This document shows, in pieces, positions 1 through 64,000 of a stretch of DNA of 64,000 nt (position 1 is its first letter; every line of letters starts with the position of its first letter). The DNA comes from Phoronis australis (lineage: Eukaryota > Animalia > Phoronida): the NCBI GenBank assembly GCA_002633005.1, contig NMRA01000114.1:58724-122723 (forward strand), in the 5' to 3' direction. Below the pieces are notes generated by a model. It saw nothing but the letters and a program-made list of their open reading frames with translations, did no database searches and was not told where the DNA came from. Both the position numbers and the translations under genes were made by a program.

Positions 1-52
1 CATGCATGTAAACTAGTTCAGTAGTTGAGAATAGTCCAAATGACAAACTTAC

Positions 53-165
53 GAGTGCCTGAAAGTGGCAGCTGCTGCACTGGAGGACGCTCTCTCACTG
101 GACTGTTGCTGAGGAGGTCGTTCTTGCACAATCGCCGACATTTCAGCAGCGATTTGATCCGCCAT
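53..165 (-). CDS. First coding exon of an unidentified minus-strand gene that runs off the left edge
   Basis: ATG in context atcATGGCGG opens MADQIAAEMSAIVQERPPQQQSSERASSSAAAATFRH and ends at a consensus donor TC|GTAAGT (phase 2). CCAAT box at ~250-257. No family recognised; it may belong to a transposon, given the adjacent repeats. Confidence 0.5.
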
Positions 166-270
166 GATTCACCGCTCCCAGACACGTAACCGGTCAGTGA
201 AGAAGTATTTACACGAACTCGCGCGACAGTGAGTTGTAAAACCGAACGGCATTGGCTAAGAGTAAACACT

Positions 271-420
271 AAATTACGAGCGTAATTTTACGCCGCAAAG
301 AATTGAATTACGCTCGTAATTTTACGGCGTAATTAACGGCTTAAATAACGGCGTAAATAACGGCGTATTGTACATAATTACGTTCGTATTTTTCCGGCGA
401 CACTTTCCCCCCAACGGCCC
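271..420. repeat. Short palindromic/tandem repeat cluster, probable DNA transposon end
   Basis: AAATTACGAGCGTAATT (271-287) and its reverse complement (306-322), followed by repeated TAACGGCGTAA units and a GGCCC end at 420. Confidence 0.45.
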
Positions 421-632
421 ATGATAGAAAGGTTTTAAAAACGTTGATACTGCTGTTCTCTCAAAGATGCATCGAACACTTTTAGACGTCCCATGGACGC
501 ATACACTTGTATAACAACTTAACTGAACCGTCGCTTTACGTTCTGGTCTCGGCATTGCGAAGTGGGAGGGAATTTGGGCGACACGGAACTGCAACTCAGT
601 ACATCCACATGTAGACAGAGCATCTCGGATGT

Positions 633-1974
633 GACGTTTGTTTACATAATCATTATTTCCAGGCCTGCTTAGTGTTGTGGCGGCGGAAACGACCTGTAAG
701 CGCTGCACTTGGCCGTGTCGGAACATAATATCTACGTGTCATAGACGGGAACCTCCTTGTCCGGGTGCAAAGTGTGTGTAAGTACAATACATGAAGAACC
801 TGCGGGTCTTTTACGATTTTTGCATGCATTACAAAATCCGATACCGTGTACTGACGAAGTCTATTTTATCGACATTATTTAATTGTATACTAACACTTGT
901 TAGAGGTGTCAGACAAACCAAACAACGCTTCTTTAATTAAGAGGGGACAATTTTCCTTAACAATATGGTTTAGCCAATATGTTAACCTTCGATAATTTTC
1001 GAGAGTTGGCTGTTCCTCTGTTCTTGAGCATAATTTCCTTTCCAGGTAAAGGGATGGTTACGTGTCTCAAATGTAAACAAGAAATATCGATCACAATCTT
1101 CGAACGAACTAGATTGTTATCTTGGAAATAAATGTGCACAGCAATCCCGATCTAAAGTTTTGCTGCTTCGAAATGTGTTGGCCGTCGTACCTTGTTCACT
1201 CATCGATTTGGGATTTGCCAGCGCACACCATGAATTCCAACTAGTGAAATAAAATGAAAAGTCACACAGAAGCTATTCATTTAGACTAAGATGGNGACGT
1301 TTGTTTACATACATGTACACTGTATTCATTATTTCCAGGCCTGCTCAGTGTTGTGGCGGCAGAAACGACCTGTAAGCGCTGCACTTGGCCGTGTAGGAAC
1401 ATAATGTCTACGTGTCATGAAAGGGAACCTCCTTGTCCTGGTGCAAAGTGTGTGTAAGTACAATAGATGAAGAACCTGCGGGTCTTTTACGAATTTTTCA
1501 TGCATGACAAAATCCGATACCGTGTACTGACGAAGTCTATTTTATCGACATTATTTTATTATATACTAAAACTTTTTAAAGGATTCAGACAAACCAAACA
1601 ACGCTTCTTTAGTTAAGAGGGGACAATTTTCCTTAACAATATGGTTTAGCCAATATGGTAATCTTCGATAATTTTCGAGAGTTGGCTGTTCCTCTGTTCT
1701 TGAGCATAATTTCATTTCCAGGTAAAGGGATGATTACGTGTCTCAAATGTAAACAATAAATATCGATCACAATCTTCGAACGAACTAGATTGTAATTTTG
1801 GAAATAAATGTGCACAGCAATCCCGATCTATAGTTTTGCTGCTTCGAAATCTGTTGGCCGTCTTACCTTGTTCACTCATCGATTTGGGACTTGTCAGTCA
1901 GCGCACACCATGAATTCCAACTAGTGAAATAAAATGAAAAGTCACACAGAAGCTATTCATTTAGACTAAGATGG
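633..1974 (+). repeat. Tandem duplication of ~0.67 kb joined at an N
   Basis: 633-1294 and 1296-1974 align end to end with scattered SNPs and small indels; base 1295 is N. Confidence 0.95.
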
Positions 1975-2094
1975 AATTCTGTCCTTTGTAACATTTGCAA
2001 CACGTGTTTAAATAGTAACATTACAGGGGATGTTAGATTGAAAATAAACTCAACGGAAATACAGACCGGTCTTACATGTATATTTGGAGACCAG

Positions 2095-2495
2095 GGCCCG
2101 GTCTCCAATCTTTTTACTCGAAATGGAACTGGAAATTAGGTTTGTCATTTTCTACTCTACTTTTGGGCGAACTCAAGATAAGTGTCTATTATTCTATGCG
2201 CGAGTACACAATAACTTACGTAGATAATTTATTTCCCTTAGTTCACTGTTTGTAAACCCAATATTAAAGCAATAAGTTCGAGTTTGAACTCGAAATTTCG
2301 AGTTTTTACTCGATTTTGTAGCACGAATATAAGGGTCTTCAAGGGCAAACTTGAACTAGAAACTCCTATGCATAAACTATAATGTATTCGAGCACAGTCT
2401 GATAACCAATTATCTTAAGTTCGCACAAAATGAGCAGAGAAATTGCCAAAAATAGTTTCGAGTTCGTTTCGAGTACAAAGATTAGAGACCGGGCC
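2095..2495. mobile_element. PIF/Harbinger-type MITE
   Basis: Imperfect ~40 bp TIRs GGCCCGGTCTCCAATCTTTTTACTCGAAA / TTTCGAGTACAAAGATTAGAGACCGGGCC; 3 bp TSD CAG at 2092-2094 and 2496-2498. CWG TSDs and GGCC ends are known for animal Harbingers. Confidence 0.8.
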
Positions 2496-3721
2496 CAGAT
2501 GTGGCCTTATTAAGATTAAACATGAAGTGAAACTCTGTGGCATGTCGTTACAGAGTTCAATGTTTCTCAAAATATATTATTTGATATACTGTACAGTGCG
2601 TATTGAGATAGATTGAAGTCTCCACATCATGCATCACTCTGTTACGGGGGGTGTAAATTGTGACTTGAATCGTCAGAAAATGGTATTGTCCTTGCAGCCT
2701 ATTCTAGCTTTTTGCATTCTGAAAGCAATAGCCTTTCTCAGTTTCTTGAGCTCAGATGCCGTCAGCAAGTCAGTCTTAGCCTGGCGTCAATTGATTATTT
2801 GAGATCCTCTAATACATGTAATTATTAACACCTTGTGATTGTTGTGACATCAAGTAATCAGTCTTCAATTTGAAGTCCCATGACTAGCAGTATGGCTGAT
2901 GTTCGCACAAGAACAGCTAACTTTCACCTCCTTGGAAAAATATGAGATTACGAAATCCCATATGTAATGTGTTAGGCAAAATGAAAATTGAGAACTTACA
3001 TGTTATTTTGCCAACTCCGAGTCGGTACTCTCGGTTTGGCGGTTGATGCTGACGGTTACACAAACACTGAGTCAGAAAACAGATTATGCGGCTCGATTCG
3101 TAATCTCAATGAGGACCGTTCTGCTTCTTCCCGTTCCCTATAATATCCCGTCACGATGTTTCTTTGAATCTCGTTCCCTCTTCTTGATTTTCTTTTTCCC
3201 GATATTCCCCCGTCTTGATGCCCGTTCCCCACTCATTCATTTCAATGTTGCTTTTAAAGGAAATTTCATTAATGTCCCTAATATGGATGAGCGTATAATA
3301 TACAGGTTGTTTTGCTATAGGTTTAAGTCTTCACGTCTTGCATCACGTTACAAAATGTGAATTGAATAGTCAGAAATTATTTTTTTCATCCCATGTTGAA
3401 CGCACAAAACTTTTTAATCTCGTTGCGACTTACCGCAAAATCAACTTGTATATCACTTGAGCCAATATGTCATCAGCAAGATTATTTGAGATGCATCTGA
3501 TTCATGACAGTAATTATATTCAACAACTTGTGAATGCACTGAAATCCGAAACAATGATTGACAAATCCCAATGAGATTACCCTGAATCATATTAATCAAA
3601 TGTGACTGTTGAAGAGCTCCTCTGACCACTACATGTAGGTGCCCCTCAAGTTTGAATAAATATACAAGACAACACTGCGGAGTTGAATCATTACGAGGGC
3701 TTGTANAGGCTTACTGTCCTG

Positions 3722-3864
3722 GCGTGCGTTCAGTAGACGCTAGGACCTACGCTAGGACCTAGCTAAAATCTAGTCAAGGTCACGTGTTCTTATTTAAGAT
3801 ACACGGCAATATCTCACGCGAAGTCGTGCTTTTTAGCGAGGTCCTAGCGTTACTGAACGGGAGG
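3722..3864. mobile_element. Small foldback/MITE-like element
   Basis: Inverted repeats CGTTCAGTAGACGCTAGGACCT / AGGTCCTAGCGTTACTGAACG about 130 bp apart, with CTG on both flanks. Confidence 0.55.
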
Positions 3865-4571
3865 CTGTATTGATACAGTATGAATAACACACTGGTAAAA
3901 TCTACCAGATGACGGCGTCTTTGTTGTACATGTGCTTCTGAGCACGAGGCTATTAAACATTAGGCCTACTGCAGAAACAAAATAGTTGCTGCTACGCCAC
4001 TTGCACGGACAAAGCTAAAAATCGTCCATAGTCCGCCATTTTCTCACTTCGTTGTAAAGCTAACCAATGACTGTCGAGGTTGCATCAACCAGTGATAAAG
4101 CGCGTGCTACTGCCTGCTACCTGCCTGTTGGCTACCACCTAGCGGCACGCGGGGAACCGGCGAGCCGTCACGGCATCCTCATCTCTGTTATTAGTCCTAC
4201 TAATTCCGTCTCATCTCAAGAACATAGAACTGAGAGACATCGTTGTGTATACAAATTTCCCTTCCCCCTTGTTATGTATGTTGCCCGATAGATGTCACCG
4301 TAGGTAGTAGTTCCTGACAATACAGTCTAAGAAAGAAACCTCGTTGTTTATGTCTCCGTAAAATGTGGTAACAAACGTGACATTTTGGCGACGAGAACGG
4401 TTCTTAGTAGGGAACTCACGTAAGGTCGGAACTCAGGCATGAGAGGGTGATGCTTGGAAATTCGAACTGTCATTACTTTTGCTGAAATTCCGTTTCGATT
4501 ATCGGAAGTCTGTGAATTTGCAGTGCGTAGTGATACATATTCGTTTTTTTTAACGTAAGTGCTGAACTGTA

Positions 4572-6335
4572 CCATAGACTCTATTCACGCGGCAGACATT
4601 AAAATCCAAAGCGAGGCTCACTGCGATAAACAAAGCGAAAGTAGACATTGCGTGAGTTAAATAGCCGGTCTTTCGAGTCCAACCTGGATATTGAATTTTA
4701 ATAATGTGTCAACAATTAAACCACACAGACGTAGAAAATTACACTAGAGAACAAGTTAAGGCGTCAAAGAGTTGTCTGACGAGAGGGTTTAATTTTTCTC
4801 GTTAAACTAGGTTCGAAACATGAAAAGTAAATATGACCAAATTGCGGCGATCGTAGTGTTACGGATTTGGTATTATGCTGAATGCAGGGTTACTTTTTTC
4901 TTGTAAATTGTTGATCAAAATACTTTCTACGCGGACCAGGTCATCTGCTCCTATTATTGACGAGTTGAAGACATATTCGACAATGGTGGCTGTCATGTGC
5001 AATTAGTCACATCTGGTTTAATTTGTTGATCAAGAATATTAAAATCAAGCATAGCCTGATCTTATGCACTCCCTGGGACTAACAGTTGATTTGTCATTGA
5101 TCTGAAAGAATAATTGATGTTATTAAATATATTTTTTATTAAAATAATAAACCAGACTCGTAATTGAAAATAAAAATTATTTGACCATCAATTCTGCTTT
5201 CGTGGTTGTAATAATTCGTACGGTCTATTTCATGTGTTAGATTTCAAGTATCAATTTGGACCAAGTTGAATTTTAAAATTAAAACACCTAATTCGTTCGT
5301 ATAAAACGTAACCTCGTTTTAGAACTCAATTTCAGTTAGCTGGACAATGAAATCATAGTTATCATGTTTCTGCAGAAACCTCGTTCATCCGAGGGGAAAC
5401 TCGGGTGCTAGTGCCTACTGAGAGGCGATTTTTTCGCCGAGTGAGGGCGGGAACAGTCTACCTCCCGATCACCATCAATAGCACCCCCGCCCTGTTGCAA
5501 GCTCTCATAAGATAGGCTCTGTCTCATTTTAAAGTAGCCTTTTGTGCTCTTAAAATTGTCACCTGTTTGGTTACAGGTTATGTGAACTCAGAGAGATTTT
5601 TCACTAGGGGAATTTTTGTGCCTCGAGGGGAATAGGGCCGATATTGGGCACTAAATTTGAGGGATTGAGGGCTCTGTCCTTTTTGGAAAGAAAAATTATA
5701 ATGTTTCAACCCGTAGCAGGGGCGGATCCAGGATTTTGAATTAGAGGAGAGACAGGCACAGGAATAAGCAGCATTTCGGCAGATGCGCGCACCCAGCCTA
5801 AAATCTGGGGAAGCAGGGGTCTTGAATTCTTGGGTTTGCGGACCTGTTGACTCAAAAAAAACGGTAAACGGGGTTCATCCATTCAGCGCCTATGCGTTGT
5901 TTATTCACCCCCAAGACCCCCTGGTTGCGCACGTGTGCTAGTCAGCAATTCGCACCCGAACTCAAAAATGGGATCTGATATAATTTTAGGCCCCCCCCCC
6001 TAAATTCGTTGTCATGAAAATACAACCTGGCCGGCCACTTCTCCGGTCGTTATTATGATGCTTGACAACTGACCGAGACGCGACAAAATATGATCTAACT
6101 TTTCGAAAACATTTATTTTACACGGACATATTTTGCTTCGTCGACGTATGGCAACGACCCAACGCTTCCGAATCTAAACGTCTTTAGAGATTGTGAAGCG
6201 TGTCCGTATTTTTTCTAGCCGTTCGGGGAACAACACGGACTGAAACACAGACTCCTATGCCGATAAGCTAACAGAGCCATCGTAGCGAGCCTCGTTTTGG
6301 AACGCGCCTCCTGTCGGCGTGAATAGGGTCTATGG
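4572..6335. mobile_element. Non-autonomous DNA transposon with long imperfect TIRs and nested repeats
   Basis: Left end CCATAGACTCTATTCACGCGGCA...CCAAAGCGAGGCTCACTGCGAT mirrors right end ATCGTAGCGAGCCTCGTTTTGG...TGTCGGCGTGAATAGGGTCTATGG. No long ORF inside. Confidence 0.6.
5781..5936 (+). mobile_element. Short dispersed repeat, copy 1 of 3
   Basis: GCGCGCACCCAGCCTAAAAT...GGGG...GAATTC...GGACC is shared with 21899-22031 and 63882-64000; ends are inverted (TGCGCGCACC...GGTTGCGCAC). Confidence 0.6.
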
Positions 6336-6703
6336 CGCATGGTTGCGCAATGTATGGCGACAGATACTCTATCGGAGACCAATAGAACACGCTCAGTTCT
6401 AACAGACATCAAGAAAATGGTTCTTGTTTAAAGTTGACTTAATTATTAAACACAAATGTATAATAAATAACCAAAATTTTTGGCCTATTTAACTTTTTAA
6501 TTTTCTTGAAGTTATGTCACAAAGACAAATTACTGTACGTTTAATATGATTGCGGAAAAATTAGATAACAAAAAGATCGAAAATTCGAACTTTACGTTTT
6601 TGTAGACAACATGTTATTTGTGGCTGGATTTTCTTGTTTAAAGCGAACATTTTATTCTGATTTTGTTAACATAAGAGTGGTTGTGTTGTTTTTTACATGG
6701 CCC

Positions 6704-7118
6704 GTTGCATGGCAATCTAATCAATCGCTGTGCTTGGCTGGGTGGTAATCAAGCGTATGTGTAGATCCCTACCAACACAGTGTTGACGCCCTCTGGTGCT
6801 GGCCTTTACTGAGGAGTCGATGGCAATGCTCTCTAGTCACGTTCGTTGTCAACATCTATTCTCCTCTCCATAAAATAGAAAAAAGTATATATTGTTTGGA
6901 GAACGACAGTGCAAAACATTCCGATGACACGTTTTATAAAAAATGTACTGAGTAAACAACGAATCTGACGGCGCGGCTGAAAACGAATCCGGCATTTGAT
7001 GACGACGTATACTCTGTGACGTCAGGATTCGTGATTTCGTTTTCGAAATATTACTGTAGTAAGTTTGTAACGCCAAATGCACCTAAGCCAAATTGCAGTA
7101 TCTCCTACTGTTGAACAG
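6704..7118 (+). promoter_or_regulatory. Putative promoter and non-coding first exon of the rolling-stone-like gene
   Basis: X-box-like GTTGCATGGCAAT at 6704-6716; full CRE TGACGTCA at 7017-7024 (a second at 7757-7764). Donor CAG|GTATGT at 7118/7119 could pair with acceptor TTGTTTTCAG at 8022. Confidence 0.35.
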
Positions 7119-8053
7119 GTATGTTTTTAAGATGGTATTGCAAACTGATAATGAAAAGTAGTTACAAAAGCAAGCGCCTGATCTTGAAAGCGGCAATGAA
7201 CTTGCGTTGTCAAATAGGTTTCAGCTTGCCTCTCATTCAGATGAGAGTGGCATTTTGGTCTCTCAAGGATTTGGTAGCTCGTGGCTGCTCGAGACTATGG
7301 TCGTCAAATAAAATGACACCACTATCACTAGATCTTAACAATATGTCCAGATATCGCACCTATCTTGACAGGAATAATTTGCTAACAAATGCTTAACGGT
7401 AATTCATGTAATTCAAAAGTTTGTAGTTGTGACGGGAGATGAGGATCACGCCGCTTTGAACGTGAGCTGGAATGATACTATTCCTGGATTTTCCAACGTG
7501 TTGAAGAGAGCTTGTTGTGATCGTGTACTGAAAATCGCGAATGAAATGTTACGTAAAAACGCTAGAGCTCAGCACACTTGCTTAAAATATAGCCCTTACC
7601 TTTAGAATAAAATTTGTAAAATTTCATTCAAGATTAGTAAAACTCAATTCCACATAATTGTTTGTAAAATTGTTAAAAAGTAAAGCGTCAGTAATCAAAT
7701 GCAAAACGAACAAAAATATGTATTTCCATTTGCACTGTTTTCTTCTTCAGTTAGAGTGACGTCATTTTAACCTAAGTGTCGTGCGACAAGATCACCTTTG
7801 TAACGTGTATAGATTCCTGGTGGGTTTTCTTTTCTTGACCAGAAAAAACGTCTCCGGTTGATATTCACCGAACTAGAATGATTTAGGTTGGAGGATTGAG
7901 AGCTAGTAGACCCAAAAGCCTATCAATTTACACACAGTATTTCCAAGTTCAGCGTCCAAGCACTCGAAATTCAAGAATTTGGCAAGCTATTCCTTCTCAT
8001 TGCATGTGTTACTTGTTTTCAGGCCAGGAAACGTACTTGAAAATATCACAAAG

Positions 8054-9397
8054 ATGCACTGCTTTGACGAGACCTGCGGACAGAAGTTTTTGTTTTACTT
8101 TGAAGGGACTAATGAGGAATTTGTTCGCTGTGCCTGGCCTAGCAACAACCACAAGTGTCTTCTGATTTTTCGTGGAGTTGTCGCGTTGTACGAAATTGTT
8201 CTTCTTCTAGCTGGACCGTATCTTTTTATTATCTTTTTCGAATTACCCTCGAGGGACGCCTGGAAATACTTCATATATTGGGACACTTGGCAGAGTATCC
8301 TAGCAACGACGTACTTCACTCTTGCTTTTGCGACACAACTGCACGATAATAAGATCAGACGACAATCTCAGGTGGACCCTGGAACACTTAGTACAATTAG
8401 CACGAATGTTCCTATCGATAATGAACGCCACTTGCGAAACAGTTGGCAATCGAAGAAATCATACGACAGCACTAATCAGTCCTCAGGAAAGGGAGAGAAA
8501 ACTACAAACTCGTCACGTTCTTTTTACCGTTCATTTCAAAGTGCCTCTTTCGGACCTCTTAAGTGGTACAATAAAATAAAATGGGCTCTTCTCAACGTAT
8601 GCATCAACATTGGGGTCAATTTGATTGGCATCTCGGCATTCCTCAGCATAGATATCGGTAAAAGACCAGGCGCCGTCTTCTATTTTCCACATTACCACCG
8701 TATCGCGATCACTTTCGTTTTATTGCTGATTGAGATGTTTCTTGTATCGTATCCGATATACGTGCAACACCTCTGGTTTGCTGAAGCGTTTGCGTTGTCG
8801 TATCTCACGTTTTCCACGGTGTACCTGCTGAACGGCGGCACCGATCACTACGGTAAAAACCGGTTGTCAGTTCTCTATGACTTTCAACAACTTGAGCCGA
8901 CGATTGCACTTTCTATCATTCTTATCTTCGCAGCGCTTCCCACAGGACAGTGTTTCGGTGTTCTTGTAGTTTACCTAAGAAGAAAGCTCATCACGAGGAT
9001 TTATGAAATAGATGACGAAGACGAGGATGAAAAAAGCCTGAATCAAGAGGACTGTGACGATGAAGGTGAAGACAACACCTCTCTGTACGACAGAGAATTT
9101 GAACGACGGATGACGATGATAATGACTAAAACTGACAAGCCGTTTATTAAAGGGGGCAGACGGTCACCGGAGAAGTCGTCTTCTCCAAGGTCTAGCAAAG
9201 CAAGCAAGCGATTGTCAAGCAAGACGCCGTCGCTGAAGAAAGTCTTTCAAAACTTCAAAGGGAAAAAATCAAATGACACGCCGGTTACGGAAACTAGACG
9301 ATCTTCGACGGATGACCCTTTTATTGTGTCAGATCAGGTAGAATACAACACACTTCAAAAGCTTCCTGTAGGTGAAAAACGCCTTGATAGTGTGTAG
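8054..9397 (+). CDS. Protein rolling stone-like multi-pass membrane protein (FAR-17a/AIG1-related); single coding exon, 447 aa
   Basis: About six hydrophobic segments. Motifs FVRCAW, WKYFIYWDTW, LKWYNKIKWALLNV, LLIEMFLVSYPIYVQHLWF and YLTFSTVYLLNGGTDHYGK resemble remembered rolling-stone family motifs. First ATG is at 8054 (the track start at 7979 is TTG, upstream of a splice acceptor). Long acidic then Ser/Lys-rich C-tail. Confidence 0.8.
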   Translation: MHCFDETCGQKFLFYFEGTNEEFVRCAWPSNNHKCLLIFRGVVALYEIVLLLAGPYLFIIFFELPSRDAWKYFIYWDTWQSILATTYFTLAFATQLHDNKIRRQSQVDPGTLSTISTNVPIDNERHLRNSWQSKKSYDSTNQSSGKGEKTTNSSRSFYRSFQSASFGPLKWYNKIKWALLNVCINIGVNLIGISAFLSIDIGKRPGAVFYFPHYHRIAITFVLLLIEMFLVSYPIYVQHLWFAEAFALSYLTFSTVYLLNGGTDHYGKNRLSVLYDFQQLEPTIALSIILIFAALPTGQCFGVLVVYLRRKLITRIYEIDDEDEDEKSLNQEDCDDEGEDNTSLYDREFERRMTMIMTKTDKPFIKGGRRSPEKSSSPRSSKASKRLSSKTPSLKKVFQNFKGKKSNDTPVTETRRSSTDDPFIVSDQVEYNTLQKLPVGEKRLDSV

Positions 9398-9899
9398 AAC
9401 AGCCTTCTGATTAACCATTAAAATTGCATGAATTGAATCTTAAACCCAATCATCCAATTTATATTTCCACGCCGGTTAAATACATGTATATACTTATTAG
9501 ACACTCACAAGTTTATGGGCGGTATCCCCACTGTACTCTGATTGAATTTCTATGCTCGACCGATGGTGCTGAAAGTGTTAAAGTGTCTACACGGTTAGCA
9601 AAACGTCCCTGGTCGGAGTCCCGGTTGGTTCAAAAACCTTTTCAGACTTATGATCATTTGGTCACGTGATTTGGCCAAAAGCCGTCGTTTTGACCTGGCT
9701 TAAAAACAAGTGCAATCTTTTATTTAGTTATTATACCCTTCTTGGGAAAGGTTGCTGAATTCTTTAGCCCTTCAGCTAGGCTACGTTGTATTGCTAATGA
9801 CACTTGCCATTTAGACCAAGATACTGTCCACAGTCACCGCTGCTTCCGCTTACCTGGTCATCTCACCCTTAATCTTCTACACAGATGGATGAGTGATTC

Positions 9900-10260
9900 C
9901 ACAGGGAATGTTTGAACATCACTCTTTCACTTCTGTCCGTAACAGTAGGTTCCACCGAATCCCCAGACCAAGTTTTCGCTTTAAAAGCTACTTGCACAAA
10001 CCATGTATAGAATCCTGTAGCGAAGGTAACGACAACAAAGGTTCAGACAAACTTTTGTAGCCAGGTAGGCTAAACTCCTTATTCCTTGGTACTGGGCTTT
10101 TGATCCACGTGACTGCCAACAGATAACTGCCACAGGCGCAACTGCTTGCTCTTGTGTATGATCATCTCACTTCCACTTGAGACGCGGCAGAGTACCGTGA
10201 TTCTTCAGAATAAATGTCCACAGTAGAAGTTGCTTGCACACTCACCGTGTGATGAAGGTC
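9900..10260 (-). mobile_element. Possible decayed LINE (CR1/L2-like) endonuclease fragment
   Basis: The minus strand near 10030-10120 reads LAVTWIKSPVPRNKEFSLPGYKSL, reminiscent of the APE ITETWL...IPGY segment. Surrounding frames are broken and the boundaries are uncertain. Confidence 0.25.
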
Positions 10261-10867
10261 CTTAGCCAATTAACCCACATTCCTCTGTTCTCGATGCTTG
10301 AGATTCGCTCCAAGGTAACACTGTGATATGTACCGCGAGTGACCACAGACACACAACTGGGTTCTCTGGTCTGGTTATCTCCTTTTTTATATCTACCCCG
10401 CAAAGTAAAGTGATTCCCGAAGCAAGTGTCTACAGCATAAGTTTGTTTCTCTCATAGCATTAATTGGGAGAGGTGATGCCTCACTCAAGAGTTAAAACAT
10501 CAACTGTCCGACTTCTGAAAATACTTCAACAGTTAGTTTTAGAACGTCAGCTCGTCCAGAACACGAGTCCGGCTACTGCCGAGTGGTCATTTGAATGAGA
10601 GGGACTTAAGACTGAAGACAGATTTTTTTTTCTTACAGTAGCTGAATAAAGGTTTAGCCATGTAACGTATCAGATTAGAAATAATTTATTAAAATTATAT
10701 CAGTAACTAGAAGTTATGATAACCAAGAGACTTTGCACTTTAGCTCAACTATTTTTCAAAAATAATTGTACGGAGCCGAAAATCAAATTTCTGTTTATTT
10801 TACTTAGTCAATTATCATGAAACAGGCCCCTTGGGTGCGTTTCATGAAAAGTGACTTTAAAGTTTTT

Positions 10868-10907
10868 TGGACAATTTCATGGTCTTAAAAGACCATGAAA
10901 TTGTCCA
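10868..10907. repeat. Perfect 19 bp-arm hairpin inside MITE-like sequence
   Basis: TGGACAATTTCATGGTCTT-AA-AAGACCATGAAATTGTCCA, next to TTTCATGAAAAGTGA, a motif whose reverse complement also occurs at ~45347-45361. Confidence 0.85.
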
Positions 10908-12086
10908 CGTTGATACCATTTGTAGGCTAAGTTAAGAACGAAGATGAAACTTAAAATAAAAAAAGTTCATAATGTTTTTTGGGTTTAAATATTGCAAATG
11001 GAATATTTTCCTGCTTTGTACAATAGTTTAATTTCAATTACATCCGAGTACATTTTTCCTAAAAGATGGATATGTATAGATTTTTAAAAGCCCAAATAAA
11101 CAATTTCTGAGAAAGAGGAAGCGATCTTTGAACCCAATATGACGAATGTTACCATAAACACAGCTTTGGATAAATCTTTTTTATTCATATATATGCTAAA
11201 GAACCAATTTTAAAAGGGTTTCATTCTTTTATCAAAAAGTGGTCATTTTTTCACATTGTTGGCTCTGATAATCGATGCGTGTGTCTGTGCAAGCGTATGT
11301 TGCATGAGTGTACAGAACACACCAAAATTAACAGATGACCCGGAATTTCCAGTTGTGACGGCAGATAAGCGCCAGTTTACCATCAAAATAGCTGCAATGA
11401 CCCGTCATGACAGGGAAACCGTATTTTATCTGACTTTTGACGTGTACTACATACGTGCACTTAGGTATATTGAAATTTTTAAGAATTATGAGCAATTGAG
11501 CATAACAGTACAACTGTAGTCTTTAATTGAAACAACAAAAAGATTACAACTTTTCTTATGCCAAAGTGTGCGTTCAACGAGTTGGCCAAGCATGCCCTTA
11601 CTAAAATGTCACTGCCAAGATTGCAGAAAATATCGCGAGACATATCTTTATAGGGTTCAAGAATATAAATGACTAAGTATTTGAAGCACGTTGCTTTACC
11701 AACCTACACTGACACACAACTGTCCTAGTTACATCCAAATCATCTTACAAGAAATGAACTGAAATAGAAACAAGAAATTTGCTACCAAGAGGAGAAATTG
11801 ATCTTTTGCCACCTAGTGTGATGTGTACTTTTAGAAGTCATCTATTTTGGATCAACCATAACCGTAAAAATCACACGTGATTTTAGACAATAAGTTACAC
11901 CGACAATGCATTTTAGCCAGTTTATGAACTCCTGCCCTGGGACCAAACTAACACGGTATCCCCTGTATTGTGGCACGGCTTAAGTGGTCGCATTGTGCTA
12001 CGGAATAAAAATCATCATGGGTATTGTTTGCGGCTCGATTTCCAAACTCTTCGCTGCGCACTACTTTTAATAAAATAGATCTCTGA

Positions 12087-15000
12087 CTAAGACGATTTCA
12101 GTAATCGAAAGCCAGCGATTATCACCCCAGACAACAGGACAAGTGTCCCTACTATCCAGCGCATTGGCAACTGAGAACTGGTTTCGTCACCTGCAAAAGA
12201 AAAAGCAACATCGAGAAATTACCTCACCCAGCACCCAGCAGTATAGCAAAACTCGTCATGGCTATATGGCCGTTGACAAAAAACCACATTGAACCAAGTG
12301 TGACCTCTCTTGCACAACTGGTTAAAATGTTCCCGTAGCTTGTTTAAAGGCCATACTTTTAATGCTACTGTAAAATTTGCTGAATTGTTCATTGTCTTTG
12401 TGTTTCGACATACTGTAATCAACAGATCAAGCCAATCCCTTGCTAGTCTGACTAACAGTTTTACATAGAATTTCAGGTTAATGTCGTAACTCACTAAGCT
12501 CAGCAGTGACGGCGTTGGCGGTTCCCTCAGATGGCGGAACCACGATAGGGGCGACGCTGAGACAAGAAAAAAGCGACCGGATGGGGAGTGATTGGTGCAA
12601 ACAAAAGCGGGGCCAGCAAAAACTGGTGACGACTGGGGGGCGATATAAACAGTTGGGGACGAAAGAAAACTGGTGACAATCAACAGGTGGAGCAACTGTG
12701 GGGACTGGAGTTTGGGGGCTTAACATAACTATTGTCGATAACGTAGGGACTGAGACTGGTGGCAACCGGGGTGGTGGGGTGCGTCACGACATTGGTAGCG
12801 ATTGAGGGGGTTGTATCATTATTTTCGCTCTGCGCAGCATTAACCTTAGCAGGTTTGAGCTCTGGGGAAAATCATAATTTGAATCTTGGCGAACACTTGC
12901 AATAGAATATTAGCGTGTTGCATCCTGCCCAGTTTTTTCGATTTCATAAGTAGAAGGAAGACTGAGGTGTGAATCAGGACACCTTGTACAATGTGCAACT
13001 AATTTCTAAAGAATTATTAGGGACCAGTCTCTAAGGGATCTTATTAATATACATAAAGAATACGAAAGCGAGACTATGAGCCGCAACGTGATACACAGAG
13101 CCTAAACTTAAGGTCACAATTTTTTTTGGTATTGTGACCTATAACTTGAATATTTAGGTAAAAATGAAAGGAAGACAATTACATTCACAGGTAATTTTCC
13201 CAAACACACTGTTTGATATACTTGATTTTATTTATCAAAAAGTATTGAAATCGGCTGTGCAGTTCCATTAGAACCACAGAAACACCGTTAAAGGGCCATC
13301 GACTGCATCTACTGTGTGCAGCATCAACAGCGAGACGATGTGTTATCTAAAGCCTAGCGTCCTCCATCGCGTCATATGGTCACTTCCTAAATTATTTTTC
13401 TTCGTGGTGGTCAGTGTTTAGTCGGTGCTTAGAATCTTGTCTGACGACCAGACGACTCAGGTCCCCACTCTCTGCAAATCAGTTTAGCACCGTTTTCTCT
13501 TTGTCAATGAATACGCGAATAACTTTTCAGATAGGTCTATACCTTGAAACCATATGCACGCAATATGTATTATTCAACGCCGTGCGCTTTCGCTTGTAAC
13601 CGTTCATAGGTTAACCTCGTTCGGCCTCCTCCGCGCATTCGGCTTTAAACAAGTAAAAATGTAGTCAAGTTCCTAGTAGTATTGTCTTCCTTCGCTTGAA
13701 CGTCGTGTGATTTGACAAATCTATTAGGTGTCGTTACTTCCGCATTTCAAAAGGCTGTAGGGAATTCATGAACCACCGTTTGTTTACTATTTTGTTATTA
13801 CTCTGAACTATCTTAACTCACATAAGCAGTGTAAAACAAAGACAAGTGCACTGTCTGTAGGATTAGACTTGCATCAGTGTCGCTCATTTAGTACGAGCTT
13901 ATCACCAGAGCAGATAGGAAGTAGGTTTTATGAGTTGTAGTGACTCAGGGAACGTAAAGCAAAAGACAATGGCGCCCAGGGGAACAATATATGCCCTAGT
14001 TGGGAGGCCCAACCCACCTGGCGGCCGTTCTTTATGTTCATTTTCAAATACTGGATCGACTCTTTGTGGTTCAAAAGATTCTGTGCTGACATCTCTTGCT
14101 TGTATTGGCCAGTTGTCACAAATGTCTAAATCTGTGAAGCAGAACGATAAAAATTTCAAGATGAAGCTACACAACTTGAGGTAGACGATACACTGAGGAT
14201 CCCTGTAGGCTACCTCTCAGTAGGTTTTAGCTCGTAATAGAAAGAACTCAATACGTTAATTAAGACATTGTGCGTCTAAGTAAATTCTTCCTCAAAGCCT
14301 ATAAAACGATGCTGGAGGTGCTGTCTACCTGTAAATTCCTAAAGAAGAAGTGTTTGGATGTTGGTTAAAGTACTTTATATACTGCTGAATCAGCACCTTC
14401 CCTCCACAGAACCCGCAAGATACTACTGGAAGATGGATTGAATGGAGGGAATGTGTATCCTTGTTGCTTATGGGTTGCTGATAGTTGAAGTGAGTCGTGA
14501 GTCCAAAGTTTCTCTTGTTTTAAAACCGTGGGACCGTTATTTTATACTAAATCCGCATGAACCTACGTTTGAATGACTCAATCGCGTTCTGACAGACTGC
14601 GAAGACGAGAAGCTAACCGCCTAGGTTGAAACACAAGCGAAGTCTCGCTCACAGTTACGAGCGTAATAATACGGGCTTCACTTTCACCAGCACAACCCAC
14701 GATGTGTAAGTCCTCGCAGCATGCAGTGCGTGAGGTAAGCGGCGAAGACGAAGGTAGCCTGAGAACATCAAATCCATAGACATAGATGTCTATGATCAAA
14801 TCTCTGTCGTTGGCTCGTTCTGACGGTACGTATAACATGTACGCTGTTTTATTACAGCAAACGTTTCTGGACCTATGTACTGTATGAGCTGAGCTATTGA
14901 TTACTCGAGAACGACAGCTCAGATTCCTAAGGGTTTTCTAAAAAGACTGACGCATAAAATGTGACGCCGGGACAAGCTCACTTTTAGAGCCTAGTTTCAA

Positions 15001-16622
15001 GCAATAATGCACTGTCAATTTTTTGAAGTCTTGAAATCAGCTCAAATTTCACCAAGGAACGATTTGAGATAAATGTTATAACGATAAGGAAAAGTGGTTC
15101 AAATCAAAGTTGTTTTCTGTGATGGAAGACGGGGTTATAGCGGCTTAAATTGAATGAGTTTGAGTGATCTAACTGCTGTCCGTAGATCAAAACAGGGTAA
15201 ATCCATTTACTGAGTGCATAGTTTCATCGTCAGAGAAACATTGCTTATGTTGCCTAATGCGTTCTGTCCCTCCACGGTGAACGAGTATTCAAACTGATTT
15301 CAACACAGTAGTTTACGGGTAAGAAACTAGTGCTTTCCAAATCGTCCTTTACCTTAAGCAATGTTTCGGAACGAAGTGGCACGTATCAAGTCCATTACGT
15401 GATTCTAGACAGTAATGTTTCACTAGCTATATAGATTGCCATTCCTTTGCCTTATATCGATTAGACCAGAAAGCTACTATCGGCCATTCAAAAAATAGGT
15501 AATGCATCGACAGCATATATTGATATTGAACACCTCTGCTAAACACCTTTCCAACCACACAACTCATTACGCTCTCATATGGTGTACGTATAGTTAAAAA
15601 TGTATTAAATATAAATCTCATGTATGCCAAATCTAAGATCAAATTAATTAGTTAGTCTAAATTGAGGTGTTGCCTTGCACAACGCACGAAGATCACACAA
15701 TAACGAAAACCAGGTGTCATTTTGTCATTCCACCGCATTACCACAGGCTTACAATACTTGTATAAACCTATGTGTAGAACTAAAGTGAATTTGATAAGTA
15801 CAGACAAGCATTTCTGTGGAGAAAGCTCACTTCTCTTCTGGGTGTCTGTGGGATTTGTCTATTCTACTCAAGACAACGAAGGCGTCAGTCACACGTCGTG
15901 TGCAAAGAATTAAGAGATTGTCATTTGTAAGGAATTGAAAGTTCATTTCTCATGAAGATCAAGCTCAGCGCCTAAAATGGCAAGCAGTGCCAAGTAGTAC
16001 GAAATGTTAGTTCTTTCAAAGATCCAAAATCTTCTCAAATTTGATAAACTAGCAGTTTGAGACCAATTTCATAAACGGAGATTAGTGACATCCATTTAAG
16101 TGCTTCTTTTTTCGCCAGAGGAACTTTAATTGTGTTACCTATTGCATCCTGTTCGTCCATGGTAAAGCCTGATGAACTGAACGTCTGTTGTAGATGTTGA
16201 TTGTAGTAGCTACTCTGTCTCTCTAAACCAGAGATCGCTCCTAATGAATCCAGCCTGTGTCCCTTTTGTTCCAGTACGTTTTTTGTCTCCGGGTAGTACG
16301 GTTTCAATTTTTTATGATAAGACTTTTCTGACAAACATTTATCCAAAGCTGTGTACAATACGTGCTTCAATTTCTTTTCCAACACATTGCACAGGCTTTC
16401 GCTCATGTATACCAAACACACGCGACTGTTGTGCAACAAATATTCAATCTTTTCCATTTCATACACGCATGTGTCCGGAGCACATGTTGGGTCGTTATAA
16501 AAACTCCCATTTAAGCGTTTGTTCGACAGTTCCGTGCGGAATGCCTCGACGCCGTCCATGTCATCTTCGTGGAATAACAGAACGTAATCGAAGTTGAATA
16601 CCTGGTTGTCGTTGTTAGACAT
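12087..16622 (-). CDS. TICAM (TRIF/TRAM)-like TIR-domain protein with predicted C-terminal tail anchor
   Basis: Exon 16622-16139 has FDYVLLFHEDD, IEYLLHNSRVCLVYMSESL, VLYTALDKCL, KLKPYYP and LGAISGLERQSSYYNQHLQQTF, which parallel remembered TRAM TIR motifs. Phase-1 exons follow at 14131-14018 and 12190-12087 (DETSSQLPMRWIVGTLVLLSGVIIAGFRLLKSS*), all with canonical splice sites. Minimal product 233 aa. An extra exon region at 12861-12495 is unresolved. The TIR call is firmer than the exon linkage. Confidence 0.7.
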
Positions 16623-17340
16623 GACTGGAACAGAAATGTGCAGGTAACAAACTCTTAAGCATCCAAACTCAAGTTCAGCACAATTTTCGCGAGGGAAACT
16701 AGTGTTTCCCCAGTCCCAGAGGCATTCAGTTAACTAGAACGAAAACATTTAATTTATTCGTAAATCGCCTAAATTGGCATTGCATCAGGCCCCAGGCATG
16801 TACGTGACTCTAGATGCGCTTATACTTAAAACTGTCACAAGCTATAGATTGTCACGCTTTTCATTCCTTTGCCTTATATCGAGAAGACCAAAGAGCTCTT
16901 GTCGGCCATTTTCTTGTCCGATAGTCAAATCAACAGGTATACATCGGCAAGAATGAAGAAGAATCCACGAAACCACTGCAATTCCTCCAAACGCAACCCA
17001 ATACACTCTCATGAGGTAAGAGTAACTGTTATGATTGTATTAAAATACCTCATGTTAAGCCTAACCTAAGCTGATCTGCTCTTTGCTTACAGGTGTATAG
17101 TCTACTTCAGAGTACTCCCTTGCAATAAACACTTCGGTCAAACAACAACAATTAAACATCAGTTGCCATTTTCACTTCATCTCACAGTCATAAGACCTAT
17201 AAACCAATGTTAGTGCTACGAAAATATAGTCGATTACTAATAAGAACAACTTTGGACGTAACTCACTTCTCTTGAGCTCCTGGTATGTTAGGGCAATAGC
17301 TATTCTAGTCACAACAGTAACAAAGGTGACAGACACATCA
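15285..17340. repeat. Diverged direct duplication (~15285-15900 vs ~16655-17340) flanking the TIR exon
   Basis: Colinear shared words GAAACTAGTG, TACGTGAxTCTAGA, CATTCCTTTGCCTTATATCGA, TCGGCCATT, CTCACTTCTCTT and CTATTCTA at an offset of ~1.4 kb. Confidence 0.8.
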
Positions 17341-20300
17341 GAAAAAATCCCGGGTCGACCGGATAACGAATAAGCTATTTGATTAGGCAGTGTGACGTAG
17401 TAAGCTAATTGTTCCGTTTTCTGTACTCGAGGTCGTGGGCTCATATCCCAATGGTCCCCAGTGCTAAACCCTCGAGTCAGGTTGATAAATAAAACATTTG
17501 GTTTCACGTGTTTCGTGCGGCGAACTACCTGCCCTGTTTTTTGTATTGCGCAATAATTTGCTCCCTATTACTAGATGCCTTACTCTTCATTTGTTAGAAG
17601 ACTAATGAAATGTAACTTGAACTCTGACTTAAAATTCTTAACTCAGTGAATGATACTCTCGAGAGGCACAAAAGGAAACGCGGTGTTAACAGTCTACTCA
17701 CGTACTAAAATATATTCTAATGTATGGACGCTGATTTCTTTGTGTTTTTTGTGGACAATACTTTTAGATCTATTTTTTCTTAAAGCCCCACCAGCTATTT
17801 ATTTGTTTTCAAGGACATGCCAACAGTAACCGTGGTGCGGCAGTATGCAGTCATCATAATGCAATTCTAACTCGATAAGGGTTTGAATTTCTAATCAATA
17901 CAGTTTTTAGGTCACTAGTGTTTACTTAGTCGGGAACACTTGAAATGAAAAGAGAAACTGCGTTTTCCAGGAATTTGGTATCACGTGATGCAGATTTTGA
18001 ACAACAATACGATATGGTGTGTTTATCATAATGGTACGATTGTAGCTACCTAAAGCCGCTATACCAACCAAATACTGTGGTGTGGAATTGCCCACCAACT
18101 TCTTGGTAGTCCACTGATCATCCAAAGCAACGTCGTCAGTGGCGTTCTAATTTTTTGGTTAGAAATTTGTTAATAAATTGCCTGTAGCGGAATTTTCCTG
18201 ACGGTCATAGTGCCTTGACTACTGGACTAGCCTGTCGTCAAATGCAACTTGTAGGGATACAATCGGCGTGAAGATGACTAAAATGCCAAAAGTTGTCGTG
18301 AATCAGACAACACTTCAAAAGTTTTCTCAGACAACACTTTAATAGTTTTCCAGAACTTTTTCATAAATTTGGTTCGATTTTCTTACGTGCTTGTGTTTTT
18401 CTTTTGCTAATTTATTTTTTGGCAAAAATCTGCGAGACCAGGGTGCTCGCCTTTCCCGGCTACTGAACTGCGTCACCTTCAGATACCACCTCAGTGGCAA
18501 TTTCACTTAACAGTCAGTGAATTTCGGAAATAAGGAGTAACTACCAGCAACACTAGCTTAACACTGAAAACATTGGAAATGTTATCACTTATGATGATTA
18601 CAAAGTTTTTTTGATTTCAAGTGGATTTGGCAGTTTAGTAATTCCGAGTTTATGCGGCGAATGACCGAGTTCACTCGAACTCAGCGAGGGACTCACTCGG
18701 TTCAAATTACTCTAATAATGGAACCATTCTTGCACATCTAAAAACTTAGGTTTACGCTCAATCAAAAGTAATCAAAAATTAACGTTGTTTCTGGAAGATA
18801 AGAGGAATGCAAACCCACTCGGTTTTAGTACCAGCGGGAATTAATCTCGTCATTTCTGGAAATCCTTGTTAGCGTCGCACAGCTGTCTTAATTGTTATGA
18901 GAACCCAAAATGAGACAAAATTAACACAAATCAACGTACTTCGAATTAAATATTATCAGTGGTATTTGGTAAAAAAACAGCGGTTGTGCTGCGGCTTTTT
19001 GACAAACTCTCAACGGGGGGAGGGTCAGTTGCAGCTTCAGCGATAGGTTATAGATAAAACAAATCCTTAAACGCTACACGCTATGTAGCCAATTAGAAAA
19101 CTATGTAAACCTAAATACGTGGTACATGGACAGAGTAGTGAACAGTTTATAAATCAAATCTTTAAAATACTTTACAACAATAATTGAAATTAATTTGCGG
19201 ATCACGAGTGAGTAGAAAGACTCAGTTCATGACTAGAATGGCACCAGGGTCCTGTACATCGCCCCGACTCACCCGGACTCGACTCAAAACTGGATTTTAC
19301 CCCGGCTATATAGCATCTGGCTAAAAACGAAAATCGAATTAGGCCTTTTACTCTCATGAAATCGGCCTGATAATTTTCTTTACTGTGAACGGATTAGATT
19401 TCTGTACCCAGAAAGAACATCTACTTAGGAAAGTCGACTTTAGAATTTGTTACTGGGGTTGCTCAGACCTTATAAGCCGTTCAGTAAACATGCTATTTAG
19501 ATGCCGTAGATGCAGGCAGGAGAACTTAGTCACGAAATCGCCAAATCGATTTATATTTTGATTGATGAAATAAAGTAGTGCTAGTCAATATATGTGGAAA
19601 CAATGTTCTAACTTCAGTTACCTTCAATATTTTTTTAAGTATGGAAAATATATAGGTCACCTGACCAAAGAAGTTGTAGCCTTTTTGACTCTGAGAAAAC
19701 ATAACTGTATTTTGTACCAGCAGGTTGTCAACGTACGATTTTTTACTGGCCAAGTAAATTGACAGGATTTGATTTAGCTTAATCATTGCAAAAAGTATAT
19801 TTGTAGAGCGTAAAAAGTGACGAATCTCATTTACAGGTAAGCTTCTGAACTCTGGGCTATATCTGGTGGTCCAAAAGTTATCACCAGCTTCGTAAGTGTG
19901 CCAACTCTCATCTCAGTCTATTGGCAAGGACAGCGGGAAGTGAAACCGGCAGATGGGCCTTTGAAAACTGTAAAATCGAAAATGGCGCATCAGTGGCCCG
20001 CATTGTCTTCGACTTGAGGTTTCGACTCATTTATGTCAATTTTTAAAGTTTTTAAACCTCGATCAAGGCGACTGGTCTGACGCCTGAGTGAAAGGCACTG
20101 AGGGGACAAATCCGTTTTACAGTCCACAACGCCGCGTTCAGCGCACCGACTCGGCCGTGGATACTAAACTCTCAGTTTTGAAGATTTCCGCCAATCCTCG
20201 TTCTGTCACCTGTTATTGCATTATTGGCGTAAATCTTCTATAAGTTAAAGACAGGAATCAACTAAAAACTCACACTCATGTCACAGATTGGACATTATGG

Positions 20301-21127
20301 TCCTTGGTGGGTGGTATTTCCCACACTGTTGCCGTAAACTTCGCTAAACACGTTTGTATGCCCGTGCGAAAGGAGCAAATTTCGGTCTGTTCGTCTTCAG
20401 TTTGTCGAGGATTACACATAGTATCATTTTGTTTCAGAGAACTGAATGGAAAAGCCGTTTCAATATATGTTAATAGGCCAAAACCAGGTTTGGTATCCAC
20501 GCATTTAACCAATCACACAGAATGATCTGAGTCGGTACAAATTTGTATTTGCCATGCAACTGATTAATTCTCGAGTTGATTTTTTGATGTGAGATATCGC
20601 TCAGCTGAGGACTTGGCAATAAAACTGTAGCTGTATAGGCTGGTGTTTGAATTCGCCACTATAGGCGTTAATGTACTTTCAAAGATGCGCTTGTTGCTCC
20701 TTACTATAATGTGTAATGCAAGAATTAAACGAATCCCCGTTTGTCGAATTTGGCAAAAAGGTCTGCCTCAGTGAAACAAGAAGTAGGAAAAAACGATGCA
20801 AAAGTCCACTAGAAAGGCAGGCCGTGAATATTGCGCGGACGCACGTCTTTGTTTTTAGTAAAAGGTCCACATTCTCCGAAAATTCCCCCCCCCCCTCCCG
20901 TTTCAGGCTGCTTGTACGCATGCAAATAAGTGACCGTCACTTATTTGCAAATGTGACATTTGCATTAAAGATTGCACTTCGCTTGCTCACCCTTTTGCCT
21001 GCATGCAATGTTATTCGCCCAAGCACACGCCATAACCACGGTTCCGCCGTACGTGATTTGCAGTCATCAAGATATTTCGCCACAGAAGCAGGCGTTCTTA
21101 ACAACATTTGACAATTTTTAACCTACA

Positions 21128-21456
21128 TGTCGTGTTCCTAACTAATTTGGCCAAGCATAGGCACAGAGATAAGAATGCAATTAACCCGCTGTAAGTGCGC
21201 AGCAGGGGTCAGTGATGCCCTGGCCTGCACTCCAACCGCTCTCACCATCAGCTGAGCTCCTTTCGATCAGTTCTGACCTCATCATAACAGGTGTAACTGG
21301 CTTTATTTTTGTGTTCAATATCTTGTTTTTGCGTTGTGTAGGATTCGTTTTGGACCGAATCTTGTGATTCCAGCCACCGCAACCCCGTTGCGGTCGGTAA
21401 CGGTTCAGTTGCGGACACCAACTCAGGCCCTATTTGCAACTAGGAGATTGTATACA
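21128..21456. mobile_element. Possible solo LTR
   Basis: Starts TGTCGTG and ends TATACA, flanked by TACA on both sides (21124-21127, 21457-21460); internal minus-strand AATAAA. TACA is common in this window, so the TSD may be chance. Confidence 0.35.
21243..21293 (-). ncRNA. Degenerate type I hammerhead-ribozyme-like motif
   Basis: Minus strand CACCTGTT-ATGATGA-GGTCAG(AA)CTGATC-GAAA-G(GAG)C-TC-AGCTGATGGTG gives the core boxes, a 6 bp stem II and a minimal stem III. C3 is replaced by A and stem I is imperfect. Confidence 0.45.
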
Positions 21457-21499
21457 TACAGGACTCATATCTGCGCCGGGACTGAAAATGATTTTGTGA

Positions 21500-21900
21500 G
21501 TGTGAGGCAGCCGGCGCCGCGGGTGCGTCATGGGTCATGATGAGTCAGTGACTGGATGACGTCATGACGACTAAGCTGAAACCGTCAGTGCACCGGAGAC
21601 TGCCTTAAAAGGCGAAAGGGATCTCAGTAAAATAGCCGGTTACTGACTTGCCACGAGGCGCGTACGAATGACACTGGTAGAGGAAAATTGACTCAAGAAG
21701 ATACACGCAACGACTGCTGGGCTCCAGGAACGCCGGGGATCCCGGTGCTGCAGTGCGCCGGGGCCCGGCGGCCGAGGACTGGACCCGAGGGTCGAGTCCG
21801 AGATTCCCGCGAAGAGCGATCATGAGCCAGATAGTGTCAGTGTGACGTGTATATAGCTTTAGTGGCAATTGCAGGAAGAAATTGGCTCCGGAATCAGCTA
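21500..21900. promoter_or_regulatory. GC/CpG-rich block with an AP-1/CRE cluster upstream of SPEF2
   Basis: TGCGTCA, TGAGTCA (21541-21547) and TGACGTCA (21557-21564) within ~45 bp, inside the inverted repeat AGGCAG...CTGCCT; very GC-rich 21720-21815. Confidence 0.35.
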
Positions 21901-22031
21901 CATGCGCGCACCTAGCCTAAAATATAGGGGGGCTCGAGTTTTCAGTAACGAGTATGTGGACTTTTTACTAGTGGAAACCCGGCGGACTGGGAACCGCCGT
22001 CCCCCGGCCCGCCGGGGGGCTGCGACCTATG
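21899..22031 (+). mobile_element. Short dispersed repeat, copy 2 of 3
   Basis: CATGCGCGCACCTAGCCTAAAAT...GGGGGGCTCGA...GTGGACTTTT matches the copies at 5781 and 63882. Confidence 0.6.
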
Positions 22032-22269
22032 TTTAGCCAGAGCTATGAGTTGTGCATTCGCACAAAATTCTTGTGGACTTTTGTCTCGTTTTCTCGGACG
22101 TTTTGTTTCTCTGAGACGGATCTTTCTGTCCACTTCGCCAAATGGGGGGCTTGCATGAACTAACGACAATTGGTTAAAAAAGTTCTCAGTCTTCAATAAA
22201 TGAACTTGCCAAGGAAGTCAATGCTATGTCCAGAAGATGGCAGCGCATACAACCTTGTTACGACAATAA

Positions 22270-22358
22270 CCAATGAGCAGCTCTGATACATAGTGCTGTG
22301 AAACGACCAATCAAATACGCTGAGATAAAAGCGGTAAGTCCAACGTTTCTATGACAAT
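22270..22358 (+). promoter_or_regulatory. SPEF2 proximal promoter: two CCAAT boxes and an RFX X-box
   Basis: CCAAT at 22270 and 22307; GTTTCTATGACAAT at 22345-22358, ~70 bp upstream of the ATG. RFX control of ciliary genes is established. Confidence 0.6.
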
Positions 22359-22425
22359 CTGCCATGTTGGATTTTTGCTTTCTTTGACAAATGTGAATGA
22401 GTTCTTGATATTTTGACGAGTTAAA

Positions 22426-25400
22426 ATGACTGATATTTTGGTGAGGTGGCTGAACGATGAAGTCAAACTTTCTAAAAAGATTGGTGAGTTTGTGTCCCTT
22501 GCATATTTCTTTAAATTGTTTCTTTTGCTCTTCGTCCATGGGGTCCAGGATCTCCAAACTGTTACTGTTCGCTCGGGTCTCAGACTTGCTGCAGGATTCG
22601 AGTAGAAAGGTTTCATTTTCACAATGTTTGGCATGCAGCTGACTATTTTCGTACTCCTACATCTGCAATATTCCCCCTTTTCTTACGGAACAGGTGTGCC
22701 ACCAGGAAGGTGAACACCAGGGTTATCTCGCATACAGGTCTTCAACTTACGTTGTAGGATGGTTGTAGGCAATGACCATCGCCTCTGTTGGCACGAACCA
22801 GAGGCGATGCAGCTCCTATCGGCGCTCTGTACGCCGGAAGCTTTTCGGCAAATTATGCCTCGCACCGACTAAAGCATCAAAGTCACGCTGTTATAAATAC
22901 CTTTTGCGTATAGAGGGACACCTTAGGAGGTTGGCGGTGTGTTTAATTCCTTCCAACTCGAACAAATACTTCCGTTATCAAACTTTTTGAATCATGGACG
23001 CCCTGGATTATTGGGAACCCTCTTTTCGAAATAGCCTGCAATCAGAGCTGTGTTGTTCATACTCCTATAACTCTTTTCTGATGTAGTATGTAGTATGACA
23101 AAAAGATACAATTTGCAAAATAAACCAGTTAAGGTCAGTGAAACAGGAACATGTTCCCTCTGTCATGTGGGGTTGAGTCCTACGCATTATACATTCAAGC
23201 GGTTTCCGTGAAGATTCAATTCTCATCTTAACGCCAGTATGCTATGCTTTCAGACCAGAATGCATTTGCCAAAGAGTTTGCCACTGGTTACCTACTGGGA
23301 GAGGTGCTCCATCTGTATCAGATGCAGGATGATTTTGACCAATTTTCACAGAGCAAGTAAGTATACAACCAGTAGCTACACAGGGGACTTTCTGTGAGGT
23401 GTTACTACCATATCTAAAGCCATTGGTTGTCTTTAAAAACTAAGTTGTAGTGCATTAGATTCATATTTTGGTAACACTGACGGAAGGTTCTTGTTGATAG
23501 AGAATCACTATTGCGCGTATTAGTGTAAACAATCTCAATAATTCAATGTGCCAGAGCTATTTCATTCAATGACTGGTTTTGGTGACACCTAATGTGGGGA
23601 AAGTAGGAGTTGATACCCTACCAGAGTAAGGTATTGAATGCAAAGTCAACACTAGTTAATGTGCGAGAGTTATTAGATGTACTTTCTACCTATATCTTCA
23701 TTGTGGTCTTTAAAATGCCTTGTCTACTACTACTTGTAATGAGTGGACTTTGGACTATTCTGTGTTTGTCACATGATATTTGCCTCCACCTTCCAGGACG
23801 GCTGACTCCAAACTCAACAATTTCACCCGGCTTGAACCCAAATTACATCTGTTGGGGGTGCCGTTCGATACAAACGTCGCCCGTGGGATCATGACGGAGG
23901 AGCAGGGTGTGGCTACAACTCTACTCTACCAGATGTTCATTGCCATCAACAAGAAGATCAAGGCCAATCTCACCTCGACTGCCATGGAAACAATGAGGCC
24001 AGCGGCCCCAGTGAAATTGGAAGGCATTGAAAGTTACATTTACAGAGAGGTGAGACTAATAGATCTATGTCAGAGTGTTATAGCCAATTGTAACAAGTGA
24101 ACTTATTTTGACATTTCAATGTGAGTTCATTGTTTTTCTGTTATCAGGTGTGAAGTTGACCACAACTTTGTCTATAGTGTACAACACTTTTATGTATAAG
24201 TCAGAATGCATGTCATACAGGCAGAATGAAATTCTAGCAGTTGTGCAAACTCACCTGAATGTCTTTTTGCTTGCTTGAGAAGTTTCGTGGCCAGCGTGCT
24301 ATTTTTGCGTTTTCTTTTTCCTATCAAAAGTCTCACTACCTACTTTCACTTGCAGTTGGATGGAAAGTCTGGTCAAGCATAAATGCAAAATTAGATTTCT
24401 TTCTGTCACATGACCGGCCCCAAAGTATGTGTCTGGCTCAAGACAGCATCAATCTCGACTAAAACTCTGGTGATGAATTGAAAACACAAACAATTCTTGT
24501 CTCTAATGCAATCATGCCACTCATTGTGAAATGTCAAAAAATAAAACATACCTACACGCCTACCAGTTTCTGAGGGGAAAAGGCGGAGCAAGGATAAACA
24601 AAACTGTATTGATTAGCAACTTAATTATATCTTTTTATAGAGACTGAAGCGTTTGACGCCTAGACAGACGGATGACAATCTCAAGTCTCTCATTGGAAGG
24701 TTCCACGAGAAACAGGTACAGATGGAGAGCATTGCATTCAAACAGAGATTTGAAGAGCAGGAGAGACTTCGTGAAGAGAAACAGGCGCAGAGACAGGCTT
24801 TGATTGATAGGTCTAGGCAGGCCCGTGCACGGCAGACAGAAGTCATGGCCAAGATCCAGTGAGTTGAACTTTGACCCAGAGTCTGATATCTGATGCCAGG
24901 AAAAGCACTGAGGGTGGCAGTATATAAGACATAGACTTTAAGAAAGGGGTGTTCAAGGAATGCGGAATCAACATATAGGAGAATGGACCTTAGGTGGATC
25001 TAAGGGGCTTCATGAGTTGCTTAAGCATTTCCATGAGCTAACTGAGAAATGCCTACACCCTAATTAAAGAAGAGATCATCACTTGCCTCCAATCAAATCA
25101 CCTTTGGATGAAAAATTAAATATGAACACTCTTTTGAAATGGTGATATCTAGTTCATGTGGTGCAGGCATTTAGGCAGACTTGGTTAATACTTAAATGAC
25201 TTCCTTCCTAGGGTCTTGCCCTTCATGAAATGTTGCTGAATAACTTTGCCATCTTTACAAGGATATGCATCAACTTCAAACCGAATACAGTGGGCTCTGA
25301 CGATGACGCTTAAAATTGAGGTCCCGCTGCCGTCTTAATAATAACCGAAAATGTGGTTATAATTGATTGAAATAACTTATTATATCAATTAAGCATTATA

Positions 25401-28400
25401 GTGTGTTAAAGGATTTTGTTACGAAGGGCATTGTACTATTACCTTTCGCATGGTATGTTGTTAGCTTTGGCAATGTAATAGTGGGACTGATCTTCATTCA
25501 CATATTGTTATTCTAGGGCGGCCCAAGTTCACATTCCCAAGCCCCCACCTAGCCACACAATAAAAGCCATGGCAGCCCGCAAAGAAGCTAGACAAAGGCT
25601 TGAAGCTGAGGTGAGTCGGATTTACTGGCAAACCCTGTTGAGAACTTAATACATTGTTGTGCCTTAATTGCTGCATGTACGTTAAAATCTGACTGATTTT
25701 GCACAAGAATAATTATAACAGAAATGGAAATTTTTTCAAAAGGCTTCTAATGTTTGTGAATGTCTGATGGTGCCAAGCTCTAGCAGAGATTGTGCAAACA
25801 GTTTTCATTTTGTTTATGATAAAATGAGAAAATCAAAATTTTTCTTCACTTCTATATCATGTCCCAAATAATTGTACTGTAGTCGATGCTATTTGTTTTA
25901 ATCCAGACCTCATTTTTGGTCTGGAGTAGTGTCCTCTGCCATATGCTGATCAATGTAGACCATGGTGTTTCCATGTCACATCTTTGTAGTTATTGTCAAT
26001 GAATAAACACATTTTTCTCCGTTATATTATCCTCAAGTAATCATTAGCTTAATGAACTTTTTGTGTCTGTAACTCATTCATTTGTAGGGACACCCTATTA
26101 TCTTAACCATCAATGAACCAGTGTTCCAACTAAAAAATGAACTTTTGATTTAGACCACTTGCCTCTGACTGTTCAATTGGTCTCAACATGTTCCTTACTC
26201 ATGTGAGAAGTGACTTTTGGTTTTGCGAAGAACTGACAAGTCGTTATTGCTTCTTGAGACTATGTCATGTGAATGACCTGAAACTTTGTAACAAGTTAAC
26301 TTGTAAAGTTTGTTCTCAACCAGCAATGAAATGTCAATTCTTTTCAGACCTAAAATCACATCTATTTTGACTTAATGAACAATTTGAGACCAATTTCATG
26401 CCAGTGAGTGGTCTTAATCAGCAGTTGGTCGACAAGTGTATATAGTCTCGTTACACTTTACTTGAGACATTAACGTAATTGTCAAAAAATAATTAGATTT
26501 TGCTAGTATCAAATATAAATCAATGAAATGCAAGTTCTTTCATTGAGATGTAAAAACTCGAATGGGGCCTTTATTCAAGGATAAGACTGGTGTTTAAAGC
26601 ATTGTCTGGGCAATGTATGTACTAGTTACATTTATTATGGGTGGGAAGTTGGTCAAGAAAATATGATTACAGCAACTTGATTCTTAAATTTTGAGAACTG
26701 ATATCAATTATTTCCACTGAGATTTAGTCTTGACTATCTGTACTAGAGCACGGACTTCGAACGCAGACAACGTATCAGTGAGGTATTATTGTATCCCCCT
26801 GTAAACAGAATGTAACTGCATACCCGCGTGTATTATCCCCCACATTGATGAGATTATTCCTTGTAAGAACTTGTAGCCTTAATTAGCTGACATGTTCTCT
26901 TGTTGATACCGTCTCGTCCATCACAACTGAGTGTTCCACACCCTCATTCTGAATGTAATGTTTGTGTGGATGTGAAACGTAAAATTTTCCCACCTTAATC
27001 CGTGATACAAACACCCCACAGTAAGTCCCACCTGATCAACATGTTTCCTTGAATGACCATTTTGTGTAATCTTTACTGAAATGGTGTCACACCATTTGAT
27101 CATAGAACCCTGATACTAATTTCCACTGCAATGAAGTTAACGCAGCCAGTTTTGGGGATGGAACAAAATCAGATAAACATGAGACTGCTTTTAGTGCTAA
27201 CTGATTGCACTGAAAGTCAGTCTTTCATTGCTTTTGAATGCAAGTGCAGCTAAATCAATCTTTAAGAAATTGACAGGATTTGCTGTGTGACCTTTGAACC
27301 CACTAACATGGTCTTGTCCGACCTCTCATTTTACCCCACGATGTTTTCTATAGAAGAAGCAGATATTTTAACTGGTGTTCGGATTTCTTTCACTTTGATG
27401 TTCCTAAAGCAAGAGGTTGGAAATGGACCTGTACCATAGAGTTGTTCAGTTGTTTAAAGATAATTGGGTGGTTAATTGGTATTTTATGGTTTCTCACTTT
27501 AACGAATCCTTATACTGAAATGAATTTGTCTGATATGTCGAAATTAAACAGCTAAAAAGGAAAAACAGAAATTTACAAATGATACTAGTGTCTGTGCATT
27601 TATTTCTGTTTCAAAACATGCCTCCCATTTCAGCAAACTCGTCTAGCTCTGGAAAAGTTTGAGGAGAGGATGAAGACCATCTTGCCTCCGTCCAAACCAT
27701 TTGGTGTGGAGGAGGAGGAGGATGATGGGTGAGTCTGCTGCCATATTGTTCTTGATTATTCTCTTTTTCTGACCACAAGGACGTCAAAGGTCTGTGATGT
27801 TCCTCTCTGTTCAGTTACGACCACTTATAGTCAAGGTGTACTGTTCTACGTGCAGGTTTTGATCGATTAAGTTGTCCATCATTGTATGAGTGAGAAACTC
27901 TGTTATGGAAAGTGAGAACATTGTCATTTATTCTTGTGAAGTGTGTTTGTGAGTATTTCAAGATGCTGCCGTTAAACTGACTGTAACTTTGCTGTGCTGC
28001 TGTTATTAGTATAGTTATTCCTTTGTTGATCAACTGTGTAGGGAAATCCATAGTGTGTTCATCGTGTTGTTCGAGGAGTATATCTATAATCATGAAGTGG
28101 ATGGCTATGAGGTAACAAAAATGGTAGAATGTACTTCCATTTGGTATTGAATTGGCTGCCATTATGAGTGGTGGGCATTGGAAACTGTCATCTTGGAGCA
28201 TTGCAACACAACCTATCCATCATCTTGTGAACAACATGCTAAGAGGTTAAGAAAATGTCCTTCACAAATTCGAAGAAGGAACAATTATGGAACGTAGTTT
28301 TTAATTCCAGAAAGTTTTCTTTCAGTGTCCTAGAGGAGGAGGAGGAAGAGAAAGAGGCCTTGCCGATGAACCCTCTGGACTTGATCAAGCCCAGCTCCAA

Positions 28401-31400
28401 CGATGACTACATTGGCAAGATCAGAAAGAGGCTGAATGAGGATGCGGCAGCACGGGCAGAGCGGGAGAAACGTCGACGAAAGGTGTTAGTGGATCAGATG
28501 AAAGCTCACGAGGCACAGGAGGTAAGGACATCTGTTGGTGAGTTTAGGTAGCTTGGTTCTTCGACTGTTTATTGTTGACTGTTGTTGGAAGTTGTGAGTG
28601 AGTTTAGAGTATGTGCAAGTTCTAGTTGTTTTTATGCAATCGCTCTTGTTCAAGATATTTGCATAAAACTTAGAGCCAAAATTCTTTGTTATCATAAATC
28701 GGGATACCATCCGGTAGTAGGAACATGTAACACAGTCACGTATCACTGTTAGTAAAGAGATCATCTTATTTTTGTTCGCTGTAAACAGGAAGCGAGACGC
28801 GAAGAAATGTTGGTGAATCGGCTGATGCGCCAGTCACAGCAGGAGCGTAGGATTGCAGTGCAGCTACTGCAGGCGAGGCAGGAGAAAGAGGTCATACGAC
28901 GGAACAGGCTACTGCGGGAGAAACAGTATGAAGAGAGGAGATTGAAGGACTTTGAGGAAGCCCTTAACAGGGAGTCTGTAAGTGAATGATGAGGGTAGTT
29001 GGTGTGAGGACAGGGTCTTTAAATTGTTATATTGGGAGAGAGAAAGTACTAAGAGTACTTGTAGGACTTCTGGGTTCTGGGTTGAGATCCTTTTTTGAGA
29101 TGTGAAATCTCGAATTTGCAGTAATTATGTTTGTAGCTCAGATCTCGAAGTCGGGACTCGTCTGTGTAAGTCATTTAATGTTCTTGAGCATTACGTCGAA
29201 GACATTTGGCTTAAGTTCATAGTTAGTAGGATACAAAATTAAGTATTAATTAAAAACTGTTAGATGTCTAGTACTCATGGTTTATCTGTATTACACTTCA
29301 AAATTAGATAGAATCCAGTTCAGATATAAGCAAAGCATCGAGCTGGGGCTGTGCCTTGTATTTCACTTAAACAATGCTCCAGAGTGTTCTTTACATTCTT
29401 GGAATTAGTTGTGATTTTTGGTGCGTACAAAGTCCCATTAAGGATATGAATTGCATTTCACTGAATGCTGTAACTACGAAAAAGCTATGCATTACAGCTG
29501 TACAGTTTATGGAATTTTGGCGAATGCGTGGACATGTGGAGGTAATCCTCCTTTTGATATTGAAGTACTCGTGAACTATGGTGCAGCTAAGGTCTGTCAA
29601 ATCTTCAGTTTCTGTCCGTGGTTACCCCCAGGAAATGGCACGTCTAGCTAAGCTGGAGTACCTTGAGCAGACCAAGATGGACCGAGAGCTGCACGACCAG
29701 ATCGCGGCGCAGAGAGCGGAGGCACGTTATCGTCGACACTACGACATGTGCGGCGACATTCTAACACAGATACTTGACTTCACCACCAAGATTGGAGAAT
29801 ATCGCGAGCTGACCAACAGGTGGGGACACTGGGCTAAAGGATAACAGATACAGTTTAATTTTAAATGGCCATAGATTTTTGCTGAATGAAACAAAACAAA
29901 CACTGGGGTTATGACTTTTAAACTTCACTCAAGAATGACTCAAAGCTTATAACAAATTACATGTCCAGTGTCGATGTGCAATGTGATTGGTCTATTTTAG
30001 AATCACTATTATTAAGAACATTTGGTTTTCTGAAGTTCACAGTATCTGTAGATACGATTAGGCATGGCATTGTATGTGACAAGTTCCTGGACATCTTGAT
30101 TGTTTCTATCTGTCAGGAGCTGTGTAAAGCTGTTGTCTATGATAAACTCAAAAGGTTCAGATGTAATTCACCCTCCCCTCTGTGAAGAACCTTACCTTTG
30201 ATTTGGACTGTTTATGGTCATAACATTGGTCTTGGCTTGTTCCTTACTTAGATTGGATGGGTTTTGTTGGTGTGAGATAACTGGCAGTTTCCCGCTGCTT
30301 GAGATCAGGATCTGAATAAGCTGGTTTTGCCGGCTTGTGGATCATTTTACATAATACCAAACTCAATCCTGTGCAACTACAGACTTTCAACTCTACCCCC
30401 TAACCCCAGAAATCAAATCTAATCTTAGACAAGATCTTTAACTGAGATCAGTTTAATAATGATGGTTAGTTGTGAAAAGTTATTCTTCAAATTTGCCTAA
30501 AGCCTTTTCAGTGTTGGTGTTAGTGCATGTCCCTTTTATGTTATGCGTTGAAATCGAAAGGGAAGCAAAATCCAGTGAGCCGTTGCATATCAGATAAATT
30601 GAAAGAGGATTCCATGAAATTGAAAAGGACTCAAATTTTTAGTGCTCAGAATCTTGCGACTGAAAATTTTGAAATCCTAGTTCCAGCACTACTAGTTGAA
30701 ACCTCAAGCTATACCCTTATTTGATTTGACAGGTTGCTTCCACCTAAGTTGATGCGAGAGTGGACAGACTTGTTTCTGGCAGGTAAACCTCTCTATGATG
30801 AGCCGTTGGTCATTTCGGAGACTGAAGTGACCGAGGAAGGACTGACCCCAGCACAGGTGCTAGAGAAGGAAAGGCAAGAACTGTTGAACGAGGGCGACTT
30901 TATGGAGTACAAGGTGTGTGAACAGGGTGAAATATGGGTCATAGGGGTGACGACTGCGGGGGCCATTGTGATGTGAGACTCTAGCAGAGTTAGTGTGACA
31001 GTGTCAGAGCGAGAGTAACTTGGAGTCACGAATGATATTGCATGACTCATTCAAGCTTATCATTCACAGTCACCTCTGTTGCCCAGCCTTCAAACACAAG
31101 AAGATAATCATATTAATGTAAGGTAGCAATGTCTTCGATTTGTGCTACTCGAATCCCAACTGGTATGGATCATTCGAAATGGTGGGTTAGGAAATGGGCC
31201 TTAGTAGCTTATGTATAATAGCTTGCAGTTACTTACTGGACAATATGCACTTCAATGTGAATGTTCGATATGTTATTTAGTTAGTTGTGTTATTCTATTG
31301 ACTGTAATGGAAAGGAAAGCACTCATGATGATAGTTGATTTGAAACATTATTCATTCTCAAATCATTAGAACATTACTTTCATTGCCTTCAACTTTTTGG

Positions 31401-34400
31401 CATTTACACCTGGACAATGTTAAAATACTGCATCCTTGGTGATGGATAATTCAACAAAAATGCGTAATCACCTTTACTAACTTCTTTTTCATTACCCTTC
31501 ATTCTCCGTTATGAGGGACGACTGCTATTACGGAGAATTTGGCTTCTGCGCAGCTGTCATGATGGCGAATTCTGGGTCATTTTGTTTGAATACTTTTGGT
31601 TTGCACTGTATACACCAAATAAATGGTTTACTAGGTGTCACTTTCAAGAAGTATGGAGTGCAGTATAAATGATATTTTGTTATGCAGTATTGATTGGATC
31701 TGGTAATTACCTCTTCTAGAATATGATTGGTGAATGGCTGCCACCAGAAGGCTGTGAAGTAACAGGACCTCCCAGAAGTAACCCCATCGTTGGTCACATT
31801 GTACAGAGGCTTCTGAATATCGTGCACCCTCCCTCTGTAAGTTATCGTAAACTTATTTTGTTTTGAATTGCTGACATTTGGCTGAATAGTGTGTCAAAAT
31901 AGAAAGCATGGACTTGATGAATTTGCTGCCGTGGGCCACAGACTGTTTGAAATTGTAAGTGGGAACATGCTTCTTGTAAAAGGTTTTGTGACAGTCACAT
32001 AACTACAAATCATAACTAAAGGATTAAATGAATAATTCCTTTAAATGGTTTGTGTAAATTATAAATTATTAAATAATAACCAGTTATTTAGTGGAGAGAT
32101 TTTGTTTTATGGAAGTATCATTTTGCTCATTATGAATTCAAAATCCTGACTGGTATTTTCGAAAATTTTATCAGAAGAGTTCAGTGAGATTTATTAAAGC
32201 TCAAATTGTTTTCAAGTCTTGCAATATAATATTAACCATGATTTCAATCTCTTTTCTCTCTTTTGCACTTCCCCTTATGTCCTTACATAGCGTGCATTTA
32301 GCATAGTAGGCTCCAAAGTAGTCGATAGCTTGATGCTCACATATTTTCTAGATTTACCTAAGGACTTTGATTCCATAGATCTACCTACAGAAGTGCATGA
32401 CTCCAGTTTCCTGGTGTGGTCCCGTACTCGCTTGTGTTGTTTCTGTATAGATTACGCATTCACCATGTTCCAGCCTCCCCCTGCACCACCAGAGTTCCCG
32501 CCATTCCCCATCAAGGCTTGCGTCCTGGGTAAAGTATTCAGTGGGAAGACGTCGTGTGTTGAAAGACTAGCCGAGGGTAAGTCTGACTGGTGAATGATGC
32601 TTCGTTAACAGGGCTGTTAAAATGGTAGCTCTAGAATGATATTAGGTCATGTAAGAAAAATACATGCATAATTAAATAAGGACAAAATTATTGAAAAGAT
32701 ATTATACACTACTCAGCTTCACACTTGTGCTCGTCTCATTCTTTTACAGTTTCCATCATTGTTTGAATTTAGCAGCTTTAATTATTGAATATTAAAGTCA
32801 TGTTTTGATTGCGGGTTTCTTGCTTCCATATTACTTTTTCATGTCTTGATCACTTTTCCAGCCATCGTTTACCTAACTTTTTTGCATTTTTGGAAAAGTT
32901 TGCTTAATTCAGTTAAAATTTTTGTACAAGACTCCTTGTCGATATAAAAGTGCTTGCCTTTAGACAGCGTTCTGTAGTTTACTGATGTTGTCTGTTTTGA
33001 AATCGTTGTTGCTCAAAAGGACATCCCTTGAAGGAGACAGCTGACAACTTGTTCTTGAACTTCAATGGTGTGTGACACTCCATGGTTTCAGTTTGTACTT
33101 AAAGCATTGTTAAACTTGTACTTTCTGTCAAATTGGTACAAGACTGGTCTCAAATATTTCCTTGATCAAAATAGGTGTTATTTCTCGGCTTAGAAAGTTT
33201 TGACTGTTTGTAATTATAACAAAAGTTTTTCAGCCCAACGAGACCTCACACTTTATGAGTTTGGTCCGGTGAAATAACACATTGTCAGTTCTTCTTGAGC
33301 TCAGGGATAACGTCTTAACTGAGTGTAAAAGAAGACAAGACCACTACAGTAATTGGTCTAGATCAAATCGTGTCTTTTTGACAGAAAGGATTGGTTTAAT
33401 ATTCTTTAAGGAAGACAGTTTAGATTAGGTAATAGTTTAATTAGACTGCAACATTACCCAGCCATTTGCACAAGTCAATGTGAAAATATCAGTTGAAACA
33501 GTTTAAATCTCCCCTATTTGACCTGGCTAGGTTGATATTGTGCAATATCAATTACAATTATAGTGTACACTATACCAGAATAGACAGTCTTCTTTATGCA
33601 TGCGTTGCATGAAACAAAATTAATGTTCTCATATTTCTCATGCACAAAACATCATTTCTTGCTAGCTGTGAGTACTTGTCTACTAAATTTTGTCACAAGC
33701 AGTGATTATTTCCTTCAAACAATTGCTTAAGATGAGAAATTGTTGTAGTGCATCAAAAAAGAATCATGATAGTAATTTTGGTTACAACATTTTTATTATT
33801 GTTTTTTCTCGTTCAAAAGTTTTGAAGCAAATTTTAAAAGCATCCTCTGTTAATTTTCAAATTATTTTCGTTTGACGTCATTCTGCTTTAACTTTTTACC
33901 ATTATAACTTTGACATAGCCAGACAAATTTCGTCGAAACTTTCTTGGAAACTACAGTATGTGAATTGTGGAAGAGGTGGATTTGCTACCCCTATGTGTGC
34001 CTTGTGGAAGACTGGAATTAACTCAGCAATATACTGATGGCTAAGAAATTACGCATTTTAATGCTATTTAAATGCTTTTGTGGCAGTATGACTTCGAAAT
34101 TTCTTTCTGAGCATAAAACTTCTATGTATAATTTGTATTCATGCAGCTACTATCCACCAATTACTTGTCCATGCAAAAAGAAATATTGTAAAATATTTAA
34201 TTTCCTTTTCAGCTCACCGATTACAAGTGTTGTCTGCTGATGTCCTGGTCAACGAAGCTATTGAAGCTTTCAACAATGGAGAGTTAGCTCCTGAGGTGAG
34301 AGCTCATGTGGTGACTCTGTTGTTGTAGTAACTCTTTGGTTATGTTGACTGTTGTTATGGTGACTCTGTAATTGTTATGGTGACTCTGTTGTCATGGTGG

Positions 34401-37400
34401 CTCTATTGTTATGGTGACTCTTGCTTGTATTTCACTTGAAATCACACTCGACAATATTTTTGACATTTTCCATTCTAATTGAATACAAATTAACTCGAGA
34501 AAATTGTTTATAATTCTGTGCTCGAGTTTATATGTTATCCTGTTTTGCACTTGATGACCCCAGCATTGAAACTCTAAGTTAGAGTCTGAACTCAAAATCT
34601 AAAGTTTGTACTCGAGTTTGTAACTAGAACTCAGGTGTGAAGTGTGAGTTCGTATTCAAGTAAAACGGAAAATGAAAAAAATTGAGTTCATTTCGATCAG
34701 TAAAACATTAAACCCTGGGCCCTCATCTAGAGTGCAGTTGTGCAGCAAAAAGTAGTATTGTCCCTCTTCAGTATAGTTTCAGGTGGTTCTTTTTGTTGCC
34801 TATTTGTGTTTTACTCTGTAATTAAATCTAATTGTGCATGAATTAGGTGGGTCTAAAATCATGGCCAATTTCAAAGTGAGATAAAACAAAAGTTAAGCAA
34901 TTTATTAAAGGCCTATTCATTCAATGTTCATTCTCACCACAGTTAACCATGATCAATACAGAAAACAAGAAATGATAATTTTTCCATGACCTGGTTATTT
35001 TTTAATATTTCGCAGTCGTAAAAAATTGAACTAACGTCTCCATTCTGTGAAGCGGGATGTCTCAAAGTAATAATAATTTTACCAATTGAAAGTGGGGCTC
35101 AATGTAACTTTAAAATCAAGCGGGTCAGCTTCTTGTGATTTATTGTAACTCATCTATAGGAGTCTGAGTTGGATGTGAAGCCTTCAGAGGAAGCGACAGT
35201 TCTTAAGGTGGCAGATGCTTCTGCTACATCAGTCACCCCGGAGATTGTGGTCAGTCAGACTGTTGCCGATGGCAACAACAACAAGGAGAGTGCTTCCCAG
35301 GAAAACAAGGTGGACGACAATAAGATGGCTGACAATAAAACAGTGGAGGAGATTGACAACACTGAGAAGAAAGATGTTGGCAATGAGAAAGGTAAGAATG
35401 GTGTTTGGTTTAGGTAAGCAGTGGTGGGTAGAAGGGTGGGGTTGCATTTTGGGGTTGTGACTCTTCAGGGCATAGCTGGTGTGGATTAGATGAGTTTGAT
35501 TTGCATGATGGGTCTGAGACGGTTGGAAATTCACTTTTGTTTGATCTCTGAACAAAAGTACAAGTTCCCTAATGCATGCTTACGCAATGACACCATAATA
35601 TTAAGTGTTCCCCATTGAGCTGACTGGTCATGTCTGTTATACCAAATGATGCCTCAATTATGTCGTGAACTATGTGTCTGCATGTTGGGTCTAAGAATTA
35701 TGACCTGGTGAGTTTTATGACCCCTTCTTAAATACTGTAACATCAGCTGGTGCTCTGTTGTGTAGGTGTGAGGAAACAGGATTGTAGCATGGGGTGAATG
35801 ACTGAAAACTAAATTGTTTGGCTTTTGTCAGTGTTTTGTAACACTCTGACTCAGTAAATTGTAGAGTCGGCTATTTCCACATTAGGTAAGTTTTGGACAG
35901 AGAGATATGTGCCGGCATCATATTATGTAAGATTCTACCTGGTTTCATAATTTATTAACTCTGATTTAATATCTAGTTGAGTGGCAATGCAGTAGTTACC
36001 AGCTGTGTTATAGTCTAGTTCTTTTCCAGTGAATTCTTATCCTCTTAAAATCTGATCAAATCACCCATTAAAGTCGGACTCGAATGGTGATCAGATCTTG
36101 GCTCAATCTTGGCTAAAATGTAGTGTCCTGCTAGAAATAATAATGATGTTCACCTTAAGTTTGTAAAATCATAATCTAATCACTGCCACTGATAACTCCT
36201 TACCTCCCTTGTTTTCTTCTGTTCCAGGGCCATCTCAACAGGACTTGTTGCCTCGTTCAAAGTCAGATGTTGCACCCGGATCACGCGGGAGTGTTGCTTC
36301 CTCTAAGAAGTCGTCCAAGAATAAGGGAACACCAAAACCACAGGTACATTGCCTGACAACCTTCTCATCACCCTCTCTCACCCTCATCCCTCCCCCAGAT
36401 CCTGAATCCGTCATTCTCTCCTTCTCAATTAGCGGCAGTTTTGAAGCATAAGCTTAGTGATGACTGTTAGTTACAAATTAAGATAGATGAAGATAAGGAC
36501 ACGCACAAAATTCATTAAGTCATTTCGTAGCCGAATTCAAAAGGCAAAAGAGCTTTCTAAGCTTACCATTAAGTGACTGGAAGAGGCTCTAAAAGGTCCT
36601 TTACATGCATAAAGCCAATCAGATAAAACGTTAGAACAAAATTTAAGAACATCATTGATGTGACAGTTTATATAATGTCAACAAATTTGTTTCAAATTTT
36701 AATTTTCTTGTGAAAATCCACCAGCGGCTTCCTGATTAACAGCTTTGAAGTAAATATTAGTAAAAATTCACTTCTTAAAATTCATTGTCCAACCAACATC
36801 ATTGCTTTCTAGCAACAAGTGCTGCTTGTACGACTCTCATTTAGGTTTAGTTTTGATTTGTGTAATTTTCATTTGGTTTACTCATAAGTTCATTCACGAC
36901 TGCATGTGGTTGTTGTAATTTGTGTTCATGAACCCTGCCCCTGCCCTTTGCCCCTATCCCAGCATTCAGCGGTGGTGGTGGTGGTGGTTGTTGTCACAGT
37001 GTACCCTGGTTCTAGTTTCCCTCATTCTAATGTTGCTACTGCTACTGCTTCTGCTACTAATTGGCTTACTCTGCATAACAGTAATCGATGAACGAGTCAG
37101 AATTTGTGTGTTCATGGTCATTGGGTTATTACATCATGGTCAAGATTCTCCAATTAAGGACACAGCTTCGAGGAAATTTCGAACTTTATTTTGTAACATT
37201 TGTCAAACAAGAACAAGTTATGAAGAACGCTTGAGTTCTTGTTAGTTTTTTGTGCCTCGTAAAATTTGGATCATTCAGAGGAATGTGGTAATTTTGCCCA
37301 GTAAAATTTGGGTCATTCTGAGGAATATAGTAAATATAAAGCTTAGTAAGACTTTGAAAAGGAAAAAGATGGTGAATTATTAGTAAATTCTTTGTCTGAA

Positions 37401-40400
37401 TTAATCAATGAAACTTTACTATAATGATAAAAGAAATATCTGCGGCCAGAAATAGATTATTAACTGGTTCTGGTCTGCGTTTTCTTGAAAATTGATGGGG
37501 GCAATTTGATGTTTTTTGTTGCCCTTATTTTCATAAGTGGCAGTAACCTTATGCCAGCTGCAATGAATCGGGATCCTTCTTTTTACCCAACGCACCTGAC
37601 TTTTGAGGCGCAGGGTTTAAAATGACTTGGTCACAAACCAGAAACACCTCGACGCCAAATTTTTTCCTGAACAAAATAACAGAAATCAGATGCTGTCCAT
37701 ATTCACACTGAGGTGTCTGAATTTTTGCAAGACCCTTTGACTGCTCTGAAATTGAACTTGACACTGTGGCAGTCATAAGCATTATGTAAACAGTCTGCAT
37801 TCCTACTGACTCTCTCGCTACCTAAAAGCCACCGCTGACAGAGAGCTATCAGCTGAGCTGTTTGCCTCAAATGAACTATAACTGAGTACTAAGCTGACTG
37901 GTCACATCAAGGCGTAAACAATTGAATTTATTTACCTAAGAACTACTTCGTTCAGTTATTGTCATATTTTCGCACCTTGACATAAGGTGTCAGCTAAGCT
38001 ATCATTCCTTTGAGGACAGCGTAATTGGCTCATAGCCGATCTCCATCTGCGGTGGCCCTGAAATATCAGAATTATGTCCAAGATGTTATCTGCTGAGCTT
38101 TGAGCTGCTTGCTTTGCAATTGTTTGTGTGGTCATGAGCTGTTGCCTACTGAAATTGATGGTGGGAAATTTGTGTGAAGATGCGCTAGTCAGCTAGGCAT
38201 GGCATGGGATTCAAAGTAGTGTTAAGCCTTGAAATTCTTAACATTTTAGATAGTGGAACTAACTGCTACAGAACATTTTAGCATGTTGTACAGAACCTTT
38301 ATGTCTAGCGAAATGCATTCTCTGCTGCTCATTTTGTCCGTATAGAGAAGTCAAGACTGTTTTTCTTTCTTTTTATCCAAAAAGCTAAGCGGGCCAATCA
38401 CCACTTCAAAAATTGATGATAAGAAAATTTAGAAAATTTATGAGTCATGATATGCTTCAAAAATCAAGCTGGTTTTCAAAATTTTACCTCTACAATTCAA
38501 TTCCAGGTTACTTCTCTCAATACTAATTAATTTTGAAATTGATGCCCTCGAGACAATTCTTTTTACTCCAGTTTGATTAATAACTTAATTAATTATTTGT
38601 TTATTTCACATTATTTAAAGTGACGATCATGCAGATTTGCTATTTGTCACATTTCATGTACGATGCATGATCTCAAGCAATATTGAACTGTCAATTAAAT
38701 CTTTCTAATCATCTGAGTTAGGAGTAATGAGAAACCAGTTCTTCAACAATTCATTGTGGCAGCTTTGATTAAAACAAGTTAGAGATTGGGCAACTCTCAG
38801 TCTCTACAGAAGATCAAGCACAGTTCATTGATTGTTCAAAAGCCATGCCCTGCCTCTGACCTTGTGTGATCTCCACGCTCAAACCGCACCAGGTGGCAAT
38901 GTTGAATGACCATACAGACTGCGGCTGCGGTTGTGATAGTTTAGGCGCACTCTCAGAGTACTAAGATATATATGTCATTATACATTCTACAGCTTTAGAG
39001 TAACACATAGATCTGCCCTGAAAGTGTGGCATTTCTCCATCTCCGTGTACATTATTCTATATATCCTCTATGTGTGTTGGTCTATGTGTCACTTTATAGT
39101 ATGTACACTACAACATTGTGTGTTGCTGTGTCATCATGTACAGACACACTGCTGTGGTGTTGATATGATTGTACACATGATACCAAGTATCTTTCAGACA
39201 TGTTCAGTTTACTGTGCAGTAATGACTGTGTGTCCAAAAAGAGGCCAGGTGGGGTCTTTTGGAAAGTACTTGAATTACCATTGGCAGTGCCCCCATGCAG
39301 CCATAAGATTCTAAGGTCATATTGTAATTGTAGGTGGGAAGTTTCACTTTGTTAACAGCTTTGCAACTCAGTAAAAGAAGTACGACGACACATCCATTGA
39401 TAAATGATCAGCTTGACTAAGATTATCTTTCATGAAGAACATATTGATTTCTTATTCACATTCTGGCACTTTGTGGGCATACCAAGCATGCACATGCAAT
39501 GCTCCCAAAGGTGCCTAGATGTGAACCAAAGCCTGTTGGTCGAGTCTTTTGGAAGCCCCAGTATACATGTAGCAATTAAATTTTATTCAGCATAGGACGC
39601 CTAGTGAATTCAGTTTGTAAAATTTACCAAAGAAGTTCTATGCTAACTTCAAAATGAACATGGTTGTGGTTGCTGAACACAGTTGGTTACATTGTTGGTA
39701 TCTGCGACAATATTGTCGATCCTGAAAATATCGAAACACTGTGAATTGGTAATTTTAGTACTGTGTTTGACATTCATTTAAATTGGACAACCTCTACTTT
39801 ACTCTCATCATATGTCTGTACACATAGTATTACCTTCTTGTACCAGTCATGTCTTCTTGCTTCCTTCAGCTTAGTGCCCGCGCCAAGCTTGGTTCCAAGG
39901 CAACCAAACTACTGAAGAAAGGCAAGCCCGTCGATGACCAGATTGTCATTGATATTATGGTGGAAGCCATCAGGTAATTAAGCGTGATGCTAAATGCAAT
40001 CATTGAAAGCCATCAGTTACAGGAATCTATGGAGGTCATCTGGTAAATACACTCCAGTAATGTGTGGAAGGTAAATTCAGTACAACTTATGCACTAGGCA
40101 ATCGGACAATACAACCAGTCATGGAAATATTCAGGTAATACATAAAAAGTAATCTACACAGGACATCATGAAAATACATTAAAGCAATCTATGTAGAGGC
40201 CATCTGGTTAATACAAGATGGACTACAATCTGTGGAGGTCATCAGGTAAATTCAATGCAGGTGTCTTATGCAGACTATCAGGATACAATACAGCAACTGA
40301 TGCAGGCCATCAGAAAAATACAACTGCAGTGCAATCCATGGAAGTAGTAAATTAATATAAATCAGTAATATGCGGAAGCCATCGAGTAAATGCAGTAATA

Positions 40401-43400
40401 TGGAGGCTGTCATGTAAAAGTTCTTAAAATATGGATTCTCACAATACTCACATACAGTGGGAGATAAAATTTGATTTTAATCTTAAGATGGTGGCTTCTA
40501 ATTCCATTCAATCACACCGAATGACCCTACTGAGTTGAGTTCTTAGCGCTGTGCAACATGCATTCAATTGCATTAAATGTGGATGCAGTTGATATTCATA
40601 GTCATACACAGTGCATGTTGCTTTTGATGCATGTCCGTTGCATTATGCGATGTTGAGTAATTATAATAGATTTTATGTTTAGTCTCAACCAGCAACAATG
40701 TACCCCATTCTTTCTTGGACCTCTCTGACAGTAAAGATTAAGTGTTGTAATGCTTTTAAGCCTTAAAAGGCATTTCATATACTATAACTTACCTTCACAA
40801 ATTATTTCAGATGTCTCCCAGAGGGTACTGGGTGGGTAATGGATGGCTACCCTACCACGTACGCACAGGCCAAGATGCTGGAGAAGGCATTGAGTGGCCT
40901 TGATCTTGAGAGGCAAGAGGCAGTGAAGGCCCCGCGTGACTCCAAAGGTCGCATGAGGAAATCGCAGTTGGCCCCTGACCCACGTCCATCATCTGAGAAG
41001 GTGGAAAACAAGTCTGGTATTGATGTGGTCATTCTATTCGACATCCCTGATGAGATTTGTCTGAAGAGGTCAGCTGGTAGGACAAGTAAGCATGGACTTT
41101 GTTTTCACTTATTGGATATTGCTAAAGCTAGCATTATTAAGTTGTCTTTTAACAATTTAGTTCTTAAATAGTAGTGGTGGGGTCAATTTCAGATCATCTT
41201 CATCTTATTGTAAAGGAAGACACACCAAAAATGATCACAAAAGGAGACTTGAAATTTGCCACCATGATTACTGTATGCAGGCGGATTGTCAAGTCTTGGT
41301 AGCTGAAATAATGACTCATGATGTGTTCTCAGCCATCATGGCAGCTATTAACCACAGTGATGAAGAAACAAAATTTTGTCTGATTACTTCAGGCATGTAA
41401 TGTAACCAAGGCAACTGCTCATAATTTGTCCCATCGTACCACACATTGAACGTCTTTCTCTTGCTTTCCAAGAACAAGTTCAAGCTGACCAGGAATACCA
41501 GCAAGAGTTCAATCCCCCACCAGATGGTGCTGCGACAGGTGTGAACAAGGTCGAGAAGGTCGTCGCCGTGGAAGACCCCGCCCATGACATGGAACAGGCC
41601 CAGCACCGTGTCACCGGCTTCCTGGATGCCTGGCCCAAACTGGAGAAGTGGTTCACACGGTTTGGCACCCTTCAGAAAGTAGATGCCTCTTTGCCGCCAG
41701 AAACAGTTTATCTGGAGACAGAAAAAGTATTGGAGGATACGTTGCAGAGGGTAGGTTATTATGGGGCGTTACAGCAGAGGTTTAGTCAGGAGAAGACGAT
41801 AGGCTATCTGATAGGGATTGTTTCACAATGGGAATATTTTTAACTCTTTAGCGTAAATGACTCACTCTAGATGTCTGAAGATTGTCTGCAAGATTATGTC
41901 TCAGTGATGGAGTGCTTACGTTTTTTGTTTCATGCTCAGAGAACAAATTACGTTATCTGGCCCAACTTTTTTAAAGGAGTGCTTCCTGCTTGTTTATCCT
42001 GACATGCAGTCATACACAGCTAGCTTGCCAGCCCAGTTCCCTGTTCGATGACCCGATTGTCTGGTCAAGTGCAAAATTGCTTATGGTCAAACATCTTAGT
42101 GTTCAATCTTCATGACGAGAATGATGAGAAGAGTCAGCCTAAGGTGTCTCATTTTAATCAGACTATTTGTAAACTATATTTTGTTTGATGTACCTTACAG
42201 CTGAAGGGCCCACCTGTGGAAGAAAGTATTACCATAGAAACTGAACCAGAGAAGCCTCCTGAACCCCCTGTTATAGAGGAGCCCCCACCTCCTCCTGAAC
42301 CACCCAAGGAAGAGGATAAACCATCCACGCCCAAGAAGCGCTCTAGATCAGGTATTTGGTTTATCCTCATTATGCGTTGCTTTTGAAAATGAAGGGGCAG
42401 TGTTCCCTGAGTAACTATGTCTAAATGGCTTCTTTGTCTGAGTGTTTTTGTAGTAAAATTTACATTTAGCAAATCTAAAATTAGCATCAACTGAGCCTTG
42501 AGTTTCGTGTATGTCAGTTAAAATTAGCTTCAAATTAAAAAAATCTTGTTCCACAGACTGTATCACCCTACCATTCCCTTTTCTCCTGAAAACCTTTTCT
42601 CATAATCATTTTCTTTTTATCCACAGAAACTGTATTGTGACACATTTCATTTCTCGTTAACAAAACTTCTTTACATACAGAGAGCATTGTATTCTCTTTG
42701 AGCAGTTGTTCAAAGTGCACTAATCTTGTATTATGCAGGATCAGGCAAGTCCAGATCTTCGTCGAAAGGCTCGGGTCGCGGAAAGTCTCCCAAAGGCAAA
42801 GAACGAGGAAAGTCACCAAAAGGAGGCGATAAAAGTCCAAGCCCTAAGAAGGACAGCAAGAAAGGAACTCCCAAATCTAGCCGAGGTGTGCAGAATTTAA
42901 ATGTTACTGTTCACTGAATGATTTGATCATTAATTTTACATTTTCTACCACACGCGTTTTTGTAGCACGTAATATGTTTTTTCACACAATAAGGGCTGCT
43001 GTTTTAGTCTGATTGGCACAAAGCAGTTGTTGTATAATGTTGTCAAAGTCTGTTAATTTTAGTTGGAACATGGCATAAAATTCCAAAACACATATAAATC
43101 AAAATGGAACATAACGAATTGAAAGTACATTTTAGATCATATTTTCTGACGAGTAAATGCAAGAAATTCCTAATCTTATACACCATAACCTAACAACATG
43201 TGAACATGCTGTATTACTGTGGTAATTATTAGTCTGGGTACTAAATTGTTGAATAAAATTTTTTTTTTTTGAAACACATAGCACATGTACTAAAAGTTAA
43301 CCGTTTCTCTGACGTAGCTTCTCCTGTTCATGTCAATTTCTATTTTAGGCCTACTCAAAGGTAAACTATAGTATGCATGCTTACCAAGCCAATACTGAGC

Positions 43401-44983
43401 AAGCTGATGATTTTTTGTTTCACTAAACATGGCAGCTTGTTTTTGTTATCTACTAATAATAGCTTGTGTTTTTAGTTCATTCTATTTATTTTGCCACTCA
43501 GTTTCCAACATTATGCGAACTTTGACCCTGATTATATGGAAGTTGGGTGAGCAGACGTTAAAGGCAGTGTGGTTACTGCATACTGTTCTACTCTGACATA
43601 TTGATTTGTCATAAATGTATTGTCTGTGTACCAGATAACTAGGCAGTAGCCGCTTTGTTGTCCGGTATTTTGAAGAACAGTTTGATGCCTGTTTTTCAGT
43701 GGGTTTAACTGGTTCTTAAGATTCAGGACCATTGTAAATGACTTAGCAGTTTGCGAATGCTAATTTCTAGATAGTTCAAATGAAGAGTAAATCAATTTCT
43801 AAAGATGGTAATGTTTCAAAGAAAACGATATCAAGTGACTGACTCCCATTGCGACTAAATCAAATTACCAAAAAACCATACCAGATAGTATTTTTTGTTA
43901 ACAAACCAGTCATCCTGTGTATATCGTGACAATGGTTGTATGGTCCCTCCCAGAAATGTGTTACATGGTCATTTCCAGCAAACTCTCCAAAGCGAGGACG
44001 CAGCCGTTCAGGGAAGAAGTCAAAGACTCCGGAGCCTGAGCCCGAGCCCGAACCTGAACCCCCGGGTACTCCACCTCCTGCCCCCGGCTCAGAACTCTGG
44101 GAGTATGTTGATGAGCCAATTGACCCTGTGAGTACTGGTGATTGTGTGTAATCTCCTGTTATGAGACTGCATGGTTGTCCAACACATTTTCATTTCACTA
44201 ATAATGAGGGTAGCAGTCAGGACAAATTTCTTTCATTTGGCAAATAGTTTTAGCTTGGATTTGATTTGAATTCGTAAATGTTTGTCAGCTTTTTTTGTAA
44301 AATGTTGCTTTCAATTCATTTACATAATTTTGACTTGATGACTCTTCCATCCAATTGAGATGGGTTGAGTGGTCTTAAAGAGGAAAAAAACAGAGAACCT
44401 GCTGTCTGTGATATATTGCTACTTGTTTGAAAGGGCAAGTCATACTCAATGCTACCTAACTTACTAAATGTGCAAAATCTAATTTGTTTGATGCAATATA
44501 TTCTAGATGCAGTTTTTTATGCTGCTTTTCTTGTTAAATTGGCTTGTCAGTCTGTTTATTGAAGCATTGTTATGGATTAGAAACCTTTATTAGATAATTT
44601 CATTTGATTCAGAAATGTATCAAGCAACTGAATTTTGCTTTCATTGTGGTATAATGATATAACCATGATCTCATCCCTGTCCCTTGATTCACCTACAAGT
44701 GACAGCCAAACAGCAAGTGTCCACTGTCAGCCAATTTTGTGATGACACATACCATGGTGGAAGCCAATCCCAATTTTGACCTTTCTCTCAAACTCTCAGT
44801 CACAGTGCATGCATTCTTCTGTCACAGGAGCTGGCTGAGATCCTTGCCCCCCACTGGGAGGCCGTGGAGAACACCTACGTGGATAGCAGCAAGGACATCT
44901 TCAGCAATGTTAGAGAGGAACGGGAAAACATCATACGATACTTTTTCAAAATCAGGTAGGCGTTGGGTTGGTCAGTTTTAATA

Positions 44984-45014
<31 letters not shown>

Positions 45015-48000
45015 GTGTGTGTGTGTGGGTGTGTGTGTGGGTGTGTGCATGGGTGTGTGGGTGTGTGAGTGTGTGTGTGTGCGTTTGTTGAAACCTTGGT
45101 TGCCTTAATTTCTAGTTACTGTTATGCACTGTGAAATAGGCCTGTGACCCACTTCATAATTAACAAATAAAGTTTTCATCAGCCATGCAGTTGTTAGCGT
45201 ATCACTGCTTGGAAGTAATTTGTACACTCTGTCATCACTCAGTTATGGGTGTATCTCATATAATTTGTTCTTTTTCTAAAAGGGTGATTTGATTATTTAT
45301 AAGAAATAGTTGGACTTTAAGTCCAAATTGCTGTCTTAGGTCTTAATTCACTTTTCATGAAATTGACCTCAACTTTGTCTCGAAGTTGAGTGGATGTATT
45401 ATCAATCATGCCTGGGTACAGCATGGCATTGCCCTACTCATAATCAGAGCAACATCCGATGTAGAATGAAAATAGCCAGCTAACTACCATTGGCGATAAT
45501 TTCCTTACTGTGGGCCCTGGGTTCCTCAAACACTCATTTCCAGTGAGCTCATCAGCTGATACTGCTCAAAATTAATTAATTAACATGTACTTTGAAGTGA
45601 TTTAAGTAGTTGTTTCAAACTATGTTGCTTGATTGAAATTTGTTTTAATTAAGAATCCTTTGGTTACAACATTCTGGAACAAAGTTTAATCGGAAATATC
45701 AGTTGTTTTTTGTATAAAGTTAAGCCTTTTAAAATTGACATACAAGGTCAGAGAAAGCAGTTGTTTGTGAACCGTGCTCTTAGTCATACAACTGTTCCAG
45801 GTGGACTGTAACTAAACACAGCCTATCAAGGAGTTTATGGTCCTTGCTCCGCAGCTATTAATTGTTTATTACCTATGGTTTCTAATAGCTGAACTCGGAG
45901 TGGGTGCCTATGAGTGAGGTGTTGTAATTCCAGTGACACTGATAAATCGAAATATTTTTCTGTCATACTGTTGTCATATGCCTGTATTATGATGACAGAG
46001 GTCAAATGAAGTGGTCGCCATCATAGCAGCTGTTGGTTATGACCAGGGAAAGTTACAAGGCATGAAATTATCACAAGAAGAGATTACAGTTACGGTCTAG
46101 ACTTATGCTGAACCATCACATGTCTGTATCTCTTCAACTTGATCATTATCTGTCATGACAGAAAACATTGTTATTTAATTTGCCTTTTTTGGTGTGTACT
46201 ATTAGCTGCTGACATCTTTAGCTAACTCACGAGTTATGTAATTTACTAATTCCAGGAAAGATTACCTAGCCTACTTACGTCGACCAGACACCAAGCAAGA
46301 GTTCGTCTCACAATGGCAAAAGGTGAATGTCTTTAACTTTGGAGCAAATATTGTGTCTGCTCGTAAGAAACAATGTGACAAAAATACTATGGCATCTGAC
46401 TTTCTTAATGTACACAAGACTGGTTGGAAACATGAGAAAATAGTTCAAGTGGTCTGATACATGCTGCATTAGATGTCCGCAGGCTGCTCACCCAGGAATT
46501 TTGCATCAAACACTTGAAGCCATTTTTTATTTATTCAAATTTTTTATATACACTATAAAAAATTCACATATATAACGCCATAGCTGAGGAGCTAGAGACT
46601 TGACTCAAGGTTTAGCAGTTGCATGTTATTTTGATGGCTGTGTATTCTCAGTAAAGACATTTTGTGTTTTCTGTAAAAAAGCATCTTCAGAGAAGTGAAA
46701 TGGCCGGACTTGAAAATGTTAAATGTAAAATATGATGCTCTCTACCCTCACTGCTCTGAGATAGGCAGGTAGATGGATCAACAAGTGCTCATTTTTGTTA
46801 TAAAAATATTGTGTTCTGATTTTCTCTAGATTGCATGTAAAATTTTGAGTCTCGTTTTAATTTTACATTCAGATTCACATAGTGAAACAAGCTTTAATTT
46901 GATTTATGCCTAAATTAAATGCTGTCTTCGTTTTCTTCCTTTGATATAGCCTAATAATGCAAAGTATATTATTCCTCACTACATTGCACAACTACAGTGA
47001 ATTTGCAAGGCAGTATTAAGGCAGTAGATTCTGTATAGCCAGTCAGCTTCACAAATAATTTTGTGAAGACAATAACTACCCTCAGCTTAGAATATAGAAT
47101 ATAACGTGTTTCATTCCACATCAAAGGTCTACAATCTTCTTCTTTTTTATTTCTGACAGAGTTACAACGAGATTGCCGATGACATGCGCGAGGACGCAGA
47201 GACTCAGTCGGAGCTGCACCAGCGTATTGATGACTTGCGTGAACGGCTGTGGACGGTGTGCGATGATCGGAAGGAGCAGGCAGAGAAAGAGAGGTCGGAT
47301 ATTATGAACGACGGGTGGCTGGAGGATAGAATGGGGGTGCTGTCTAACCATTACATAACGCTAATGCAGGTATGATTTTTTGTTCATCCCACGGATAGCA
47401 GTCTGAAGCACTGCAAGTAACAGGGTACAGTGCTGCCGTCTACAGCTGTATTGATATGGGTTATTTGGAACCCAGTGTTCAACTGACTTGATACAAAAAT
47501 TACTTACTGTTCAGTTACAGGTCCCGGATTTTGAGAACTAGTTTGATGCCTGTTATTCGGTGGAGAAAAATGGTTCTCAAAATTCCAAGCCCACTAAGTG
47601 ACTGTAAATGCAGCAGCTGCAAACGTTAGACAAATGAATATTATTAAAGCTTGGCCAGTATTACTCATTAATTTTTTTTTTCTATCTTGTTCAAGGTTAA
47701 AGCCATGATAGCAGACATTTTTATCTTAATACTAATTAGTGTGTACCATGGGAGCAATCTTGTCAGATGCAAACAGGACATGGGATATGTTATTTTGATC
47801 TCTATTTGCCTTGCTTGAGCTTACTGGCCAGCATTCTTATTCAAACTTGCAATGGTTAGCAAGAGGAAACAGGTTTTCCAAGCTTGCAAGTCAGTGTTGA
47901 AAAGGTGACTGGCCCAGCATGCTTTTTCAAGGTTCCCTTATAAGCTTGCTTTGTCTTGCTGTTTTTTTTTTCAAGATTACTGAGGACTGATTAGTAACAA

Positions 48001-51000
48001 AGCCAGGAAATTCAAAGTTGAGGAAAAATTGAAATAAGGTGCCGACGCAACTTTAAGATTGATCAAGCTTCATCTAACAAAACATAATTATTATTAATTT
48101 AAAGTAATTGACACACAAGCACATGGGAGTTGTTTTATCTTGCAATTACTAGAAAGCTGTTTCATTGTTTTCTTGTTTTCTTTATTGATATTTCTTTCTC
48201 TGTCTTGAATTAATGTTAAGCTACTGTCAAACAATGTTTAAGAAACATTTTGTTTGTGACTACAGGCAAAAAGTACAGTCAGGAGATTTGGATTTTATTT
48301 TGACTTGTTAACCTCTGCCTTGTGTGAAAAAATGGCTTTTGCTTTTGACCACTTATAAGTCTCATCTTGTTCCTTACTAAGATTAAGACTGATTTCTTGT
48401 CTTGATATGAACGAAGATTATTGTTATTAGGTTGCGTGTCATGCTGGGGACGTTTCTGTCACCCGAAGGCAGTACCACTCCCCCCAACATCCCCTCCCCC
48501 GCCTGTTGAATTCTAGGTGATTTTTAAATGTAATCAATTTGAATCCAAACAAAGAATGCGGGTGTTATAATGTTTTGAAGGCTGAATGTGGTTTGCAATA
48601 TCTTTAGATTGCACTGTTTACACCCTTACTAGGCTGAGACAGACAGGTTCCAAGACACAGTGAGGTTGTTGAAGGATTATTACAAAGGAATGGAAGGTCA
48701 CATACCTGATGAACTGGTTGAGGACTATGCCAGAATAGCACTGATAGATGTAAGTGGCAAAAGGGGGCAGGTCTTTTTTAATGTAAACCTTGCATTGCTA
48801 GTAATGTGATACCAGAATAGCACTGATAGATGTAAGTGACAAAAGGGGGCAGGTCTTTTTTAATGAAAACCTTGCATTGCTAGTAATGTGATACCAACTT
48901 ACACATAACGGAATGCATAACTATAATTATACAAGGAAGTCAGTTGATAGATTTTCTGTTTCAGAGTTAATTTTTGTTGAGAGTAGACAACAGGTGTAAT
49001 TTACATTTTACTATGTTGGATCAATAAGTTGATATCAATAAAAATCATTATATTCATAGCATTGCTCTTTGTATTTTGTAAATTTCCCTTGTAAGCTGGT
49101 TTATTGATTAATAAGCAGGTTACCAATGGTCTGAGCTGAATCAAGCTTCATATTACACTGGGTTTGCAAAATTTAGTTTAAAAAAATAAATGAAAAACAA
49201 CTGTGTTGCATGACATTGCTCTTTTGCAATGACTTTCGAATCAGCTATACATTGGGACGTTCGTTTAGGCTAGTCATTTGTATGATGCTGGCTGCTGATT
49301 TTCTTGGTTTAGGCAACAGAAAGTAGTGAGAATTGGAGGTGTTTGTGTACCATCTCTGGCAATTCAACTCTCATAGTTGTTGTCCAGTCACTTCTCATAA
49401 CTGGTAATGAGTTTTTGTAAATATGGTCATACCAGCCTCAAATTAGTAAGACCTGACACTACTCTATTCTTGTTACACAATACTAGTCTGACTTTTAGAT
49501 TTTGAATGCATCTCAGTGTCCACAATTCTATAATCAGCTTGAGACAACTGCTTTGACTCACTGTTGAATGCCATGTTACCGTACACTTCACATTTTTTTG
49601 ATTGATCAGAATTTATTGACATTTTGATATGAATCCATATCTCTATTATTTGTTATGATATGATAAGAATTCAATGGCTGGTGTAACTTTTCATGCAAGA
49701 TTTATCATGAATTAACTTGAAGATAATTTAGGATGATTTCTTATCACTATGCAATGGATTCATATCGACCAACATGGGGATGTATATGTTCTTGTATCCA
49801 ACTTGACTCAATCTCCTTTCCGTCACAGCTGCCCCCTACTGAGCGACCTGGGTCTCCAGCCAAGAGTGTAGCGAGTGAGTCCACCAGTACTATTCAACAA
49901 AAGGAGGAGCCACTCACACCTGTTCCCCCCAAGGAGGTCAAGTCGAAGTCTAGCACACCATCTGGCAAGAGGAAACGTAAAGGTTCTGGCAAGAAAGATT
50001 CAGATAGTGCCCCTCCCACGCCACCACCAGCCCCCGCAGATGGAGAGGAAGAGAAGAAAAAGTGTGTAATATTTTGAGAAGGGTGTTGTTGGTAAAGGGG
50101 CAGTGACTGGCAACCTGGGTGTGCATTTGTGACCAGGCATCAAAGGCTAAAACTGAGGGTCAAAACAAGGCTGAGTGCAAGTTTGAGGCAATGATTGTTT
50201 TAAATTACATCTCCAGTCAATGAAGTCCACTTCAGACATGGAAGACTTGGAGATTGAATTTTAATTTCTTTGAACACCATTACGCAGACCTGATACAATC
50301 CAAGTCTCATTTTTAAAATACATGGATTGCATCTCCTCTATCACAGTCCCACTAGTTATTCACCGAGGGTGCTTACACATTTTCTTGTTGTTAATATCTA
50401 TGGGTATCCAACATTATTCTGAGATTTTCTTTACCAAGGATTCCTCTTGTGCCGCGGCGACCAGGCTCTGCTGATATGACCACGCAAGCGGCACCGCCTC
50501 CTGGTGGCAAAGATAAGAAGGCTGACAAAAAGGGAGACAAGAAGAAGGGAGCCCCTCCCCCTCAAGAGGAGAAGGTGGAGAGCCCGCTGCCCCCTATGGA
50601 CCCCGATGACAAGCTATTGCATGATGCATATGTCAGTGGATGCAATTTCTGTGCAAACATTGTAAGTATTGATTGGCTGTCATGCAGGTGTACTTGTGCT
50701 GCTGATGGATTGGGGTTGGGTTGGGAATTATGGGTGGAGCTTGGAAATTTCCTGGAAAACGTCACCTTGATTAAACCCCCTATGAAAGGATTCATTCAAG
50801 CTTTTCTTAAAGGTATTGTGTGTTACCACATACTGACTAGAGAAAGGCTTTGTGTAAGTAGTGATTCATGGTTATCGCTTCAGCTAAGTTTTAAGGATGA
50901 GCTGCAGCTATATGAGTGATAGCTCTTCAAAAATTAAATATTTTTCTTTAATTTATTCGTCCATTATGAGACAAATCTAAGTACAATCTGTTCTCAGGTT

Positions 51001-54000
51001 CTGCACTACATTCTTTGTTCGTCAGAGGTTGAGGTGAGGCTCTCTTTATAGCAAGTTTCACAAAACCATGCTATGTGAGTTATATGTAATTGTTTTGAAA
51101 TTCCTAGTTTGTGTGTACTGAATTGTGTTCTTGGGTGTGGCTAGTCACATTAGGGTTAATTTTATTGTATTCCAGATTGCCACAGAGCAGGCAGCGCGTG
51201 AAGCTGAAGAAGAGGCTGAGCGTGAGAAGGAGCTGGCGAGGGAGAGAGAACGTGAGAATGCAGCCAATAAGGGCAAGGGGAAGAAAGGCAAGGGGGGCAA
51301 GAGTCGCAGCCCAAGCCCCAAGAAGGGAAAAGACAAGAAAGCAGCTCCAGAGCCGACGCCACCTCCACCTGGTGAGAACGGGTGGAACTCCTGCGTGTTG
51401 TTCTTAGTATAAAACCCTTTCACTGAGCTGCTTCGTTTCATTTCTATCTTTCTGTTGGTCTACTGTTGGAACCATCTCTTGATCTTCCAAAAGACTTTTA
51501 CAGCGTGCTCCATCCACAAATAGTTAAGAAATATTTTTAATGAAAATTACTACTTTAATACACAAGTGGAAAAGGTTGTTTAAGATTCTTGTCATGCAGC
51601 ATTTCTTTTATGATGTGCCGTAGTGCAGTTTTAAATAAGATGTTGTCACAAAACATGTGGTTGGAGTGCGTTACTCATTCCTTTTTTACTTCTTTACTTG
51701 CTTCTTTGCTGTCTGTCAGTTGGACGTCTTTGCTGTCTCTCTGTTAGGTCGGAAAAAGCGTCGTGGTAAATCAAAACAACGCAAAGCCTCTATACACGTT
51801 GGTGAGTTGTGGGCAATTCAACTTGTTTGTTCTGATACTTTTAGTGTCATGTCAGTTCAAAGTACTGTTGGAAGGTTCAAAAGCTTTGACTGTGACCTTG
51901 TCTATGATCCATTAATCCAAAGCTTTCAGCCCTTTAAAATGCAAAAACTAATTTGTTTTAACATTCCTTTGGACAAACCTTGGGATTAATGAGTTTGTGC
52001 ATGCCAGTGGACGCATGAATTGGTAGTCATTGACTGGTTGACTTTGGACTGATATGATAATGTAGTAAGTACTATATAGTATGTACTGTTTTTGAAAATA
52101 TGCTGCCATAAGCCTAATCTTTTCATCAAAAACTAACCTTTGAATTAGTCAACTTGAAGACCTCTTGACTGTTGTGAATCTGGTTTAAACTTGTTTGTTA
52201 TTCTAATTAGATTAGATTTATGGGCTTAGGGAACTGACAGTTGGATATTGGTTGAAACCTGGCTCAGTAAGTTGGTTTGCCACAGTGGGTCATTTTTGCA
52301 CCAGGCATGGTTTCAAGGAGTGGTGAACCATTGGTTCTGCCTTATTCCAGAATTATGTTCTCAGCTGCATAAAAACAGTCAAGTAGAGTCCGTCTTAGTT
52401 TGTGTTTGTTTAATTATCCTGTGTTGTTAACTTTGCCTCAATTTCAGTTTGTGTTTCATAATGATATGCACCACAATGGTCATCTGCTATTACTTGTTAC
52501 TTTTTGTGACCTCTCTTGTTTGATATGTTGACCTATTTATAGTGCTCTTATTGGGACCTCTCTTGACCTATTTATGGTGCACTTACTGTGACTTTGATGA
52601 CATGTACATCATAACTTGATATTACCTTTTCTATATTCTACAAAGTCCCGAGTTCTGCTTTTAACTGCAATATGACCTCTTAGCATTTGCATTTGAAATC
52701 CGCGTGATCTGTGAATTTTCTGTGATGTTATCGTCGTGATGGCAATCAGAGTACGCAACCACTTTTTCTGCGCTTATCATCAATTTCTACTCACTTGGGG
52801 CTGTGTACATAATTATTATCAATGATGACTTTTTGTTTCAGTTGAGGAGGAGACCGAGGAGGAAAAAGCTAAGAAAGCCATCAAGAACAAGATGAGGGAG
52901 GAGTATTTTGCCGCCATAATGGAGGAAGGTAGGCATGGTGGGAGCAGTGTTGGACAATCATGCATGTCACTGTGTACATATTGCATTGTCATAACATTCA
53001 TGCGTGTCACTGTGTACATATTGCATTGTCATAACAATCATGCATGTCACTGTGTACATATTGCATTGTCATAACATTCATGCATGTCACTGTGTACATA
53101 TTGCATTGTCATAACATTCATGCATGTCACTGTGTACATATTGCATTGTCATAACATTCATGCATGTCACTGTGTACATATTGCATTGTCATAACATTCA
53201 TGCGTGTCACTGTGTACATATTGCATTGCCATAACATTCATGCATGTCACTGTGTACATATTGCATTGTCATAACCAAGGTCCTGGATATCATATTCTCC
53301 TCTGCCGCCACACAAACTTACCAACCTGAGAATTTTGTGGCAGGTTGTTGTGAAACCAACTGAACAGAAATAATGCTTTGGGCGGACTCCAGGCATTCCC
53401 AGAAACACTATTTTACTGATCCAATTTTCTAGTTACATCTAAGTTTGTTCAGTGTTAGTCACCACTCACTAAATTATCTTTATTTTCAATTAGTAGGTTC
53501 TGATTTAAAGTTTCCTAGAGTTTGAGTACAACATGGCCTGATTTACTAAAATGTTAGTTATTATGCTTGTCCTATCATGATCATAGCATGTTTTTTCTGT
53601 CAGAGTCTTCATGCAAAGTGCGGCTGGAGTTGATCAAAGTGCACGCCATGGGTGTACTGGCTGACCTCAAGGGAAAGAGCGAGGAGGCATACAAGGACAT
53701 GAATGATTGGCTGGGAGCGCGCTTCCTTAAGGAAATGGAGAGGTTTGTGGGATATGTTAGGACTAATGCATAAATTAGAGAGACACTAAGCCATGTTTTA
53801 GCCGTTGATCATTAAATTTTGTAGGTAATTACAATTAAGTAATTGCATTGATACTCAAGGGCAATTTGAAACAAATGTGAAAGGGATCGTTTCAAGGTCT
53901 TCAAAATAGGTAAATGTGAGCCACCTAATTGATGGCTATGGGGAAAGACTGCCCTCCCACCTCAAAGCAAAATACCCATTTTGTAATACAGTGAGATGGT

Positions 54001-57000
54001 GTTGTAGCTCATAAGTGTTTTTATCTGTACAAGGGAAGATGTTTGTAGTTTTGGGTGAAGTCACCTTAGCGGCCTGAGGGAACCATTTCAGGACGACCTT
54101 ATGTAACCTGTCTGATGATGGCTCATGTTTCATCATTCTGAGTTTCAATATTTCGCCTGATGGTATTGCTGCATGTTATTACTGATGATGAACGAATACA
54201 ACAATGTTTGACTTTGTCAGTGTTTGTGATGCAATTCTCCTTTTTTCTCTCTTTCAGTATTGACTACATGTCCGAGGTGATGCGAGACTCCGTTGAGAGG
54301 AGAGAGAAGATATCAGAAGAGCTTACTCTGCAGCAGGAAGACTTCTTAGTCTCACAGGTGGGATATGTTGGAACTGATATTGAAATAGTGTACACTGTAC
54401 CGTTCTTCAAATAACATTATTTTCTGTACTTGCATAAATTTGTTAAGGTCTTGCATCTTCCAGAGATATGCCCTGTGTCACGCTAGGAAACCCTGTCTTT
54501 ATCCAATCCATTTAGATTGTGCGCCTAAAATGTGTTGTTTGTTTTAAGTCACATGATCACTTAAATGTGATTGATATTACTTTCGTAAGTGAACACAGTT
54601 GTTTTGTTATAATAGTCCACAGATCTATATAGATTTTATTTCTGTGCAATACATTATCATCAGGTTAATATAGTTACTTTACTTTTTGCCAACAAGGATA
54701 CTGTTCTATGCTCACTGTTTAAGGTAATTTCAGCTGACAGTCACCCTCTAGAAATCAATGCAGTCTCACTTTAGAATGTACCAGTTATTTGTCAAGAGTG
54801 GGTAGTGTGCACTGCATTGCTGAACGATGGACACTGTATGTATAGACTAGTACTTTCACGCCACCTGTTGGTAGACAGGTGCTGCATGCATGTGTTTCAC
54901 TGCTGTTCCAACTGTGTATGGTCTTATGGGCAGTGACAAAGTATTTGATAAATATTATCCACTAGCAACTGCACACAGAGTCAACTAGGCACTAACAGTA
55001 ATCGGACATAATTACGTTTGTCTGTCACGATCAACAACTAAACGACATTGCTTCAGTCACTGATCGTGAATTCAAATAATATGTCATCTTATGGTCAGTC
55101 CTCATGACGAGGAAGTCTGCGGCATTTCTTCCAATTACTTTTGGCGTGTAAATGTTATGAAAGCAGTTGAAATCGTCCCATCATCGCACACTAGCTGAAC
55201 AGTAAAACATTGGGAGAGAAGTCAAGAACCACTGTACACAAGTTTCAAAATAAACAGACAATGTTGAAATTCAACAAAGTTTCAATGCTTAACGCACAAC
55301 ACTGACTAGCTTCCTGGTTTTGACTTGAACACATTTCAACTTGTGCTTAATTGTGACAAAATATCAATTGGTTATGTTGCTCTGTGCACTAAATTGAAAG
55401 TTACTAATTGTTCGCAGATAAGCATTGAGCGGCTAGGTGGAGTAATCTCACATTAAACTTTGACTTAAGTTCCAAATAATTCTGGCCAGGCATTTGTCCA
55501 AATTTGACTTGAGTCTGACAGAATCCTGTCTAAGTCTATGTCTAGTGTGTTTTAAAAACTTCAGCCAAAAGTTGTACCCCTGTCCTACTCAGCTGCACAC
55601 AATGTTTTTGTTTTGGAGGCAGTAGTTGTATCATTTTTGTGTTATTCTTTAGAGGAAAAACACTTTAAAAAAACAAATTACTATTAAGCATAGAATGTTC
55701 CCTCTGTCCTTGGGACTTGAAAGCAGCCACGCTAGGACTTAAAATCTAGGCAACCGCTTTATCTTAGCTCTAACAGTAAAATACCTGGGAAAGACGATCA
55801 AGAGTCAGGCCACATCCTAACATGTACCCTAGTCCTACACTGTAGATCCGTACTTAAACAATTCCATCTCTCTTTAGGATGTTAAGATTGTAAAGTCCCT
55901 GAACCCTTTATTAAACTTATGAGTTTGCCTCTCAACAGGACGTTAAGGCAGTGAAAACTCCAAGCCCTATACCTCGACCAGACCCTGTGGAACAGCCTCA
56001 GCCTGATCAGTTCACTGTTGAACAACTCAATCAGCTGCACGCACAGGTAGGTGTTTCAATCTAAACCACCTAGGGGCATCAGCAAGCGATTGGACACACT
56101 CGTGGGAGTCCATTACAATAAACATTTAATACCACATGTTATTGTAGTTTGTGATTCTAAAAAGCAGATTACTGAAAAAATATTTGCTGGATTTGTGCCG
56201 ACGATGTTGCAACCTGATGTTCTCCCAGGTTTGTCTTTTTGCACATTTAATTTGATTGATTACTCTTCATCATAATGCTAAGCATATTGTCAAATTTGAT
56301 CTAGTCCTACATTTTCAAATTTTTCAATGAAAGTTATAAGTGATTATCCTAGGAGTGATAATTTAATAATACGCAGGGGGTGCTTTATTGGTCGGGTAGT
56401 TTTGTCTTTGTCAATTGGTGCAAACTACTGTGTCTATTACTTCTGAACAGACTTGTTTTATTGTTAAAGTTCACTAATATTCTGAGCTTCAGGTATGGAA
56501 CTAGTTTGTAATTCTAGGCTAAAAAACTGCTTTTTGAGTAATTTCTCTGTATAATACTGATTATGCAATGTCTAAGTAATTCCTGATTGTGTGCTAATTG
56601 TAGTTCACACTGTGTGCCCCTACTGGTGTCATGTCGACTAAGGCATTCATTGACACATTCCAAGAATTCACATCACTTACCCACGGTATGGAGTTGTTAC
56701 CTGACTTATGGATGAATGTATCGTCACAACAGGTGAGAAATGTGATGTACTGTCTGTCCAATAGAGGCCGCATGATGTGGCGTGGGTGTACAGATTATTG
56801 TTTACTCCAATTGAGTTTTGTTATTTTAGTCTCGACTGGTGATATATTCAGAACTGTGTTTTTTTAACGATTGGATTGCCAGAGTTAAGTACTTTTAAGA
56901 AAAAATGACAATGCATAGAAAAAAATTATTGCTTTGTTAAGTCTTCCTTATTAATGAGGATAGTGAGAGAGGTTCTTATGGCAGTAATACACTTTTCACT

Positions 57001-60000
57001 TATCACCTGGATTAAGCATTAAACATGGCACATGGTTTATGTACCCTAAGGTTACAAAGACGGAAGCGGAAAGTTCTATGGGAAGTGAATCCTCCTAATA
57101 AACGATTCCATTAACAACAAATATGATTTCCTTCCATTGTGTTGTCCCAGCAGCATGTGACGTGTACCCTTATATGTTCAGAATCCCAGATCTGCCCATC
57201 AAGATGCACTAAATGACAGGGTGGAAGAATAATGTTGATACAACAGATCCACGCCTGGAAAATGACATATTATCACCCAAAATCAACTGACTCTGCCTTT
57301 GTTCACAAATGCAAACCATTTCAGCTGCAAGAAATTGTCTCTGTCCTGTCACCAGACTCGGAGTACATCAACTGGAGGTCGTTTGTCCTGGCCGCCTCAC
57401 AGCCATGGCCGATCCCCACCCAGAGGGAGCTACTGGAAACGCTTGACAAGTTCAAGGACATGGACCAGAAGTGTGTCGGATATGTGACACGTGAACAATA
57501 CGACAGTGTAAGTGATATATAGATTTAGGTGTTGAATAATGTCCTTGTCTGTAGACCTTGCATTTCTGTGAATGTCGCAAACAATTAGAATAGCACCCAT
57601 ACCACTTTTGATGTACTGACAAATTTGTGATGTGGACATTTACTAAACAGTTTGTTTAACCATTGAATTTTGTCCTGTACTGATGACGTGTAATACATAT
57701 GCTAGATTATTTCCTAGTTGCTTTGTATGAAGGTTGAAACTTTCTGGAAAAGTGTTACAGATTTCAAATACAGAGGACTGGTTTTGTTGAAATGAATTGT
57801 TGGTGGACTTAATCTGGAATGTTTCAGTCATAAAAACTCTATGTTGCATCGGTCACCATTATTTGCCTGTCATGTGAACTGTTTGTGTATACATTATTTT
57901 ATAGCTGAAAGTATTCCATCCCTGTGTTTCAGCTTGACCTGTGGTTCAGGCCTGAACGACCAGAGACCCCTGAGGACCCTTCAGTCCCCTACCCTTACAA
58001 CAGGATAGAAAATCTGAAGAAGACCTTCTTTGACATCTTCGCCGACAACACAACAGACTTCCCTAGGCTCGACTATAAGAGTATGGTGTGTATAGCATAC
58101 ATATGTAGGCCACTCGGCCCACTTTTTGTGCTCTAGAGTAATTTCATTCTACCATCTGGTAAACGTATCTAGATGAAGGTTTCTTTAAATGCAGATGAGA
58201 AAATACATAATAGTCACCTGTGTGGCCGTTCTGAAACTGATGACTGGCTGTGAGTGCTAGTTGGTTGGTGGGAAATCAGTGAGAATAGGCTCGTATCATT
58301 TACATGTGTGTAAGAAGCTATCATTCACATGCTTGTTGTTAACTTTACTGAACGTGAAGTCTTCACAGTTTACAGTATTGGGGTGGCAATAACTTTCTAT
58401 AGTGCAGCACCTGTATGCAAGTAGGTCATTTAAGCGCTAACTATATGATGTTAAAAAAAACATTATTTTGCTGTTCACTCAAACCCCCATCCCTTAGATA
58501 TAATAAGCTGTGCTTGGAAAATGATAATATTTAAATGTTTTTTACATCTTAACCAAATGTTATAATAACGAAGTTTACAGGATGTGATTTTTCATTACTT
58601 CAATCACGGTAACCCACATGGCTGTCTGTTGTATCAAATGTGCAAGTGTCTAGTAAATGACTTTGCAACATGGGATAAGCAATAGTTATGCATTTCATGT
58701 AAACATAACATTCTTACTTCAGGCGACACTGTCATATCCTGTTGTTTTGTGTTTTAGTTACTGTATTTTGCTGTCTCTCCTGACTCGGAGGAGGGATTCC
58801 TACGTGCCCTCAGTGTTGCCTCGGAACAACACATGCCGCATGATGTGGAAAACTTTTTCACAGTCAAGGATGAGCCAAGGTGAGTCTTGTGGATCTAGAC
58901 AAGTAGCATGCTAGAGGAGTGATCTAGAGACAGTTATAGCCCTTGAAGAGTCATAGATGAAATTATTGACTTGGTCTACTAAAACTGTTGTTACCGCAAT
59001 GTCTGTGTTTACACACAGAGTGCTTGAAGTCGGTAACTCAAAAGTCACAGGGTGGTAAGCTGAGCACAGTGTTTAAATGTGCAAGTCAAATAAAACGTTG
59101 GCTTAATTGAAGGGACTTAAACCAATGGCTGCAGGGTAGTTCAGTATCATGACCTCCGATTATAATTCTTTACATCAATAGCTTGGACAATGATAATTTG
59201 CCAACCACTGCTCAAGTTTCTACACGAATTGCCGATTCCAGCCTGTTAAATTGAATTTCTTAATTTACATAATAGTGCATACAGTCCACTTTTCTGATTA
59301 TACCCACGTCAAGCTCATAATTTACATTAAGTTGAAAAGTTAAGCTCCATTTGATCAGAGGTGATAGCATAAAATTTTGTTCAGCAATTGATTCAGAAGC
59401 TGCAGCAAGCTCGTATTACTTCTCGTTGTCTGACAAGTAGTTCACCTTCAGTTGAATTTCAACTTGTGTGGAGACCATTTATCAAATATATTTGCTACAT
59501 GTCCGTTGTTTCAGCGTGATGGTGGATGATCCAGCTAGTATCCCAGAAGACAGTAGGAATGCCCCTGTGTCTATTGAAGCATTGTACAAGGTAGGCAAAG
59601 GTTGCGTCATGAAAGAGCACTCAGTCCAGGGAACACTGACAGAGCCTTTACTGTTCCTGAGTGTATTAATAAGCTTTGCTTTATTGTGTTATTATGTCTG
59701 ATGTTATTGTAGCAGACAGTAGTTTAGTTATAGTGCTTGCCAAAATCAGACAAAATAACCCAGAGTTCCCATCATGAGGGATGAGCAGAATTGGTTTCAT
59801 GGTCAGAGTAGCCTTCTCTAATGACCGAGCACACAAGGGGAATCTACATGAAAGTTAGTTGGCTAAGCCATTCTGTGATTAGACCTTTACCACTAAAACA
59901 ATAATTATGACCAGTCTTTTTTGCTGTTGACGGAATTCACCTTCATGATGAGAAATATAGTCTTGTCTGATTCCTTTAGTCATTTACTGGATTACAATAC

Positions 60001-61873
60001 AGTTCACAATATACCCCTATTAGCATTCATCTGGCCCTCAGAATCGTCCTCAAAAATCCTCTTCAGCCACTCAGTCTCTCCTCTCAGTTATTCGCCTCTC
60101 TGTTGTTATTTATTTTTGCAAGAGAATTTAATCAGAAAATGCTTGAGCAAATGAATGTAACCAATTTGCTTTGTGTTGTTACTGATTATACATCTACTGC
60201 TAAAACCTTAAAAGCAACTTTCTACCAGCAGTGGTAATTTTGAGTCGGTTACCGAATACTCCGTCACATACCAGAGTGATCGTCATAGGCTGTCAGTAAT
60301 GTATCATTCGAAACTAAGTCTATTCTACCTGTAATGTTGTATATTGACATATGGGAGAGTCTATCTGAAGTTGGTGAAGACGTGCCTTGCTAATCTGCAT
60401 TTTCTCTACTCCAATAGCCACATTTTGTGTTCTGCTTTAATGAAGATTTTAAATACTGCTTTATTACAAGTGAGCTATTCAGGACCTGGTTAACAGGCGT
60501 TAGGTATTTACTCATCTGCAATAGCCTCTGAAGCGTCCTTTCTCCTTCTCAGGTGTTGCATCATGGGGAGAGTTCACGAGGAGACAGCCATCGTTTCAGT
60601 GTGACCTCTGACCCCGAGAACGCCATGTCCATGGTGAGTGCCTAGAGAAGATTGGTACAAGTTGGCTGACCTGAAATCTAGAGATTATTGCATTCTGTTG
60701 TCTTGTGTTTAAATTTTAGAACAAAATTTATGAGTATCGTAGCGTTTGTTTTGTTTGTGCTTCATTTCCTGTCACCAGCATCATTGGCTGTGTTTTTAGA
60801 AAAAGAATACGATTGTGTTTTGTTTGATGAAGTTAATATGTTGTTTGAAAGGTATCTCATAAAGGAATCGGTTTGTTCAAGTTTCAGCTTTTTCATAACA
60901 TATTTATTGAACTTCAGGTTCTTTGCCATAGCTCCACCAGAAAAAGAGAAATTGTGGACATGTACAATAATAGCAGAAATCTGTATTGAAAAGTTAAAAA
61001 AGGCCAGTTTTAACATTGTTTGTCTTAAATTGATGATATTTTGCCCTAATTTCCTTGTGACAGCACTTCACAAAATTCAATGAGCGTGGTGACTTGTAAA
61101 ATAAAGAAACATAATTTTTCCCCTTGACCTGGTCAGTGGTGCTAATTGTATGGGAAAGACTTGAAGGTTCTTTGTTGAACACTGTTGTTGTGTTTGTTGT
61201 TGTTTCTATCATTACAGTTTTGTGCTGTGTATTTCCAGGAGCGGTTGATGGGTGTGTACAGTGAGCTGGGCCAGGAGGAGGGGGAGTCTGTGCCGTTCCC
61301 TGTCTTGATGGAACATCCTGTCATACAAGACCTAGTTGTGTCATGTCAGAACTACAAACAGCTGGTATGGGCATGGTCATATATCATTTTGGGTCGCACA
61401 GGGTCTGACGAGGGACAGACGTTGGGACAGGACTCCTCTAGGATTTGACAAGTGGGGGTGCAACTTAATGAGATTTTGACACTTGCCATATGCGGGGATT
61501 CCATATGACGTCACTCTAATGCAAAAATCGTAATTTTCTCTACGAAATGCACAATCATATTTTTGACATTAGGGTATTACTACTGCATGAATACTAGCAA
61601 GTCTTTGTTATTTGTTGACTAGTTAATTGTACAAACAAAAGTATGCACTGTGACCGTTTTCTTAACATGTTGGTTGACTTTAGAATAACTTTAGTTCACA
61701 TCCCTCGATGCGTACCTGATCTGACTTTGTTCGTTGTCGATAACTTTGAATTCTTGTTTATTTTGTTACCTGGAAGTCACATTCCTTCTTTATTTTAGGA
61801 CCTGAAAGCCATACTCACTACCAGTGTACCTTTGGAAACTTTAGAGACACAGAGCACAAAGACAACTGACTGA
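22426..61873 (+). CDS. SPEF2: Sperm flagellar protein 2 (KPL2), central-pair protein; 40 coding exons, ~1960 aa
   Basis: CH-like N-terminus (MTDILVRWLN, FATGYLLGEVLH, KLNNFTRLEPKLHLLGV), NRLMRQSQQERRIAVQL, P-loop GKVFSGKT, adenylate-kinase-like GWVMDGYP, RRPDTKQEFVSQWQ and EF-hand-like DMDQKCVGYVTREQY match remembered SPEF2. Exons (all GT-AG, phases consistent, total 5883 nt): 22426-22483, 23254-23356, 23797-24049, 24641-24858, 25517-25610, 27634-27728, 28326-28521, 28789-28977, 29632-29819, 30733-30913, 31720-31836, 32474-32576, 34213-34295, 35160-35391, 36228-36343, 39870-39973, 40811-41085, 41473-41750, 42201-42351, 42739-42885, 43979-44127, 44828-44955, 46256-46322, 47160-47369, 48633-48749, 49829-50061, 50439-50661, 51176-51371, 52842-52928, 53604-53742, 54258-54357, 55939-56046, 56604-56732, 57325-57507, 57933-58085, 58758-58879, 59515-59590, 60553-60633, 61239-61364, 61799-61873. 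Confidence 0.96.
26146..26420. mobile_element. Old palindromic MITE in SPEF2 intron 5
   Basis: TGATTTAGACCACTT...AATTGGTCTCAA mirrors TTGAGACCAATT...GAGTGGTCTTAATCA; a related fragment lies at ~33144-33197. Confidence 0.6.
34306..34422 (+). repeat. Degenerate ~18 bp minisatellite
   Basis: Repeated GTTATGGTGACTCTGTT-like units starting ~10 bp after the exon 13 donor. Confidence 0.85.
34430..34722 (-). mobile_element. Diverged relative of the Harbinger MITE at 2095
   Basis: The reverse complement GGGCCCAGGGTTTAATGTTTTACTGATCGAAATGAACTC...TCATTTTC...CGAACTCA is colinear with 2095-2175. Confidence 0.5.
39960..40420 (+). repeat. Degenerate ~30-40 bp tandem array derived from the exon 16 donor junction
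   Basis: Recurrent TGGARGYCATCWGGTAA-like units; the first unit is the real junction TGGAAGCCATCAG|GTAA. Confidence 0.75.
44984..45082 (+). repeat. (GT)n microsatellite
   Basis: About 100 bp of imperfect GT repeat just after exon 22. Confidence 0.97.
48730..48896 (+). repeat. 82 bp tandem duplication spanning the exon 25 donor
   Basis: CCAGAATAGCACTGATAGAT|GTAAGT...GTAATGTGATA occurs at 48730 and 48812 with two substitutions. Confidence 0.95.
51748..51801 (+). CDS. SPEF2: Probable SPEF2 cassette exon (GRKKRRGKSKQRKASIHV)
   Basis: 54 nt, phase 1-1, acceptor TCTCTCTGTTAG, donor TG|GTGAGT, open in the SPEF2 frame. Confidence 0.65.
52954..53275 (+). repeat. 40 bp minisatellite, 8 copies
   Basis: Near-perfect unit TCATGCATGTCACTGTGTACATATTGCATTGTCATAACAT, starting ~25 bp after the exon 29 donor. 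Confidence 0.97.
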
Positions 61874-62164
61874 ACAGCAGTGACATCTACGGGCATACCT
61901 GATGAGCTTGGTGTACTATAGTGCGCATGTATCAGTCTAACGTGAATTTGATGTTACTATTACATTCCAATGGAGTCAATATTATTTATTGTGGAGATTT
62001 GCTGTAGTATATAATTACCCAATCCTTTTGTGCATAATGATAGAATAATTTCATCTTCAGCTATTGAATATTTGAGACAAGATGTATGTAATTGTTGGTT
62101 CTAACTTTGGCAGGCATCATGAAATCCACTTTTACAACTGTGTGTAGAGCTGTGATACAAAGAG

Positions 62165-62170
62165 AATAAA
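62165..62170 (+). terminator. SPEF2 polyadenylation signal
   Basis: AATAAA ~290 bp after the stop codon, followed by T/GT-rich sequence. Confidence 0.6.
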
Positions 62171-62990
62171 TTATTAGAAATTTGGGTTTCATTTCATGCA
62201 GTGTAGTTTATTTATGCATGCCATGGTCACCCATGTTTTGTTTGAGCCCGAGTGTGAAACATCTGCGTCATGGGCGTGCATACCCTGAATCTCTCTACAT
62301 AATGGTTGGAGGGCGTCCTTATTTAAACTCGGGGACTACATAATTTCTATGTTAGAAAATGGGTGTTTGAGGCACTACCAAACAAGGAAAAACTTTGCCT
62401 TACATTGTTCCCTGCCCGGCCGAATCTCACCCACCCTAATCACCCACAGGACCGCGTGGAAATTAAATGTAGTTAGGAGGCTACCCTGTCGGATTGTTCT
62501 AAAACCCGCAACCCGCACCCCACATAATCATATTAGGTCGCTGAATGACTTTCCCATAAGACTTGCCTACACGCGAACCTGCTCTGGCTTAAGTCTGGTC
62601 ACAGAAAGTCACGGGCATAAGAACATGATCTGAAATAGCGTGTTATTGTTGTCCTGGAAGTAGTTCCGCGAGCGATTACCAATGGCTCTGTTCTACTAAA
62701 CTTGGGGAGGTAGTACGTTAACATGAATGGACATACAATCCTGTAGTTTCACATTTTCATTATTTGCTTTCTGTTGTATACTCGTTTACATACATGTACT
62801 GCATGTAACGTTTAGATACTATTAATTGTAGTTAACACTTTGTTTTTTTCAAACTGCTACTGAGGCAATTACAATATTCGTCGGTTCCTCGCACATTTGT
62901 CACGTTGGTAGGTCTTTGATTTGATTTGGTCGCGTTTTTTTTCTCTTTTTGGATTTCAAACTCGCCGAATCGACTCTCTTAATTGCAAAA

Positions 62991-63038
62991 ATGGAGAAAA
63001 GCCAGCCGAGCTTACGGCCAGACTCGTTGGTCCTGCAG
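62991..63038 (+). CDS. Possible first exon of the next gene (MEKSQPSLRPDSLVLQ)
   Basis: CAAAAATGG start context and CAG|GTCAGC donor in CpG-rich sequence; no downstream exon or family identified. Confidence 0.2.
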
Positions 63039-63881
63039 GTCAGCACTTATTCTATGTTCAGATCCAGTCGAACTTGTGTTAACTGGGTCGAGGGGAGAGT
63101 TGGTCGAAGGCAGTGGCAGATTTAGGGGATCGAGCACGGGACCGTGGCCCCCTAAAATTCTTCCAGATTCCATTTGGCAGTGCGGTGTGTGAATGTCTTA
63201 GTGACGGGTGAAGTGATCTTGGGAACACAGAGCTGAGAGTCGTGTTTACAGATTTCCCTTCCCCCTACTAGTCAAGCTGCGTCAAGGGTCTTATCAATAA
63301 CTCTACAGTGTCGACGTTCGCAAAATATCAAAGGTCCACCGTAATAGAAATTCGAACCACCCCCCTGCGCAATGCTGGCTACGAGCCTGCCAGGCCCGTA
63401 GCCACTCTCTCTCTCCGCGGAAAAGGTTCAGTCCCAGCCTTTCTGTTAAATACGGATACAGATGGACGACAAACTTGTTGCAGCTACTGGTACTACTCAC
63501 TACAATGATAACTGAGTTAGTAATAATTTTGAATTTGCTTCTGATTCAAAGCGCTTCACGTAATCATCGGACCGTCCCCGACCAACTTCGCCCGAGTCAC
63601 GGTGTTTGCGTAGATGACAGGATCGCCGTGCAGATGATTAGAAGAGACGGCTACATAGTAGGGTAACAAGGGAGTTTAGAAGTAAATGTCTATACGTGAC
63701 GTAGCTAAGTATACAGCTGGGAGCCAAAGAGCTCCCAAAAATTCACAGTGCGGTGTGAATGTCTTAAAATCGACCAAGAAACTAAAAAGCAGAAAATAGG
63801 TTTGTTACGTGATATTGCTTGCTGGCATAGCACGGTAAAGGGCAGGCGTTTTCAAATTCGGAATTAAGAGTGCTCGTTCAA

Positions 63882-64000
63882 TACATGTGTGTTGCACCCA
63901 GCCTTCAAAATGGGGGGGCTCGAATTCCTGACGTTGTGGACCTTTTGCTAACAAAAGAGGGGGCGGACTAAAAAAAAAAACACTGTGAAGTGCGCGTTTG
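63882..64000 (+). mobile_element. Short dispersed repeat, copy 3 of 3 (truncated by the window edge)
   Basis: GCACCCAGCCTTCAAAATGGGGGGGCTCGAATTC...GTGGACCTTTT matches the copies at 5781 and 21899. Confidence 0.6.

Follow-up and report, generated by a model that had tools for sequence, protein, structure and literature searches.

We asked if a locus within a 64,000-nucleotide stretch of the Phoronis australis genome (contig NMRA01000114.1, positions 58,724 to 122,723; hereafter the window) encodes a TRAM/TRIF-like TIR adaptor ending in a membrane tail anchor, as proposed in a first-pass annotation, and what such a protein might do. Features of the locus are collected in Table 1. RNA evidence was drawn from three raw-read runs (X2, X3 and X4) of one study, deposited under the same species label, with 18-19% of each run being read; their sequence departs from that of the window at many positions, the source being another population or a close relative.

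Table 1. Features of the TIR-tail-anchor locus, in window coordinates.
Feature	Position	Strand	Evidence
Exon 1, probably non-coding, with an approximate 5' limit	17267..17352	-	joint 16624/17267: 15 reads and one contig
Exon 2: start codon 16622, residues 1-161, TIR-like domain inside	16139..16624	-	RNA reads
Exon 3, 114 nt: acidic proline-rich linker, residues 162-200	14018..14131	-	RNA reads
Exon 4 as far as the stop codon, residues 200-233	12087..12190	-	RNA reads
3' UTR, roughly 0.9 kb or longer	11200..12086	-	sense reads cover it without a gap in all three runs, as far as the region examined extends
Predicted TIR fold resembling TRAM/TRIF most, residues 9-148 approximately	16179..16598	-	Atlas, profile test, alignment, model, fold searches
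Glu19-Asp20-Asp21, in register with the TRAM EDD site (87-89)	16560..16568	-	structural alignment, offset 68
Predicted tail-anchor helix, residues 211-227	12108..12158	-	Kyte-Doolittle mean 2.26 over 17 aa
Px(Q/E)xxD TRAF2/3 minor motif (one copy), in linker	14108-14091	-	pattern search, definition from PMC6125299

The gene model is real, being both spliced and expressed. The coding exons 16622-16139 (484 nt), 14131-14018 (114 nt) and 12190-12087 (104 nt) are bounded by GT-AG introns in phase 1/1 and join into a 702-nt frame for 233 aa plus a stop, bearing out the in-phase three-exon splice of the first-pass annotation. Both of the junctions it had named were present in RNA: 16139>14131 in 27 reads from two of the three runs (7 in X3, 20 in X4), and 14018>12190 in 6 reads, again from two of three (3 each in X2 and X4; listed as 12187/14015, cut +3). 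Exon 3 is common to the two junctions, from which we infer that exons 2, 3 and 4 lie in a single mRNA. The 5' intron at 17266-16625, seen in 15 reads from 3/3 runs and in one contig, adds an exon absent from the earlier model. This exon carries a short out-of-frame uORF (ATG 17338, 9 codons), and the start codon at 16622 has A at -3 in the spliced mRNA. The frame of exon 1 runs continuously into ATG 16622, with a sole in-frame ATG upstream, at 17444; an N-terminal extension from there was rejected because it lies inside a repeat and beyond a break in sense coverage (depth ≤0.5 over 17353-17413). The RNA depth left no room for an upstream coding exon. Coding differences between run X4 and the window affected at least 7 codons synonymously and at least 12 non-synonymously, with no stop and no coding indel among the differences listed. 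No paralogue was found by tblastn in the 64-kb window, and no Rfam family within 9000-19000.

Evidence that the N-terminal domain has a TIR fold, as first proposed, came from language-model features, a profile test, a structural model and fold searches. The ten best family-bearing matches in Atlas (language-model features) all belonged to the TIR family or clan (scores 0.87-0.92, recognition 3046), with at most 167 of 256 features in common with the query, and one third of shuffled proteins likewise gave ten of ten from one clan. From 25 TIR_2 matches we took 19 bacterial domains, of which 18 entered a profile (one was cut by a stop). Against this profile the query scored 2.6 bits, a value reached by 6 of 1000 shuffles, and was in register over alphaA-betaC; hhalign against the bacterial TIR profile gave a probability of 0.6% and E 0.097. 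Model alignments used 15 of the 18 rows, leaving out one apparently frameshifted and two atypical sequences. The AlphaFold model made with these rows (pLDDT 68.6, pTM 0.62; residues 120-152 below pLDDT 50) displayed the flavodoxin-like TIR order betaA-alphaA-betaB-BB loop-alphaB-betaC, and TIR structures were its top matches (Z up to 9.5); this is support for the fold and not proof, because the TIR alignment steered the model. Single-sequence AlphaFold gave pLDDT 39.8, and its two fold searches were uninformative. At the alphaC column of the NADase catalytic Glu, 14 of 15 bacterial rows hold Glu and the query holds Val88, and the protein is predicted from its sequence to be no NADase.

Sequence searches returned no family or homologue at the thresholds applied. 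Pfam gave no TIR family (TIR or TIR_2) to E 1, and NCBIfam and PADLOC gave no match for the protein. Among near-length proteins there were 8 candidate homologues of the domain, none at E 0.01; among longer proteins 188, none at E 10; among 1.84 billion representatives none at E 1e-3; and none was found in plasmids, prokaryote genomes or metagenomes. Matches to RNase J, TetR_C_8 and Asn-tRNA ligase lay above any threshold and were rejected. A neighbouring rolling-stone-family protein was likewise without a homologue in sequence searches. These blanks do not show novelty, because the databases cover Phoronis australis poorly.

By Foldseek rank, though not by shape-only Z-scores, the nearest solved relatives were TRAM and TRIF, in agreement with the TICAM-type domain that had been proposed. 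Foldseek with the bacterial-row model placed TRAM 9dki first (E 4.7e-4, the sole match below 1e-3), followed by TRAM 9dlg (E 4.9e-3) and TRIF 8rlm (E 1.0e-2), with identity in the structural alignments only 11-15%. TRAM and TRIF were not among the best 60 of 142 PDB matches for the sequence profile of the model's alignment, nor were they returned by phmmer against PDB sequences even at E 10. We aligned the query by eye with human TRAM (UniProt Q86XR7, taken from the supplement of PMC9440496). Residues 13-23 have 6 of 11 identities, including the EDD triad that in TRAM is a proposed TRIF-binding site (PMC4544004); the site is not unique to TRAM, because TIRAP has a similar acidic triad after betaA. 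Pro49 falls at the BB-loop position of TRAM C117 and is followed by Asp where Gly is expected, so that this region ends Pro-Asp in the query and Cys-Gly in TRAM. In alphaC, Y90-T91-A92-L93 stands against the TS site Y154-T155-S156-L157 of TRAM (three of four identical, with Thr kept and Ser replaced by Ala), and residues 127-148 align ungapped with 6/22 identities.

TRAM/TICAM2 (9dki, 9dlg) also resembles the query in length (235 versus 233 aa), in combining a TIR domain and a membrane tether with no other domain, in lacking the NADase Glu, and in having the EDD site, the YTxL helix and the C-terminal block in register. Unlike TRAM, which is tethered by an N-myristoyl group, the query has its TIR domain at the N-terminus and its tether in a predicted C-terminal helix; the N-myristoylation glycine is absent, residue 2 being Ser (motif from PMC9440496), as is the TRAF6 motif of TRAM. 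With TRIF/TICAM1 (8rlm, 9dk8, 2m1x) the query shares a Gly-to-Pro spacing of 10 through betaB and the BB loop, and a domain ending in TF. It differs in lacking the TRIF N-terminal domain, pLxIS, TRAF6 sites and RHIM, and TRIF has no tail anchor. The BB-loop motif EDFxxPG of the TRIF group (group 37, PMC7075850) was unmatched, the Pro position being kept and EDF and Gly not. The N-terminal domain is likely a TRAM/TRIF-type immune signalling domain.

The single C-terminal helix is predicted from its sequence to be a membrane anchor, and its exon is joined to the linker exon in RNA, which supports the single tail anchor of the first-pass annotation. Arg210 lies just before the helix, and the 6 residues that follow it, two of them basic, give the tail a net charge of +2. 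The basic flanks had been described correctly, with Arg on both sides; "moderately hydrophobic" understated the helix, which is the only strongly hydrophobic stretch of the protein (best window in the first 190 residues ≤0.75; 1.8-2.3 for the tail over 17-21 residue windows). As a control for chance, 4 of 277 acceptor-like sites on both strands of the window gave a comparable hydrophobic terminal peptide, the exon 4 acceptor being one of the four. Tail hydropathy above 1.75 is within the yeast ER range, and peroxisomes need a higher tail charge (PMC5450235). By hydropathy and charge the tail falls between the mitochondrial and ER examples of that study, and its predicted destination is borderline between the two.

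The reading that we prefer, and hold with moderate confidence, is that the 233-residue protein is a TRAM-like TIR scaffold that a tail anchor, replacing the N-terminal myristoyl of TRAM, keeps at the cytosolic surface of an organelle. The tail would insert post-translationally, into either the mitochondrial outer membrane or ER-derived membranes with about the same likelihood, and a linker of some 55 residues would hold the TIR domain out in the cytosol. By analogy with TRAM, the domain would seed TIR-TIR assembly together with a TIR receptor acting upstream, and would recruit a second adaptor bearing output motifs, as TRAM does for TRIF; no direct IRF activation is predicted. A TRAM-like TIR domain with a tail predicted to be membrane-pinned makes it likely that the protein gathers immune signalling partners at the organelle membrane.

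The main rival, which we regard as possible but on the unlikely side, is that the protein is a membrane-tethered decoy, its TIR domain sequestering the TIR domains of TLRs or adaptors on the organelle and damping NF-kB. A pattern search found no pLxIS, RHIM or TRAF6 PxExx(acidic/aromatic) motif in the 233 aa, and so no MAVS-like output motif; the lack of a credible output motif and a BB loop ending Pro-Asp in place of Pro-Gly would fit an inhibitory role. Invertebrate TIR-only proteins have been proposed as MyD88 competitors (PMC4346834, PMC11103948), amphioxus TIRA and TIRC act as inhibitors according to a review (PMC6043800), and the zebrafish SIGIRR TIR was at Foldseek rank 4. TRAM, however, acts as a positive bridging adaptor while itself having neither pLxIS nor RHIM, and the query retains the TRAM-type EDD and YTxL surfaces.

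MAVS is usually more than twice the length of the 233-aa query. The two share their topology (N-terminal interaction domain, linker, and short basic-flanked C-terminal anchor), and the protein could be a MAVS analogue: a mitochondrial hub that clusters by TIR and not by CARD filaments, with a linker that recruits TRAF2/3. We consider this improbable. In its favor are the one Px(Q/E)xxD motif and the apparent lack of MAVS in abalones and Aplysia, which leaves some molluscs in need of another hub. When the linker is shuffled, however, this motif arises 14% of the time and at least one of four TRAF motifs 35% of the time; being at chance level, the motif was set aside as a functional site. The linker does open with DLDIC, which the first-pass annotation had likened loosely to the MAVS pLxIS while remarking that the serine was lacking; the likeness fails the published consensus because the phospho-serine is absent. 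Compared with MAVS (vertebrate CARD-Pro-TM; oyster CARD-Death-TM, PMC5557890), the query has no CARD or Death domain, its N-terminal domain being alpha/beta and TIR-like; its mitochondrial targeting is putative, with a tail hydropathy inside the yeast ER range. The MAVS parallel is weaker than the TRAM parallel.

Quite improbable, in our view, is that the domain has no kinship with the TICAMs, being some other TIR or flavodoxin-like domain or no TIR at all, and resembles TRAM through convergence of acidic non-catalytic TIRs. The lack of any significant match in sequence searches would fit, as would the tie of shape-only Z-scores (VIA) across kinds of TIR (TRAM 9.3, the bacterial PdTIR 9.5, TLR10 9.4) and the description of TRIF/TRAM adaptors as a chordate invention, with no TRIF homologue known outside chordates (PMC6043800, PMC9334734, PMC4346834). 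Against this, TICAM TIRs are weak on Pfam anyway (TIR_2 E 6e-3 for human TRIF, no significant match for crocodile), the query matches TRAM in four colinear blocks, and TRAM and TRIF led the Foldseek ranking despite the bacterial helper rows. Finally, that reading through the 16139 donor to the stop at 16035 yields a soluble TIR-only protein as the chief product, with the tail exon minor or spuriously joined, might be argued from the lower count of exon 3-exon 4 reads (6 versus 27, and unlisted in X3) and from low intronic sense depth (2.0 at 15950-16010 in X2), but is barely credible given that sense depth collapses across the donor (27.1 to 0.11 in X4, 7.9 to 0.87 in X3), that all 20 loose read ends there in X4 continue into the start of exon 3, that no competing joint from either donor is among those listed, and that sense coverage extends through exon 4 into the long 3' UTR in all three runs.

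Amphioxus bbtTICAM acts at endosomes and may have membrane segments at its C-terminus, in which case it would be a partial precedent for the architecture. It is an invertebrate TICAM-type TIR adaptor that signals via RHIM (review PMC6043800), a motif the query lacks. The TIR-linker-tail-anchor architecture, which the first-pass annotation did not recognise as described, was not found in the open-access literature searched; TIR proteins with TM segments as such are on record, an abalone annotation including nine proteins labelled "TIR domain and TM domains" as well as a TIR with TMs on either side (PMC11103948). In the text consulted, the molluscan TIR+TM proteins are annotated as TLR-like with no domain order stated, and none carries the label TICAM-type or tail-anchored. 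TIR domains without known partner domains, as here, are common among the orphan TIRs of molluscs (PMC11103948; oyster, PMC4346834; Aplysia, PMC9334734), and a weak TRAM match has been noted in Mytilus (PMC3308963).

It is doubtful, at present, that the protein is a TICAM-lineage adaptor outside chordates, sitting on the mitochondrial outer membrane as a TIR-based platform and functional stand-in for MAVS. If it were, the MyD88-independent adaptor branch would predate chordates and would have begun tail-anchored, and a mitochondrial TIR platform would take the place of MAVS where MAVS may be missing. If the protein is a decoy or is bound to the ER, it would be a modest addition to the many orphan TIR proteins of invertebrates. 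Several molluscs are seemingly without MAVS and would need another relay for antiviral and MyD88-independent signals; a real, expressed TRAM-like TIR protein with a predicted tail anchor is a concrete candidate for such a relay. Since the protein escapes Pfam and every sequence search tried, similar adaptors may hide in other invertebrate genomes.

Both joins between the TIR, linker and terminal exons that the first-pass annotation had made in phase are seen in RNA reads. The three minus-strand exons have canonical GT-AG ends and together give a frame of 702 nt (233 codons plus stop). RNA evidence was taken from runs that share a species label, one of contigs and three of raw reads (X2, X3 and X4, from a single study, 18-19% of each sampled, with many sites differing from the window), mapped over 11200-18200 and 15950-17750. 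Both predicted junctions were present, 16139>14131 in 27 reads (X3, 7; X4, 20) and 14018>12190 in 6 (X2, 3; X4, 3); the latter, leading into the tail exon, is the weakest link of the gene model, and no joint competing with it occurred among those listed, where acceptors outside the mapped stretch would not show. An additional intron upstream was crossed by 15 reads from 3/3 raw-read runs and by one contig, so that the annotated structure is confirmed with one further exon. First mates map to the plus strand, as they usually do for RNA from the minus strand; coverage runs through exon 4 to at least position 11200, and fades at the 5' side near 17350, making ATG 16622 the likely start codon. Among the coding differences listed for X4, at least 7 codons were synonymous and at least 12 non-synonymous, with no stops or indels, which fits a maintained, fast-changing gene.

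Features of the TIR gene and its surroundings
Feature	Position (strand)	Observation
Exon 1, probably non-coding	17267-17352 (-)	
Upstream ORF in 5' exon	17311-17338 (-)	nine codons; could tune translation
Intron 1	17266-16625 (-)	beyond the first model
RNA signal inside intron 1	17109-17266 (-)	sense depth ~2-4 in all three raw-read runs, no joint listed there; candidate retained intron or alternative 5' exon boundary
Exon 2	16139-16624 (-)	
Exon 3	14018-14131 (-)	
Exon 3 donor read-through	13902-14017 (-)	would likewise give a hydrophobic C-terminus, with its end at 13902
Exon 4, coding	12087-12190 (-)	
Transcribed-repeat fragments	17414-17483, 16026-16074, 15028-15141	short; high two-strand depth, loose ends
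Direct repeat, 49 nt	15440-15488 (intron 2), 16862-16910 (intron 1)	86% identical
Long single ORF	7910-9397 (+)	495 aa between stops; match to Pfam Rost (rolling stone) below threshold, E 1.1e-5; no homologue in protein database; in convergent orientation to the TIR gene with its long 3' UTR
CH_2 exon	23777-24100 (+)	Pfam CH_2, E 3e-9; gene divergent from TIR gene, presumably SPEF2-like (sperm flagellar 2)
Probable later exons of CH_2 gene, e.g.	41406-41843, 50395-50919	

The N-terminal domain very probably adopts a TIR fold. Pfam, NCBIfam, PADLOC, PDB sequences and large protein sets gave no sequence match for it; TICAM TIRs are themselves weak on Pfam in the supplements available for PMC9440496. 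The ESM Atlas, in a result graded by the tool as a lead, matched only unnamed or TIR clusters (0.87-0.92), with 10/10 of the best family-bearing matches in one clan. A bacterial TIR_2 profile scored the query at 2.6 bits, a value reached by 6 of 1000 shuffles (reversed sequence, -0.6), and hhalign aligned 62 columns to this profile (E 0.097, probability 0.6%) and 10 columns for a control segment (E 0.5). Single-sequence AlphaFold gave no usable model; guided by 15 bacterial TIR_2 rows (the helper alignment) it gave TIR-type secondary structure at pLDDT 68.6, low past residue 119, which, since the model was steered by a TIR alignment, shows compatibility with the fold and not proof. Val88 occupies the NADase Glu column in the alignment with bacterial TIRs.

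The annotation's assignment of this TIR to the TICAM type stood in part. With the guided model, the two best Foldseek matches were human TRAM (E 4.7e-4, 4.9e-3) and the next was TRIF (1.0e-2), above SIGIRR, MyD88 and bacterial TIRs (E 1.2e-2 and above). As a sequence profile, the helper alignment favours bacterial TIRs and SARM1, with neither TRAM nor TRIF in the best 60 of 142 PDB matches, and yet Foldseek puts these first; the TRAM ranking is thus less circular than the fold call. Structural alignments begin at query 9-10 against TRAM 77-78; at this offset of 68, E19-D20-D21 are in register with the TRAM EDD site (residues 87-89; available text of PMC4544004, PMC10412839) and Pro49 lies opposite C117. 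Four colinear blocks were seen by eye (post hoc and unscored) at offsets 68, 66, 64 and 62, with identities of 6/11, 2/12, 3/4 and 6/22. Against this, an acidic triad follows betaA in TIRAP too, the TRAM TS site reads TA in the query, the TRIF-group loop motif in the accessible part of PMC7075850 is absent, and shape-only comparison was tied (PdTIR, Z 9.5, rmsd 3.7, 111 aligned; TLR10, 9.4; TRAM, 9.3, rmsd 3.5, 104 aligned), a second shape search ranking similarly. On balance we lean towards a TICAM/TIRAP-type adaptor ancestry.

The proposed C-terminal hydrophobic helix with basic flanks was borne out in the sequence. Residues 211-227 are the sole strongly hydrophobic stretch (Kyte-Doolittle mean 2.26 vs 0.75 for the best window in residues 1-190), preceded by Arg210 and followed by six residues of net charge +2; residue 209, Met in the window, is Lys in RNA reads, adding one basic residue on the predicted cytosolic side. 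Comparable hydrophobic peptides arise from 4/277 acceptor-like sites in the window, the tail exon site among them. In the available sections of PMC5450235, yeast ER anchors have GRAVY >1.75 (2.4 being highly hydrophobic), and a stepwise charge reduction in one tail shifted its destination, which was the peroxisome at +4.9, mitochondria at +2.9 and the ER at +0.9; a charge of +2 falls between the mitochondrial and ER examples. A C-terminal tail anchor is therefore likely on sequence grounds, and peroxisomal targeting unlikely. With low RNA depth and one contig within 13540-14007, a minor alternative hydrophobic tail might arise by read-through of the exon 3 donor.

Gene structure and expression are the only parts observed directly, and several roles must be weighed. 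Patterns from PMC6125299 and the accessible part of PMC9440496 found no pLxIS, RHIM, TRAF6 or myristoylation motif in the 233-aa product; the linker has one Px(Q/E)xxD motif, which 14% of shuffles also carry. A membrane-tethered decoy, having the predicted anchor and lacking those motifs, is a possible but less favoured role. A MAVS-like hub would share the anchor; with pLxIS absent, it is improbable. A TIR unrelated to TICAMs, or another fold, would suit the missing database matches and the shape tie, and is a little more doubtful still given the Foldseek order. A soluble product reading through to the stop at 16035, the outcome that the annotation named first as refuting its proposal, is very improbable, since sense depth past the 16139 donor falls from 27.1 to 0.11 in X4 and from 7.9 to 0.87 in X3 (X2 lacks coverage at that end of exon 2) and depth at 16011-16071 lies on both strands and comes from a repeat, leaving read-through at most minor.

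No description of a TIR-linker-tail-anchor architecture was found in the full-text literature searched, most subscription papers being outside its coverage. As far as the available portions of these papers go, TICAMs are stated to be absent outside chordates (PMC6043800, PMC9334734, PMC4346834); a weak TRAM match in mussel and earlier cnidarian reports are mentioned (PMC3308963); oyster MAVS is CARD-Death-TM (PMC5557890); abalones (PMC11103948) and Aplysia (PMC9334734) apparently have no MAVS; nine abalone annotations combine TIR and TM, domain order unstated (PMC11103948); TIR-STING occurs in oyster and an annelid (PMC6723221); and PMC8998645 lists no TIR-headed RLR.

Of the original proposal, the combination of a TRAM-like TIR with a tail anchor is likely, and a MAVS-like location and function stay a proposal. 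We give an even chance to a TRAM-like bridging or sorting adaptor, in which the tail anchor would replace myristoylation as membrane tether and a non-catalytic TIR displayed on an organelle would connect a TIR receptor with a second adaptor. The amphioxus TICAM, bbtTICAM, is reportedly endosomal, with possible membrane segments at its C-terminus; if so, it would be a partial precedent for a tail-anchored TICAM.
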